From: Neoconidiobolus thromboides FSU 785
Taxonomy: Eukaryota > Fungi > Entomophthoromycota
Assembly (NCBI GenBank): GCA_025603075.1
Contig: MU626316.1
Span: 1 to 64,000, forward strand
Length of the DNA stretch: 64,000 bases
Direction: 5' to 3'
Translations under genes and position numbers: made by a program
The notes under the pieces: generated by a model
The model's database searches: none
Told to the model about the DNA's origin: nothing
What the model saw: the letters and a program-made list of their open reading frames with translations, nothing else
Shown: positions 1 through 64,000 of the stretch, one piece after another
How positions within the stretch are numbered: the first letter of the stretch is position 1
How the letters are laid out: every line of letters starts with the position of its first letter

Positions 1-360
1 ATCAATGATAATGGACGTATTATTAACATGGGCACTTCATTATTGGCTGTTACCACCCCATTCTATTCAGCTTATGCAGGCTCTAAATCTGCCTTAGAAC
101 ATTTTACTAGAGCCTTGGCAAAGGAATTAGGTCACAGAGGTGTTACTGTTAATACCGTAGCCCCAGGTCCTATTGATACTAGTTTTTTCCATGGACAGGA
201 GTCAAAAGAATCAGTTGAAATGTTTACAAATATGACACCAGCTAAAAGACTAGGACTTGTAGAAGATGTATTACCAGTAGTTGAGTTTTTAGTTTCTGAT
301 AAGGCTAAATGGGTCAATGCTCAAACTATTTTTGTTAATGGTGCTCTCATTACTCGCTAG
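1..360 (+). CDS. Classical short-chain dehydrogenase/reductase, C-terminal half (5' truncated by window edge)
   Basis: Frame open from base 1 (INDNGRIINM...); YxxxK motif YAGSK, NTVAPGPIDT, RLGLVEDV and TIFVNG are typical of classical SDRs. Confidence 0.9.
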   Translation: MNDNGRIINMGTSLLAVTTPFYSAYAGSKSALEHFTRALAKELGHRGVTVNTVAPGPIDTSFFHGQESKESVEMFTNMTPAKRLGLVEDVLPVVEFLVSDKAKWVNAQTIFVNGALITR

Positions 361-1153
361 GACTGATCGAAAAATAAAGCATTTATTATATCAATTTTTA
401 TTATCATTTGAGGTTTTATATTTTATAATCATAATTTAATATAAACATAAATAGTAAATTTTAAAACAATTTGAATTTAAATTCTTAATAAAGCAATTAA
501 TATGCTTAACAATTTATAAAATAAACTAGAATTATTAAAGTATATAAAAGAAAGTGCGATAGGTTTGAAGGTGTGAATCAGTCCAAAAACATACCTTTAA
601 ATCTGCGTTATTATAACATAAAGTCAGTTTAAGTTTTATTAAACAATATTATTACATAAACGTTTTTGATAGTCAAAAAGATTTGAAAAGTTATTTTAAA
701 AAATAAAGCTTTAATAAATAAAATAGCTTAGATAATTTATACTTCATATTTTAATACATTTTGTTAATTTAAATTCCATTGAACTATAATAATATTAATT
801 AATTTGAAAAAAACATTTAGTGTCTTTTTAGTATTCATCGTAGTTTTTTCTATTTTAATTATCTTTTATTCTATTTTTATTGACTCTACTTTTTGCTGTT
901 AAACTTTATCAAGTCAAACTAACAAGCTAGAGAAATGAACCAGTTTGATATTTTATAGAAGCCTGAAATTCTAATAATATCATTCCTTAGCATTCCAAAC
1001 CTACGATTAAACACATTGTTCAATAGAAACAATAGTGACAAAATATTGTGGCAATTAGCAAAAATTACTCTAGCCAATAAAAGCCAAAAGCTAACTTTTA
1101 ACAGGTGATAGACAAATAAAAGAGGAATAGAAAAGTAACCAAAAAAATAAAGT

Positions 1154-2680
1154 ATGAGTTATCCAAAAGCAATGTTAAGCCAACTTACAGATTTAGACGA
1201 TAGCGAACTTGATGAACAAGCAGGCGTATTTGGATATAGCAATAAAAGGGATGCACCGCCAAGTCCTAAATTATTTTTCAACCCAACATCGGTATTTTTA
1301 GACGTTCCGGATTATAGAGAAACTGTGTCACACTCCAAAAGATATACCCATCAACCAAGCACCCCAAACTTGTTTCAAGAAGAGAATACAGAGGAAGATC
1401 ATGAAAGGAAACAATATTTTTTGCAAAAGTCAGCACCTAAAGGATCTGAGAGAAGACTGTCTATTGAAACTATGGAGACTAAAAATAATAATGGAGATAA
1501 TTATGCAATGGTAAGCGGCAATGATTTTAAATTTTAAGTTTTAAATATTTTATTATTAGTATGAGAATAAAAATAAAAAGACAAACAAAAATAAAATGGA
1601 AAATAAAGCTATGAATTCGAATATATTATCAGTAAAGGGAAGTGACTCAGATTCTTATTTAGATAGTGATGAACAAGAGGAATATTTATATAATAAACCA
1701 ATCAAATACAAGTATAGTAATAATACAATAAAAAAGAAGAAAAACATAGAATTCCACCCAGAGTTAGAATACGATAAAAATTTATATTATGAACAAAACG
1801 CGTTTATATCACCAGACAAATCAACAAAAAAGAAAAAAAAAAATTACGGCAGTATAATAAAGGATCGTAAACTTAGTCAACATTTCCAATCGTTTACAGA
1901 CTCAGAAGATGAAACTTTTATACAAATTTGGAATAAAAATAATAATTTTAAAAGAAGAAAGAGAATGATGAGTGACATCTCTCTATTTAGTATTTTAGTA
2001 TTGATCTCCATCTGTTCCTTTTTTATGGCCATTTATTCTATGTCTACCCTCCCTCTAGTTGATGTTGCCATTGTAAATATTAAAAGCGTTTTAGCAGCAG
2101 AGAATAGTTTGACTTTTTATATCCATGTTAGAGGGGCTAACTGGAACCTTTGGTCTATAAGTGTTCAACAATGTACACTGGGTATTTATGTTACCCCTAA
2201 AGGAAATCATACTCTGGATCCACAAGGTAATTATTACTAATGGTAACAAAATTTGGCCTTTAACCCCTTTATTTTAGATAATCCATCTGTTATTTATTTA
2301 GGAGACGTTCATCATGTTGATGAACCTTTAGTTTATCCAGGGTATTATTTCTGGCAAAAGAGAGGGGTACCAGTTACTTTATCCACCACTGTTCGTCTAC
2401 TTGACCCTGGTAAGTTTGGTGATGACCTGAATAAAACAATAGCATGGTAAGATTAATTGATATATTTTAAATATAAACGAATAAATATGATTTTTCTAGG
2501 GCTGATATTATTAAAGATCCTTTTGATTTAACAGTACGTGGTTCTTTTAGTTATGAGTTGTTATATCAAAAAGAGTTGGCTAGGGTATGTGCTATTCAGG
2601 CTGTTGATCCAACTAAAAATGGAAAAGATACTACTCAGCTTAGTCCTACTATATCTTGCATTGATGATGATGATCCTTAA
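1154..2680 (+). CDS. VAC7: Vacuolar segregation protein Vac7-like; 4 exons (1154-1510, 1560-2226, 2278-2446, 2500-2680)
   Basis: GT-AG introns join the ORFs in frame; low-complexity N-terminus, one TM helix, then FYIHVRGANWNLWSISV...YLGDVHHVDEPL...W-ADIIKDPFDLTVRG, resembling the Vac7 lumenal domain. Confidence 0.7.
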
Positions 2681-2890
2681 TTTATTTTAATTTATTTTTC
2701 ATCACAATACAACTTTTATTTACTTTTGTTTTTTTATAATAAAATAAATACAAACTATTAAATTAATTTATTGTTTTAATCAAAGGCTTTTTACTATATA
2801 AGGAAATATAAAAGCCAAAGATAATTATGCACAAACCATTAAAAAGTGATCGAAAATTTCAAAAAATTACTCCTTTTAAAATAATTAAAG

Positions 2891-5058
2891 ATGAGTAGTC
2901 AATTAACATTAGATGGCGAAACCATAACCCAAGCAGAGAATTTTAAGGATACTGCTAATAAATACTTTTCTGGTAATTATATAATAAAATAATATGGAAA
3001 AATAAAATAAAATATTAAAATTCTATATAAAGAAAAGAAGTATACACTATCAATAGAAAACTATACAAAAGCTATTGAGTTAAATCCATCGGTCCCTAGC
3101 TACTATACCAATAGAGCTTTTGCTCATATCAAATTGGAAGCTTATGGTGCCGCTATTTCTGACTCTGAAGCTGCTATTGCTTTGGATAAAAGTTTTGTCA
3201 AAGTATGATAGTAGTAGTGTAAAAAGTAGAGATGATTAATTTAATTTATTAGGGCTATTATAGAAGAGGAATAGCCAATATGGCGTTAGCAAAGTTTAGC
3301 GAAAGCTTGAAGGATTTCAGAATGGTAAAAATAATTATATATAGTTATGTGAAGAATGATAGTAACAATTAAATTAAGGTAGCTAAACTTCGACCAAAAG
3401 ACGCAGATGCTATTAGTAAGTTAAAGGAGTGTGAAAAAATCGTTCGTAGAGAAAAATTCGAACAAGCCATCCAAGTAATTTAAATCTATTACACATTTAA
3501 TTGTATTCTTATGATATATCTTAGTCAGAAAACTCAACTAAAAGCATCTCTGAGGCAATCGATCTTGATTCAATGAGTAACAATAATATATAAAATAACA
3601 TAAAAAGATTTTACACAAACTTTCTAATAGCTATTGAGGATAATTATGATGGCTATAAGTTACAAGACGATGAGTTTAATCAAGAGTTTATTGACGATTT
3701 AATAGAAAGGTTTAAAAACCAAAAGAAAATTCATAGAAAATATGCCTATAAGGTAAATTGCATACTAATACATTCCTAAACACTGAGCTTTCGTTATTAT
3801 TAGATTTTACTTAAATGTAAAGAAATGTTCACTGCTTTACCAACTTTAGTTGATATTGATATACCTGAAGGTACTAAATTAACAGTATGTGGCGATACTC
3901 ATGGTAATACATTGCTTTGTAATAATAGTATAATTATAGCTAATAACTATCATGACAAATAGGGCAATACTATGATTTATTAAACATCTTTAAATTGAAT
4001 GGATTACCAAGTGATAAAAACATGTATTTGTTTAATGGTGATTTTGTTGATAGAGGTTCCTTTTCAGTAGAAGTGATACTGACTTTATTAGCATATAAAG
4101 TGACATATCCCAACTCGATCTATCTTAACCGTGGTAATCATGAAACTGATAATATGAACAAAGTCTATGGCTTTGAAGGTGAAGTTAAAGCAAAATATCC
4201 TTTTTTATTATTATTACTATTATATTTATTATATTTGAAATTTTATTCTTAACTTTTATGTTTACATTTTCAGATTTAATGTTCCAACTGTTCTCTGAGA
4301 TATTTAATGGACTTCCATTAGCCCATTTAATTAAAAATAAGGTTTTAGTTGTCCATGGTGGCTTGTTTTCTAAAGATGATGTTACCTTAGATGATATAAG
4401 AAAAATCAATCGTTTCTCTCAACCTCCTAATGAAGGTAATTTACTTAATCCTTAATCTTTTTATATTAGTGTTAATTTATTATTTAGGTTTAATGTGTGA
4501 GTTATTATGGTCTGATCCTCAACCACAAGTAAGTTTGTTTGTATTAGTACCATTAATATTTATTAATATGATTTTATATAGAATGGTAGATCACCTTCTA
4601 AACGTGGTATTGGTATTCAATTCGGTCCTGATGTTACACATAAATTCTTAAAACAAAACAACCTTGGTAAACTAAGTTTAAATTGTATTTAACCATATTT
4701 AATAACGTTGATTAAATAGATCTTTTGATTCGTTCTCACGAAGTCAAAGATTCAGGATATGTAATTGAGCACGATGGTAAATGTATTACTGTGTTTTCGG
4801 CACCAAACTATTGGTAAGAAATAATTATTATAAAACCCAAACATATTGATGATGATTATTGTTAGCGATTCGGTGGGTAATGAAGGGGCTTATATTCATA
4901 TAGATAGCGAATTAAATGTAAAATATAATAAATTTAACGCAGTGGTAAGTTTTACAGTCATTGAGTAAAGTAAAGATATATTAAACAAATTTTATTAGCC
5001 ACATCCTAATATTCGCGCTATGGCTTATGCTAACCAGTTTGGAGCAGGTTACTTTTAA
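2891..5058 (+). CDS. PPT1: Serine/threonine protein phosphatase 5 (TPR + PPP catalytic domain), 14 exons
   Basis: TPR repeats (YTKAIELNP...[16 protein letters not shown]), [44 protein letters not shown]; 12 GT-AG introns and one AT-AC intron. Confidence 0.97.
4195..4265 (+). other. U12-type (minor spliceosome) AT-AC intron, 71 nt
   Basis: 5' ATATCCTTTT, branch TTCTTAAC about 12 nt before terminal AC; removal restores [23 protein letters not shown]. Confidence 0.92.
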
Positions 5059-5237
5059 AAGTAATATTGCTTTTTTCTAGATTATTTCTTTACAAAATAA
5101 TAAAAATGAAGATTGTAATTTTGATATTGTATATTTTAATGCTAACAAATATACCTTTTTTACTTATCCATCATATTATCATTCATTTTGATAAAACATT
5201 TATATACTCTTTGATCAAAATTCTATATTTCAGTATT

Positions 5238-5336
5238 TGGGGATATGTTTTTTTATTTAAGAATTTTACTACAATCTTTCCACTCAAATAGCGCTTAAAA
5301 AATGGAAAAATAATGAAACTAAAAAAAACAGCCCCA
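5238..5336 (+). mobile_element. ~100-bp MITE, copy 1
   Basis: TGGGG..CCCCA ends; flanks TT/TT. Confidence 0.85.
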
Positions 5337-5425
5337 TTTATTAAATATGATAAAATTTGCAATAACCAATTACCAATTAAACTCAAGAATCGATTCTTTT
5401 TCATACTTTTTTAAACCAAGAAAGA

Positions 5426-5866
5426 ATGTCTAAAGTATCGAAAATAACTAAAGTAGTCCCATTAAAGAACGAAGTCTTAATAAAATACTTATTAAGTAGA
5501 GAAAACCCAATAACCACAAAAGAGATATTCAGCAAATATGAATCCGAACACTCAGAACTTCGCTCGGTTCATAATTTAAAGCATAACATATTGACTCCAT
5601 TATGGCGTAAAGGAGATTTGGTAAAGAAAGTTGATAAAGATATGATCAATCCTTTGACTAAAAAAGCAACTTGGCTCTGGGCTTTAAGAGATGACTTAAA
5701 AGAGGTTTATGAAAAAGAAACAAAAGAAACTTTAAAGGATTTCGAATACAAACCAGAGGATAAAATTAAGAAGCATAACTGGGTACCATTGCTTGGACGT
5801 ACGGGGCCATATTCAAACTTTTCAAAGGAAGGATCATTTGAGGATTTTAAATTTCAAAAGCAATAG
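5426..5866 (+). CDS. Hypothetical 146-aa basic protein, intronless
   Basis: Uninterrupted ORF with coding-like composition in an AT-rich background; no family recognised. Confidence 0.65.
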   Translation: MSKVSKITKVVPLKNEVLIKYLLSRENPITTKEIFSKYESEHSELRSVHNLKHNILTPLWRKGDLVKKVDKDMINPLTKKATWLWALRDDLKEVYEKETKETLKDFEYKPEDKIKKHNWVPLLGRTGPYSNFSKEGSFEDFKFQKQ

Positions 5867-6080
5867 GTGGATAGAATAAAGATTAGATTTATAAAGCTAT
5901 TTTGTTATTTTATGTATTTATATTTATATTATTTTTGATAAAATTAAACTATAAAATTAAACACCAAATCTAACCAAATCTATTCTTTTTGGAAGAGAAT
6001 GTCAATTTTAAAATCTTGTGAAAATAAAATGACACAATATTTATTAAATGGGAAAAAAATATAAATGTTTTTTAAAGAAT

Positions 6081-6706
6081 ATGAGTGGTAATTTTCGAGC
6101 GTTTGGGGAAGGAAGTCGTTTAAGTTCAAGAGAACAGACATTGGACGAAAGATATGGAGAACCAGAAAACTTTTTGGAAATTGAAGTAAAGAACCCAATG
6201 ACCCATGGTATAAAAATTATAAATTATAAAGCTATAAGAAATTAATAATAAATTAGGTTTTGGTCGTAAAATGTATACGGATTATGAAATTGTTGTTACA
6301 GTAAGTTATTATGTTTAAAAATTATTGTTTTTTTTTTAGTTATTTTTATTCTTATTGTAGACCAACATACCAGCTTTTAAACTAAGAGAAAGTGTAGTAC
6401 GTCGCAGATATAGTGATTTTGAATGGTTTAGAGACTATTTAGAAAGAGAGACTAGTCGAGTTAACATTCCTTCTTTACCAGGTAAAGTGTTTACTAATCG
6501 ATTTGAGCCTGATGTTATTGAAGCTCGTCGATTAGGGTTAGAACGGTTTATTCAAATGTAAATTTAATTTTGGTTTTTTCTATATTTAATATATTTACAA
6601 AATTAATTTTAATAGTGTTGCTGGTCATCCTTTACTCCAAACTGGATCTAAAGTACTTTCAGCTTTTATCCAAGACCCTAATTTCTCTAAGGATAATTAT
6701 AATTAA
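6081..6706 (+). CDS. SNX3: Sorting nexin-3 (PX domain), 4 exons
   Basis: [64 protein letters not shown]. Confidence 0.95.
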
Positions 6707-8141
6707 ATTTTTTCATGTTATATTTAAATGAAAAAAATAGGATTCTGGTTTATTATTGTTCTTGTTTGATTTGTGGCATTTTTTTTTCTTATATCACCCT
6801 ATTTAAGTCATTGTTTCGTAAATATCACGCATTTGTTTATATAGTATGAGTTTATACTAAAGCAAAACGACCTTTAAATTTATTTACATGTATAGTTTAA
6901 ATACAAAATATAATATTTTTTGAAAGCAGTATTTATTTTTAAATTGTATCTTTGTATTACAATATATTGATGAATAGTTTGAGTCTGTTTTAATTGTTTA
7001 ATTTTTTGCTAACATTTTAACAAAACATAAAATAATATAAATTGACTTTATTTTGTACATCACTATATATTTTATTAATAATAGTTTTATTTCTTTACTA
7101 TTATAGGTTATAAGCCAAAAAAATGTTTTTGTTTAATATATTAGTGCTAGTTTCAGATAATCAATAGCTTACTTATAAGACTAAGGTTTGGTTATAAATC
7201 TCGTCTATTAAATTTATCATTAAATAAAGACATAATATACTAATATCATCATAACTATATTTTTTATTCTCTTTTTATTTTCATTATTTATATTCTTATA
7301 ATCACTCTATATATTGTATTTAAGTCACTAATCTAAAGTATAATTTAGAATCTAAGTATCAAATTTGTGTAACTTTAACTAATGTCGATAGTAGGGAAAA
7401 TATTATATACAGTACTAAGGGTACTGTTTTTGATTTATACCAGTATTCATTACATAATAGCTGTTCTATATTTTTCGACTTAAATGGCTTTCATATTTAT
7501 TTCTGCTTTTAGTATAGCCCTTTATAGAAGCAAAACTATAAACCCTTCATTAGTTTAATATTAAGGCAGTTTCAAAAAACTTTTGATGATATAAAATCAT
7601 TATGAGATACGCTTTATAGTATACTATTAATATTAATCAACAAGCATATACAAAAACTGTAAATTTAAATAAAAACTTAAAATTGAATTTAATTGGTTAT
7701 TTCATAAACTTAGTAACAAAATAAGCGTACGAATAGACAAATTAGGAAATTTTAGTAAAAAAAGAACTTATTGACTTACCCTAAAGAAATAGGCATCCTC
7801 TTTCAAAATCAACGCATAATCTATCGTTGACCTCTCTTCAACCCAGTGTAAGTATTTAGTACCTATTTGAAATAAAAATTTGGAGGACATATATAAAGGA
7901 TACAAACAACAAAAGAACAAAGAGTGAATACATAGTAAAAGAGAAGCGAATAGTATAAATATTATATTACAATTAGGAAAATTGAGAAAATACATCCATC
8001 AAATATTACAAAAAACATAGTCAATATTATAAAAAAAATGAAATAAAATAAACCAGCAGAACCCAACTGAAGATTTTGAAATTAACAAGACAATGGAATC
8101 TAAATTAAGTTTTATAGAATTTAAACCAAGAATAATTTAAA

Positions 8142-8955
8142 ATGGGTCGTGTCATTCGTGCTCAAAGAAAAGGTGCTGGTGGTATTTTCAAATCCCACAA
8201 CAAAAACCGTAAAGGTGCCGCCAAGATCCGTACCCTTGATTACGCTGAACGTAACGGTTATATCCGTGGTATTGTAAAGGAAATTATTCACGATCCTGGA
8301 CGTGGTGCTCCATTAGCTAAGGTCCAATTCCGTGACCCATACAGGTAAATATAATATACATATATTTTATACATAAATTTACTCGAAAAAAAGATACAAG
8401 ACTCGTACTGAAACTTTCCTTGCCACTGAAGGTATGTACTCTGGACAATTCGTATACTGCGGTAAGAAAGCTTCCTTAGCCGTCGGTAACGTACTCCCTC
8501 TCTCCAGCATGCCAGAAGGTACCATTGTCTGCAATGTTGAAGAAAAAGTTGGAGATCGTGGAGCACTCGCTCGTACCTCCGGTGCTTATGCTACCATTAT
8601 TGGACACAACGCTGATGACGGTAAAACCCGTATTAAGCTTCCTTCCGGTGCTAAGAAAGTTATTCTTTCAAGATCCCGTGCTACTGTTGGTATTATAGCT
8701 GGTGGAGGTCGTATCGATAAACCTCTCCTTAAAGCCGGTCGTGCTTATCATAAATATCGTGTTAAACGTAACAGCTGGCCAAAGACTCGTGGTGTTGCTA
8801 TGAACCCTGTAGAACATCCTCATGGTGGTGGTAATCATCAACATATTGGTCACGCTTCAACTGTTGCTCGTGATTCCTCAGCCGGTCAAAAAGTTGGTCT
8901 TATTGCCGCTCGTCGTACTGGTCTTATCCGTGGTTCCAAGAAGACCAAGGAGTAA
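8142..8955 (+). CDS. RPL2: 60S ribosomal protein uL2 (L2/L8), one intron at ~8346-8390
   Basis: [11 protein letters not shown]...[10 protein letters not shown]...[21 protein letters not shown]. Confidence 0.99.
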
Positions 8956-9436
8956 AATATTTCATATATTTGCTATTATAAAAGGGATAAAAGATATACT
9001 AATTATTAGATTCAAAGTATTTTAGATTACTATATCTTTGACTTTATTTCCAATATATTTCTATTTAAATGACAGTTTTAATGTTTAAATAGTGTTTTGA
9101 TAGTATATTTTATTGTATTTCAGTTTCCAATGTTAAGTAATATTTCAGTTTAATTTTAATATAGATGGCACTTTTTATATAATATTTTAGTCTACGTGTA
9201 AAGTTAATTGATATTAAATAAAATTTAACATTTGCCATAAATTTAACAATATGCTAGATGTTAATACTAATTTGCCATCTATGTAGTATATTTATTTGTG
9301 TCTTAAACAATACTTGAATGTTTCAAAATTATTTTAAAAAAACAGGGATAGAGTAATAACTGGAACATAACTATTTATTTAAGCTTTTCACTGTTTAAGA
9401 TCTAATGAAGAGTTATATTTAATATTAAATAGCATA

Positions 9437-9534
9437 TGGAGATATCTTTTTTGTTTAATAATGCTATTAATAATCTTTCTGCTCAAATAGTGCTTGAAAA
9501 ATGGAAAAACTGACGAAATCAAAAAACATCACTA
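9437..9534 (+). mobile_element. MITE copy 2
   Basis: Diverged; flanks TA/TA. Confidence 0.8.
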
Positions 9535-10028
9535 TATTATCATCTAATCGGCATCTATGCGATACGCTATTTCTACTTAGGTTAAATATGATATTCAATA
9601 TTTCAAAGCTATTTAAATGAATTGGAATTAGGACTTAGCTATTTATTAAAAGGTAGTTTTGCTATTTAAGTTAGCTCAGTACACTAAAATTGATCCATGC
9701 AACCTGATATCTTCCATCAAAGTTTCATATTGCTCCTCTATATTAGCAAATTTGAAATAAAGTGATCCAGTGTCTTGATTCAGTAGATATCAATTATTTT
9801 TTCCAGTGCTATATTTAGTCCTTTGTTTACTATATGTTAGCTTAATAAAATTGATAACTATATTCCAAATATTTATTACATTATTGTTGTAATGACTAAA
9901 AGTATTAATATTATATTTATATTAACTTACTTCTAAAAAATGGCTTGTTAAATCAATTATTGTATTATATATCTATTATGGTTAGGATTTCTCCGCTTTT
10001 AATTTATTTTTTAACCCAAAGTATTAAA

Positions 10029-10629
10029 TTAAAATTTAAGGGCATGAGGGAATTGACCTTTGCTAAGAGCGAACTTAGAACCAAGATAAGAAACGAAGTG
10101 AGCTTCTTTCTTGATTAATGGAAGAAGTACGCTATCAATGGATTTTTGATCAGCTTTACGTTCTTCTGGGAGGGCAAGAGTCTAATAATTGTTTAGTTTT
10201 AAATAATTCTATTATGATGTTTATCTAACCTTCTTAGTTTTAGCATCACCAAAGAATTCTTTTTCTGAAACTTTGTTTGAGTTCTTTTCAACCTTTCTGG
10301 TGAAATAGGCATCATCAATGTGTTCAGGAAGCTAATAATTAATCATTAAATTTAAATTAATTTTGATTTAAAATACATACTTGAACACCAGAAACATCTA
10401 CTTTAGCAGAGGTGGCAATAACGTAAGCGTGGTTGACACGACGGAGAGGAACTCCATTTACTTTATATGGACCAGTAACTAAAAGGAGACCGCTCTTAAG
10501 TTGCTTAAGGAAAACAACGCGCTTTCCTTTATGGACACCAGCAAGAAGGATGAGAACAGTTCCAGGGGTGATGCTGGAACGAATGTTGTAAGTTCTGTAC
10601 TTTTTGGTTTGGGTTTGAGTAGAGGCCAT
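10029..10629 (-). CDS. RPL6: 60S ribosomal protein eL6; exons 10629-10381, 10331-10230, 10181-10029
   Basis: [15 protein letters not shown]...[10 protein letters not shown]...[18 protein letters not shown]...RKADQKSID...[10 protein letters not shown]. Confidence 0.97.
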
Positions 10630-11539
10630 TTCAACTTATACTGACTAATAATAAATTTATAAGTTATTCATTCATTTTTTATACACTTTTTGATATGCTA
10701 TGTTTGATATTAGTTGATTTTGTGGTATTGGTTTTTAAAATTGATTTAATTTCGGATGGATGCATTTCCATTTCTTCTGATTCTTCTTTATTATTTCCTA
10801 TCCTCTTTAGTTCCAATTTCGTCTCATATCACATCTATTCTTCCCTTAATTAACTAAAATTACATAGATACCTACCTTTCGTTAGATATTAAGTACTGGT
10901 AACCAAGTAGTGGTTTATAAAAGAGGGAGCTATTTCTTTCATACTATTGATTAGCTTATGGTGAACACTCTTTACCCACTAGTATAGTACAATTAATTTA
11001 CTGATTTAAATTTCCTATCAATGATTGGTTGAATTTCTTATTTTGAATCAATCAGCTATTAGATTAGTATATAAATAGAGCTCAATTTTTTTTAATAACG
11101 GTAGATGTATTTATCTGCAACAGTAGGAGATTCCATAGTGAAAATACTCATATTTTATATAAAACAAATTCTGATTAAAAATACTTTTTTTATGTTTGAT
11201 AACCAAGCAATAAAAATTACCGCTGCAACAAATAACTTTTGAATTTTTCTAAAGAAAGTAATATATGAGCAACTATAGATGAGAGAATTAGTAACCTTTA
11301 TAAATTAGAACATTTAAAAAGCTTTTAAAATACTTTGTTTGAAAAAAGTGAATATACTCTTAAAAATAAATGGTGCTTTAAAATGTTATAAACCGTTGAA
11401 CATACTTTTATAAATACATATATTAAAATTTGGGATGTTTTGAAATTATATAAGCAAAAAGTGCTACTAGTCAATAAAGGTCTTAATGTAACATAAGAAT
11501 TTAATTCAAAATGCCAGTCCAATTTAAGTTTTATCAAAT

Positions 11540-12870
11540 ATGTTATTAGAAAAGATATTTAAATCAATAAGTCCAAAATAACTATTTGACTTGCGCTTTT
11601 TAAGTAAGTACTTGTTTAAAATTACCAGTAGAGTTATCAAGTACGACTTGACCATTTCAGCTTACAATTAAAATAAAGACTATTTCTTGGATTCTCAGCG
11701 AAATATCATTAAAAATGAACTTGGGAAGTATAAAAATTATCAAGAGAAATTTATCAGAGAAAACAGATTACTACTGAAATATTCAAACATCGATAGCGAT
11801 ACTATTAAACATTTAAATTATTCCTCAAATATAGTATCTATCGATCATTTAGAGATGCCTAATATTGATGATGATCGTGATAGCAATAACAATGATGATA
11901 TTGAAACGACCATTAACTTCCCAAAATTAAAAAGAATAGCTATAAACTGTTCTAATTACAAACAAGTATTAAAACAATTTAGTGATTATTTAAATCAACT
12001 CAAAGAACTTAAGATTATAGGATTTGAAATGATCATTGAGGAAATTATTACATACTTAACCCCAGGCATTTTAAAAGCATTAAAAATATACATATGAATG
12101 TCCATACCTTGATGTATTATATACTATTAAAGCAACGTTTGGCAAATTAAAAGTACTAACATTAAAATCAGATACAATAATCAGTACTTTTGCCAAAATA
12201 GACCCAAATGTAAACTTTGATTCAAACTTAATTATGATTTGAATGTACGATACTTTGATGATTTAAAAAAGCAAGGGTAAACTTAATAAATTATTATAAT
12301 AATTTCATTAATAATAATAGCAAGGTAATAGTATAAGATCAATTGAAAATAGCAATGTTATCACTATGGGGTATTTTAATTCATATAAAGCCAACCATGA
12401 ATCCCTTAAGTCACGAACGTTGAAAGAAGTTATTTTGGTGAATTATAAAGAGAACTACTAAAAGGGGTTGTTTTGCTACCAAATATTCAAAGTATTTTAT
12501 ATGACCATTTGAATTATAGAACTACTAAAACTCTGTATGGAATCGACTTAGGTAATGAAGATATTGACAGTGAAGGTTATGGTTCAATCAGATGCAAATT
12601 TATGAAACATATCAAAATTAATACTTTTCGTATTAATTTTAATCGCTTTCGTTCATTTCTATTTTTATTCCCAAATCTCGAAGTATTAAGAATCAAGGAC
12701 TTTAGCATATCAAGTTCATCGCAGAGAGTTAGTTATAGACTTACCACCCTATTATTACCAACTAAAACTTATTTAGCTCAAATGACTACAGTCGCTTGTG
12801 ATAGGCTTAGAAATATCCCAATGTTAGATTGGATTAGGCTACAATAAATATTCTTAGTATTGCCTTAATT
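11540..12870 (+). pseudogene. Degenerate F-box/LRR(RNI)-like gene
   Basis: FPKLKRIAI, LKELKII and FPNLEVLRI repeats plus an F-box-like DLRFLSKYL remnant; stops and a frameshift near 12092. Confidence 0.45.
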
Positions 12871-13356
12871 TAATATCAAGATTTTTATTTAATATCACTG
12901 ATATTAGCTAATAGCTTTTATTTACTATTGTTTTTGTATAAAATTTATATAAGTTAAAAACAACACCTTAGTTACACTTTTTTAATGCTTTTCCTTCTCG
13001 CCTTTTTTAAGCCCTCTTTTATTGTTTAACATCAAAATATCCACATTTATTAAATGAAGCCATTAACTGACGATAAATTAAATTAAATTGAATTATCCAA
13101 CTTTTCTTTATGTTTATAAATTTGTTAAAATAAAGTATAAAGTAACTTTTTGCAACTCATCTATTTTCAAAGTAGGGATGCGTAAACTAGGCTTAATTCT
13201 TTATCCTATTCTTCATCTCTCTCCTTTCTATTCTTACACCCACCTCCTGTCTACAATCAATTTTGCTTTTTCTCAAATAACAAACTATCTGAGAGAGAGC
13301 AAACTGACTCAGATTTAAAAGAAAATAGAACAGTTTTGTATAAAAAGATAGCTATA

Positions 13357-13456
13357 TGAAGGTGCTTTTTTTGGTTTCATCATTTTTTCTATTTTTTAAG
13401 CACTGTTTAAGCGGAAGGGTCATCAGTAAAATTCTCAAACAAAAGATACATTACCA
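13357..13456 (-). mobile_element. MITE copy 3
   Basis: Flanks TA/TA. Confidence 0.8.
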
Positions 13457-14257
13457 TATGTTATGTTCAATATTTAATATTTATACATTGTTTCTATACA
13501 GCTATATATTGTTACAAGACCATGGTATTGATACCCAATCCAAAATTAAAGAACAGGCCTTTTTGTTTTTATAAAGTGTTACATTAATTAAAACAAAGGT
13601 TAAATACTAAAGTAAGCAAACTTTAGAGATCACCCCATTCAGAGTATGATTTATAAGTGTTGAAATGGATTCCAAAATATACTTATTTTTGATAAGATCA
13701 GAAAAAAAAATAGAAGTTGCTTTGTTTCTATCTTCTATATGACTTCTCATCAATTAGTGAAGTAAACTAAATTAGCCGATAAAGAGGAAGCGGAAAGAAG
13801 ATTAAATCAAAGAAGCAAAGTTTTAGGAAAGATTTATAATTATATTAAAAGATTAAAACTTTACCCAAAGGTGCTATAATTAAAATAGAGTAAAGAACAA
13901 CTTTAAAAGTGATGAGGTGGACGAATGAGTCTTTATTGACCTTAAAGAAAGTGATAATATAACCTCATAGTTTAAAGGCGACAAAGCATAAGTGAACCTA
14001 TGGAGTGAAATAAGAGCAAGCACTGAACAATGAAAGTAAAAAGCCTGGTTGGCTCTAAAGCGTAAAAATATAATAAATAGGATAAATGAGGTATCTATAT
14101 GCTTCCAAAGAGTTATAAATAGTTTTGAGTTATGGAAAAAACAAATATATTATAATCCCTTTATTTGCTTCAATAGTTTATCTATTTTTATCTAAATAAA
14201 TTTTAGCTTTATAATGTAAACTTACATTTCAATATTAAAGCTGATATTTATAGTATA

Positions 14258-14352
14258 TGGGGCTGTTTTTTTTAGTTTCATTATTTTTCCATTTTTTTAA
14301 GCGCTATTTGGGTGGAAAGATTGTAGTAAAATTCTTAAAAAACACACCCCCA
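14258..14352 (-). mobile_element. MITE copy 4
   Basis: Flanks TA/TA; shares variants with copy 1. Confidence 0.85.
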
Positions 14353-14396
14353 TATCCATTTAAAATGATTTTTTGTTTTATTTATCAAAGGATATA

Positions 14397-14493
14397 TGGA
14401 AATGTATTTTTTGTTCAAGAGTTTTACTAACAATCTTTCCGCTCAAGTATCACTTAAAAATGGAAAAAATAATGAAACAAAAAAACACCCTCA
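14397..14493 (+). mobile_element. MITE copy 5
   Basis: Flanks TA/TA; inverted relative to copy 4. Confidence 0.85.
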
Positions 14494-15471
14494 TATGTTA
14501 ATTTTATTCAAAAAAATATTGATATGATACACAATTAAACAGAATTGAAATAGTTAGTTAAAAAAACAAATATTTTTAAAAATGATAGTCTATCATTTAA
14601 ACTTAGTAATAGGAGTTGTAAAGTATTGTATATATTGATCTGATATATTATGAATAAATTCATCTTCATTAAACTCCAATTTATCAACATATCAACTGTT
14701 ATTAATCATTGATTTATATGTATGGTGAACTACACCTTGAAAATAATTTTAACTTTGTATAGTTCGGTATGTCTTATAATAATATTTAAGGATATATCTC
14801 ACTAACTTGATTTATTAGTAATAGCAATATCAAGGCTTAAGTCATTGTTTTTTATAATTTTATAATAGTTAGTTTAGCTAAGTTATATGAATCTATTATA
14901 TTTTTGTATTATGATATACTATGCAAAAAAACTGTTTTCTTTCAATATCTATAAACAAATAGAATATTCAAATTTATCGATAAAGTATTTATTAATTATT
15001 TTTTTTATTAATTTGAAAGATACTCTTTTTCTTAAGTATAAAAACTTCGAATACAACATATATATACTAAACAAATCTATTTATTAAAGTCCAATGATTA
15101 TCAATTATTAAAATTTAATAAATTATTGACTCATTACATTTTCTTAGAAACACACTTTATAAAATAATGAAAATTAGGAATTTAAGTTTTGAAATGATTT
15201 TGAATAAAAAATTTGATTTAAAGTTAAAACCTAAACAAAAGTTCCACTTCTATAAAAAAAATCAACTTGGTATTTCTATTGTTAAGTCAATTGGACAAAA
15301 TGTTATATTCTGGGTTTAATACTTTTAACTCATAATTAGTGTTATTGGAAAAGTGAAAACATTATAAATCATTTCATTGTATTTGAAACTCAACTGTATA
15401 CTACTAAAATATAATGGCAAAAAACATTATAAATACACTATGTTGGACTCCCAATTTAAGAAAAAAAACAA

Positions 15472-15545
15472 GTTTCCGTGGTGTAGTTGGTTATCACATC
15501 TGTCTAACACACAGAAGGTCTCCAGTTCGAATCTGGACGGAAACA
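15472..15545 (+). tRNA. tRNA-Val (anticodon AAC), intronless
   Basis: Acceptor stem GTTTCCG/CGGAAAC, anticodon stem TCTGT/ACAGA with loop CTAACAC, T-arm TCCAG-TTCGAAT-CTGGA. Confidence 0.97.
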
Positions 15546-15680
15546 TTAATTAATTTTATTAAATATTTTTTCCATCTTAAACATTTTTGTGAATCTATTC
15601 TTTGTTTTGATCAGTTAATAATTAGAGTAAATCACTCTTGAAAATTAACTTTTATCATTATTTGTTTTTTATTTGATTCA

Positions 15681-18281
15681 ATGAAATTCACCAATGTCAT
15701 ATTAAAACGAAATTCTTTATTCACTCTCAAAAATTTTAATAAAAATTTTCAAAATTTATTACCTTCGTTCCGATCTTCTATCGAAGTACCGAAATTCGAT
15801 ATCACTATATATAATGACAAAAACAAATTCAATAACTATATAAAACAGGAAGAGGTATATATAGATAGCCAGTTAAACAAAAAGAGAGATTATGTGGATG
15901 AGTTAATTATGAGTACATTAAAACAAAATAAGGTTACAACAGGAGAAGATAAAGTAATAAATCAAGAAGGGGATAAAACTTACTATCTAACATCAAAAGG
16001 GGAAGTTTGGTATAAGGAAAAAAGTGTTGAAAAAAAGGTAGTTAATAATTAGATTCCATTAAACAATCAAGGTATCAAGTTCGAATTTTTATATTTATTA
16101 TATAGTATCCAGTACTTACTTTATGGGATGTTGAGCAGATATTAGAGAAAGAAAGGGTTTATAATAAAATTGAAATGAAGTCGTTAGTGGTTGAGAATCA
16201 ACAGCTATTAAATCATAAAATGAAATTCCAGGTGAAATTATTACACGAAGAAAGTTATTATTTAATTTATTATGATTTAAAAGAAAGAAAGGTAATTTTT
16301 AAGGAGAAAGGAGTGTTTAATTCCATTGCTATAGAGAATAAAGTTTATTTCACGAAAATGGATTCAACATTAAGGGCTCATCAAGTTTGGTGTCTGGATG
16401 AGAAGAGGGGTGATAAACAGATCTTATACGATGAAAAAAGAACGAATTTTTTTGTGGATATTGGAGTGACGAGGGATCAAGCAAGTTTTATAGAATATAT
16501 AAATTTCTGTTACATATTAATGATTTTTTTTAGTGTTATTTAACAGTTAATAGTAATACTTTATCAGGTAGTGAAATTCATTTACTGGAGTTAAATAAGG
16601 ATAAGGATAAAGTTATACTGTTTCATGAATATCAGCCCAATTTGGATTTTTTTATGGAGAAGAATGAAGTAAATATTCGTATTATAATATTGTAATATTA
16701 TTTAATTTGATATATTAATATTGATGTTAGTTTGGATTCATATTATTTATACAAAATCAATTGAATGGTAAAATGGAATTATATTTACAAAAAGAAATCA
16801 ATTCTAAAAGGGAATTATTACACTTTAATGAGTTTGATAATTGCTTTATTAATGAAGTGGAAGTATTTAAAGTAGGTTTTTAAATAATACTGTTATTATT
16901 TTATATTTACTTATAATGATATTTTTGTAGAATTATTTAGCAATTTATACAACAGATAATGAATTTAAAAACCAATTGTATATTTATTCTTTTTTAACAA
17001 ATAAATTGATTAATATTAATAATTTTCCTAAATTGGGTTCTATATTACCTAATGGTAATCAATTGGTAAGTCAAAATATAATATAATATAATATAATAGT
17101 ATAATATAGTATAGTATATAATAATATTATTATTAATTAATATCAATAGGATTATAATTCCAATATAACTCAATTTTATTACTCTAATCCAATTATTACT
17201 GATAGGAAAATAAAAATAAATTTAATGGATAATAAATTAAAATTAAATAGTAATATTCATATGAATGAAGGTAAATATAATAAATAAACAATAAATAAAC
17301 AATAAATAAACAATAAATAAATAGATATAATATTTGAACGTGAATTTATATATAACAATTCGATTTCAATACCAATAACGATAATTTATAATCAAAAATT
17401 AATGAAAAAAAAGTGAATCTTTATTATAATAACAATCTAGATTCACTTATTAATTTTATTTATTGTAGTAAATATCGTCCAATCTTAATTTATAGTTATG
17501 GGGCATATGGAGTTAATTTATCGTTAAATTATAAATTATTATTTCATACTTTAATTAATATGGGTTGGATTATTATTTATGCTCACATTCGGTAAGTATT
17601 GTATTAATAATATTAATTACATTATTTTATTTTATTTTATGTAGTGGAGGTAGTGAATTAGGAATTAACTATTACAATCAAAGTAAAAAAGAATTAAAAT
17701 TTAATGGGGTTATGGATTTAATTCAAATTACTGAATTTGTTCAACAAAAATATTCAACTAAGAATTTATTTTTATATTCAGTATCAGCTGGTGCTATTGC
17801 TAGTATGAACTCATTTTATATGAAAAATGGTAAGTGTATTTTATATATTTGAGATTAGAAATAAGATTTAATTATATCGCTAATTATCTTTTTATTAGAG
17901 TTATATAGAGGTATTGTATTAGAAAAACCCTTTTTGAATATCCAAAAAAGTCTTGAAAATGAAAACGAAAATCAATTAAGTAATATGGAAATTGAAGAAT
18001 GGGGTACATTAGAAAACAATTTAAATATTATTAATCAATTATCCAAATTTAATTATTTAAACGATAATAAGGTCGTTGATAATAATATTTTGATTGTAGC
18101 TTCTTTGTTGGATTTAAGAGTGGATTTGTTGGACATTTTGCAATTTGTAGAAATGTATAGAAGAGAAAATAATGTGTACTTGTATATGTTGAAAGATGGG
18201 GGTCATATTAATAATGATTTTAACACTAAGTTAAAAGAATGCTCAATAATAGTTAGTTTTTTATTAAAAAAATTAAAATAA
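15681..18281 (+). CDS. S9A prolyl oligopeptidase / oligopeptidase B (PREPL-like), multi-exon
   Basis: HQVW...LYDEKRTNFFVDI, YSYGAYG, YAHIRGGSELG, nucleophile SVSAG, acid LDLRV, GGH; central exons only partly resolved. Confidence 0.8.
16481..16533 (+). other. GC-AG intron in the S9A peptidase gene
   Basis: Donor CAA|GCAAGT, acceptor TTTTAG; splicing gives TRDQ-CYLTVNSNTLSGSEIHLL, matching the oligopeptidase B propeller pattern. Confidence 0.8.
17281..17320 (+). repeat. Tandem 11-mer (TAAATAAACAA) x3 inside an intron
   Basis: Direct reading. Confidence 0.85.
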
Positions 18282-18769
18282 AAATAAAATAATAATAACA
18301 TTGATACAAATTGTTATTATTAAGTTTTTTGCTATAGTTTCTTATGATAATAATAAAAGACATTGAAAAGTAATATATTATAAATGATTTTAAAATATTG
18401 GCTTAAATTTATTCCAACTTTTACTCTAAAACAATACTTTATCAATTACAAGTGTTACAGCTCATCTGCGACCTAATTAACTATTCGTTTAAGAATAAAA
18501 CTTGCTAAAATCTAAAAATTAGGCTTTGAAAATCATATAAGCAAATAGCTGGTTAAAATTTACTGCAAACTAGTTTGCAATAGAATTGTAACAGATATAT
18601 TTCTATTAAGCGGTGCTAAAAGATTATCAACCTTATCTAAACTAAAAATTAGATAAGAATTTTAAGCCTTTCTTTAGTAGCTATATAATTTATTAGTATA
18701 AAAAAATATTAGAAAATTAAAATTTAAGCAATATAATTTATTCAATAAGGTTAGCTAATAAAAACAGAC

Positions 18770-21108
18770 TTATTTTTTAACATTGAAAGCATCAGATTTC
18801 CATCCTTCTGGGCTAGGATCTAATGGCTTAGAGGTTTTATCCTTATTACCCAAGTCAATACCTTGAGTTACTGTTGTTTCAATACCTTCGAGGAAATTAC
18901 GAATACCTTCTCCAACCATCTTTTCAATATCTCTCTTAACTTGACTTTGAATAACTTTATTCAATAGCTTATAAATTGGTCCAAATTTAGTATGTTGGAA
19001 TTTGATATTGATTTCATTAACACGACAGCGTGAATCTAATACACGGAACGGACGTTCATCTTTAGAAATAGTTTGATTTGGTTTATCTGAAGTAGAGATA
19101 ACTGGTGGAGCTAATTTTAAGAAAATATCCATACCATCATTTGGAATAACTACATCAACTAAACCAGCATCTTCCATGTTCATTAATAATACCTTTCTCT
19201 TATAATAGAAAGCTACTTCTCTAGCTTGAGCTTGGATACCTTGCATCTTAATAGATACAGCATTAACAATACGTTCTTCTTCAGTATCAAATTCAGTATC
19301 AGTACGTACTCTAACAGTCTTTGGGACGATGTTGCTACAAGAGAGTTTAATATTATCCAAGATATATTCATTATCATCATCTTGTTCAGATATCCTTGGG
19401 ATTTCAAGGAGCTCAAGGCGTTTAGAAAGAACAGGGACGAATTTTTGGAAGTCTTGAAGTAAGTCATACTTGATGGTTGGTTTGCCATTGGCATCCAAGA
19501 ATAGCTCACGAGTAAGACCATCAAGATCTTTAACCATACGGTTAGTAGTTGGATCTTCCTTTAAGTCCTTCATGAAGCCACTAGCTTCATCCATAACAGA
19601 GCGGACGGGTTGGCGGTATTTGTTAAGGAGCATGTCACGAGTCTTTTCGAAACGATCAATGGCCTTATCAGTGTAATCCTTTTGATGGACAAATTTGTTG
19701 TCTTTAAGGGACTTGATCATAAACTCATGATTTTCATGCATAAGTTTGTTCAAGTCCTTGTCCTTTTCAACAAATTCAGCAAACTCATAGAGTCTTTCAA
19801 AGAGTTTGTCTAAACTGTGACCACCAGCGAAGTTCTCAACGGCCTTTTTGGCATTTCTCGAAGCTTCTTGTAAGTTATCAGATTCGTCGACCTCAGCACC
19901 AGCTTTGCTCTTGGCCTTTTCAGCGGCAGTAAGGGCATTCTTTCTTAATTTAGCTAATACATTTAGGAGGCCTTCAATAGCTCTTTGAGTTTCACGGTTG
20001 GTTTGGACTTCATCAAGGATACCAACTAAACGATTGGATAGGTTTTCCTTTTGTTCTTCACTAAGTTGTAAGTCATTGACAATGTTCTCAGCAGTTTTCT
20101 TAGCTTGGCCATAAGCGTCACCGGCTTGCTTCTTAGCTTCTTCAGTTAAGCTTTGAGCTTGGGAGGAGGCCTTATTAGCTTCATGTTTAGCGTGATCACC
20201 AGCTTCTTTGGTATTACCGGCAGCAGCCTTATCAGCAACTGGTTTGACCTTCTTACCGAGCTCTTGTGCAGCCTTGTCAGCAAGTTTAGAAGCAGTATCC
20301 TCTAAACCTTTAGTATCACCTCTTCTAGCTTTATCAGCAACATCTTTGGCATCACCATCCAAGTTCTCGTGGGCTTCATCAGCCATCTTATTAGCAGATT
20401 GTTCAGCAGAGCGCTTAGCCTTATCAGTGTCAAGATTACCTTGTTTGTCAGTAAGATCATCAGCGGTAGGTAAATGTTCAGCACCAGGAACATTATCTTT
20501 AAGGACATCACGGACAAGGTTATACAAATCAGCCAAGAGACTACGGAATTCATTATTGGTAACGGTTAATTTAGAAATAACAAGAAGTTCATTATAAGCT
20601 TTTCTAAGAAGTTTTTGAGAATCTTCAGCTTCTTTAGATACATCAGGAGTTTCAGCTGAAATTATATTAATTAAAAGAATAATTTACAAATAAACAAAAC
20701 TTACTGTCAAGTTCTTGAGAAGCAAGCTTAGCGTGATGAATTAAACGTTGGATAACATCACCTTTGTTCTTTTCTTCAACTAATTGCTTAGTTGAATCTA
20801 ATAAGTTTTCGACACGATCAGCTACTTTTTGACCAGTAGCTGATAAGTTGACTTCAGAAACAATGCTATCACCTTCCTTAAGGGAATCAATAGCACCAGT
20901 TATCTGATCACTAGTTGGCATTTTACCTTCACTAAAAGAGAATTAATATCTACTATTATAAAAAAAGCAAATAAACTTACCCTAAGGCACCAGCGACGGT
21001 GGTTAAATTATCTTTAGTTTGAACCACTTCATCTACTTTTAAACCTTTGGTATATTGGCTATCTTTAGGGGCGAATTCTTTTTCAAATTTGTTACGAATT
21101 TCTGGCAT
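18770..21108 (-). CDS. Large fungal protein of the S. pombe C32A11.02c type: helical N-terminus, LEA-like A/K/D/E repeats, C-terminal BPI/TULIP-like domain; 3 coding exons
   Basis: 588-aa open exon; LELLEIPRISEQD..EYILDNIKL, IKMQGIQAQAREVAFYY, DAGLVDV, INIKFQHTKF; ATG at 21108 joined by GT-AG introns. Confidence 0.75.
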
Positions 21109-21180
21109 TTTAAATAAAAGTTAATATATCTACAAATACAAATAGTTTTTTTTCTTATATACTCTGTATAACGCTCGACC

Positions 21181-21514
21181 CTTTATATACTTGTTTATCA
21201 ACATCATCAAGGTCTCATATTTTCCGTTTAATCCTGACGTAATCCATCAATTTCAGTTTTGGTGTAAAAAGTTCCTCGTCATTAATAAATTTTAATTAGC
21301 TATTATCCAATTAGTTTAATTATATACAAATCAAACCCCATTTATTGTTTCAGTTTACAATTAATATTGTATTTAGTTCAAGGAATGTTCAAATACTTAC
21401 TATAATCATGACATAATCAGCTAAACTCTTTGCTTTCACATTCAATTTAGTTAAATTTTTCAAGTTTGTCTTCAATTCATAATAAAAAAATTCATGATAA
21501 ATTTTGACGTAATC
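21181..21514. promoter_or_regulatory. Divergent promoter with two identical CRE-like sites TGACGTAATC (21235, 21505) and a TATATAAAG on the minus strand (21181-21189)
   Basis: Exact 10-bp repeat matching the ATF/CREB site, in an otherwise CpG-poor spacer. Confidence 0.5.
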
Positions 21515-21750
21515 AATTCCAACTGAGTAATAGCATTTTTATTAACTCACTTTGAATTTCAGATTTAAGAACTAAATTAAAATAATCTCATGTTTGGAAA
21601 ATTATAATTTATTATTTTAATAATATATAAACTCAGCCTTTAGTGTTATTTTAAAATTTAAATAACTCTTGGCACTTAAAAAATTGCAATAAAATAAACT
21701 CGTTGATTTTTGGTTTTTATTACTTATAGTTGAAAATATATCTTATTACA

Positions 21751-24700
21751 ATGGAACAAACCTCCTCCCCAACCTCAGCAGTTCATCAATTGCTAGCCCC
21801 TTCCTTCAACACTGACGAAAAAGAGCTTGATAGCTCACCAGTTAAGCTAACCTCACGACAGGCAGTACAACTTAAAAGGGACTTAATAACCCGAGCTATT
21901 ACTGAAGAAACAGAGTATTTATTAAATAATAATATGGTACGAGCGATAAGAAATGACACTTTAAATTCCGAAAATGAAAAAGAGATCCCCTTTTTAAAGT
22001 ATTTCATTAATCAATATGTACTTACCTTTCCTTTTTTACAACAAACGGATGTTGAAAAGTTTTTGGATAAATTAGAAATATTCCAAGATGAAATTGAAAA
22101 GGCTGAGTTATCATCGGACGCTGAAAGATCAGATACTACAAAGAGAAAGGCCCTTACATTGAGATTCATTAAAATTTTGGTGTTGCTGTTTAATAATTCA
22201 ACTCCCTTGGATATGAATGGTTTTGGTATGGAAAAAGAAGAAAGCCAAAGTGTTTCAGTGGGTAAAGAGGAAATAAAAGGGAAAGATAATAGAAATCTAC
22301 TTCAGGAAAGTCAGATGGAAAAAAAAGATAGTGAAAAAGGAGTTGGTAATCCATACTTTGTGGATATTGTGGGTGTTCGTCTTGAAGAAGTCAAAGGTAC
22401 TTTTATGAATTCAAGCCATGCAGTAAGTTTTTTTAGTTTTTAATTAATTCGAGTATACTAAATAATCATCTGTTTTTTTAATAATAGAAATTTATTGTTA
22501 TGTTAGCTAAAGAAGAATCCAATCAAGTGGTTTATACCCTTAAAAGATATGATGATTTTAAAAGTTTATTAAAAAGAGTAGGAAAATTATATCCATTAAA
22601 AGAGTTACCTGCACTTCCTGCAAAAGTAAAAGAAACTCCTGGGCAATCATTTATGTTTCGAGAAAATGATCGATTGACACTGAGGTCAGTGCTAAGAAGG
22701 TTATTATCAGATCAAGAAATTGCATCTCATTTAGAAGTTTATAAGTTTTTGAATGAAAATCAACAAGAATTAACTAATGAAGATATAGAAGATATATCTC
22801 AACGTAAAATTCATATGTTGAATTTAGCAGAAGATAGAAAGAAATATGCCAGTTATATCAAAGAGAAAGCTAAAGATTATACTAAGTTATGGCAAGAATG
22901 TAAAAGCGAGTTATTGAAACCAGGTAAGTATTGAATTTGTTTATTACATAGTATATCATTATATTAAATAAATAAATTAGGAGGCTTAGATGAATTTGAA
23001 AGTATATTAAGAAACACAAGTGAAATGCAGCAATTACCAGCCCATTATAAAGGCGCATTTGAATGGGGAAAACTAAATTTAGCTTCTTTTTTATATACTT
23101 TCTTTTGTACTACAGATGATAGTGCACGATTTTATCAAGCATTATGTTCTACTCATAAATTGTTACCTTATCGTACCATTTCGACAATTTTAAAATATAC
23201 AAATCCAACTTCTATTGTTAAAGGAATTATTGATTTATTATTAGCACAACCTTTTGGCTCTAATTCTTTATTACAAAGAATTTTAACAGCTTCATTAATG
23301 GATCAGGCAAAAGATACACAAAAAGAAATTGAAAATATAGAAAAGAAAGTAAATGATGAAGCGATTTGTAATAAAATTAAAAATTTTGTTTATTCCCCTA
23401 ATAAGAGAAGTAGTAACTCAAAGTTTGAAGAAGAAATGTCGGAATTTGATAGAATTAATTTAATTATTAATGATTTTGACATTGAACCAGAATTAACTGC
23501 TGATTCTATTATTAATTATTCAAAAGCAAAACAATGGATGGAACAATATATTAATGGTAATAATTCACTTAATTTAACTTTATTCAAATATATAATTTAA
23601 TATTAATATCATATTTTAAAGACGAGAATCCACAAGTTTTAAGCGATCAAAATGGCAATTTGATTTATCAAGAATATTACTTCTTAGAAGCATTAAATCA
23701 ATTATTTATATTATATACAAGAAAAAGAGATTCGGAGGCAATTTCAAATTTAATGTTTCAAGGAGTTACAGGTGAATTAATGAAAGATCTTTTGGCTATT
23801 TTTTATGGACCATTAGCCCAAGTTTATAAGGTAATAATTCAAATTGATATAATAATTAATTATAATAACAAAATTATTAGGATGCTAATGTATCTGATTT
23901 TATAATGAAAACATCGCTATTCGTGGATGATTTAATTGAAGTAATCAAAAAAGTACAAACAGGAGAAATCGATAAAAATTTAGAAGCAGGTCAGTTACAA
24001 TTATTTATTAAATTAATTGAGCGTCATGAACAGGAATTTTATCACTTTATACATTCAATTTATTCCAATAATAGTAATGGATTGTTTAAAAATATATTGA
24101 GCTGGGCAGAAAAAATATTAAATTCCATTCGTAATGGAATTGTTGAGAAAGAAATTAATTTACAACAAATTGTAGATGAAAGTAAACAGGATGAAGAATT
24201 TAATAAAGGATTAAGGAAGGATTTAAAACTGTTAAATCAATTTACAGTTAAAAGAAAACAAAGACAAATCAATAATTTAAAAAAGAAGCTGATGACCGTT
24301 GGTGAGCATGATACTGATATGCAAATTGTTGAAGAAGAATTTCAACAACTTGATTTCAACGATAACAGAAGGAATTCGGTTAGTGATTTTGGTTTTGGTA
24401 ATATTACATTAGATGATTTAAGAGAATTACAAGAAATTGATCATTTCAATAATAATAATGGTGATAATAATAATAATAACAATGTTGATATTAATCAACA
24501 ATCTATTATTAATGCTAATCCATCAGAGCCTATGTTGATTTATTTAAATGATACAGCTAATACTAATAGTAATATCAATCCGAATAATGAAAAAAATAAT
24601 AATGAAAATGTTAATTACACAATTACCAGTGAAGACAGTATTAAAAAAATTAATTCATTTATTAAAAAGAAAGAGATAAAAAATATATCTCAAGAGCCTT

Positions 24701-24777
24701 ATCCAAAAGGTATTGATACTATACCTAAATTATTACCCAGTTTTTATACTTTAATTCTAACTTATTTTAAAGAATAA
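21751..24777 (+). CDS. PX-domain protein with PX-associated and DUF3818-type regions (yeast YPR097W/Lec1-like), 5 exons
   Basis: N-terminal LTSRQAVQLKRDLI and PFLKYFINQYVLTFPFL; PX segment KRYDDFKSL...LPALPAK...RLTLRSVLRRLL; THKLLPY, LLAQPFGSNSLLQRI. Confidence 0.85.
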
Positions 24778-25094
24778 AAAAATTATTATATTTATTTATC
24801 CATTGTTATGCTTTTATTTTTCCAGTTTTAATAATATCAAACTATTTTACCAATGTATAGATATAATTAACACATGTTTAACTCGTTTAAATTCAACTCT
24901 ATTATCCCTCCGAAGCTTTTTTTAAATTCCGTTATTTTAACAATACCAATAATTTATTGCTGTTATCTTTTAAATATGTTATTATATTTAGTTTTATTTC
25001 TATAAATGATTTAAACGACTAAATACATAATCTTTTATTAAAAATAGTATTTTATTAATAACTTTCAGTCATTGTTATTGGGTTATTTACTATT

Positions 25095-25193
25095 TGGGAG
25101 TGTTTTTTTGACTTATTATTTTTTCCATCTTTTAAGTATTATTTGAATGGAAAGACTGTTAGTAAAATTGTTAAACACAAAAATATATCCCCA
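25095..25193 (-). mobile_element. MITE copy 6
   Basis: Flanks TT/TT. Confidence 0.85.
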
Positions 25194-25664
25194 TTTATTA
25201 AATAATTTCAAAAACATAATAAAAAAACATATCTATTGTGAAATCTGGTACTCAGGGTTTGGAATCAAGAACAGCCATTGCTGGGTTGACTACACTATAA
25301 GTCGAAAGGTCTTAGTTTATGTGACTAAGATAGACTTGGATTATTAGGAATAGCACGTAATAGGTTACAAATTATATAAGACAAATAGAATAGATAACAC
25401 TAATGTAAAATCTACGTAAAATACTATTAAGAAAACTTAATGGCTTTATTAAATGTTCGAGATATCAGGGAATAATTCAGTTAAAAAGCCTCGAGCTATT
25501 ATGTTTTAGAATCTCTTTTATACTACGATAAGTATAAATATCAAAACGAGGGGAGAATATTCTTTTGGATGGAGCTAGAAATTCTCATAACAAATCAAAA
25601 TAAGAACATGGGATTGATTTTCTCTGAACTCGAGAACACAGCAGCTTAGGCGATTGTTATGCAA

Positions 25665-25704
25665 TAATTAACCATGGGACTGACAAAGCGATATTTCACA
25701 CTAT
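25665..25704 (+). repeat. 40-bp inverted repeat, left arm (partner 26617-26656)
   Basis: 37/40 identical to the reverse complement of the partner. Confidence 0.85.
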
Positions 25705-25989
25705 ATAGTATATATACCTGATACACAGTTTTAAAAAAATAAAAATAAAATAAATAGAATAATAGAATAATAGAAAATAAAATAGAGATAGAAAAATCTT
25801 TCAATAAGAAAAAATGTAAATAATATAAATTTTATACTGATACTTAAAAATATATTTAACAAATTAGATTATTACAATAAACGAACTATATCAGCGTTAT
25901 GGTTTGGTATTTTATATTAAAAAATGATAAAATAATAAGCAAAGTTTACTTTAATATTTATTTAAAATTTTAAATTATAAATCAGTATA

Positions 25990-26091
25990 TGAGGGTGTAT
26001 TTTTGTGTTTAAGAATTTTGCTGGTAACTTTTCCACTCAAATAGCGTTTAAAAGATGGAAAAAGTAATGAAGCCAAAAAAAACACTCCCCA
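25990..26091 (+). mobile_element. MITE copy 7
   Basis: Flanks TA/TA; lies between the 40-bp inverted repeats. Confidence 0.85.
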
Positions 26092-26616
26092 TATGGAAAA
26101 AATTATTCAATTTATTTAATATTTAAAGAATTTTTGTCTAAAAAGTTTATAAAAATTAATATATGAGGAGATACAAAAAACTATTTTCGATACTAAAAAA
26201 TTTATAAACTAAATAATAATTCTAATTTTAATTTTTTTGCTGAGCGTTATAAAAAAAGTATAGTTAATAGACATTCTAAAAACCTTTTACAATGGAAAAA
26301 TGATTTTGAAGCATTAGATAAAATAAAAAAAATCAATTTTAGATTTTGAGATTTTTATTTATGAGTGTAATAAAATTAGTAAAACATTGCTAATAGAAAA
26401 ACAGATATAATTTTTTTAAAAGTGTAAAAACATAGATACAAAAAAAAAGATCCAATCCCAACTAAAGTTATAAAGTTCATAAAAAATCAAAAAGATTAAA
26501 ATTGACTCTAGCTTATTTTGTAAAAATAACTGAAAATTCAAAAGTTTTAATATTCACTAAGTAGTTTATTAGATGACAGGATCAATTATTAAATGTTAAT
26601 ATTACCCAGGTTATCA

Positions 26617-26656
26617 ATAGTGTGAAATATCGCTTTGTCAGCCCCACGGCTAATTA
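26617..26656 (-). repeat. 40-bp inverted repeat, right arm
   Basis: ATAGTGTGAAATATCGCTTTGTCAGCCCCACGGCTAATTA. Confidence 0.85.
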
Positions 26657-27039
26657 TAGTTTTGGGACTAACTACCCCCTCCTATGCAGCTATTTATTAA
26701 ATTAGCAATATATTAGTAATGCAATTATAACACTAAAATGATTTATTATTTGACAGCAAATCTGAAATTTTAGTTACAAAGCAATCAATAATAGATATTT
26801 CTTAATAAAGTTTTATAAGAGTATATATTTATTTACATACTACAACTTTGATTAATATCAATATATAAGTTATACTGGTAAAAGCCTTAGTAATCTGGGA
26901 ATTTCGATTAAATTTAATAGAAGTTCTGCTAACTTGTTATAATAAAATAATTTAAAGTCGTGTCAGGTACTTTTATCTTTTAGTGAAGAATTTATTTTTA
27001 CAGAATTTTAAGCAGTGTTTTTAAATATGAAATGTTCAA

Positions 27040-27745
27040 AAATTAGATAAAAGAATGAAATCAATTCGGACACCCCCATATTGTTAAACAAACTGCCATA
27101 AATAGGCAAAAAATTACTTATTATAGAGACTATTAAGGACTTGAAACAGTCTATATAGATTGCTAAAACAAAAATAAACATTTAAAGACCAGATAGTGTG
27201 AATTATTACCTTAAATGCCTTGATAACGCTCTTGTATACCATCATATTGATTTAATTGTTAAACATAGAAGAGGATCTCTCATGGTATGAAGTTACATGT
27301 TGTAGGAAGCCATTGTTCATAAATACAAAATATAAGATAAAATGGATGCTAATTTATATTGTAAGATACTCGACATACTATTCAAAGATACTACTGAATA
27401 CTCGAGTATGGAGGTTGAAAACTTTATTTTTTAGCGGGATAATAGCCTCAAGTATACTTTCAAGCTTGCCAGATTATAGCTCAAAGGCAATGAAATTAAA
27501 GTGTTACTATACCCAGCTTAATCTCCTGGTTTAAACCCAATCGAGTACCTTTGGCATGAGTTAAAACTGAAAATTTCCTGTTACAAGAAAAAAGCAACAA
27601 ATGCGTAAGAACTATCGGAAAGATATGACCATGAATGGAATAAGTTTATAGTAAAAACATGTCCCAAGTATATAAAAACAATACCAGTACAAATAAGAAC
27701 GCTTATAAAGTAAAAGACGGCCCAACAAGATATTGTGGAACTTTA
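27040..27745 (+). mobile_element. Decayed Tc1/mariner DDE transposase relic
   Basis: GSLMV*, FIF*RDNSLKYT, LLYPA*SPGLNPIEYLWHELK, EWNKF...CPKYIKTIP, matching Tc1 WPAQSPDLNPIEHLW; multiple stops. Confidence 0.85.
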
Positions 27746-28661
27746 CCAGAAACTGTTTGAATGTTAGTGTTTCACTCAAAATTTAATTGCCCTGCAATCA
27801 GATGACCAGTGATATTATAAGTTATACAATTCGATAAACCAGTCAACATTTTCCAAGTACACAAAACTTTCTCATAATTGATTATCTATTAAGTTGGTAA
27901 ATAAGCACTAGATATAAATTGAAAAAACATTTGGGCAGCTTATGGGACTACTATAGGATCATAATCCCAGTTGTGTAGCTTTAAGATTTACTTGGTTAGT
28001 GCTACTTTCGTCAAGGTTTACACGCACTTGATCCTTAAATCACTGGATCTTTCAACCTTCTATGTATACTTGAAGACGTTTTTAGTGAACTGATCAAACT
28101 TCGATACATTTGTTATCGCAAGGATCTTGCGTAAAGCTTTTTTAAAGTATATTGTTAATTTTACCTATCCAGGTATCAGCTCATAAGCTATACTGTTAGG
28201 GCGAACGCTTTGTACTATACCAAGGTAAATAAAAGTATAGTATAAAGGCATACTGTAACATTGTTATAAATTAGATATAAAAATACAAAAATACTCCTAT
28301 CAAATTGTTCTTTATTTCAATTATCTAAAGTCTTATAGGGCTAATAAATTGCCTTATAGATCCTATAAATAAATACGAATCTCGGTTATCTATGTTTTAG
28401 TGAAATTGACTGATTTGTACTGGTTAGCATTAGCGTTAGAGAGGATTAGGTCTAGAACTATTATGTTTTATTGGTAAATAAAACAACCAGTTGTAGCCAC
28501 TTATAAAGGATATAGAACTATAAACTCCATGGAAATATATGAAAATATAACAACAATAAAATACAAAAATAATATAAACAATTTAAATTTTATTTTATTT
28601 TACTTTATAAATTTTTACTAAGAATTATGTGAATATGCATAAGTAGAGGGGTATTTATTTG

Positions 28662-29831
28662 TTACAAAGATTTAATGAAACTATTAGTAATACGTTGATT
28701 AACATCATCCACTTGATCCAAAGTATCTAACTTAATAGAGTTATCATTATTTTCAGTATCCGTTTGTTCATTTGAGGTTGAGTTTCTCTTTTTGATTCTA
28801 AAATAAACGATTTTAATTGCAGATTGTACTGTTGGATCAATACAAAAAGCAAGAAAATTCAATATACCAGCAAAAGGTAATACAATTAAAGACCATTGAT
28901 CTAAAGCTATACTTTCGCCATCCGTAAGATCATAATAAAATTGAGAAATTATTCCAGGAAATTGACAAAATATCATAATTGATGGATATAACAAACTAAA
29001 TTATATATTAGTTAATTGATTAATAGTAGCAATAGTAACAAGTTGACTTACATTCTATAACCTAATAGTTTAATTGTATTAATACATTGAGTAGAATTAG
29101 TTGACTCCGTATTTAAATTATTTTTAAAAAAATTCAAGCTTTTTCTTAATTTAATAAATACCATAGTAACTGCAATAATTAGATAAATCAAACACAAAAA
29201 GCGCCAAAGTTGGTTTGCATAAAAATCTAACATTTTACCATAATACAATCCATATTCACTATCTGCAATATAACATCCATAATATTCACTATAACCTAAT
29301 AAACCCATAGCTATATTATTATTAGTACAATTGCGAATAGAAGCAAACTAATAATTTACCTAAAGGGGGTATTGAAATTAATAAAGAAAGAGTAATAGGT
29401 ACAACCCAATAACCAACTTCCACCCATCTTGTAATTGTTTTGTTATGAATAAATATTAATTGAAGATTTAATGCAATAGATACGTTTAAAAAAGCATAGA
29501 GTATATTAAAAAATAAAGCTAAATAGCCACGAGAGGTACAAGCAATACCTGGTACTGCTGGTGATATCGATTTCCATAATGCTCCACCATGTAACCATAT
29601 ATCATAAACAGATAAACCAGTTTGTAATCTTAAAGATACTCGATCAACTAGTTTACGATCATAGATTGCTAGTAGGAATTAGTAAAAGATTGAAGTATGA
29701 TAGCTTATTTCCTGCTTACATATTACTATCATAAATAATACAACTATTAGAGCCATTATTCCAGATATTATCGAGACATTCGGATAATAAACAGAACTTA
29801 AATATATGGATGTTGGACTTGGTTCACTCAT
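28662..29831 (-). CDS. 7-TM G protein-coupled receptor-like protein, paralogue A
   Basis: Seven hydrophobic segments, DRVSLRL in ICL1, Cys at the top of TM3 and in ECL2, GILNFLAFCIDP in TM7; GT-AG introns. Confidence 0.85.
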
Positions 29832-30870
29832 TTTAATATTAATTTACTAAAAAGCAAAGTTTTAAATTTCTCATCACAAGTTTATATACATTTCTTATTC
29901 TTTAATATATTTAAAATTATCAAAATTATTATTATTATTATTATTATACAAATTAGAGATGATAACAAAGTAAATCTAAATTAATAATTGTTGTTATTAT
30001 TACTTGTTTTTATTCTTTTTAAATTTGGTTTTTCCTCCATTTTTATTAATATTTTTGTTTGAGTTTTGTTTTTACTTTTTTAAATTTGAGTTTATGTAGA
30101 ATGACATAATAATATAATGCAAGCGTTTCATAAATGCTTTGGTAGCTAGATTTATTAAAATATCTTTTTTATCCTTATATGACTAAGGTATAGTTTTATA
30201 AAACTTTTAAAAATACAATATTTAATAAAAGTAAAATTTTTAGTAATGTCATCTAGTAATTCTAGTTCAAATCCAACTATTAAATTTTATTTATCTACAA
30301 CATTTTTTAAATGATATATTAACAAATATTTCATCTTTTAAACACACGGAAATAAAAGAGGATTTATTCTTTTAAAAATAGTACTCAATTTTGTGTAAAC
30401 TACAATATAAATTCAGGGTAACTATAATTAATATAACAATTGATATTGTATCATTACTCTTTTATTAAACTATAAAAATTTAGTTATATATTATAAGTTA
30501 TAATGATGACTTTACTATTTACATACTATTCTTTTTTAACTTTATAAATTGACTCTATGTCTGAATCTAAGTTATGATTAAATGAGCAATTTTAATCGAA
30601 GGAACAAAAGTAATATGTAGGAAATAAAGTAATAATTCAATGAAATAAAAATCCCAGTGAAGAACAAATATATTAATACAATAATCATTCTATATTAATT
30701 ATGCATCTACAAAATTAACAAAACCATCTAATGCACCTTGATAATAATTAAGCATAATAAAAAAACAATTATCATTTTCATTTATTTCTATCTTTTGTTG
30801 CTATATAAATATAATCAACCAAAATTATTTTAAAATTCCAGAAGTTAATTGAAATTCATTGATAACTAAA

Positions 30871-32175
30871 ATGAATCAACCATCCACATTTGCCATGTTT
30901 TTAGTTACTGACTATTACCCCATTGTATCTAGAATTTCACTTGGATTAGCCCTTTTAGTCATTTTATTTATGGTAGCCATATGTAATTCTTTTTATTTTC
31001 CAAATGTTATATACTATTAACTCAATGTTGCTTACTAATCGTTACTAACCTATGGTATGAATCAGCACTAATTTCTATTTTTATAGCAATATATGACTTC
31101 CGGTTAGTTGATCGAGTATCTTTAAGATTACAAACTGGTTTATGTGTTTATGATGTATGGCTACATGGGGGAGCTTATTGGAAATCGATATCACCAGCAG
31201 TACCAGGTATTGCTTGTACCTCTCGTGGCTATTTAGCTTTATTTTTTAACTTATTTTATGCTTTCTTAAATGTATCGATTGCTATTAATCTTCAATTAAT
31301 CTTTCTTAACAATCAAATAATTACTACCAGATTGGAGGCTTGTTATTGGCTACTTCCATTAATTCTCGCATTATTAATTTCTATTCCACCATTAGGTAAA
31401 TTGACTTAAATTATTTTTTTCAAAATGTTCTCAATAACTATAGAATAGCCTTAGGTTTATTAGGTTATAGTGAATATTATGGATGTTATATTGCAGATAG
31501 TGAATATGGATTGTATTATGGTAAAATGCTAGATTTTTATGCAAATCAAATTTGGCGCTTTTTATGTATGCTTTATTTAATAATTATTGCAATTATTGTT
31601 GTATTCAAATTGAATCAAGGTGCTACTTTGATAAAGACACATAAATATTTTCGTAACACAAAAACATCTAAAAAGGCAGAAAATAGTGTGAGAATTTTAG
31701 CATATAGAATGTAACTTTTTATTTAAATTTCATCTTTAATTGTTGATAATTTTTATTTAGTTTATTATATCCTTTAGTTATGGTATTTACTCAATTCCCT
31801 GGTATTATTTCTCAATTTTATTATGATCTTAATAGTCAAGAAAATGAAGCTCTAGATCAGTGGTCTTTGTTAGTATTACCCTTTGCGGGTACATTAAATT
31901 TTTTAGCTTTTTGCTGTGATCCAACAGTCTATTCAGCAGTTAAAAAAATTTACCTAAGATTAAAGTATAAATATTTCACAAGTAGAAGGATTGAAGAAAA
32001 TAGTAATTTATTATTATTATTATTATTATTATTAATTTTATTGATTTTTTATATAGCTGAATTTGATTATAATGAACATTCTTCCGATACTTGTATAACA
32101 ATTACTAACCCAGAAGCTTCTCAATCAATAGCTACTGCAGATACTATGGTTTCTAACTTTATGAGAAGATTATAA
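30871..32175 (+). CDS. 7-TM G protein-coupled receptor-like protein, paralogue B
   Basis: Same exon structure and motifs as paralogue A; divergently oriented. Confidence 0.85.
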
Positions 32176-32750
32176 ATATATGTTTGAATATATTAAATTA
32201 CAATAATTTTAAATTGTTTTAAAGATTTAGAAAAAGAATAAGTTTTAATCTTAATTTGACTTTTTTGTAACATTTACTAATTTTGGATTATAATTGAATT
32301 TTTTTGAGTTTATCAATTAAACTAGAATCCCTCTTTAACACTTAAAAGAGGTAGTTTTCAGGTGAAATTTTATTAGGAATAAAATATTTAGATAATAGGA
32401 TTGACTAAGCATAAGGCAATGCTTTCTCTCCTTTTGGGATCCTTATCCAGACAAAGTTTATAAAGAAATAGCTATCAGATGGATGAAAGCTTCTAAGAGG
32501 AATCAAATTTATCTTAGAAATTAAAATAAAGAAGTTAAAAGTTAAAGTTTTACAATTATATCCTTTAAAATCTTAAAGTGACGAAGCTTCCAAGTACTTT
32601 ATCAATTAAAATACCAACATCTATAAATTAGATCAGATGGTATATGGGGTACTAAGAGAAAGATAACAGATAGAAGACGATACTATGTAGATGGTAAAAG
32701 ATACTCAACTTTAATAACGCTTGTTTTTGATTTAAATAGGTGGTTATATA

Positions 32751-32851
32751 TGAGGATGTGTTTTTTGTTTAAGGATTTTACTAACAACCTTTCCATCCAA
32801 ATAGTGCTCAAAAAATGGAAAAAGTGATGAAATCAAAAAAAAACATCCACA
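32751..32851 (+). mobile_element. MITE copy 8
   Basis: Flanks TA/TA. Confidence 0.85.
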
Positions 32852-35467
32852 TATTATAGCTTGGAATTGAACTTTTTATAAGGCTACCTACATATGAAAC
32901 AATGGAAGTAGCTGCTTTAGATGAAGTTCCTTAGTGATTAGCTGAAAGTATGGTATATGTGGAGTGAATGATCCTAAGACTTGTAGCTTTGGGGAAGGTT
33001 TATAGTAATAGAAGAAATGAAAGGAATGTTTGTATATTTTTCTGTTATTAAAGTTAAATTAATGTTTAAAAACACTGACACAATAAATAGTCAAAAATCC
33101 ATGTGAAAATCTTATAAGTTATTGCTAATTAAACGAGATTCTATAAGATTTAAAATATTGGTATTTTTTTAAAAAAATAAACAATTGACATAACATGTAA
33201 TCAAATACAATCATATGTTGACTGAAATTCAGTAGCAGAAACTTATTTTTATGAGCAATGATTTTAATGCCAAGCTTTAAGTTAGTTGGCTATAAACAAC
33301 ATTTCAATTGAAACAGAAAAATTAAATCATTTTAATGGGGGAATTTAAATAACGGAAATTTTGTGTAGCATTTGATCATGAAGTTAAGCAATAATTTGTA
33401 GACAATGTAGCAATGAAATATCATTACGATTTGCATAAAGTAGAAAAACAAGTTGTATATAAAGCATCATAACTGTCAACACTTGAGAAAAGTTAAATTT
33501 TAATATAAAGGATTTTGTTACAACCTCATTTCTTTATAAAATCACTTTAAACTATGAAGTTTATAATTAACACTCTCATTTAAAAAGATTACCTTAATAA
33601 TGGATACTAGCTTAAATGATACCAGATTAACTGTAAACAACATTTATGTTATTTGAATTTATAACAAAAGCCAGTGTAGTTTGGACTATTTATGAAACAT
33701 TTCAAAAAAATAAAGATTTAGCAATTTGTTTACCTTAATAATAATAATCCTTAAAACTTATCTAAAAATAATAATTGTTTTTTTGAAATCACAAGTACAG
33801 TTGGTTCTACTACTTTTACAACTACTATTTTTTTATTAGTATAAAACCAAATTAAGTTGATTAGAACAATTAAATTGGGGTTCTTTTCAAGGGTCGCTAT
33901 AAGTTGTAAGGTTAAAGCATTGGTGGCACTGATGACTTTAAATTAAAATTGGGCTTGATAGTAAAGTTATATTTATACTCTTACTAAACTTAGGATAATA
34001 ATGTTACCTTTTATAAAATACTAAAAATTATCATAATGACTTCTGAAAATTTAAGAGAGTTGGGCATTCATTGAAACCTATTTCTATATATAAAAATTCG
34101 TATGAGAAAATGAATTGATATTCGTAATTTAATACGTGTTGGACTTAAATTATTATGTTTAATTCTTAAAATGAACATATTCTTGTATGGTTAATGCAAT
34201 AACTATGTTGAGTCAAATTTTTTTATTAAATGTTATAGAATAAATACCTTGCATTAAACAATTAAGTGGTAAGGACTCTTAAATTAATTATATTTTGATA
34301 AGTATATTTTCAAAATCCTCTAATAAAAAGATATCATTTTATTGGATAAAAGGCATTAGCTATCTCCTAGTATAAGCTAAAAAATGTTGAAAAATGGATT
34401 CATCCTCGTTTTATTAATTTTTTTAAGTATATTTACTCTTATTTATAGCGCAAGATGACAGTTAAAGGCGAGGTGACAATAATTTTCATATGATCTTGAC
34501 CCCAGTAACTCACAGAAATTTATTTTGACTTGTTTGCATAATTATTAGGATTATACAATTAAACGTCCTTTGGTAAGAATAATAATATACGAATGGCTAT
34601 ATTATGATGATATAATTTCATGTAATATCATCATACACTTAATTGTTTAAATGTTTTAGCTAACATAAGTTATTTGAATTAAAAACTTTAATTATAAAAT
34701 CGGAAGTTGGCTTTAAAAATAATAAATCATCATTACTATTTTAACAAATGAAAAGTAAGCTGGTCCCTTCTAATTAGCTAAAATTAAGGAAATTATTTCA
34801 TACTTTATCGATATGATCGAATTTGGTTTCAATTCGGAAACTTGATCTCGAAAGTTGCTACTGTGATTCATAATCAATTTTACTATCCAAAAATACCATA
34901 ATTTACACCTTTTCATTTCTAAATAAGAGCTAATTAATTAAATGACTCGCAATATGATTTCATAGTTAACCAATCATTATTGACCTAAAACCAAAACAGC
35001 TGTTTGGATTAAAGTATGATATAGTTAGTAACAAATGAAATCGAGCCAAGACGAGTATGGGTAGAAGATCTATGAATTCATAGTTATGACTTCATATTCA
35101 CAGACTATGCATATTTTTAAGTAGCTTGAGTCAAAATAAAGTATTAAAATTAAATAAGAGAACGTTTTGATAAAAGATATAAATACTGGAAAGAAGAAAA
35201 AAATATCAATTTAGATTTGAAAATATTTTAACCAAAAAATAAGATATTAATACATTAAGGTAATTTATTAATTCTCAAAAAATGCAGAATGATAAAAAAC
35301 CTGTCTTATTATTCCTGTTTATACTCCTAATTAAGGAATAGTTGGCTTATCATTATTTCATATACCCAATGAAAAGGCGCTATAAAAGAGAATATCGAAT
35401 AGTATTCTAATTTTTTTATTTTAGGAAAAAATAAGCAGTGCTTTTATAAACCAGTAGAATAACGATA

Positions 35468-36253
35468 ATGCTTACTTCTTCCCAAAAGCTACCATTAGGT
35501 AAATGGATACTATAAAATCAAGGCTCATTTTCTAACTTATTATAGATAATTATAATCAATCTAGTCAATTAGCTCATTACCAATATCACAGTGGACCCCA
35601 GTATAGTACATTTCCTCTTCAAGTAGATAATAGTTATATGATGCACAATCAAGTTCCCCCTAGTATGAATACACAAGGGGCATACTCTCAATCAGATATT
35701 GATGATAGGTTTAGACAAGTTACATTTAATCAACAACAACAAATGGTTAATATGGCTCCGCCTCAACAAAATAGTACTTTAGTAGGAGTACCATATAGCT
35801 CCACTCAATACATGCAACCAAGCTCAGATCAAGCTGGGTTGCAATCCAGATTTGTAGCTAATCAGTTTCCATTCTTACAAACTGGTACTCGTAAAGGTGG
35901 AGGTGGAAGAAAACGTAAACCTATCGATAACTTGGATGAGAAAAAGATATTGTTCTTGGAGCGTAATAGACAAGGTAGGTTTATGTTGTGATTTGTTTAA
36001 AGAATATATACTTATAGTTTTAGCTGCACTCAAATGTCGCCTTCGAAAGAAAAAGAATCAAGAAACAATGATGCTAAAGTTCCAACTACTTCAGCAACAA
36101 AATCGACAATTAGAGATTACCCGTGATAGTTTAAATCAACAAATTCAAGAACTCACTTCCCTACTTAATCATCATCAATATTGTCCAGTATATCAAAATA
36201 ACATTCAAGGACTAGCGAATGCACCACCTCAAAATGAATTAAGTCAAAAATAA
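35468..36253 (+). CDS. ATF/CREB (Atf1-type) bZIP transcription factor, 3 exons
   Basis: DEKKILFLERNRQ|AALKCRLRKK basic region, leucine zipper, terminal LLNHHQYCPV motif. Confidence 0.9.
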
Positions 36254-38950
36254 TCTACGTTAATTAATGACGACTATTATGATATGTAACTACTATTCTA
36301 AAAATATAATAAGAGGATTAATTATAGTGGTAGTTAAAATTATATGATTTATATTCGTCCTGTACTATTTCCTGCTCCAGTTCTCATTTTTAAGTTGTAT
36401 TTATTGTTAATAAAATATCTATTTCTGGACTATTTAATTACATGACATTATTCTTTAATACGGTATTATCTTTGTACTATGCCATATTGATTTATATACT
36501 GTATATATTTTTCTGTTTATATATCTCACATAAAACAAGCTAATAATTACGCAAGCTCTATACTGGTTTCACTATCAATTTTTTAATAATCCTAATTTAT
36601 CAACAAACTATCTGGTAAGCTGTAGAATAATAGCTTAATTTGATATAATACTACTACACTGCCTAAGCCACATTCCCCTCAAAAATGATTTAAAGATGTA
36701 CTAAATTTATCCGAACTCATACAATGAAAATATAGCTTGTTCTTTAAAATAAATCTTTATCAAACTTAGATTAACATTTAGTTCAACCCTTTAATTTAAA
36801 TATGCTATCAATATTAATTTTGGTCATTACTACAATGCAAATAAATAATCCATTCTCTTGCGTTATTGTTTTAAATTTTAATCCATCATATACTTTATTA
36901 GCTAATTCGGCCTAGGCTATGTTTCAAAGCTGATATTTAGTTGTAATGGTACATTATGTTTTAAAATAAGCTTCTCTCCAGTGTAAAAATATAGCCTCAA
37001 AGAACAAAACCCACACCTTTTGAGTAATGAATTTTGATAATTTTTTTGAAATAATTCATTTTAATCCTTATATTAGCTATTGTAATTATAGGACTGTTTT
37101 AATATTATAGCAGTAGTCGTAGTTAATTCAAGCATTACACTAGCATAAAACTATTGTATTTTTGTCCTTGGGGTTATTCTTTAGCTATTATGGTATTTGT
37201 GAATGTCCTTTTTGTTTCATAAATTGGCACATTACTCAAGTAATATAAAATTTAAATACTATTAGTTAATCCCAATACAAAAAACATTTTCTATTGAAGT
37301 TTTTTTTTATAATGTATAGGATGTTATTTTACATAAATTATAAATATTGTCTAACTTTCTGTTAGCATGAAATTAAAAAAGACATTCCCCCATGATAAAT
37401 TATAATTCTTTATTGATATTATTTGATTTATCATAATTTGAAAATAAGATAATTTTTTATTTAACTTTTTGTTAGCTTGTTTATAAATTATTTTTGTAAC
37501 ATTTAGAAAAATAGTTATAGTCGGAAACATTGTCCACTTTAGATTACTATTATAAGCAATATTATTAATTATACAATCTATACTTTACTTTAAATTTAAT
37601 ATGGTTTTCTTGCACTATATTATACCATCCAAATGAGAAGTTATAATTTAATTTGCTTTTATATAAATAAAATGTCTCAAAACGGATACGTCAATAGAAT
37701 CAAATATCTTCAATGTTATATTATAAGCTCATAATATTATTTAGATTTTTACTCTATTTCTATATTTTTGAAAAAATAATGCTAGCAATTACTACTAATA
37801 TAATAGAATCATAAAAATATAACAGAGGTGGGGATTTTAGAAAACTATTAGTTGTTATCAATCCTGTCATTGCTCAAGCAAGTTCAATTTAATCTGGTCA
37901 TTAAACACTAATGGCTCTTCCTTTAAATATTTTTTCCTGATAATGATGATTTTCGGCTCTTTTATTTCACTATTGGTGGAATTCAATTACCCCCAAGAAA
38001 CTGCTACTGAGGATTTCTCAGACCTTAAACTTATCTACAGGATGACCTTTTGAAATTCAATTTCTTTGTTCAATTATGGTTAGTCTTCATTTTCTGTTTT
38101 TTGCATAAAATCTTCTGTTGCCTTTAGCCTAATAAAGATTTAAAAGACAAAATAGTTATAAGTTACCATATGACATCATATTTTAAAATACTTTGTAATA
38201 TCACATTCAACTGGATCATAAAATCGAATTTTAATTCCATTTAGATCTATTTAGAATACCATGTTACCTTATCTTAATTTACGGAGTTTATTAAATATTT
38301 ATGGGTGCACTCCGAAGCAAATTTCTGGTCTTACTACTGATTCAATTTAAACATGACTAAACTTTTAATTTATTATTTGATTCACTTTAAGATTCTGATA
38401 ATAATAGTCTTTGATACTATTGTTGAATTTTTAAATAAAAGCAATGACAGATTAAAAAGTTTGAGGTTACATTAAATTAGATCAATAATAAAAATGTCTT
38501 TAAGTATAGTTATAATTCCAAAAGACCTGCTTTAAGCATTAGTTAATTTACTTCAAGGATAAGTTTTATAACATATTAATAACTTGCAGACAATTGTGAT
38601 AAATTCATTAAATGATCTGCCCTTAAAAATCAATAATTAAAATGATTTTCAGAAGGTCAACTAAAATGAAGTGTTATAAGGCCAATCCCAAGAAGCAAAT
38701 ATATATTGTTGAACAATTATATATCAAATGTTCTAACTATACACTTTAAAACTTATTAGTATATTATTTAAGATCAAAGATGATCTTTTTATTCTAATGA
38801 ACGTTTAATATAGTCAACCTGAACGAACTTTAATTCACCATCTAAATAAAAGTAATAAATGAAGACAATGGGCTACAAGCATTAGGTATAATCATTATTT
38901 AATATTTATTAGGGGATATACATTAAATGCAAAAATTAGGTACAAATTAA

Positions 38951-39451
38951 TTAATGGTTATAATAGGCTAAGGAGAGTAAAAGGCCTGAAGATAAGAAAA
39001 AGGCTGGGGCTTGAGAGGAAGCACTAGATCCTTTAACAGCAGTCTGTTTACCATCAGCACCAGTAGTACTGCTAGAGTTAGCAGAACCACTTGAACTACT
39101 ACTATCAGGTTTTTTGCTGGAATCTGGGTGGTTTAAGTAGATATCAGCAATACATTTTTGACTACATTTAGAGTATTCTTCAGCATTGCTCTTATCGCAT
39201 TTGGCTACACAGTCATTAGTATTTTGGGCTTGGGTACCACTTGGGTTTGGAACATTGTTGCAGCTGGCTAAGCAACCAAGATCTCCATTACATTTCTTTT
39301 CTTTAACACATTTGGCAGCTTCTGAATCTTCAGCAGTTTGTTGAGGTTTGACACTACTGCTAGTTTCAGTTGACTTGGCATCGTCCCTTCTTTCGATGTT
39401 AGCAGCTAAGATGGTACTGATTGAGGCAAGAAGAATTAAGTTAAATTTCAT
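38951..39451 (-). CDS. Small secreted, probably GPI-anchored Cys-rich protein
   Basis: Signal peptide, 8-Cys domain (CNNVPNPSGTQAQNTNDCVAKC), Ser/Thr tail, hydrophobic C-terminus. Confidence 0.85.
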   Translation of the reverse strand: MKFNLILLASISTILAANIERRDDAKSTETSSSVKPQQTAEDSEAAKCVKEKKCNGDLGCLASCNNVPNPSGTQAQNTNDCVAKCDKSNAEEYSKCSQKCIADIYLNHPDSSKKPDSSSSSGSANSSSTTGADGKQTAVKGSSASSQAPAFFLSSGLLLSLAYYNH

Positions 39452-41405
39452 TTTTGATTAAAGTGACTTTAAAAATATGTACTTTATCTTCTTTATATAC
39501 TTGGCCATCCAATTAATTTTGTTTCAAATTTGGAATTCTTAGATCTATTCTTTAGATCTTATTAACCAATCATATTATTTCTATACCTTTCTTATGATGA
39601 TGATTAGTATGGTTGGTACTTCAATTATACCGTTCAACTTGGAAAAGGGGACGCAAGATTTATTAAGAGGATGCTTTTAGATGCTTAGCAACATAGGTTT
39701 ATAAAATATCATTTAAAATATCATGTAAGATATATACCTCAGGTTTCAAATAGCGAGAAAACTGGTCCATTAGATGCAGAAGTTATATTTTTGGCTCAAT
39801 TTTTGCCAGCGAAGTAACAGGTTTAAATTTAAGGGATACAACATGCAACTTAATAAGGTTTAAATAATATTATTTTGTAAACCCACTTTTTATTATGACC
39901 TAAAATAAAATTATGATGTAAAATAATGTCAAAAAGAGTCAATTTTCTAGCAGTGAAATCACTATTGAGATAAATTAATTTAAATATTTTAGAAAAGTCA
40001 AACTCAAATTAATTTTATTCACAGCCAAGCTTTCGTAAGCTTATGACCCACTATTATTTTGAAATATTTTTATTTATAGATTTGTTATATTTATATTTGA
40101 AATATTTCTCATAAAATACTATTTATAAATTTCAAGGTATAATTGTATTGTATAATATACTAAAACGACATGAAAAGGGAGCTACAAGAGGAGTGCTGTA
40201 GAAAAATCAGTCAAGCTATGTTTATTAGTGGCAACAGGAATTAATCCACCACTGAAAGAAGGATTTTATAGAGGAAAATTTATGAAAAGAACAGAGATTT
40301 TGGATTTTGATTCTTCAGCCGTATTTCTTAAAACACTTTTCTTTCACAACCAGTTGAAAGTGTGAGCCATTAACTTTAATTTAAGGATACATTTTGATGA
40401 AAAATTAATATTCAAAAATTTTGTAAATATTGACGTAACTATATGCAAATAACACCGACAAAAACTTACATGTCGAATTTAATTGATAGTTTAATAAATA
40501 TTTGAGTGTAGCTGCTTTTAATAGCTATCATTAACCCCTTGAGTATTGAATTGCTTGGAAATTTTTATATCAGTGTTTTTAAAAAAAAAGTCAATTAGAT
40601 CAAAAATTTTACTTGATTGGGTTAACTGACAACAACCTTTTAGTACCAAGCATCTCAAGAAAATTCTGTTTGATTAGACCATAGTTTCTAACCAACTTTA
40701 TGCCAATTGATTAGTTTTCTTGGAATTCAATGTCCAAAGAGTTGAATTCAATTTAAATCATGGAAGTAATATTTACCATGATTTTATTTCACTTCAAAAT
40801 CGTATGTGGGGAATCCTTATCATGATTCAATTTAATTTTGGAATACAAAAGTTTGACGACCATTGTTTATTCATGGTACTCAAGTGGTTGACTCGTCAGG
40901 TTTAGACTTAGCGAAAAAAAGCATGATAGTTTAAGTCATCATTTGCGCACGAAACGTCTCTTGACTATCAAAGAGTATTTGAAATTCTGACTAAAATATC
41001 CCATAAAATCTAATAAATTCATATTCTTAGATCTAACCCTTTTTTCAAAAGGCTCTTGAAATAGCTGTAAAGAAACTCATAAGCGTTTTATTTCTAGGAA
41101 TAAAAAGGAAAAGATAATGGAGGAACATAGTTTAAATGTAAAGATAGACCCCTTTGCAATTTTTTAATACAGTATTTCCAACTCAAAGTGTGGGCTTTTC
41201 TTATAATAGGCACTTTAACAAAATTCCCTGTTAGTTTCAGGAAATTTGAAATTTTCATAAAAATAAAACTGCTAAGTAATTTATAAAAAAGCGCTAAATA
41301 ATTTTAAAAAAAGCGATAATATCGTTTAAAAAAATAAGTAGTTGTTAAAATTGAATCAGGAACTTTATAAAATGTTGCACAAAATCTAAATTTTGAGTTA
41401 TTATT

Positions 41406-41488
41406 TGAGGATGTACTTTTGTGTTTAAGAATTTTACTAACAACTTTTCCGCTTAAATAGCACTTAAAAAATGGAAAAAACACTCTCA
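41406..41488 (+). mobile_element. MITE copy 9 (internal deletion)
   Basis: Flanks TT/TT. Confidence 0.8.
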
Positions 41489-42269
41489 TTTATATAAATT
41501 TGGTTTACTCATATTATGAATATTTTGTTAGTTTTTAACATAGTTTTTGAATGTTTATAATAAATGGTTTTAATATCAGGGTTAAATTTCCATTTAATTT
41601 TTGGTATTTTTTTGATAGGTTCAGTAACCTTATTTTTAATCTTTTTAGTTTATGAAATTTGAGATTAAAATAAGTAGAAATATCGTGTGTAGGTTTTGTT
41701 TTTTGGCCAAATAAATAGCCTAGAATTATAGGGTTGTGATAGTAGCAGAATTTTACAATGGAGAGTCATCTTGATTTTTAGACTAGATAAACTTTTGCCC
41801 ACACAACAAGAATGACAGTGTTTTTAGCAAAAAGGGTTTTAGATATGAGATTACTTAACAATAGCAATTAAATAAACTTCTTTCTAGAACTATGATTATT
41901 TTACATAACCTACAATCCGATTTTTACTATTAAACAATTAAATTTTGAGAGTTAAAATCTCCCTTTTTTTATTCATTTATAATTTAATAATACCATTATA
42001 AAAAAGATATACTTTATTAATAAATAATTGCTTGATTTATATTATAATTCAACAATTTAAAAATCAGGCTAAAATCCAATTTTACTAACTTAACAACCAA
42101 AATAATTTTAAAGTTGCTTGGTTTAGTTCTAAATACAGGAGACAAATGATTGGTTGAATCTAGGACCTTGAAAATAGGTATAATTTATAAGTTGATAAGT
42201 TTTAAAGAAATAATTTAAACTCCAAAAATTTTAGCAACAAATCTATTTCTATTTCAAGATCATCCAAGG

Positions 42270-42891
42270 ATGATGAATCAAGCAATGATGCCAACAACGA
42301 CTATTGAAATGTCTACTATCAATCATACCGATCCCCCACCTCCTGAATTTACTAGTATTACAATTAATTATTTACAAGGATTTCAATTGCTACCCCATTA
42401 TACTTTAAGAAGTGATTTGGATCGAGATTTTTATAAAGTGATGATGCATGGGGATAATAAATTAAAATTGGAATTAAAACGCGTGATTATACGTACCTTT
42501 TGTTTTCGTCTACTTTTACTGTTGCCTATATTGTTGGGTATCGTATTTGGAGTACTTTATGTTTACAGGGACTCAAATTATTTTTTTGCTTATTCTTTAA
42601 CTATCTTTTTATTCTTTAGTTTTATTATTGTTACTCAACTTTATGTAAGCTTTTATTGTTACTAATATTATTCAGTATTTGACTTATTTCTTTTAGTTTT
42701 TAATACATTATTTAAGATCTGTACGTGATAAAGAAAGTTATTTGAAACTCAATAGTAGTTTAGCAGCGCGCTTAGAAGCTAGTGAAAGAAGTAGATACCA
42801 AAGGGAAATCGAAAGAGTTACTTATACCTTACCACCTCCTAATTATATTGAAGCTGCCAACTCACCGCCAGCTTATCAACAAGCTCATTAG
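42270..42891 (+). CDS. 2-TM PPxY-tail membrane protein, copy PY1 (intron 42645-42696)
   Basis: YKVMMHG, two TM helices, tail LPPPNY...PPAY. Confidence 0.85.
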
Positions 42892-42997
42892 TTTTTTTAG
42901 GAATCTTTATCTTCAATTGTAAATAATAATTGCATTTCATTTTTAATTTCATTGATTTTTCATAAGTAATAAATTATTTAACTTTTTACATTTGTTA

Positions 42998-43028
<31 letters not shown>

Positions 43029-43569
43029 TTAAAACTTGATAGTTGTTACTCTATACTATAATTATTTACTAGCATTTATTAACTTCACCAATATTATCAT
43101 TATTACCGCTATGCCCCTCAATATCACAATTAATCTTTCAAAAGTCACCTACTTTTTGTATCCTAAAACAATTTATAGCTTTAACCTATCATTAGCTTTT
43201 AAAAAAACCATAATTTGATTTCGAAATTGAACTTCTAACTTCGGAATTTGTATTTCCATTTTTAAAATCGACATAATTTATAGCGTTACAATGCACGAAA
43301 GGTGGGCAAAAAAAGATGGTAGTTTAAATTTCAGAGAGTTGCTTATATTGAAGTAGTTAGTAACTTAGAGGAGTACTTTGAGCAAGTTAAATGAATAAAA
43401 GTTTGAAATAAACTTCAATTGACAATCAACTAAATATTCAAAAAAGAATAAATGGCCTTTGAATCCACCTCAAGCAGCAAATATAAAGCATACTTTTACA
43501 AAAAGGTAGGCTTTTTATATAAGAACCTTATTTATTTATTTATAAAATGATGGCTATCAAGATAAGATA

Positions 43570-43669
43570 TCGGGGCGTTTTTTTAGTTTTATTACTTTTT
43601 CCGTTTCTTAAGTGCTATTTGGGTAGAAATACCACTAGTAAAATTCTTAAACAAAAAAATACATCCTCA
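43570..43669 (-). mobile_element. MITE copy 10
   Basis: Probable TA/TA; left end reads TCGGGG. Confidence 0.8.
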
Positions 43670-45894
43670 TATGCTGAAAAATAAAGCCATATTTTGGCAT
43701 ACAGTTTTAAGTGGTGATAATCATTTAAGCTTTAAAAAAGCTAAAATAAGAGGTTGACGTTAAAGCTATATAAAAATTTAACTCTTTATTTCAATGAAGC
43801 ATGAGAATGATGGCATAGCTGTTACACAGTTTAGTTGTATTAAATTAATGTTATTATGGCGTTAAATACATGTTGAGGTGGCTCTTTTTAATAGCTCCTG
43901 TTACTAATGCATTACCATTATTTATTACTTATAGTTAATATAGTTCTATTTTTAATTAATTAAGTTCCAATCTATTTATTATTTATAAGAAGTCAAAATT
44001 TATATAATGAATTTTAGTTCTATTTAAAAAAGTTACTGTATAGAATTCAGTATTATTGTATGTTATTTAAATAAAGTTTATAGTGGAACTTTTTTAATAA
44101 ATTATCAAGGTAAAATTCTAATATAATTGGAAATTATAATAATATTCTGTTGTTAATAAATTAGTTGTTATAAAATCATTGTTTTAATTTTGATGTTCCT
44201 TAGTAATTATTTATTATCACAAATAACTTTTAATTTAAATAAATAAGATATAAAGCCTTGTTACATCTTGCTTACTGAATTTCATAAGCATTTATTAAAA
44301 AATAAGGAGGCTGTTAATTTAAGTTTTTTTTGTTAATCTTCTATTACTTTGCTTTAAAGATCGCCATAAGATAAGATATTAATTCATTCAGGTTAATTTA
44401 ATTTACATGGAAAAAGTAAATTATAACATAGTTAAAAAGAACTTTTAAATTTATTACATCAAAAAAAATATAAAAATAAAATTCTAAGCATATAAATAAC
44501 ACCTATTTTTATAACAATTATATAGTAAGTCAATTATAAAAGAAATCATCACATTTAAAAAATACGAAAAAAAGTATTTCCGGTTCTAAGATCTAAAAGC
44601 GGAAGAATTTGATAAGGTTCAATGATGTGGAAATATGTAAAAAGTATGGATATTATAATATTGTACATCAAGGTTTCAAATAAGATGATGATGACATTAT
44701 CAAAAAAAGGTGGAAGGATAAAAAGTAGGAATTTTAAAGTATTATTGACTTGAGCTTATCAATGTTTCATTAGTAATATTAATTATCAATTTCAGTAATA
44801 TTAATGTATATTATAAGTAATAATAGAATTATAGATATATATATTTATATATTAACTTGAATTATTGTTTCAACGATAATATTAAAATAGAATAACTTTA
44901 CAATGTTTAATGACAATAAAATGAAAAATAATTAGTTTTCATTTTTCGTAAATTGACTTAAAATATCAATGTTTTAGCTATGATAATATTAAAAAGTAAT
45001 AATAAATACTCATTAAAGTTCAATAACAGTATAAAATAAAGAGGATGAAAATATTAATTTTTACATGTAATTAAATTCTAAGTCATGATTGAAGTAATAT
45101 ATATGGATCAAACTTTTACTAACATTAATTTAATTTATTAATTTTGAACTAAGGTTTCTAAATTTGTTACTAAAAATAAAAAAAATAAACGTTTATTATT
45201 GTAAGATATTTGTTAGTTAACTATTTTTATTTTATTATTTTGAAATATTATTTAGTTGACTATCACTCAATAATAATAATGTTATTATAATTGACTATTT
45301 ATTGATTTTATTGAGTATTTTAAACTTACAACTTTTTATTGAAATAAAAGATTATTTTTTATTGATATTTCTATTATGAAATAATAATTTTATTTTAATA
45401 ATTTATTATCATTTTACATAGAATTTTTTGTACTACGTAGTTTATTTATTTTTAAATTTTATTAATAATTTGTTTATTATTAAATATATCAACTTTACGA
45501 ATAGTATTAAAATTGTTATTGTGATTGTCTATTAATAGTTCTATATTAAGTGGTTGTTAATAGTGGTTGGGTCATTTTATTATGCAATTTATTTGAAATT
45601 TCATAGTCATGATTTAATTTATTTATTTAAAAATCTAGCCTTTTATTATTTTATTAGTTTTTAACGTTAATTTAAAGAATATTTATCTTCTAGTGAAATA
45701 AATATTTATTATTAACCATTTTTTTAATGCAAAAAAGAATCAATGTATATTTTTAATTATTTTTTTATTAATTATAATTACAGGCGGCACTTAATGCAAA
45801 CGAAATAAGGCTATCTCAATAGCAAAAAACTTTTTAGTTAATGGAAATAAAATACAACAATCATAATGTAATCAATACAATAAGATAATACAGA

Positions 45895-46431
45895 TTAAAA
45901 TCTTTCGATAATTTTGACCAAAAACAGTGTTAGAGCAAAGCTATAGTTCAAGTTTTGAGATGAGGACTTGAGCTTAATATTAGGAAGCATATGGAAGAAG
46001 GAAGTGGATAATTTGGCTAAATAATCTCCATCATTTAAGAATGTTTTAACTAACCAACCTTTCTTTAAATCATGATTAATTTGATAAGATTGAGCAATAT
46101 TATCGTCATAGACTTGTAAAGACCATAAGGCTTTATTTAAAAATCTTAATGTAGATGTGATTTGACTTTGTCTTGTGATAATCCAAACATTATCAAACTT
46201 CATTTCCATTTTACCAACTAAGGTATTACGTTGGTCCATAATTTGTAATACTTTGACATTATAATCGATATATATATTGTAAATGACTTGTTTATCTTCA
46301 TTGTTTAAGAGTTGATAATATTCATCATTAACCATATGAATCTTTAAACCTTCTTTATTGAAGCCAAAGGACTTTTTGTTTTTACTATGAAGTTGAAATT
46401 TGGAAGTATTGTTAGATGGTAAGATCTCCAT
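45895..46431 (-). CDS. Hypothetical 178-aa protein, possibly Tubby-C/LURP-one/scramblase-like beta-barrel
   Basis: Intronless ORF; beta-strand periodicity ending in a single hydrophobic helix (YSFALTLFLVKI). Confidence 0.55.
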   Translation of the reverse strand: MEILPSNNTSKFQLHSKNKKSFGFNKEGLKIHMVNDEYYQLLNNEDKQVIYNIYIDYNVKVLQIMDQRNTLVGKMEMKFDNVWIITRQSQITSTLRFLNKALWSLQVYDDNIAQSYQINHDLKKGWLVKTFLNDGDYLAKLSTSFFHMLPNIKLKSSSQNLNYSFALTLFLVKIIERF

Positions 46432-48060
46432 GTTATGTTATTTAGTTATTAAATAGAAAAGAATATTATTATTTTTGATTTTGAAATAAAATTGAATCTT
46501 CCATATCTTGAGTATTTATACTTTTTCAATAAATGCTTGAATTTCCCTATTAGTATCAAATGATAATTCAAGGATTAATAATGAGATCCCTTAAATTTTG
46601 TATTTAGCATGAACGATAAGAATAAATGAAACTATTACAAAGCTATGATTCAAATATTTGTTAGTATTTTTTTATAGAAATTTACAGTAAATTAACTTTT
46701 TAAATAAGAAATTTAATTGGCTTAATTTTATGAATTTAAGTTCTAATAGTAGGTGAAACCAAGGTTTAAGGCTAAACTAAGGCAAATGAATGGATTAAGC
46801 GTCAAATAAGGATCAAATGTTTGATCAAATGTTTAATAAATATCAATAAATAGGCCAATATAATATAACATTAATATAATAATTTAACCATGATTCAGTA
46901 TTGTAACTCAAGTATTTAGAATAATATTTTAAATTCATCAATAAATGTTTATAAAGAAAATAGTTCTTGTTGAGCTTTTTTAGGTTACTTGGCAATAATT
47001 TGTAATTTAGCGGGAAAAATAATGCTAGTTTAAATTGGTTCTAAACATACTATTATTTTATTTTTTAAAATATAACTTCAAGTTTTAAAACCCTAAATTA
47101 TATTTAATACATAATGTATCATAAGATATCAGATCTGAAAGATTCTTTTAATAATTTTTTTGGTTTTATCTTAAACCTTTACTTCTCTTTTTACTATTAT
47201 TATTACTACCCTTAATGTTACACACACGGCTAAACACCTCTTATATTTGATTTATTATATTTTGAATATTATGGTTTTATTATTAAAAATAGTAATTAAA
47301 AGTTGATATTTTAAATCATTCTAAATCTTTACTGCGAACTTGAATTTTGTGTAATTTGATGATAATTGCAAAGTTATTTAATATTTAACTCTTATTTTAT
47401 CTAATAAAAGTATAGTAATTTACGATTTATAAACTCAAAAATTCAAAATTCTATTTTTAATACATCATTTAATGAACTATTCTAATTAATGTTGTTAAGG
47501 ATTTGACTTAATTAGTTAATTAACTCATTATTTTGAAATAAAAACCAAAATTTAAAGCATATATTATGATTCTAATTTTATAATTTTTTACATTTTCAAA
47601 TATAAAGTAAAAATTATTTAACTTTATTTATTGCTTCTTAATCACGTTATAACCCGATTATCCTTTTTCTAAGCCCTCAACTCCTAACATTGACTTTGAA
47701 AAAAGTAATTTAAGCCTTATAAATATTTCTAAAGTCCCGTGCAAACCGGATTTTATTAATAGTTAAGCCTATAACATACTATTCAATAAAAGCAACTGTT
47801 GGTATTTATTGAGTTTTTTAATTTTAATGATTTAACTACAGTAAAAATAATATAAATAGAAATTACTAATTTTAAATATTGTATAAATAAAGTAAACTGA
47901 TATCTTGTTTATTTAAAATAAATAGTTATTTTAAATATTTAACCCCTATTTAAGAGATGCTGGTACTCTTTAATTTATAAAACTGGTTTATTTTAAAGTC
48001 CACAATAGAATAACTAACAATATTGAAATAAGTAAAGTTATTACTCCAATATTTCAAAAC

Positions 48061-48150
48061 AAAATAAAATAAAATAAAATAAAATAAAATAAAATGAAAT
48101 AAAATAAAAAATAAAAAATAAAAAATTAATTAATTAATTAATTAATTAAT
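48061..48150 (+). repeat. (AAAAT)n followed by (TTAA)n simple repeats
   Basis: Direct reading. Confidence 0.9.
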
Positions 48151-49603
48151 GAATTAAAACATCAATATAATATTATTTGGAGTTAACTATATTGTGGTTT
48201 TATCCATAAAACAATATATTTTGTTTCTGATATTTAAAATAGTTCCTTAAAATTTATACTAAATTAAATAATAACTTATTATTCATTTTACGTAAAAACT
48301 TCAATTTTCGGACTTTCAAAGATTGAACAAAATTATCACTTTACTCACTTTGGTGATTGCAATTTTATCTTTTTTTACAACTTAATAAATTACAGTATGT
48401 GATTATCAGGTTAATGAATTCAGTTATTATAGTTAATTTAATAATGAGATAAAGTAGAATCACTTTAAATAATAGAACTTAATAAATAGAAAGATCAAAG
48501 TAATACAGTAGGACATGTAAGAGAGATGTTATAGTTATAAAATAGATGTTAATTATAAAATATTATAGAATATAGGATAGTTATGGAATTGGTATAGATG
48601 TAATAGAATAAATATGACTATAAGTTTTTACTTGATTTTTCTTCTGTTGATTACTGATATTTTATTTATTCTTATTTTCTATTTTGATAATTGATACCTT
48701 ACTTCTCTTCTATAGTTAACTAATATCTTGTCCCTAATAATATCTTCCGATGTAGAATATCCAGTTCCGTATTTTTTTGTACTGAAATTTATTAAAGTTG
48801 CAAAAATTCAAAACTTATTTATCAAGAGAAAAATACTGATTTAAAGCCTAAAAAGATTGTAAACTTTAACCCAAGGCCAAGAAAAAGTCAGATATATAGT
48901 GATTAATTTTGATAGATCTTACTGATAATAAAGTGACGTGGACTAATAGAAGGATTTTAAATAAGTTTTTATAATAAATTCTAAAAAACATAAAGTAAAA
49001 GATATTATATTAGATGAAATGACATAAAATGAATAGTAAGTAAAGAACAACAATAAAAAACAATTACTAATATGAAATCAATAAGGTAATGCAACTAATT
49101 TCACATTGAGTTCATAATTAATTAAGCTATATTAAGATTAAAAAATAATTGAAAATTCAGTAGTAAATTCAATAATGATATTTTATTTCAAGACCACTAG
49201 ATTATTCTACTTCGCTACTATTTTCATATTGTACTTCCTTATTGTCTACTAAAAAAAACTGCTAATTCAAAGAGGATTAATATTCAGTTAATTTAAAACT
49301 AAGCATAGAGGACCAATTAATTTACTTTATCAATTAAAGGATGAAAGCAACGTTTATAAAAACGAAAAAGGTAAAATGAAAAAGATAAAAAAAGAGGCAA
49401 AATTATTATTTTAAAAAAAGCATGAATATCAAATCATAAAACAAGCGATAATGATAAATTATTAAAACATATAAATAGAAAACGAAGGGGTTAATTTAAA
49501 AATAAAATCTTTGAAATTAATTTTCATTTCTTTTTCATTTCTATTTCTTATTTATTCTTTAGAGTTTTTTTTAAATTCCGTTGTAGGATTATTTATCATC
49601 ATT

Positions 49604-50311
49604 ATGTCAAATATCAATACTACTACCACCATTGTTCCCATCACAACCCTTGCTACAGAACAAAACACAACATCAACAGTAAATATAGATGATAGTCTAA
49701 TATCACCTGTCGACCCCACATTAGAGATATTTGAACGAATAAGCATTGATACTCAATTACCTAGTTATGAAGAACATTCAGAGCCCATAAGAATCAAATC
49801 AAATTATGCTTTTAGTACTTTAATACCTAAAGATTTATATAAAGTAATGATGTATGGGAGTGAAAAAGAACATTATCAATTTCAACAAAGTATTAAAAGA
49901 ACATTTTGGATTCGAATTGGATTATGTTTATTAGTAATAGGATTAATTGTTACTGGTGCAATTTGTTTAATTTATACTGTTGGTTCTTTTTTTATGTCGT
50001 TTTTGATTGCATTGATATTTCCATTGATTTATTTATTTTCTCAATTTTTGGTAAGTTGTTTATTATATTTTATAACTCATGTTACATATAATTAATTGCT
50101 TTCTACTTTCTTTTAGTGGTGGTTACATTATCATAAATCGTGTAGAAATAAAGATACTTATTTAAGATCTAATTATCGATTAGCTAGTAAATTCTCACGT
50201 AAAGAGAATCAACAAAGGAATCAATTTGCAACTAATTTTTTAGAATCCTTAAGTTTACCACCATCTTATTTTTCTTCTAATTTAAATTCACCCCCACCAG
50301 AATATGTTTGA
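49604..50311 (+). CDS. 2-TM PPxY-tail membrane protein, copy PY2 (intron 50051-50116)
   Basis: LPSY in N-terminus, YKVMMYG, two TMs, tail LPPSY...PPPEY. Confidence 0.85.
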
Positions 50312-50801
50312 TTCTGTTAGATAAAAAAAGAAGGAATTAAAATAGGAAAAGGGGTACTTTATTTATCATCATTTATTTTGTTTAAGTTAATATATTCTTT
50401 CATCTCTCTTCTCTTATTATCATTATTAATTGTATTATTTAATAAAAAATTATCAGTGCTTTTTTTATTTTCTTATTAGTAATGTTTAGCCATTATGTTT
50501 TTATATTAATTGTTTATTGTCAACGCATTGTTATTATTATTATTGAGTTTTTATTGGTTAACATTATCGATTTCAACTCATCGGTTCTTTCCATACTCCG
50601 AATCTAGCCTTTTGGGAACCTTTTATCCGCTTTTATCGTAACATTATGATCTTAATTTACCCTTATTAATTAGTATCATTGATTTTATACTCTCCTTATT
50701 TTATTATCACATTTTCAATCTCAATAAACTACTTTGTAAGTTATTAAATTGAATTTTACTCAAGATTAATTTTTATTAGAGAATATTTGATATTGAAATC
50801 A

Positions 50802-50804
<3 letters not shown>

Positions 50805-50858
<54 letters not shown>
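50805..50858 (+). repeat. (AAT)18 microsatellite
   Basis: Direct reading. Confidence 0.95.
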
Positions 50859-50860
<2 letters not shown>

Positions 50861-51534
50861 AAATGAAAATATAGAAATAAATAAGAATGTTGTCATTATT
50901 TTTATATTTTAAAGTTTATTTTTGAATAAGAATTTATTTTTATTAAGGTTTTAGTTAAGGGATGAACTATTGAATCATTTAAGTCACTAGAAATTCAAAT
51001 AGATTTAGGGGATGTTAAGATAGATAAATAGGAGAAGTATGAATCGGGTAAAGACAAAGGGGCATTAATTTTAGTGAATAAAATTAATTATACTTTGGGG
51101 CTTTAATTGATAATTAATTATTTTAAGTTGATTTATTTGTAAGATACGACTATTAGTTTTCTAAAATTAATTACAAAATTCAATTATAAATAACTTAGCA
51201 AAATAAAAATAAAAATAAAAATAGAAAAATAAAAATAGAAATAAAAACAAAATATTTCATTAATAAATTAATTATTGATAAACTACAAATAATTATTTTA
51301 TAGTCTAATTACACTATTAATATAATCATAGTCTATTTTAAAATTCATCTTTTATTTATATAAAAAACAATAATTATGATTAAAATAAATACATAAAATA
51401 AATCATAATTAATATATAACAAGTTTTAATACTATAATAAAACTATTACTTTTTTTATTTCTTCATATATATATATATATATTATAATATTGGTATTATA
51501 TTAATATAATAAAGTCAATGAATAGTTAATCTTT

Positions 51535-52880
51535 TTAAATACAAGTCAATTTCTTTGATAAATTCCACAATTTATCTTGTAATTCAATATCTTTAGTCCA
51601 ATAAGTAGGTTGCATTGGTAATTCATCTGCAAAATATAAAGAATCTTTTGGAATATTATCTAATAAAGCTAATCTTAAGGTAGTCATTGCTCCTTGTAAG
51701 GGTGTTTTCATAAAATAATTTCCAAAAATATCTACTGCTTTGTCTGCCATAGAATCATATCTAAACAATTCAGTTTTAACAACTCCTGGATGAACTACGT
51801 AACCTAAGAAATAGAACTTAATTAAATTATTATAATATTTGTTATTAATTTAAATTTACATTGTACTTGATCGGAGATATGTCTTTTAAATGCATAAGTG
51901 CTCATAACAACAGCTGCTTTTGCTTTAGAATAATGAGCTAGATCATTGTATTGTTGATAATTATTAATGTCTTCAAAATCACCATCAGAAGCTAATTAAT
52001 TTAATATTTAGACTTATTATAAATAAGGAATAATAAACTAAACTTACCCATATAATGAGCCAATGAAGATAAATTAATTAACTTTGAGTTATTTGTTGCA
52101 ATTAATTTATCTTTTAATAAATTGTATAATAAAAAGTGACTTAAATAATTCACTTGAAAGGTTAATTCAAACCCATCTTTACTACGTTCAAATTCGGGAA
52201 TTTTCATAATTCCTGCGTTATTGATTAATAAATTTAATGGTAAATCTTTGCTCTCAAATTCCTTTACGAACGACTTCACAGAATCAAAACTAGTTAAATC
52301 TAATGCAATGAACTCAATTTTACTATTAAGACCGCAATCTGATTTGATCTTTTCAATAGCTACTTCCGCTTTTTCTTGCGAACGACAAGCTATTTAAGAG
52401 AAATTGATTATATTAATTAACTTTTATTTTAAATATTTAACTTAATTTAATTTACCTAAAATAACATGAAATTTAGCTTTAACTAACCAATGAGCGGTTT
52501 CAAATCCAATACCAGTATTACCACCTTTAATCAATTTAACATATTAATTTTTACTACTCAAACTCTTAAATATTACCAGTGACAATTGCTACTTTATTTT
52601 CTTCATTAGGATGATTCTTTAAATGTTGTTGAACTAATCTATTGAAATAATATTATTAATACATAGACTTAGTAAAATAATAAAAACAATCAAATGTTAC
52701 TTACTCATTAGCATGTTTTTCAGCATTAGAATATTCGCCAAGGAAATAGTAATATGGTGAAAACATTACTGAAAATACCATCATTATACCAGCTTTAACA
52801 ATATAAGGTAATGGGAAATAAGTAGCAAAGTTTAACAGAGATTCTTCTGCTTTATTAGAATACTTGGGTGTTAAACTCAT
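51535..52880 (-). CDS. Retinol dehydrogenase 12/WWOX-type SDR with N-terminal hydrophobic segment, copy SDR-A, 6 exons
   Basis: VAIVTGGNTGIGFETA, LLINNAGIM, DGFELTFQVNYLSHFLL, YSKAK, VHPGVVKT. Confidence 0.92.
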
Positions 52881-53411
52881 TATTTTGATATTTGGATCTT
52901 ATTGTTTTTATTTGAAATCTAATAAAAAGTAAAGTGTAATTAAAATTCATTCCATTTGGTTTTATATAGTGATGTCATCTTTAAATAGTTGAATTTTTAA
53001 ATGTTCTATTTTTAGCTTCCAAAGTAAGGGTAAGTGGTTTTCGAAAGTCTTTTTAAAACTATAATTTTCAATTGAAATAGTAATTACTCGGAATCTTGAT
53101 CGGGATTAGATTAACTTGTTAAAGGTTTTTTTGAGTTTTTAAATTGTATTGAATATTTTTTAATGTGAATTTAAAAATGTATAAAAAATTTCAATATTTA
53201 AATTAACTTTTAAAAAAATTGACTATCATTTAAAAGCAACAAAGATTTCTAACTATGAGCTCTTTTGTATCAATTTTCTTACCAATTTTCTAATAAGATC
53301 ATCGAAAATTTATATAGAACACAATAAAATAAAAAAATGAAATTAACAAAAGTATAATAATAAAATAGCAATAATAATAACTCATCGTTAAACAAAATCA
53401 TTGCATTTAAT

Positions 53412-54002
53412 TTAACCCTGTATATAAGCCGGAGGTAATGTATTAGCTTCTCGATAATTAGGAGGAGCAATAAACTCATAAGAAATAACACCTGCAGTTA
53501 ATTGTTGTTCTCTTTCGTTAGCTTCTTGTAATTGAAATTTAATCATTGTTCTTCTATTAAATTTAACATAATTGGCTTGATTTTTTATGGATCGTAAACA
53601 ATGGATGAGATACTAAAGAAAAGGTTAGTATAATGATTATAGTGGGATATATATATAAATACAATAGAGGATATAATGATTACTTACCCAACCTTGAATG
53701 AGTAAAGTAAACAAACAAAAGATAGATAATGGTAATAAATATGAATAAAAGGTAAAACTATCATTATGATAAAGTATAATTGATACTGATATTATTAATA
53801 GTATGGGAAAGATAATAAAAAATCGATAGATATATGTCTTTAATATACTCAATCTTAATAATGTCTTTTGTTGTTTGTTTCCATAGATCATAACTCGATA
53901 AATGACATGATTGAGTCCATTTTTAATGGCATAATCAGAGGCTATTTCAATTTCGTTTTGTTCAGAAACAGTATTGTTGTTGATAGGGGGAGTTAGATCC
54001 AT
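53412..54002 (-). CDS. 2-TM PPxY-tail membrane protein, copy PY3 (intron 53613-53687)
   Basis: YRVMIYGNK, two TMs, tail APPNY...LPPAY. Confidence 0.85.
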
Positions 54003-54611
54003 TAAAGAATAAAGAAATAAAAAACTAAGTTTAAAAGCTTATAATTATATAAATTATTTATAAATATCATGATTTTATTAAATTTTCTATTTTTAACATT
54101 AGTCTCTCCCTGAATTTTACTTTAAATTTGCATTTTACAGTTATTCCAACTCTTTTGTGAATTTATTAGTGATAATTTTTATAGCCAAATCATTTATATA
54201 GGTAATTTTTTTAAAATCCAATCATTATAATTAAACTGAATTTTAAATTAATGTTAATTCTTAAATGAGGAATTAGTTGGATCATAGTGGGCTGTAACAA
54301 GTAAAGCTTATTTAGCCTATCTGTTATTTTATTTAATTCTCTTTTTATGTTGTCATTTTTAAATAGATGATAATTTAGTAAACTGAGTAAAATAAGATAG
54401 AAAGTAAAAGAAACTTGATGATAGTTATTTTTACTAATTTTAATACTATTAATAAGGGATGAAATAAAATCCCTAATTAAAAGTTCTAAGTAAATACTAA
54501 ATTCTATGAAATTCTAACATGGATTTAATGAAATGTAAAGTGTGGTGGCGCAGAATAGTTGTCCAATTATTGAGAACTATGAAAAAACTCATTAGTAGTT
54601 GAAGAAACATT

Positions 54612-54710
54612 CGGGGATGTATTTTTGTATTTGAGAATTTTACTAATAATCTTTCTACTCAAATAGCGCTTAAAAAATGAAAAAATAATGAAATCAAAAA
54701 AACATCTCCA
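54612..54710 (+). mobile_element. MITE copy 11
   Basis: Probable TT/TT; left end ambiguous by one base. Confidence 0.8.
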
Positions 54711-55018
54711 TTCTGTGCCATTACGTTTTTCTGCTCTATCAGATCCATATTAATAGATAAAAGAACCTTATAGAAACTAATACTTGATCTTTTTTGAGCA
54801 AAAAGAAAGTCATTGGTTTTAATAGTAGTTATTTTAGATGTCTAAATATAATATACTTTTTATACAAAAAAATTAAACTACTACAATTATCCATCTTTAC
54901 TAGTAAATTAACCACACAAAAAGAAGGTTATTTTAGAAACGCCCTTAGAAGTGAAAAATAAAACTAGTTTCAATTGATTCCAGCCAACAAGAAGCTTCCT
55001 TAGTACAATGGTGATGTA

Positions 55019-55116
55019 TGTGGATGTTTTTTTGACTCCATTACTTTTTCCGTTTTAAACGCTATTTGGATGAAAAGATTATTAGTAAAATTCTTAAACA
55101 AAAAAATACATTCCCA
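55019..55116 (-). mobile_element. MITE copy 12
   Basis: Flanks TA/TA. Confidence 0.85.
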
Positions 55117-55225
55117 TATGGAAATTTAACTTCCAGGTTATTATGGGTTTGATTCCTATAGTAAGCTGTTGATCATTACTAATTGAGATGTAGAGCTCAG
55201 ACTTCTAGTGTATGATTGACTAAAT

Positions 55226-55327
55226 TGGGATGTTTTCTTTTGACTTCACTACTTTTTTCATCTCTTAAGAACTATTTAAGCGGAAAGATTGTTAGTAAAA
55301 TTCTTAAACACAAAAGTACATCCCCCA
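55226..55327 (-). mobile_element. MITE copy 13, in the last exon of pseudo-SDR-B
   Basis: Target duplication not resolvable. Confidence 0.85.
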
Positions 55328-56580
55328 CAAGTTATCTTGTAACTTTTTGCATTTTTCCAATAATTTAGTTACATAAATAATTGGTTTGCAAAATGAAGGA
55401 AATTATCAAATATTTTATTTAATAGAGCTAATCTTAGCATAGATATAATCCCTTGTAATGGGATTTTAATAAGATAATTCTCAGCTCAGTCGATTCCTTT
55501 TTGGCTTATAGAATCCTAGCAAAATAACTCAGTTTTTACTATTCCTAAATGATCAATGTAGTCTAAGGAAAGAGAGATAGGTTGCTACTTGTTATGTCTC
55601 TATTTGTCAAAAACTTTAAAATAAATTGAACTTGATATGGAATATGTCTTTTAAATGTATAAGTACCCACAACTACCTTACTTTGCTTTTGTATAATGTT
55701 TTATATTATTATATTTATTCTGAACATTAAGTCTTGAAAGTTACCATTAGAAACTAATAGAAGATTCTAAATTAACTAACATATTATTGAATATTGAATG
55801 AAAACTAGGCATCTAATGCACCAATAAAGATGAATTAAGAATTTTTAGATTTTTAGTCTTAACCAATTCTCTTTCAATAAATTATAGAGTAAGAAAATGG
55901 ACTAAATAATAGACTTTTCAAGTCAACTCGAGTCCATCCTAACTTTTTTAGTGTTCTTTGACCCTCGTAATACGAACACTACTGACCACTAAATTTAATA
56001 ATAATCGTCTACTTTATAATTCTATAGTAAACGCTTTCACTGATTTAAAACTAGTGAGATGTAATGGAATAAGCTCTATCTTACCATTAGAGCCCACTCT
56101 AGAGTATGTCTTTTCTATAGCCACCTTCAATTTCTCTTGGGAATAAGAAACTTTTTTATTATCTTAGCTGCCCATTGACATACTATATTATTACTCAATG
56201 ACATAAAATAACATGAAACTTGGATTGAACTAACCAACAAGCAGTTTTAAAACCAGTACCAGGATTGCTACCTAAATGAAATATTAAAATTGTGCTTTTT
56301 GGTTGTTTCAATCAACTATGTTATTCAATTACTTATAACAATAGCTACTTTATTTTCTTCTTCCTTATGGTTTTTTACGTGATATTGAACCAAATTATAT
56401 AAATAAAAGTAAGGTTGCTTAAAATGATACAGAATCATGCTATTACTTGTTAACATATGTTCCTATATTCTTGCATTAGGATAATTACCAACAAATTGAT
56501 AATAAGGTGAAAATATTGTTGTAGGTACCATTGCCATGTCTAATTTTATAATAGAAAGCAGATTAGGATAAGATATTAAG

Positions 56581-56680
56581 TGGGGCTGTTTTTTTAACTT
56601 CATAACTTTTTCCATTTTTTGAGCGCTATTTAGGCGGAGAGATTGTTAGTAAAATTATTAAACAAAAAAATACATCCCCA
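56581..56680 (-). mobile_element. MITE copy 14, in exon 1 of pseudo-SDR-B
   Basis: Flanks AG/AG; empty site visible in paralogue SDR-C. Confidence 0.9.
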
Positions 56681-56740
56681 AGTCTAAAATTGATTATTTA
56701 CTTTTTTGGTATACTTTGGTGTTAAACTTTTTTCATTTTT

Positions 56741-56906
56741 AGAGTTAAAATGGCAACGTCGGATTTTTTTAGAGAAAAGGTCATAACTTTCCCTAGTATA
56801 ATTTAGAACTTTTTACTACTAAATCTAGTCAAATTTATGAATAAAAAATTTCAAATAAACTGAAAAAAGGCTTACTTTTAAAATCCGACGTTGCCATTTT
56901 AATTCT
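56741..56906. mobile_element. Putative second MITE: 27-bp inverted repeats (26/27 identical) enclosing ~110 bp
   Basis: AGAGTTAAAATGGCAACGTCGGATTTT ... AAAATCCGACGTTGCCATTTTAATTCT. Confidence 0.55.
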
Positions 56907-57023
56907 GGAAAATAATATTAAATGTTATAAACCATTAAGTTTTAACTCATAATGTATTAAACTATAAAAGAAATTAATAAACATCTTTACTTAATTATCA
57001 AAATATAAAACAAAAATAAAAAA

Positions 57024-58353
57024 ATGAATATAACGCCAAAGTATTCCAATAAAGTAGAGCAATCGATTTTGAACTTAATAGCTCGTCCTAAACTACCCTA
57101 TTTTATAAAAGCAAGTTTAACAATGGTAGCTGTCACAATGTTTCCACCCTTTTATCGAATTATTAGTAATTTTCCTGATGCAGAAACCCACGCTAACAAG
57201 TAATAGATCAACATTTATTATTTTAAAGCCAAAGATTATTTATTAATTATTTTTTATATATTTTAGTCTAATTCAACATCATTTAAAAAACCATAGTGAT
57301 GAAGAAAATAAAGTAGCTATTGTTACAGGTAATCTAATAGCAGAACTATTAATAGAAATGACTAAATCTTTATTATTGTCATTTAGGTGGTAATACAGGT
57401 ATTGGATTTGAAACCGCCCGTTGGTTAGTTAAAGCTAAATTCCATGTTATCTTAGGTAAGTCAAATAAGAATCAGTAAATAGAAAAAACAACTTATTGAT
57501 CAAAGCATGCCGTTCACAAGAAAAAGCGGAAGCAGCTATAGAAAAAATCCGCAACGAAGTAGGATTAGACAGTAAGGTAGAGTTTATGTCGTTAGATCTC
57601 ACCAGCTTTGAATCGGTAAAAAGCTTTGCTAAAGAATTCCAAAGTAAACAATTACCTTTGAATTTATTGATCAACAATGCTGGTATTATGGGGATTAAAG
57701 AGTTTCAAAAAAGTAAGGATGGGTTTGAATTGACTTTCCAAGTTAATTATTTAAGCCATTTTTTACTTTATAATTTATTGAAGGACGAGCTTATCAACAC
57801 TAAAAATTCAAAATTGATTAATTTGTCCTCATTAGCGCATTATATGGGTAAATTTCATTATCAACTATAATAATTCTAATACTAAAGGATTTTTTTAGCC
57901 TCTAATGGCAACTTTGAAGATATAGGTGATTCTAATAAATACAATGATCAAGATCAATATTCAAAAGCAAAAGCAGCTATTATCATGGGCACTTATGCAT
58001 TTAAGAGACATATATCGGATAGGGTTCAATGTAATTCAGGATCTTAACAATTATGATAATAAAAATAACCCATCTCTTTCTTAGGTTATGTCGTTCATCC
58101 AGGCCTAGTAAAAACAGAAATATTTCGCCATGATTCTAAAGTTCAAAAAACAGTAGATAGGTTTGGAAATAGTTTTATGAAAACTAGTTTACAGGGTACA
58201 TTGACAACGTTAAGATTAGCTCTTATTGATAAAATACCTAAAGATTCACTATATTTTGCGGATGAGTTACCAATTCAATCTAGTTATTTAACAAAAGATA
58301 TTGAGTTACAAGATAAGTTATGGATGCTTTCTAAAAAATGGACTTGCATTTAA
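57024..58353 (+). CDS. RDH12/WWOX-type SDR, copy SDR-C, 6 exons
   Basis: Same motifs and intron positions as SDR-A; frame intact. Confidence 0.92.
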
Positions 58354-58654
58354 AATAAGTCAACTTTAAGAGGGTTTATGTAGTCATTAACGTAATATAA
58401 GAAACCTCCAAATAAAAAGTTTCATTGATTAATTAGTTGATTTTTTAAATTTTATCAAAAGATTAAAGTTGATTTAGAAATTAGAAAAAGCTATGAAATA
58501 ATTTTTTTATAATGTAAAGCTTTTCATTTTTTAAATCGAGTATTAAAAAGTATCATTTTACTATAAAGCTTAATCAAAATTTTATAAAAAAGTATACAAA
58601 TGATATAAAGCCATAATAACATTTTGAATAAACTATAAAAATAGACTCAATAAA

Positions 58655-59229
58655 TTAATTCTGTTGATAAGCAGGCGGAGAAATATTAGCTTCCCTATAG
58701 TTAGGAGGGGGTATAAACTCATAAGAAACTAAATTAGTAGTTAATTGATTTCCTCTTTCATATGATTCTTGACTTTGGAATTTAGCTATTGTTGAATGAT
58801 TCAATCGTATATAGCTTGGTTGGTTTTTGATTGATCTTAAGGAGTGGACTAAATACTAGAAAAGGATTAGAAAACTAGCATAATATAATGGATGCCGTGT
58901 AATCAAATGAAACTTACCCAACCTTGTATAGCCATTATAATCCCCAAAATAATAAACAATGGTAATAAATAATGGTAAAAAATAATAGTATTATTATGAT
59001 AAACTAGAATTAATACCAATATTGTAAATAATAGCATAAATAGTATCAGAAATCGATAAATGTATGTTTTTAATATACTGAGTTTTAGCTGTATCTTTTG
59101 TTGTTTGTTGCCATAAAACATTACACGATAGATAGTATAGTTAAGTCCGGCCCTTATTGCATAGTTGTCCGCTATTGATATCTCAACTGAGTCTGGAGAG
59201 TCAAGGTAATTGGAATGAATATTATCCAT
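58655..59229 (-). CDS. 2-TM PPxY-tail membrane protein, copy PY4 (intron 58856-58917)
   Basis: Close paralogue of PY3; tail PPPNY...PPAY. Confidence 0.85.
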
Positions 59230-59544
59230 TTTTTATGATAAGTTGTAAGTTTCAATAAATAAGACTTTAAAAAATGAAAAAAATAAAACCTCAGAGATTA
59301 TAGATTATAGAAGTTTCCATTAAATAGTTGTGATCTTTTATTATAGGCTTTGTTTTTAAATTTTAGTTCTCCCCTTAAATTTTTTAAAATTATTCTTGCA
59401 TTTTATAAACAAATAGCCTATGGTTCTTTTATTCTTATTATCTTTGTGTTATTAACTATGCTTTAATAAATTTTGAGAAAATGATGGTCGTAGTTTAGTT
59501 CCTAGTTAATTTTACATATTGCTTTACTTGGTTTGGTAAGCATA

Positions 59545-59734
59545 TGGGGCTGTTTTTTTTGGTTTCATAACTTTTTCCATTTTTTAAGCACTATTCGAGC
59601 GGAAAAATTGTTAGTAAAATTACTAAATATAAAAATATATCACTATATGGGGATGTATTTTTTTACTAACAATTTTTCCGCTCGAATAGTGCTTAAAAAA
59701 TGGAAAAAGTTATGAAACCAAAAAAAACAGCCCA
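59545..59734. mobile_element. MITE copies 15 (-, 59545-59645) and 16 (+, 59648-59734), abutting across one TA
   Basis: Near-perfect palindrome; outer flanks TA/TA. Confidence 0.9.
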
Positions 59735-61374
59735 TATATTATATTACTTTTATTGTGTAAAACTATCAAATAATTAAAAATAAATAGTTGATAAAGTTCA
59801 ACTTATATATCTTACTAATTTTTTGTTAAAACTTCAAAATATTTTCAGTCTCTTGCGCCTTTTTCAATACAAATTGTAGTTGATTTGTTTTTTACTATAT
59901 TAGTAAACTACATTTTACTCTTACTAACGTTTTGATGTCTTTCCTCCAAATTTCAACTACCTACATTCACCTCTTTCTCCCTTATGTCCTTACATCGAGC
60001 TTTTGTTATAATTCAAAGCTTTGAACCACATATATTGCAACTCATTATCTGCTAACCATAAAATAGCTTCCCTAATATCCCCCCTTCTATTCTTCCTTCA
60101 TAGATTGCGTTACATAAAATGCAGTTCCAAGCCAACGAAGACAGTTTCGCTTAATTAAGAACTGACCAATTATAACTTAAGTACCTTTCTATAACTCTTT
60201 AGTCCCTTTTCCTCCATCCCGGTTCTTTTTCTGCTCATTGTCCCCTTTATCAATCAGGTTATCATTTGATTTTTCTTGAAAAAATAAAACACTTGGGAAT
60301 TCTGTTTTTTCAATATTTTAAAAAAAATTTAGAAGCTAAAAATTGCTTGAGTTGAATATACAGCATTCAAACACATCATTTAATCTGGATAATTTGTATC
60401 GTTTTTCATTTTAGCTAGCTGTTTAATTAAAGTGTGATAAAAGTATTATAGCGTAGAGTATTAATCAAAAATAAGTAAACATTTTTCCTTACACTTTTAT
60501 ATTAGTAGTCTATGTAAATAAACAATATTGAATAAAATAAAAAAGGTATTGATTTGAAAATCATAGAATCAAATACAAATTAGGTAAATTACAAGTTCGA
60601 AGTTATAGGCTAGCTGCATTTAGATGACATTATTTTTTTAATTTGCCAAAATTTGTCTTATACCAATTTAAAGATTTTATAGAAAATTATGTCTTGAATT
60701 CGTATAAAATAAATTCTTAGTAGATTGAAAAATAGGAAAACATTTAAATACAAATAGTTCTAACCATACTCAAAATAAAAAGTCAGTTTGATTTCGAATT
60801 GCGTTATATCAGATTCCAATAAATTTATAAAAGTTTGCATTGGAATCAAAGCTAAGTAGTTCAAAGTTGGGTATTTTTATAATGACAGCTACTATACTTA
60901 GACTGAATTTGATTTTAATCTAAGCTATCTCAAAGTTCAATTTTGGATCAATATTAAACTTCCAACTTAATTTAAACTTCTTACAACAAGACTTCTATAC
61001 TTATTGATGACCTTAAGCTTTAATCCAATGACCTGGGTATTTTTTGGATTGTTCTATCAATTATAATAATTGTTGATTAAGCATCAAAGATATATAAACA
61101 AGCGTTTCTTTATCAGAATTTGAGGACAAGGTTAAAAAGGTTTGTAAGTTTGATCCTAGACTCCAAAGTCAAACATTTCAAGTCGTACCATAGAAAGTTA
61201 TCAACTTTTGAATGTTTTTAATGAGAGAAATATAATCTTATTATATTAGCTATAAAAAAGTGATTTAAAAATTAAAAATTACGAAGCCTTAAATTACTGT
61301 GTATAAAAACTACAAAATCTTTCAGTTTTTCAATCTCTGTTTTTATTGACATTTTAATAATGTTAAAATAAGAA

Positions 61375-62550
61375 TTGAACATCATAAACTATTTCATCAA
61401 TATAGAAGAATTGTTATCGAATTTATAACTAATCGTGAGCTACCATACTTTACAAAAATAGTGATCTCAATTATAGTTATAATAACCTTTTTATGATATT
61501 ATTATTTTATTGATGATAATGCTGATTTAGAAATTCAAGTTAATAATTCAAATGATAAATGGTGAAAAAAAGCTACTTAAAACAATAACACTGGTCTTGG
61601 TTTTGAAGCTACTCACTGATTACTCTAAGTTAAATTGTCATGTTATCTTAAGTACATCAAGTAAAGAAATAAAAAATGATTCTAATAAATAACATCAATT
61701 AAAAATGTGTTGTTCATAAGGAAAAGCAGAACTAGAAATTGGGAATATAGACTATGAAGTAGAACCAGATAATGAGATACAATTTTTGATGTTAGGTCTC
61801 ATCAGCTTTATTTTTATGAGAGGATCCACTAATGAGCTTAAAAATTAAACTATTTCAATTAAATGTATTAGTTAATAATGGTAGTATAATGAGGACCAGA
61901 GAGTTTCAAACAAGTCAAGTTAGGTTGAAAGTAAGCCTTCAAGTGAACTATTTAGGTCCTTTTTTATTACATAAGTTGTTAAATCATGAACTTGTCAATG
62001 CTAAAAAATTTAAAATTATTGATTTATCCTCCATGAGTTGCTATATATTAATTATGTTTCATCAATATTTCTATGAAAGTGATTTTTGTTTATTAGTTTC
62101 CAACAGTAACTTTGAAGACATCAATGTTTAGAGTAAACATAGTAGTGTAAAATATTATGCAAAATCAAAAGCAGCATAATTATGAGTACTTATGTGTTCA
62201 AGAGACATATCTCATATCAAGATCAATATGAGTTTAAAGTCATAGAAAACAACCAAAGTAGTAGTACCGATTCGTCTTTGTTCTCTTAGGTCATATCGTC
62301 TATTCAAAATGAGTTAAAATGTAGTTATTATATTATGATTTTAAATATCAAAAAGGAGTGGATAGCTCTGTAAGTTTATTTATGAAGACTGATTTACAAG
62401 AAGCATTAACTACGTTAAAATTAACGTTCTTAGATGGAATAATATAATGACTCCCTTCATCTTTCGAATGAGTTTATCCAACTAAGCCATTGAATCAAAG
62501 AGGTTGAATTGTAAGATCAATTATGGAGTTTATATAATAAAATTAATAAT
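61375..62550 (+). pseudogene. SDR pseudogene SDR-D
   Basis: NNTGLGFEATH*, VLVNNGSIM, LQVNYLGPFLL; stops and damaged splice sites. Confidence 0.8.
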
Positions 62551-62739
62551 AAACTAATAAGACCATAGATCTTACACTTAAAAATGACAAATTTTACTAA
62601 ATTTATAAAAGTAAGTTAGAAATATATACTATTGAATTATTTAATTTCATTGATAATTAAGAGGCAAAGTGTTAGCTTGAGGGTAGGTAGGGGGTAGTAA
62701 AATAGAAATAGAAATTAAGTTACTATCAAATTCAGCTTA

Positions 62740-62838
62740 TGGGGATGTATTTTTTGTCTAAGAATGTTGCTACCAATTTTTCCGCTCAAATAGTGCTTAA
62801 AAGATCGAAAAAGTAATGAAATCAAAAAAACATCCCCT
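62740..62838 (+). mobile_element. MITE copy 17
   Basis: Flanks TA/TA. Confidence 0.85.
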
Positions 62839-63203
62839 TATCTTTCTTTAGCTTCCAACTCTTCAAATCTAGTTGTAGTGATTGAGTTTGATCGAATATA
62901 ATCAGATTAACTTCTGATAGATCTTAATGACTGTATAAAAAGCCAGAATCAATACAATTAATAACTACAATAAATTGATCATAATAGAATAGAATATAAG
63001 TTTAGTTTTATTTGATTATAGATGATTACTAAAACGAGAGAAAAAGGTGGTAATATGTATAATACAATTAATTTCTCATAATAAATTATATCCAAGACTA
63101 ATCATAGAATAAAGGGTGTAAAGAGAAAATCTAGAAGATAGCTAAATGTTTTTATTATACCTTACTTTAACTTTAACTTTATCTTTTCTTGTTCATTACC
63201 ATA

Positions 63204-63304
63204 TGGGGCTGTATTTTTGTGTTTGAGAATTTTACTAACAAATTTTCCACTCAAATAGCACTTAAAAGATAGAAAAAGTGATGAAGCCAAAAAAAATACC
63301 CCCA
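63204..63304 (+). mobile_element. MITE copy 18
   Basis: Flanks TA/TA. Confidence 0.85.
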
Positions 63305-63768
63305 TATACTATTATTTTACAGATAACATAATTCTATCTACTTTTAATGACATAATTTGCCATTTTAATCTTAATATTATTAGCCATATAGATAACATAC
63401 ATGATATGAATAATTAAAGGGAAAAAACCGATAAAGAAAAACTCTGTATAGTGATAAAAGTTATTATTAAATTTATTGAATTTTTTCTATGTGCTCTTAG
63501 AGTTATTTTTGAAAAATTAAATTAATATTTAATTTGAAATTTATTTTTAATTAATTTTTCAACTTAAAAAGGAATTAAATAGTAATAATATCAAACATTA
63601 TTATTATCTTTATTAATAAAGTTACCCTTGTTTAACTTACAATCAATGAGTTATTTTAATATTGAACTTTAATAAGTGAATATTGGTGGACTTGGTTTAT
63701 ATGGAATATTTTGATTATGTTAAATAGTATTTGTTGGTAAATACTCGAGCAAAAATCCAGTTAGAATA

Positions 63769-63863
63769 TAGGAGTGTTTTTTTGATTATTTTTTCCACTT
63801 TTTAAGCGCTATTTAAGTAGAAAGATTATTAATAAAATTCTTAAACACAAAAATACATCCCCA
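63769..63863 (-). mobile_element. MITE copy 19
   Basis: Flanks TA/TA. Confidence 0.85.
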
Positions 63864-64000
63864 TATCTTACCCACTTTTCATTAAAAAACGACATTATTT
63901 TCCGAGTTTTTTTCAAGATTATTTTCCAACCAATGGAAAAACAAATTTGAGAAAAAATTGAATAAAAGGGTTGATTACATCAATAAAAGGAAAAATAGAA

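Follow-up and report, generated by a model that had tools for sequence, protein, structure and literature searches.

Earlier papers describe minor introns and minor snRNAs from 'Zygomycota' and chytrids (PMC2396436, PMC2846911). In a pan-eukaryotic survey (PMC10639083), the zoopagomycete Basidiobolus meristosporus has 249 minor introns and Rhizophagus has 205, and Dikarya have none. The survey's minor introns in Zoopagomycota and their absence from Dikarya agree with an earlier note on this DNA, which held that the minor spliceosome was lost in Dikarya and kept patchily in early-diverging fungi. The window analyzed here is the whole 64,000-nucleotide stretch from Neoconidiobolus thromboides FSU 785, an AT-rich early-diverging fungus, and positions are those of the window unless a genome contig is named. 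The interval 4195-4265, inside the single-copy PP5 gene of this fungus, is very probably a U12-type (minor-spliceosome) AT-AC intron.

The gene that carries the interval was modeled by exon-by-exon phase tracking, and the spliced PP5 model was searched one exon at a time.

2891-5058, plus strand: PP5 (PPP5/Ppt1-type Ser/Thr phosphatase) gene; 14 exons, 1455 nt coding, 484 codons and a stop.

None of the 14 exons contains an internal stop. Single-exon Pfam scans detect TPR_1/TPR_11 repeats, the PPP5 region (PF08321, 1e-13) and Metallophos, and in a PDB search exons 8 and 9 match PP5 chains best (1.5e-29 and 2e-17, respectively). The presence of the TPR repeats, the PPP5 linker region and the PPP catalytic domain, together with the PDB relatives, identifies the predicted gene as PP5 of the PPP5C/Ppt1 type. 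The 24.6-Mb assembly contains a single copy of PP5; the second-best hit to exon 8 has 54% identity. Since the gene is single-copy and all 14 exons are open, a working enzyme needs the 4195-4265 splice. The 12 U2-type introns of the gene, which fall within 2973-4998, are very uniform; all are GT-AG, all are 50-60 nt long and 12 of 12 start with GTA.

The remaining intron separates exons 8 and 9, and its predicted parts are as follows.

3963-4194, plus strand: exon 8; its last two bases, AA, belong to a Lys codon; matches human PP5 at 1.5e-29 and is collinear with it to the last residue.
4195-4265, plus strand: predicted U12-type AT-AC intron, the thirteenth intron beside 12 GT-AG introns; 71 nt, 11% G+C, phase 2.
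4195-4206, plus strand: 5' splice site ATATCCTTTTTT; fits the /ATATCCTT consensus and pairs with the U11 5' end AAAAAGGGC.
4246-4253, plus strand: branch-site motif TTCTTAAC; 7 of 8 positions as in TCCTTAAC; predicted branch A at 4252.
4264-4265, plus strand: 3' terminal AC, the end of the AT-AC intron.
4266-4435, plus strand: exon 9; opens with the A that is the third base of the Lys codon.

The 3' end of exon 8 reads ...GGT GAA GTT AAA GCA AA and stops at 4194. Removal of 4195-4265 joins AA (4193-4194) to A (4266), which makes the Lys codon. The intron begins with ATATCCTTTT (4195-4204), with the 5' splice site pattern /[AG]TATCCTT directly at the exon boundary, and terminates in AC. The branch motif TTCTTAAC has T, not C, at its second position, and the predicted branch A4252 is located 13 nt before the last intron base, C4265, which is a U12-type distance (about 10-15 nt). 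The earlier note had placed the intron at 4195-4265 with this start, this end and a branch-like motif shortly before the end; its coordinates are exact and the motif is present at 4246-4253. The intron is the longest in the PP5 gene and among the most AT-rich. In its bases, the interval shows all the sequence features that mark U12-type AT-AC introns. We infer that it is removed from the RNA and that its removal depends on the minor spliceosome.

Frame restoration and homologue alignment define the boundaries. All GT-AG, GC-AG, AT-AC, AT-AG and GT-AC boundary pairs with an open frame were enumerated, and of these in-frame, stop-free pairs only 4195-4265 produces zero indel against the homologues. 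PDB alignment with human PP5 (1wao) proceeds without a gap, residues 1-66 of exon 8 corresponding to 234-299 and residues 4-55 of exon 9 to 304-355. The zero indel and the collinear PDB alignments bear out the earlier claim that removing the gap restores the conserved PP5 sequence in phase. The uninterrupted relative P0144 aligns over the junction with no residue lost. The 20-residue spacing from G-E to P-[LIV] in the AT-AC model is exact in 76 of 79 related metagenome PP5 loci; all 79 usable loci are intronless at the site and many are transcript-like, which makes them uninformative on the conservation of the intron itself. The AT-AG pair 4197-4273 (two residues fewer) and the AT-AC pair 4195-4253 (four residues more) were ruled out on homologue spacing and branch-site position.

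P0144 resembles the PP5 of this fungus but, at 77% identity in exon 8, derives from a different organism. Word searches with exon 8 and with the junction region of a Rhizopus-like ORF returned no protein of this fungus, and a contig search with the ORF neighboring PP5 gave no match. Four metagenome PP5 contigs (L018, L027, L039 and L049) have an in-frame stop at one same codon (..F(stop)YLPL or ..F(stop)NLPL) where relatives have Q or C, which suggests organisms that decode this stop codon as an amino acid in the manner of some ciliates.

The same boundary analysis bears on removal of an in-frame GT-AG intron by the major spliceosome, which would leave PP5 eight residues shorter.

4179-4273, plus strand: rival GT-AG intron (GTGAAG...TTTCAG); 95 nt, in frame, loses GEVKAKFS; junction GAAG joined to ATTTAATG.

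This pair is in frame and stop-free, its TTTCAG is a good acceptor and a TTAAC 21 nt upstream is a possible U2 branch site. However, the GEVKAKFS region that it deletes is ungapped in every solved PP5, PP1, PP2A and PP2B chain that was aligned. The residues also occur in 76 of the 79 related metagenome PP5 loci, and the 8-residue deletion is found in 0 of the 79. The earlier statement that the nearest GT-AG alternative would delete conserved residues is therefore correct for 4179-4273. The donor GTGAAG has G at +3 compared to GTA in 12 of 12 U2 introns of the gene, and the 95-nt length is well outside their 50-60 nt range. The single-copy status of PP5 also counts against this pair, and splicing by the major spliceosome at 4179-4273 is considered very unlikely as the explanation of the locus.

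The overlap of the two sets of sites would also fit a competition between spliceosomes, with the minor spliceosome yielding active PP5, the major spliceosome yielding a shorter, probably inactive isoform and their ratio acting as a regulatory switch. The alternative keeps the frame, its U2-type donor lying 16 nt upstream and its U2-type acceptor 8 nt downstream of the U12 sites. That donor is weak, however, and in-frame alternatives are expected by chance about one time in three. We assign a regulatory switch of this kind a very low probability; the in-frame GT-AG alternative may be used at least sometimes at the PP5 site.

The AT-AC signal at 4195-4265 was compared with chance expectation using a strict window signal consisting of ATATCCTT followed by T[TC]CTTAAC and, after 8-14 nt, AC or AG. 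The window contains one such site. First-order Markov simulations give a chance mean of 0.04 per window, with at least one match in 8 of 200 simulations. The window has ten further RTATCCTT matches, 0 of which have the branch motif downstream, so the earlier note was right to call the PP5 intron its only U12 candidate in the window. The genome was searched with the strict pattern ATATCCTT-N25-55-TYCTTAAC-N7-14-AC, and the reversed pattern served as the control. The strict pattern has 8 matches genome-wide with lengths of 63-71 nt, and the reversed control has 0. At least four of the other seven matches lie between recognizable coding exons and restore the frame on removal. In the genome of the window (G000), the seven are as follows.

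G000 C6:41807-41870: AT-AC candidate in an HBS1-like GTPase (GTP_EFTU); strict pattern, coding exons, frame restored.
G000 C28:118959-119021: AT-AC candidate in an MCM gene (MCM_OB); strict pattern, coding exons, frame restored.
G000 C73:74957-75020: AT-AC candidate in an alpha/beta hydrolase (abhydrolase); strict pattern, frame restored.
G000 C264:13946-14016: AT-AC candidate in an inositol polyphosphate kinase (IPK); strict pattern, frame restored.
G000 C214:23191-23260, minus strand: AT-AC candidate between open frames, with no Pfam match.
G000 C56:59431-59500: AT-AC candidate with weak coding context; may be a chance match.
G000 C90:65058-65128, minus strand: AT-AC candidate with weak coding context; may be a chance match.

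By this pattern, the predicted PP5 AT-AC intron belongs to a genome-wide class of like introns and is not a singleton.

Rfam models were searched against G000 for the minor-spliceosome snRNAs, with the Rfam gathering cut-offs as limits. This was a check proposed in the earlier note, and candidates for all of U11, U12, U4atac and U6atac were found, two of them sub-threshold.

G000 C14:11757-11880: U11 candidate; 65.4 bits against a cut-off of 39.
G000 C1:41699-41843 (L002:1501-1645), plus strand: U6atac candidate; 33.6 bits against a cut-off of 33.
G000 C12:151736-151892: U12 candidate, full-length; 34.7 bits against a cut-off of 53.
G000 C25:43214-43362 (L004:1501-1649), minus strand: U4atac candidate, full-length; 40.9 bits against a cut-off of 53.

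The sub-threshold U12 candidate retains the branch-site-binding AGUAAGGA and the Sm site, and the sub-threshold U4atac candidate retains the K-turn region and AAUUUUUGG. Duplex folding was used to pair the candidates with the intron and with each other. Nucleotides 1-9 of U11 (AAAAAGGGC) pair with UCCUUUUUU of the PP5 5' splice site, and nucleotides 14-27 of U12 form 12 bp with the PP5 branch region in which exactly A4252 is bulged. The 5' end of U4atac forms a 16-bp stem with U6atac (stem II, -26.7 kcal/mol), and UUGCCAAU and AUUGGCA form a second stem (stem I). In both stems the U4atac and U6atac candidates complement each other, and the stem sequences differ from the Rfam consensus.

These pairings also bear on removal of the AT-AC interval 4195-4265 by the major (U2-type) spliceosome. 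U2-dependent AT-AC introns exist (PMC1557818). The PP5 interval, however, has a full U12-type 5' site and a branch motif at a U12-type distance from the 3' end, and it pairs with the genome's own U11 and U12, and a U2-type mode of removal is regarded as exceedingly improbable.

Under minor splicing of 4195-4265, the established U12 pathway would start with pairing of the U11 snRNA 5' end to ATATCCTTTT at the 5' splice site. U12 would pair with TTCTTAAC and bulge A4252 as the branch point, and U4atac/U6atac.U5 would join next. The 5' cut would follow 4194, and the 3' cut would follow the terminal AC (4265), 13 nt beyond the branch. Exon ligation would then join ...AAAGCAAA to ATTTTCAG... and give the conserved PP5 sequence.

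At the box that has been proposed to base-pair with the 5' splice site, which is AAGGAGAGA in most species, the U6atac candidate has GUUGAGAGA. The box is GUUGA, not the usual AAGGA, and the pairing of the PP5 5' site with it is poor. The candidate also has UUGGCA compared to the consensus UUAGCA, the AGC triad reading GGC, and U4atac has the matching UGCCAA. A pattern search of the assembly found no canonical U6atac carrying AGGAGAGA.

Minor-spliceosome proteins were sought by domain. Six-frame, exon-by-exon genome searches of low sensitivity for the U11-48K, PDCD7 and SNRNP25 domains (PF05253, PF16021 and PF18036) returned no match. These blank results carry little weight because the exons are short and the G+C content is 26%. 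The C-terminal end of CCDC84/CENATAC (PF14968) gave a sub-threshold match of 24.2 bits against a cut-off of 25.3 in a low-sensitivity search (L005:1501-1599; G000 C286:6647-6745, minus strand), and this match sits in a short exon-like open frame. CENATAC is a factor tied to AT-AN minor introns. The earlier proposal of a working minor spliceosome is supported by the snRNAs, with U11 and U6atac candidates at or above their cut-offs and U12 and U4atac candidates below theirs that have functional motifs and complementarity. For U11/U12-specific proteins (48K, 59K, 25K, CENATAC and others), the low-sensitivity searches gave either no match or a weak one.

The position of the intron was compared with PP5 genes of relatives. 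In several fungal relatives, among them P0001, P0003, P0011, P0017, P0028 and P0036, the site is intronless and the sequence breaks eight codons downstream (after ...MFK) at a GT, consistent with a U2 (GT) intron there. A Rhizopus-like locus (L009:589-1275) has one long exon over both intron positions and no intron at the PP5 site. With the Rhizopus-like locus intronless and several other fungal relatives carrying the predicted U2 intron eight codons downstream, the AT-AC intron could be a minor intron gained in this lineage or a relic that survives here alone, a reading that we consider improbable.

Two Dikarya-like PP5 fragments were observed to change at the Lys codon. P0108 ends ...RAK and then a stop, at the Lys codon of G-E-C-R-x-K, and P0120 reads ...RSKYPTF at the same Lys codon, where an intron may start GTATCC. 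The two fragments suggest a GT intron that matches the AT-AC intron in position and phase. If this GT intron shares the codon phase, the position would be old and a U12-to-U2 conversion would be hinted, which would count against a recent gain.

The literature search found no paper on U12 introns of PPP5C or of Conidiobolus, nor a description of one at the PP5 GEVKAK Lys codon. The PP5 intron adds one well-defined minor intron to the Zoopagomycota/Entomophthoromycotina catalogue. It does not change existing knowledge, as the minor spliceosome of early-diverging fungi and its loss in Dikarya are already published. Gene callers that accept only GT-AG introns probably mis-model PP5, using 4179-4273, as a protein that lacks eight core residues.

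The predicted PP5 intron shares the /ATATCCTT 5' site and AT-AC termini with the U12 AT-AC introns of the early-diverging fungi Rhizopus, Phycomyces, Basidiobolus meristosporus and Rhizophagus irregularis (PMC2846911, PMC10639083). Its branch site, like theirs, resembles TCCTTAAC and lies 10-15 nt from the 3' end, and its host is likewise a housekeeping gene with many U2 introns. U11, U12, U4atac and U6atac are common to these fungi and, as candidates, to this genome. The PP5 branch motif reads TTCTTAAC, not TCCTTAAC. The closest likeness for the U6atac candidate is with the U6atac 'CC variant' ([GU]CCGA for AAGGA; Lopez et al. 2008, PMC2396436), which likewise is without AAGGA while the introns keep ATATCCTT. 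The candidate still pairs with U4atac, as the 'CC variant' does. Unlike the 'CC variant', its box is GUUGA, with UU in place of CC; its AGC triad is GGC, a change that U4atac matches.
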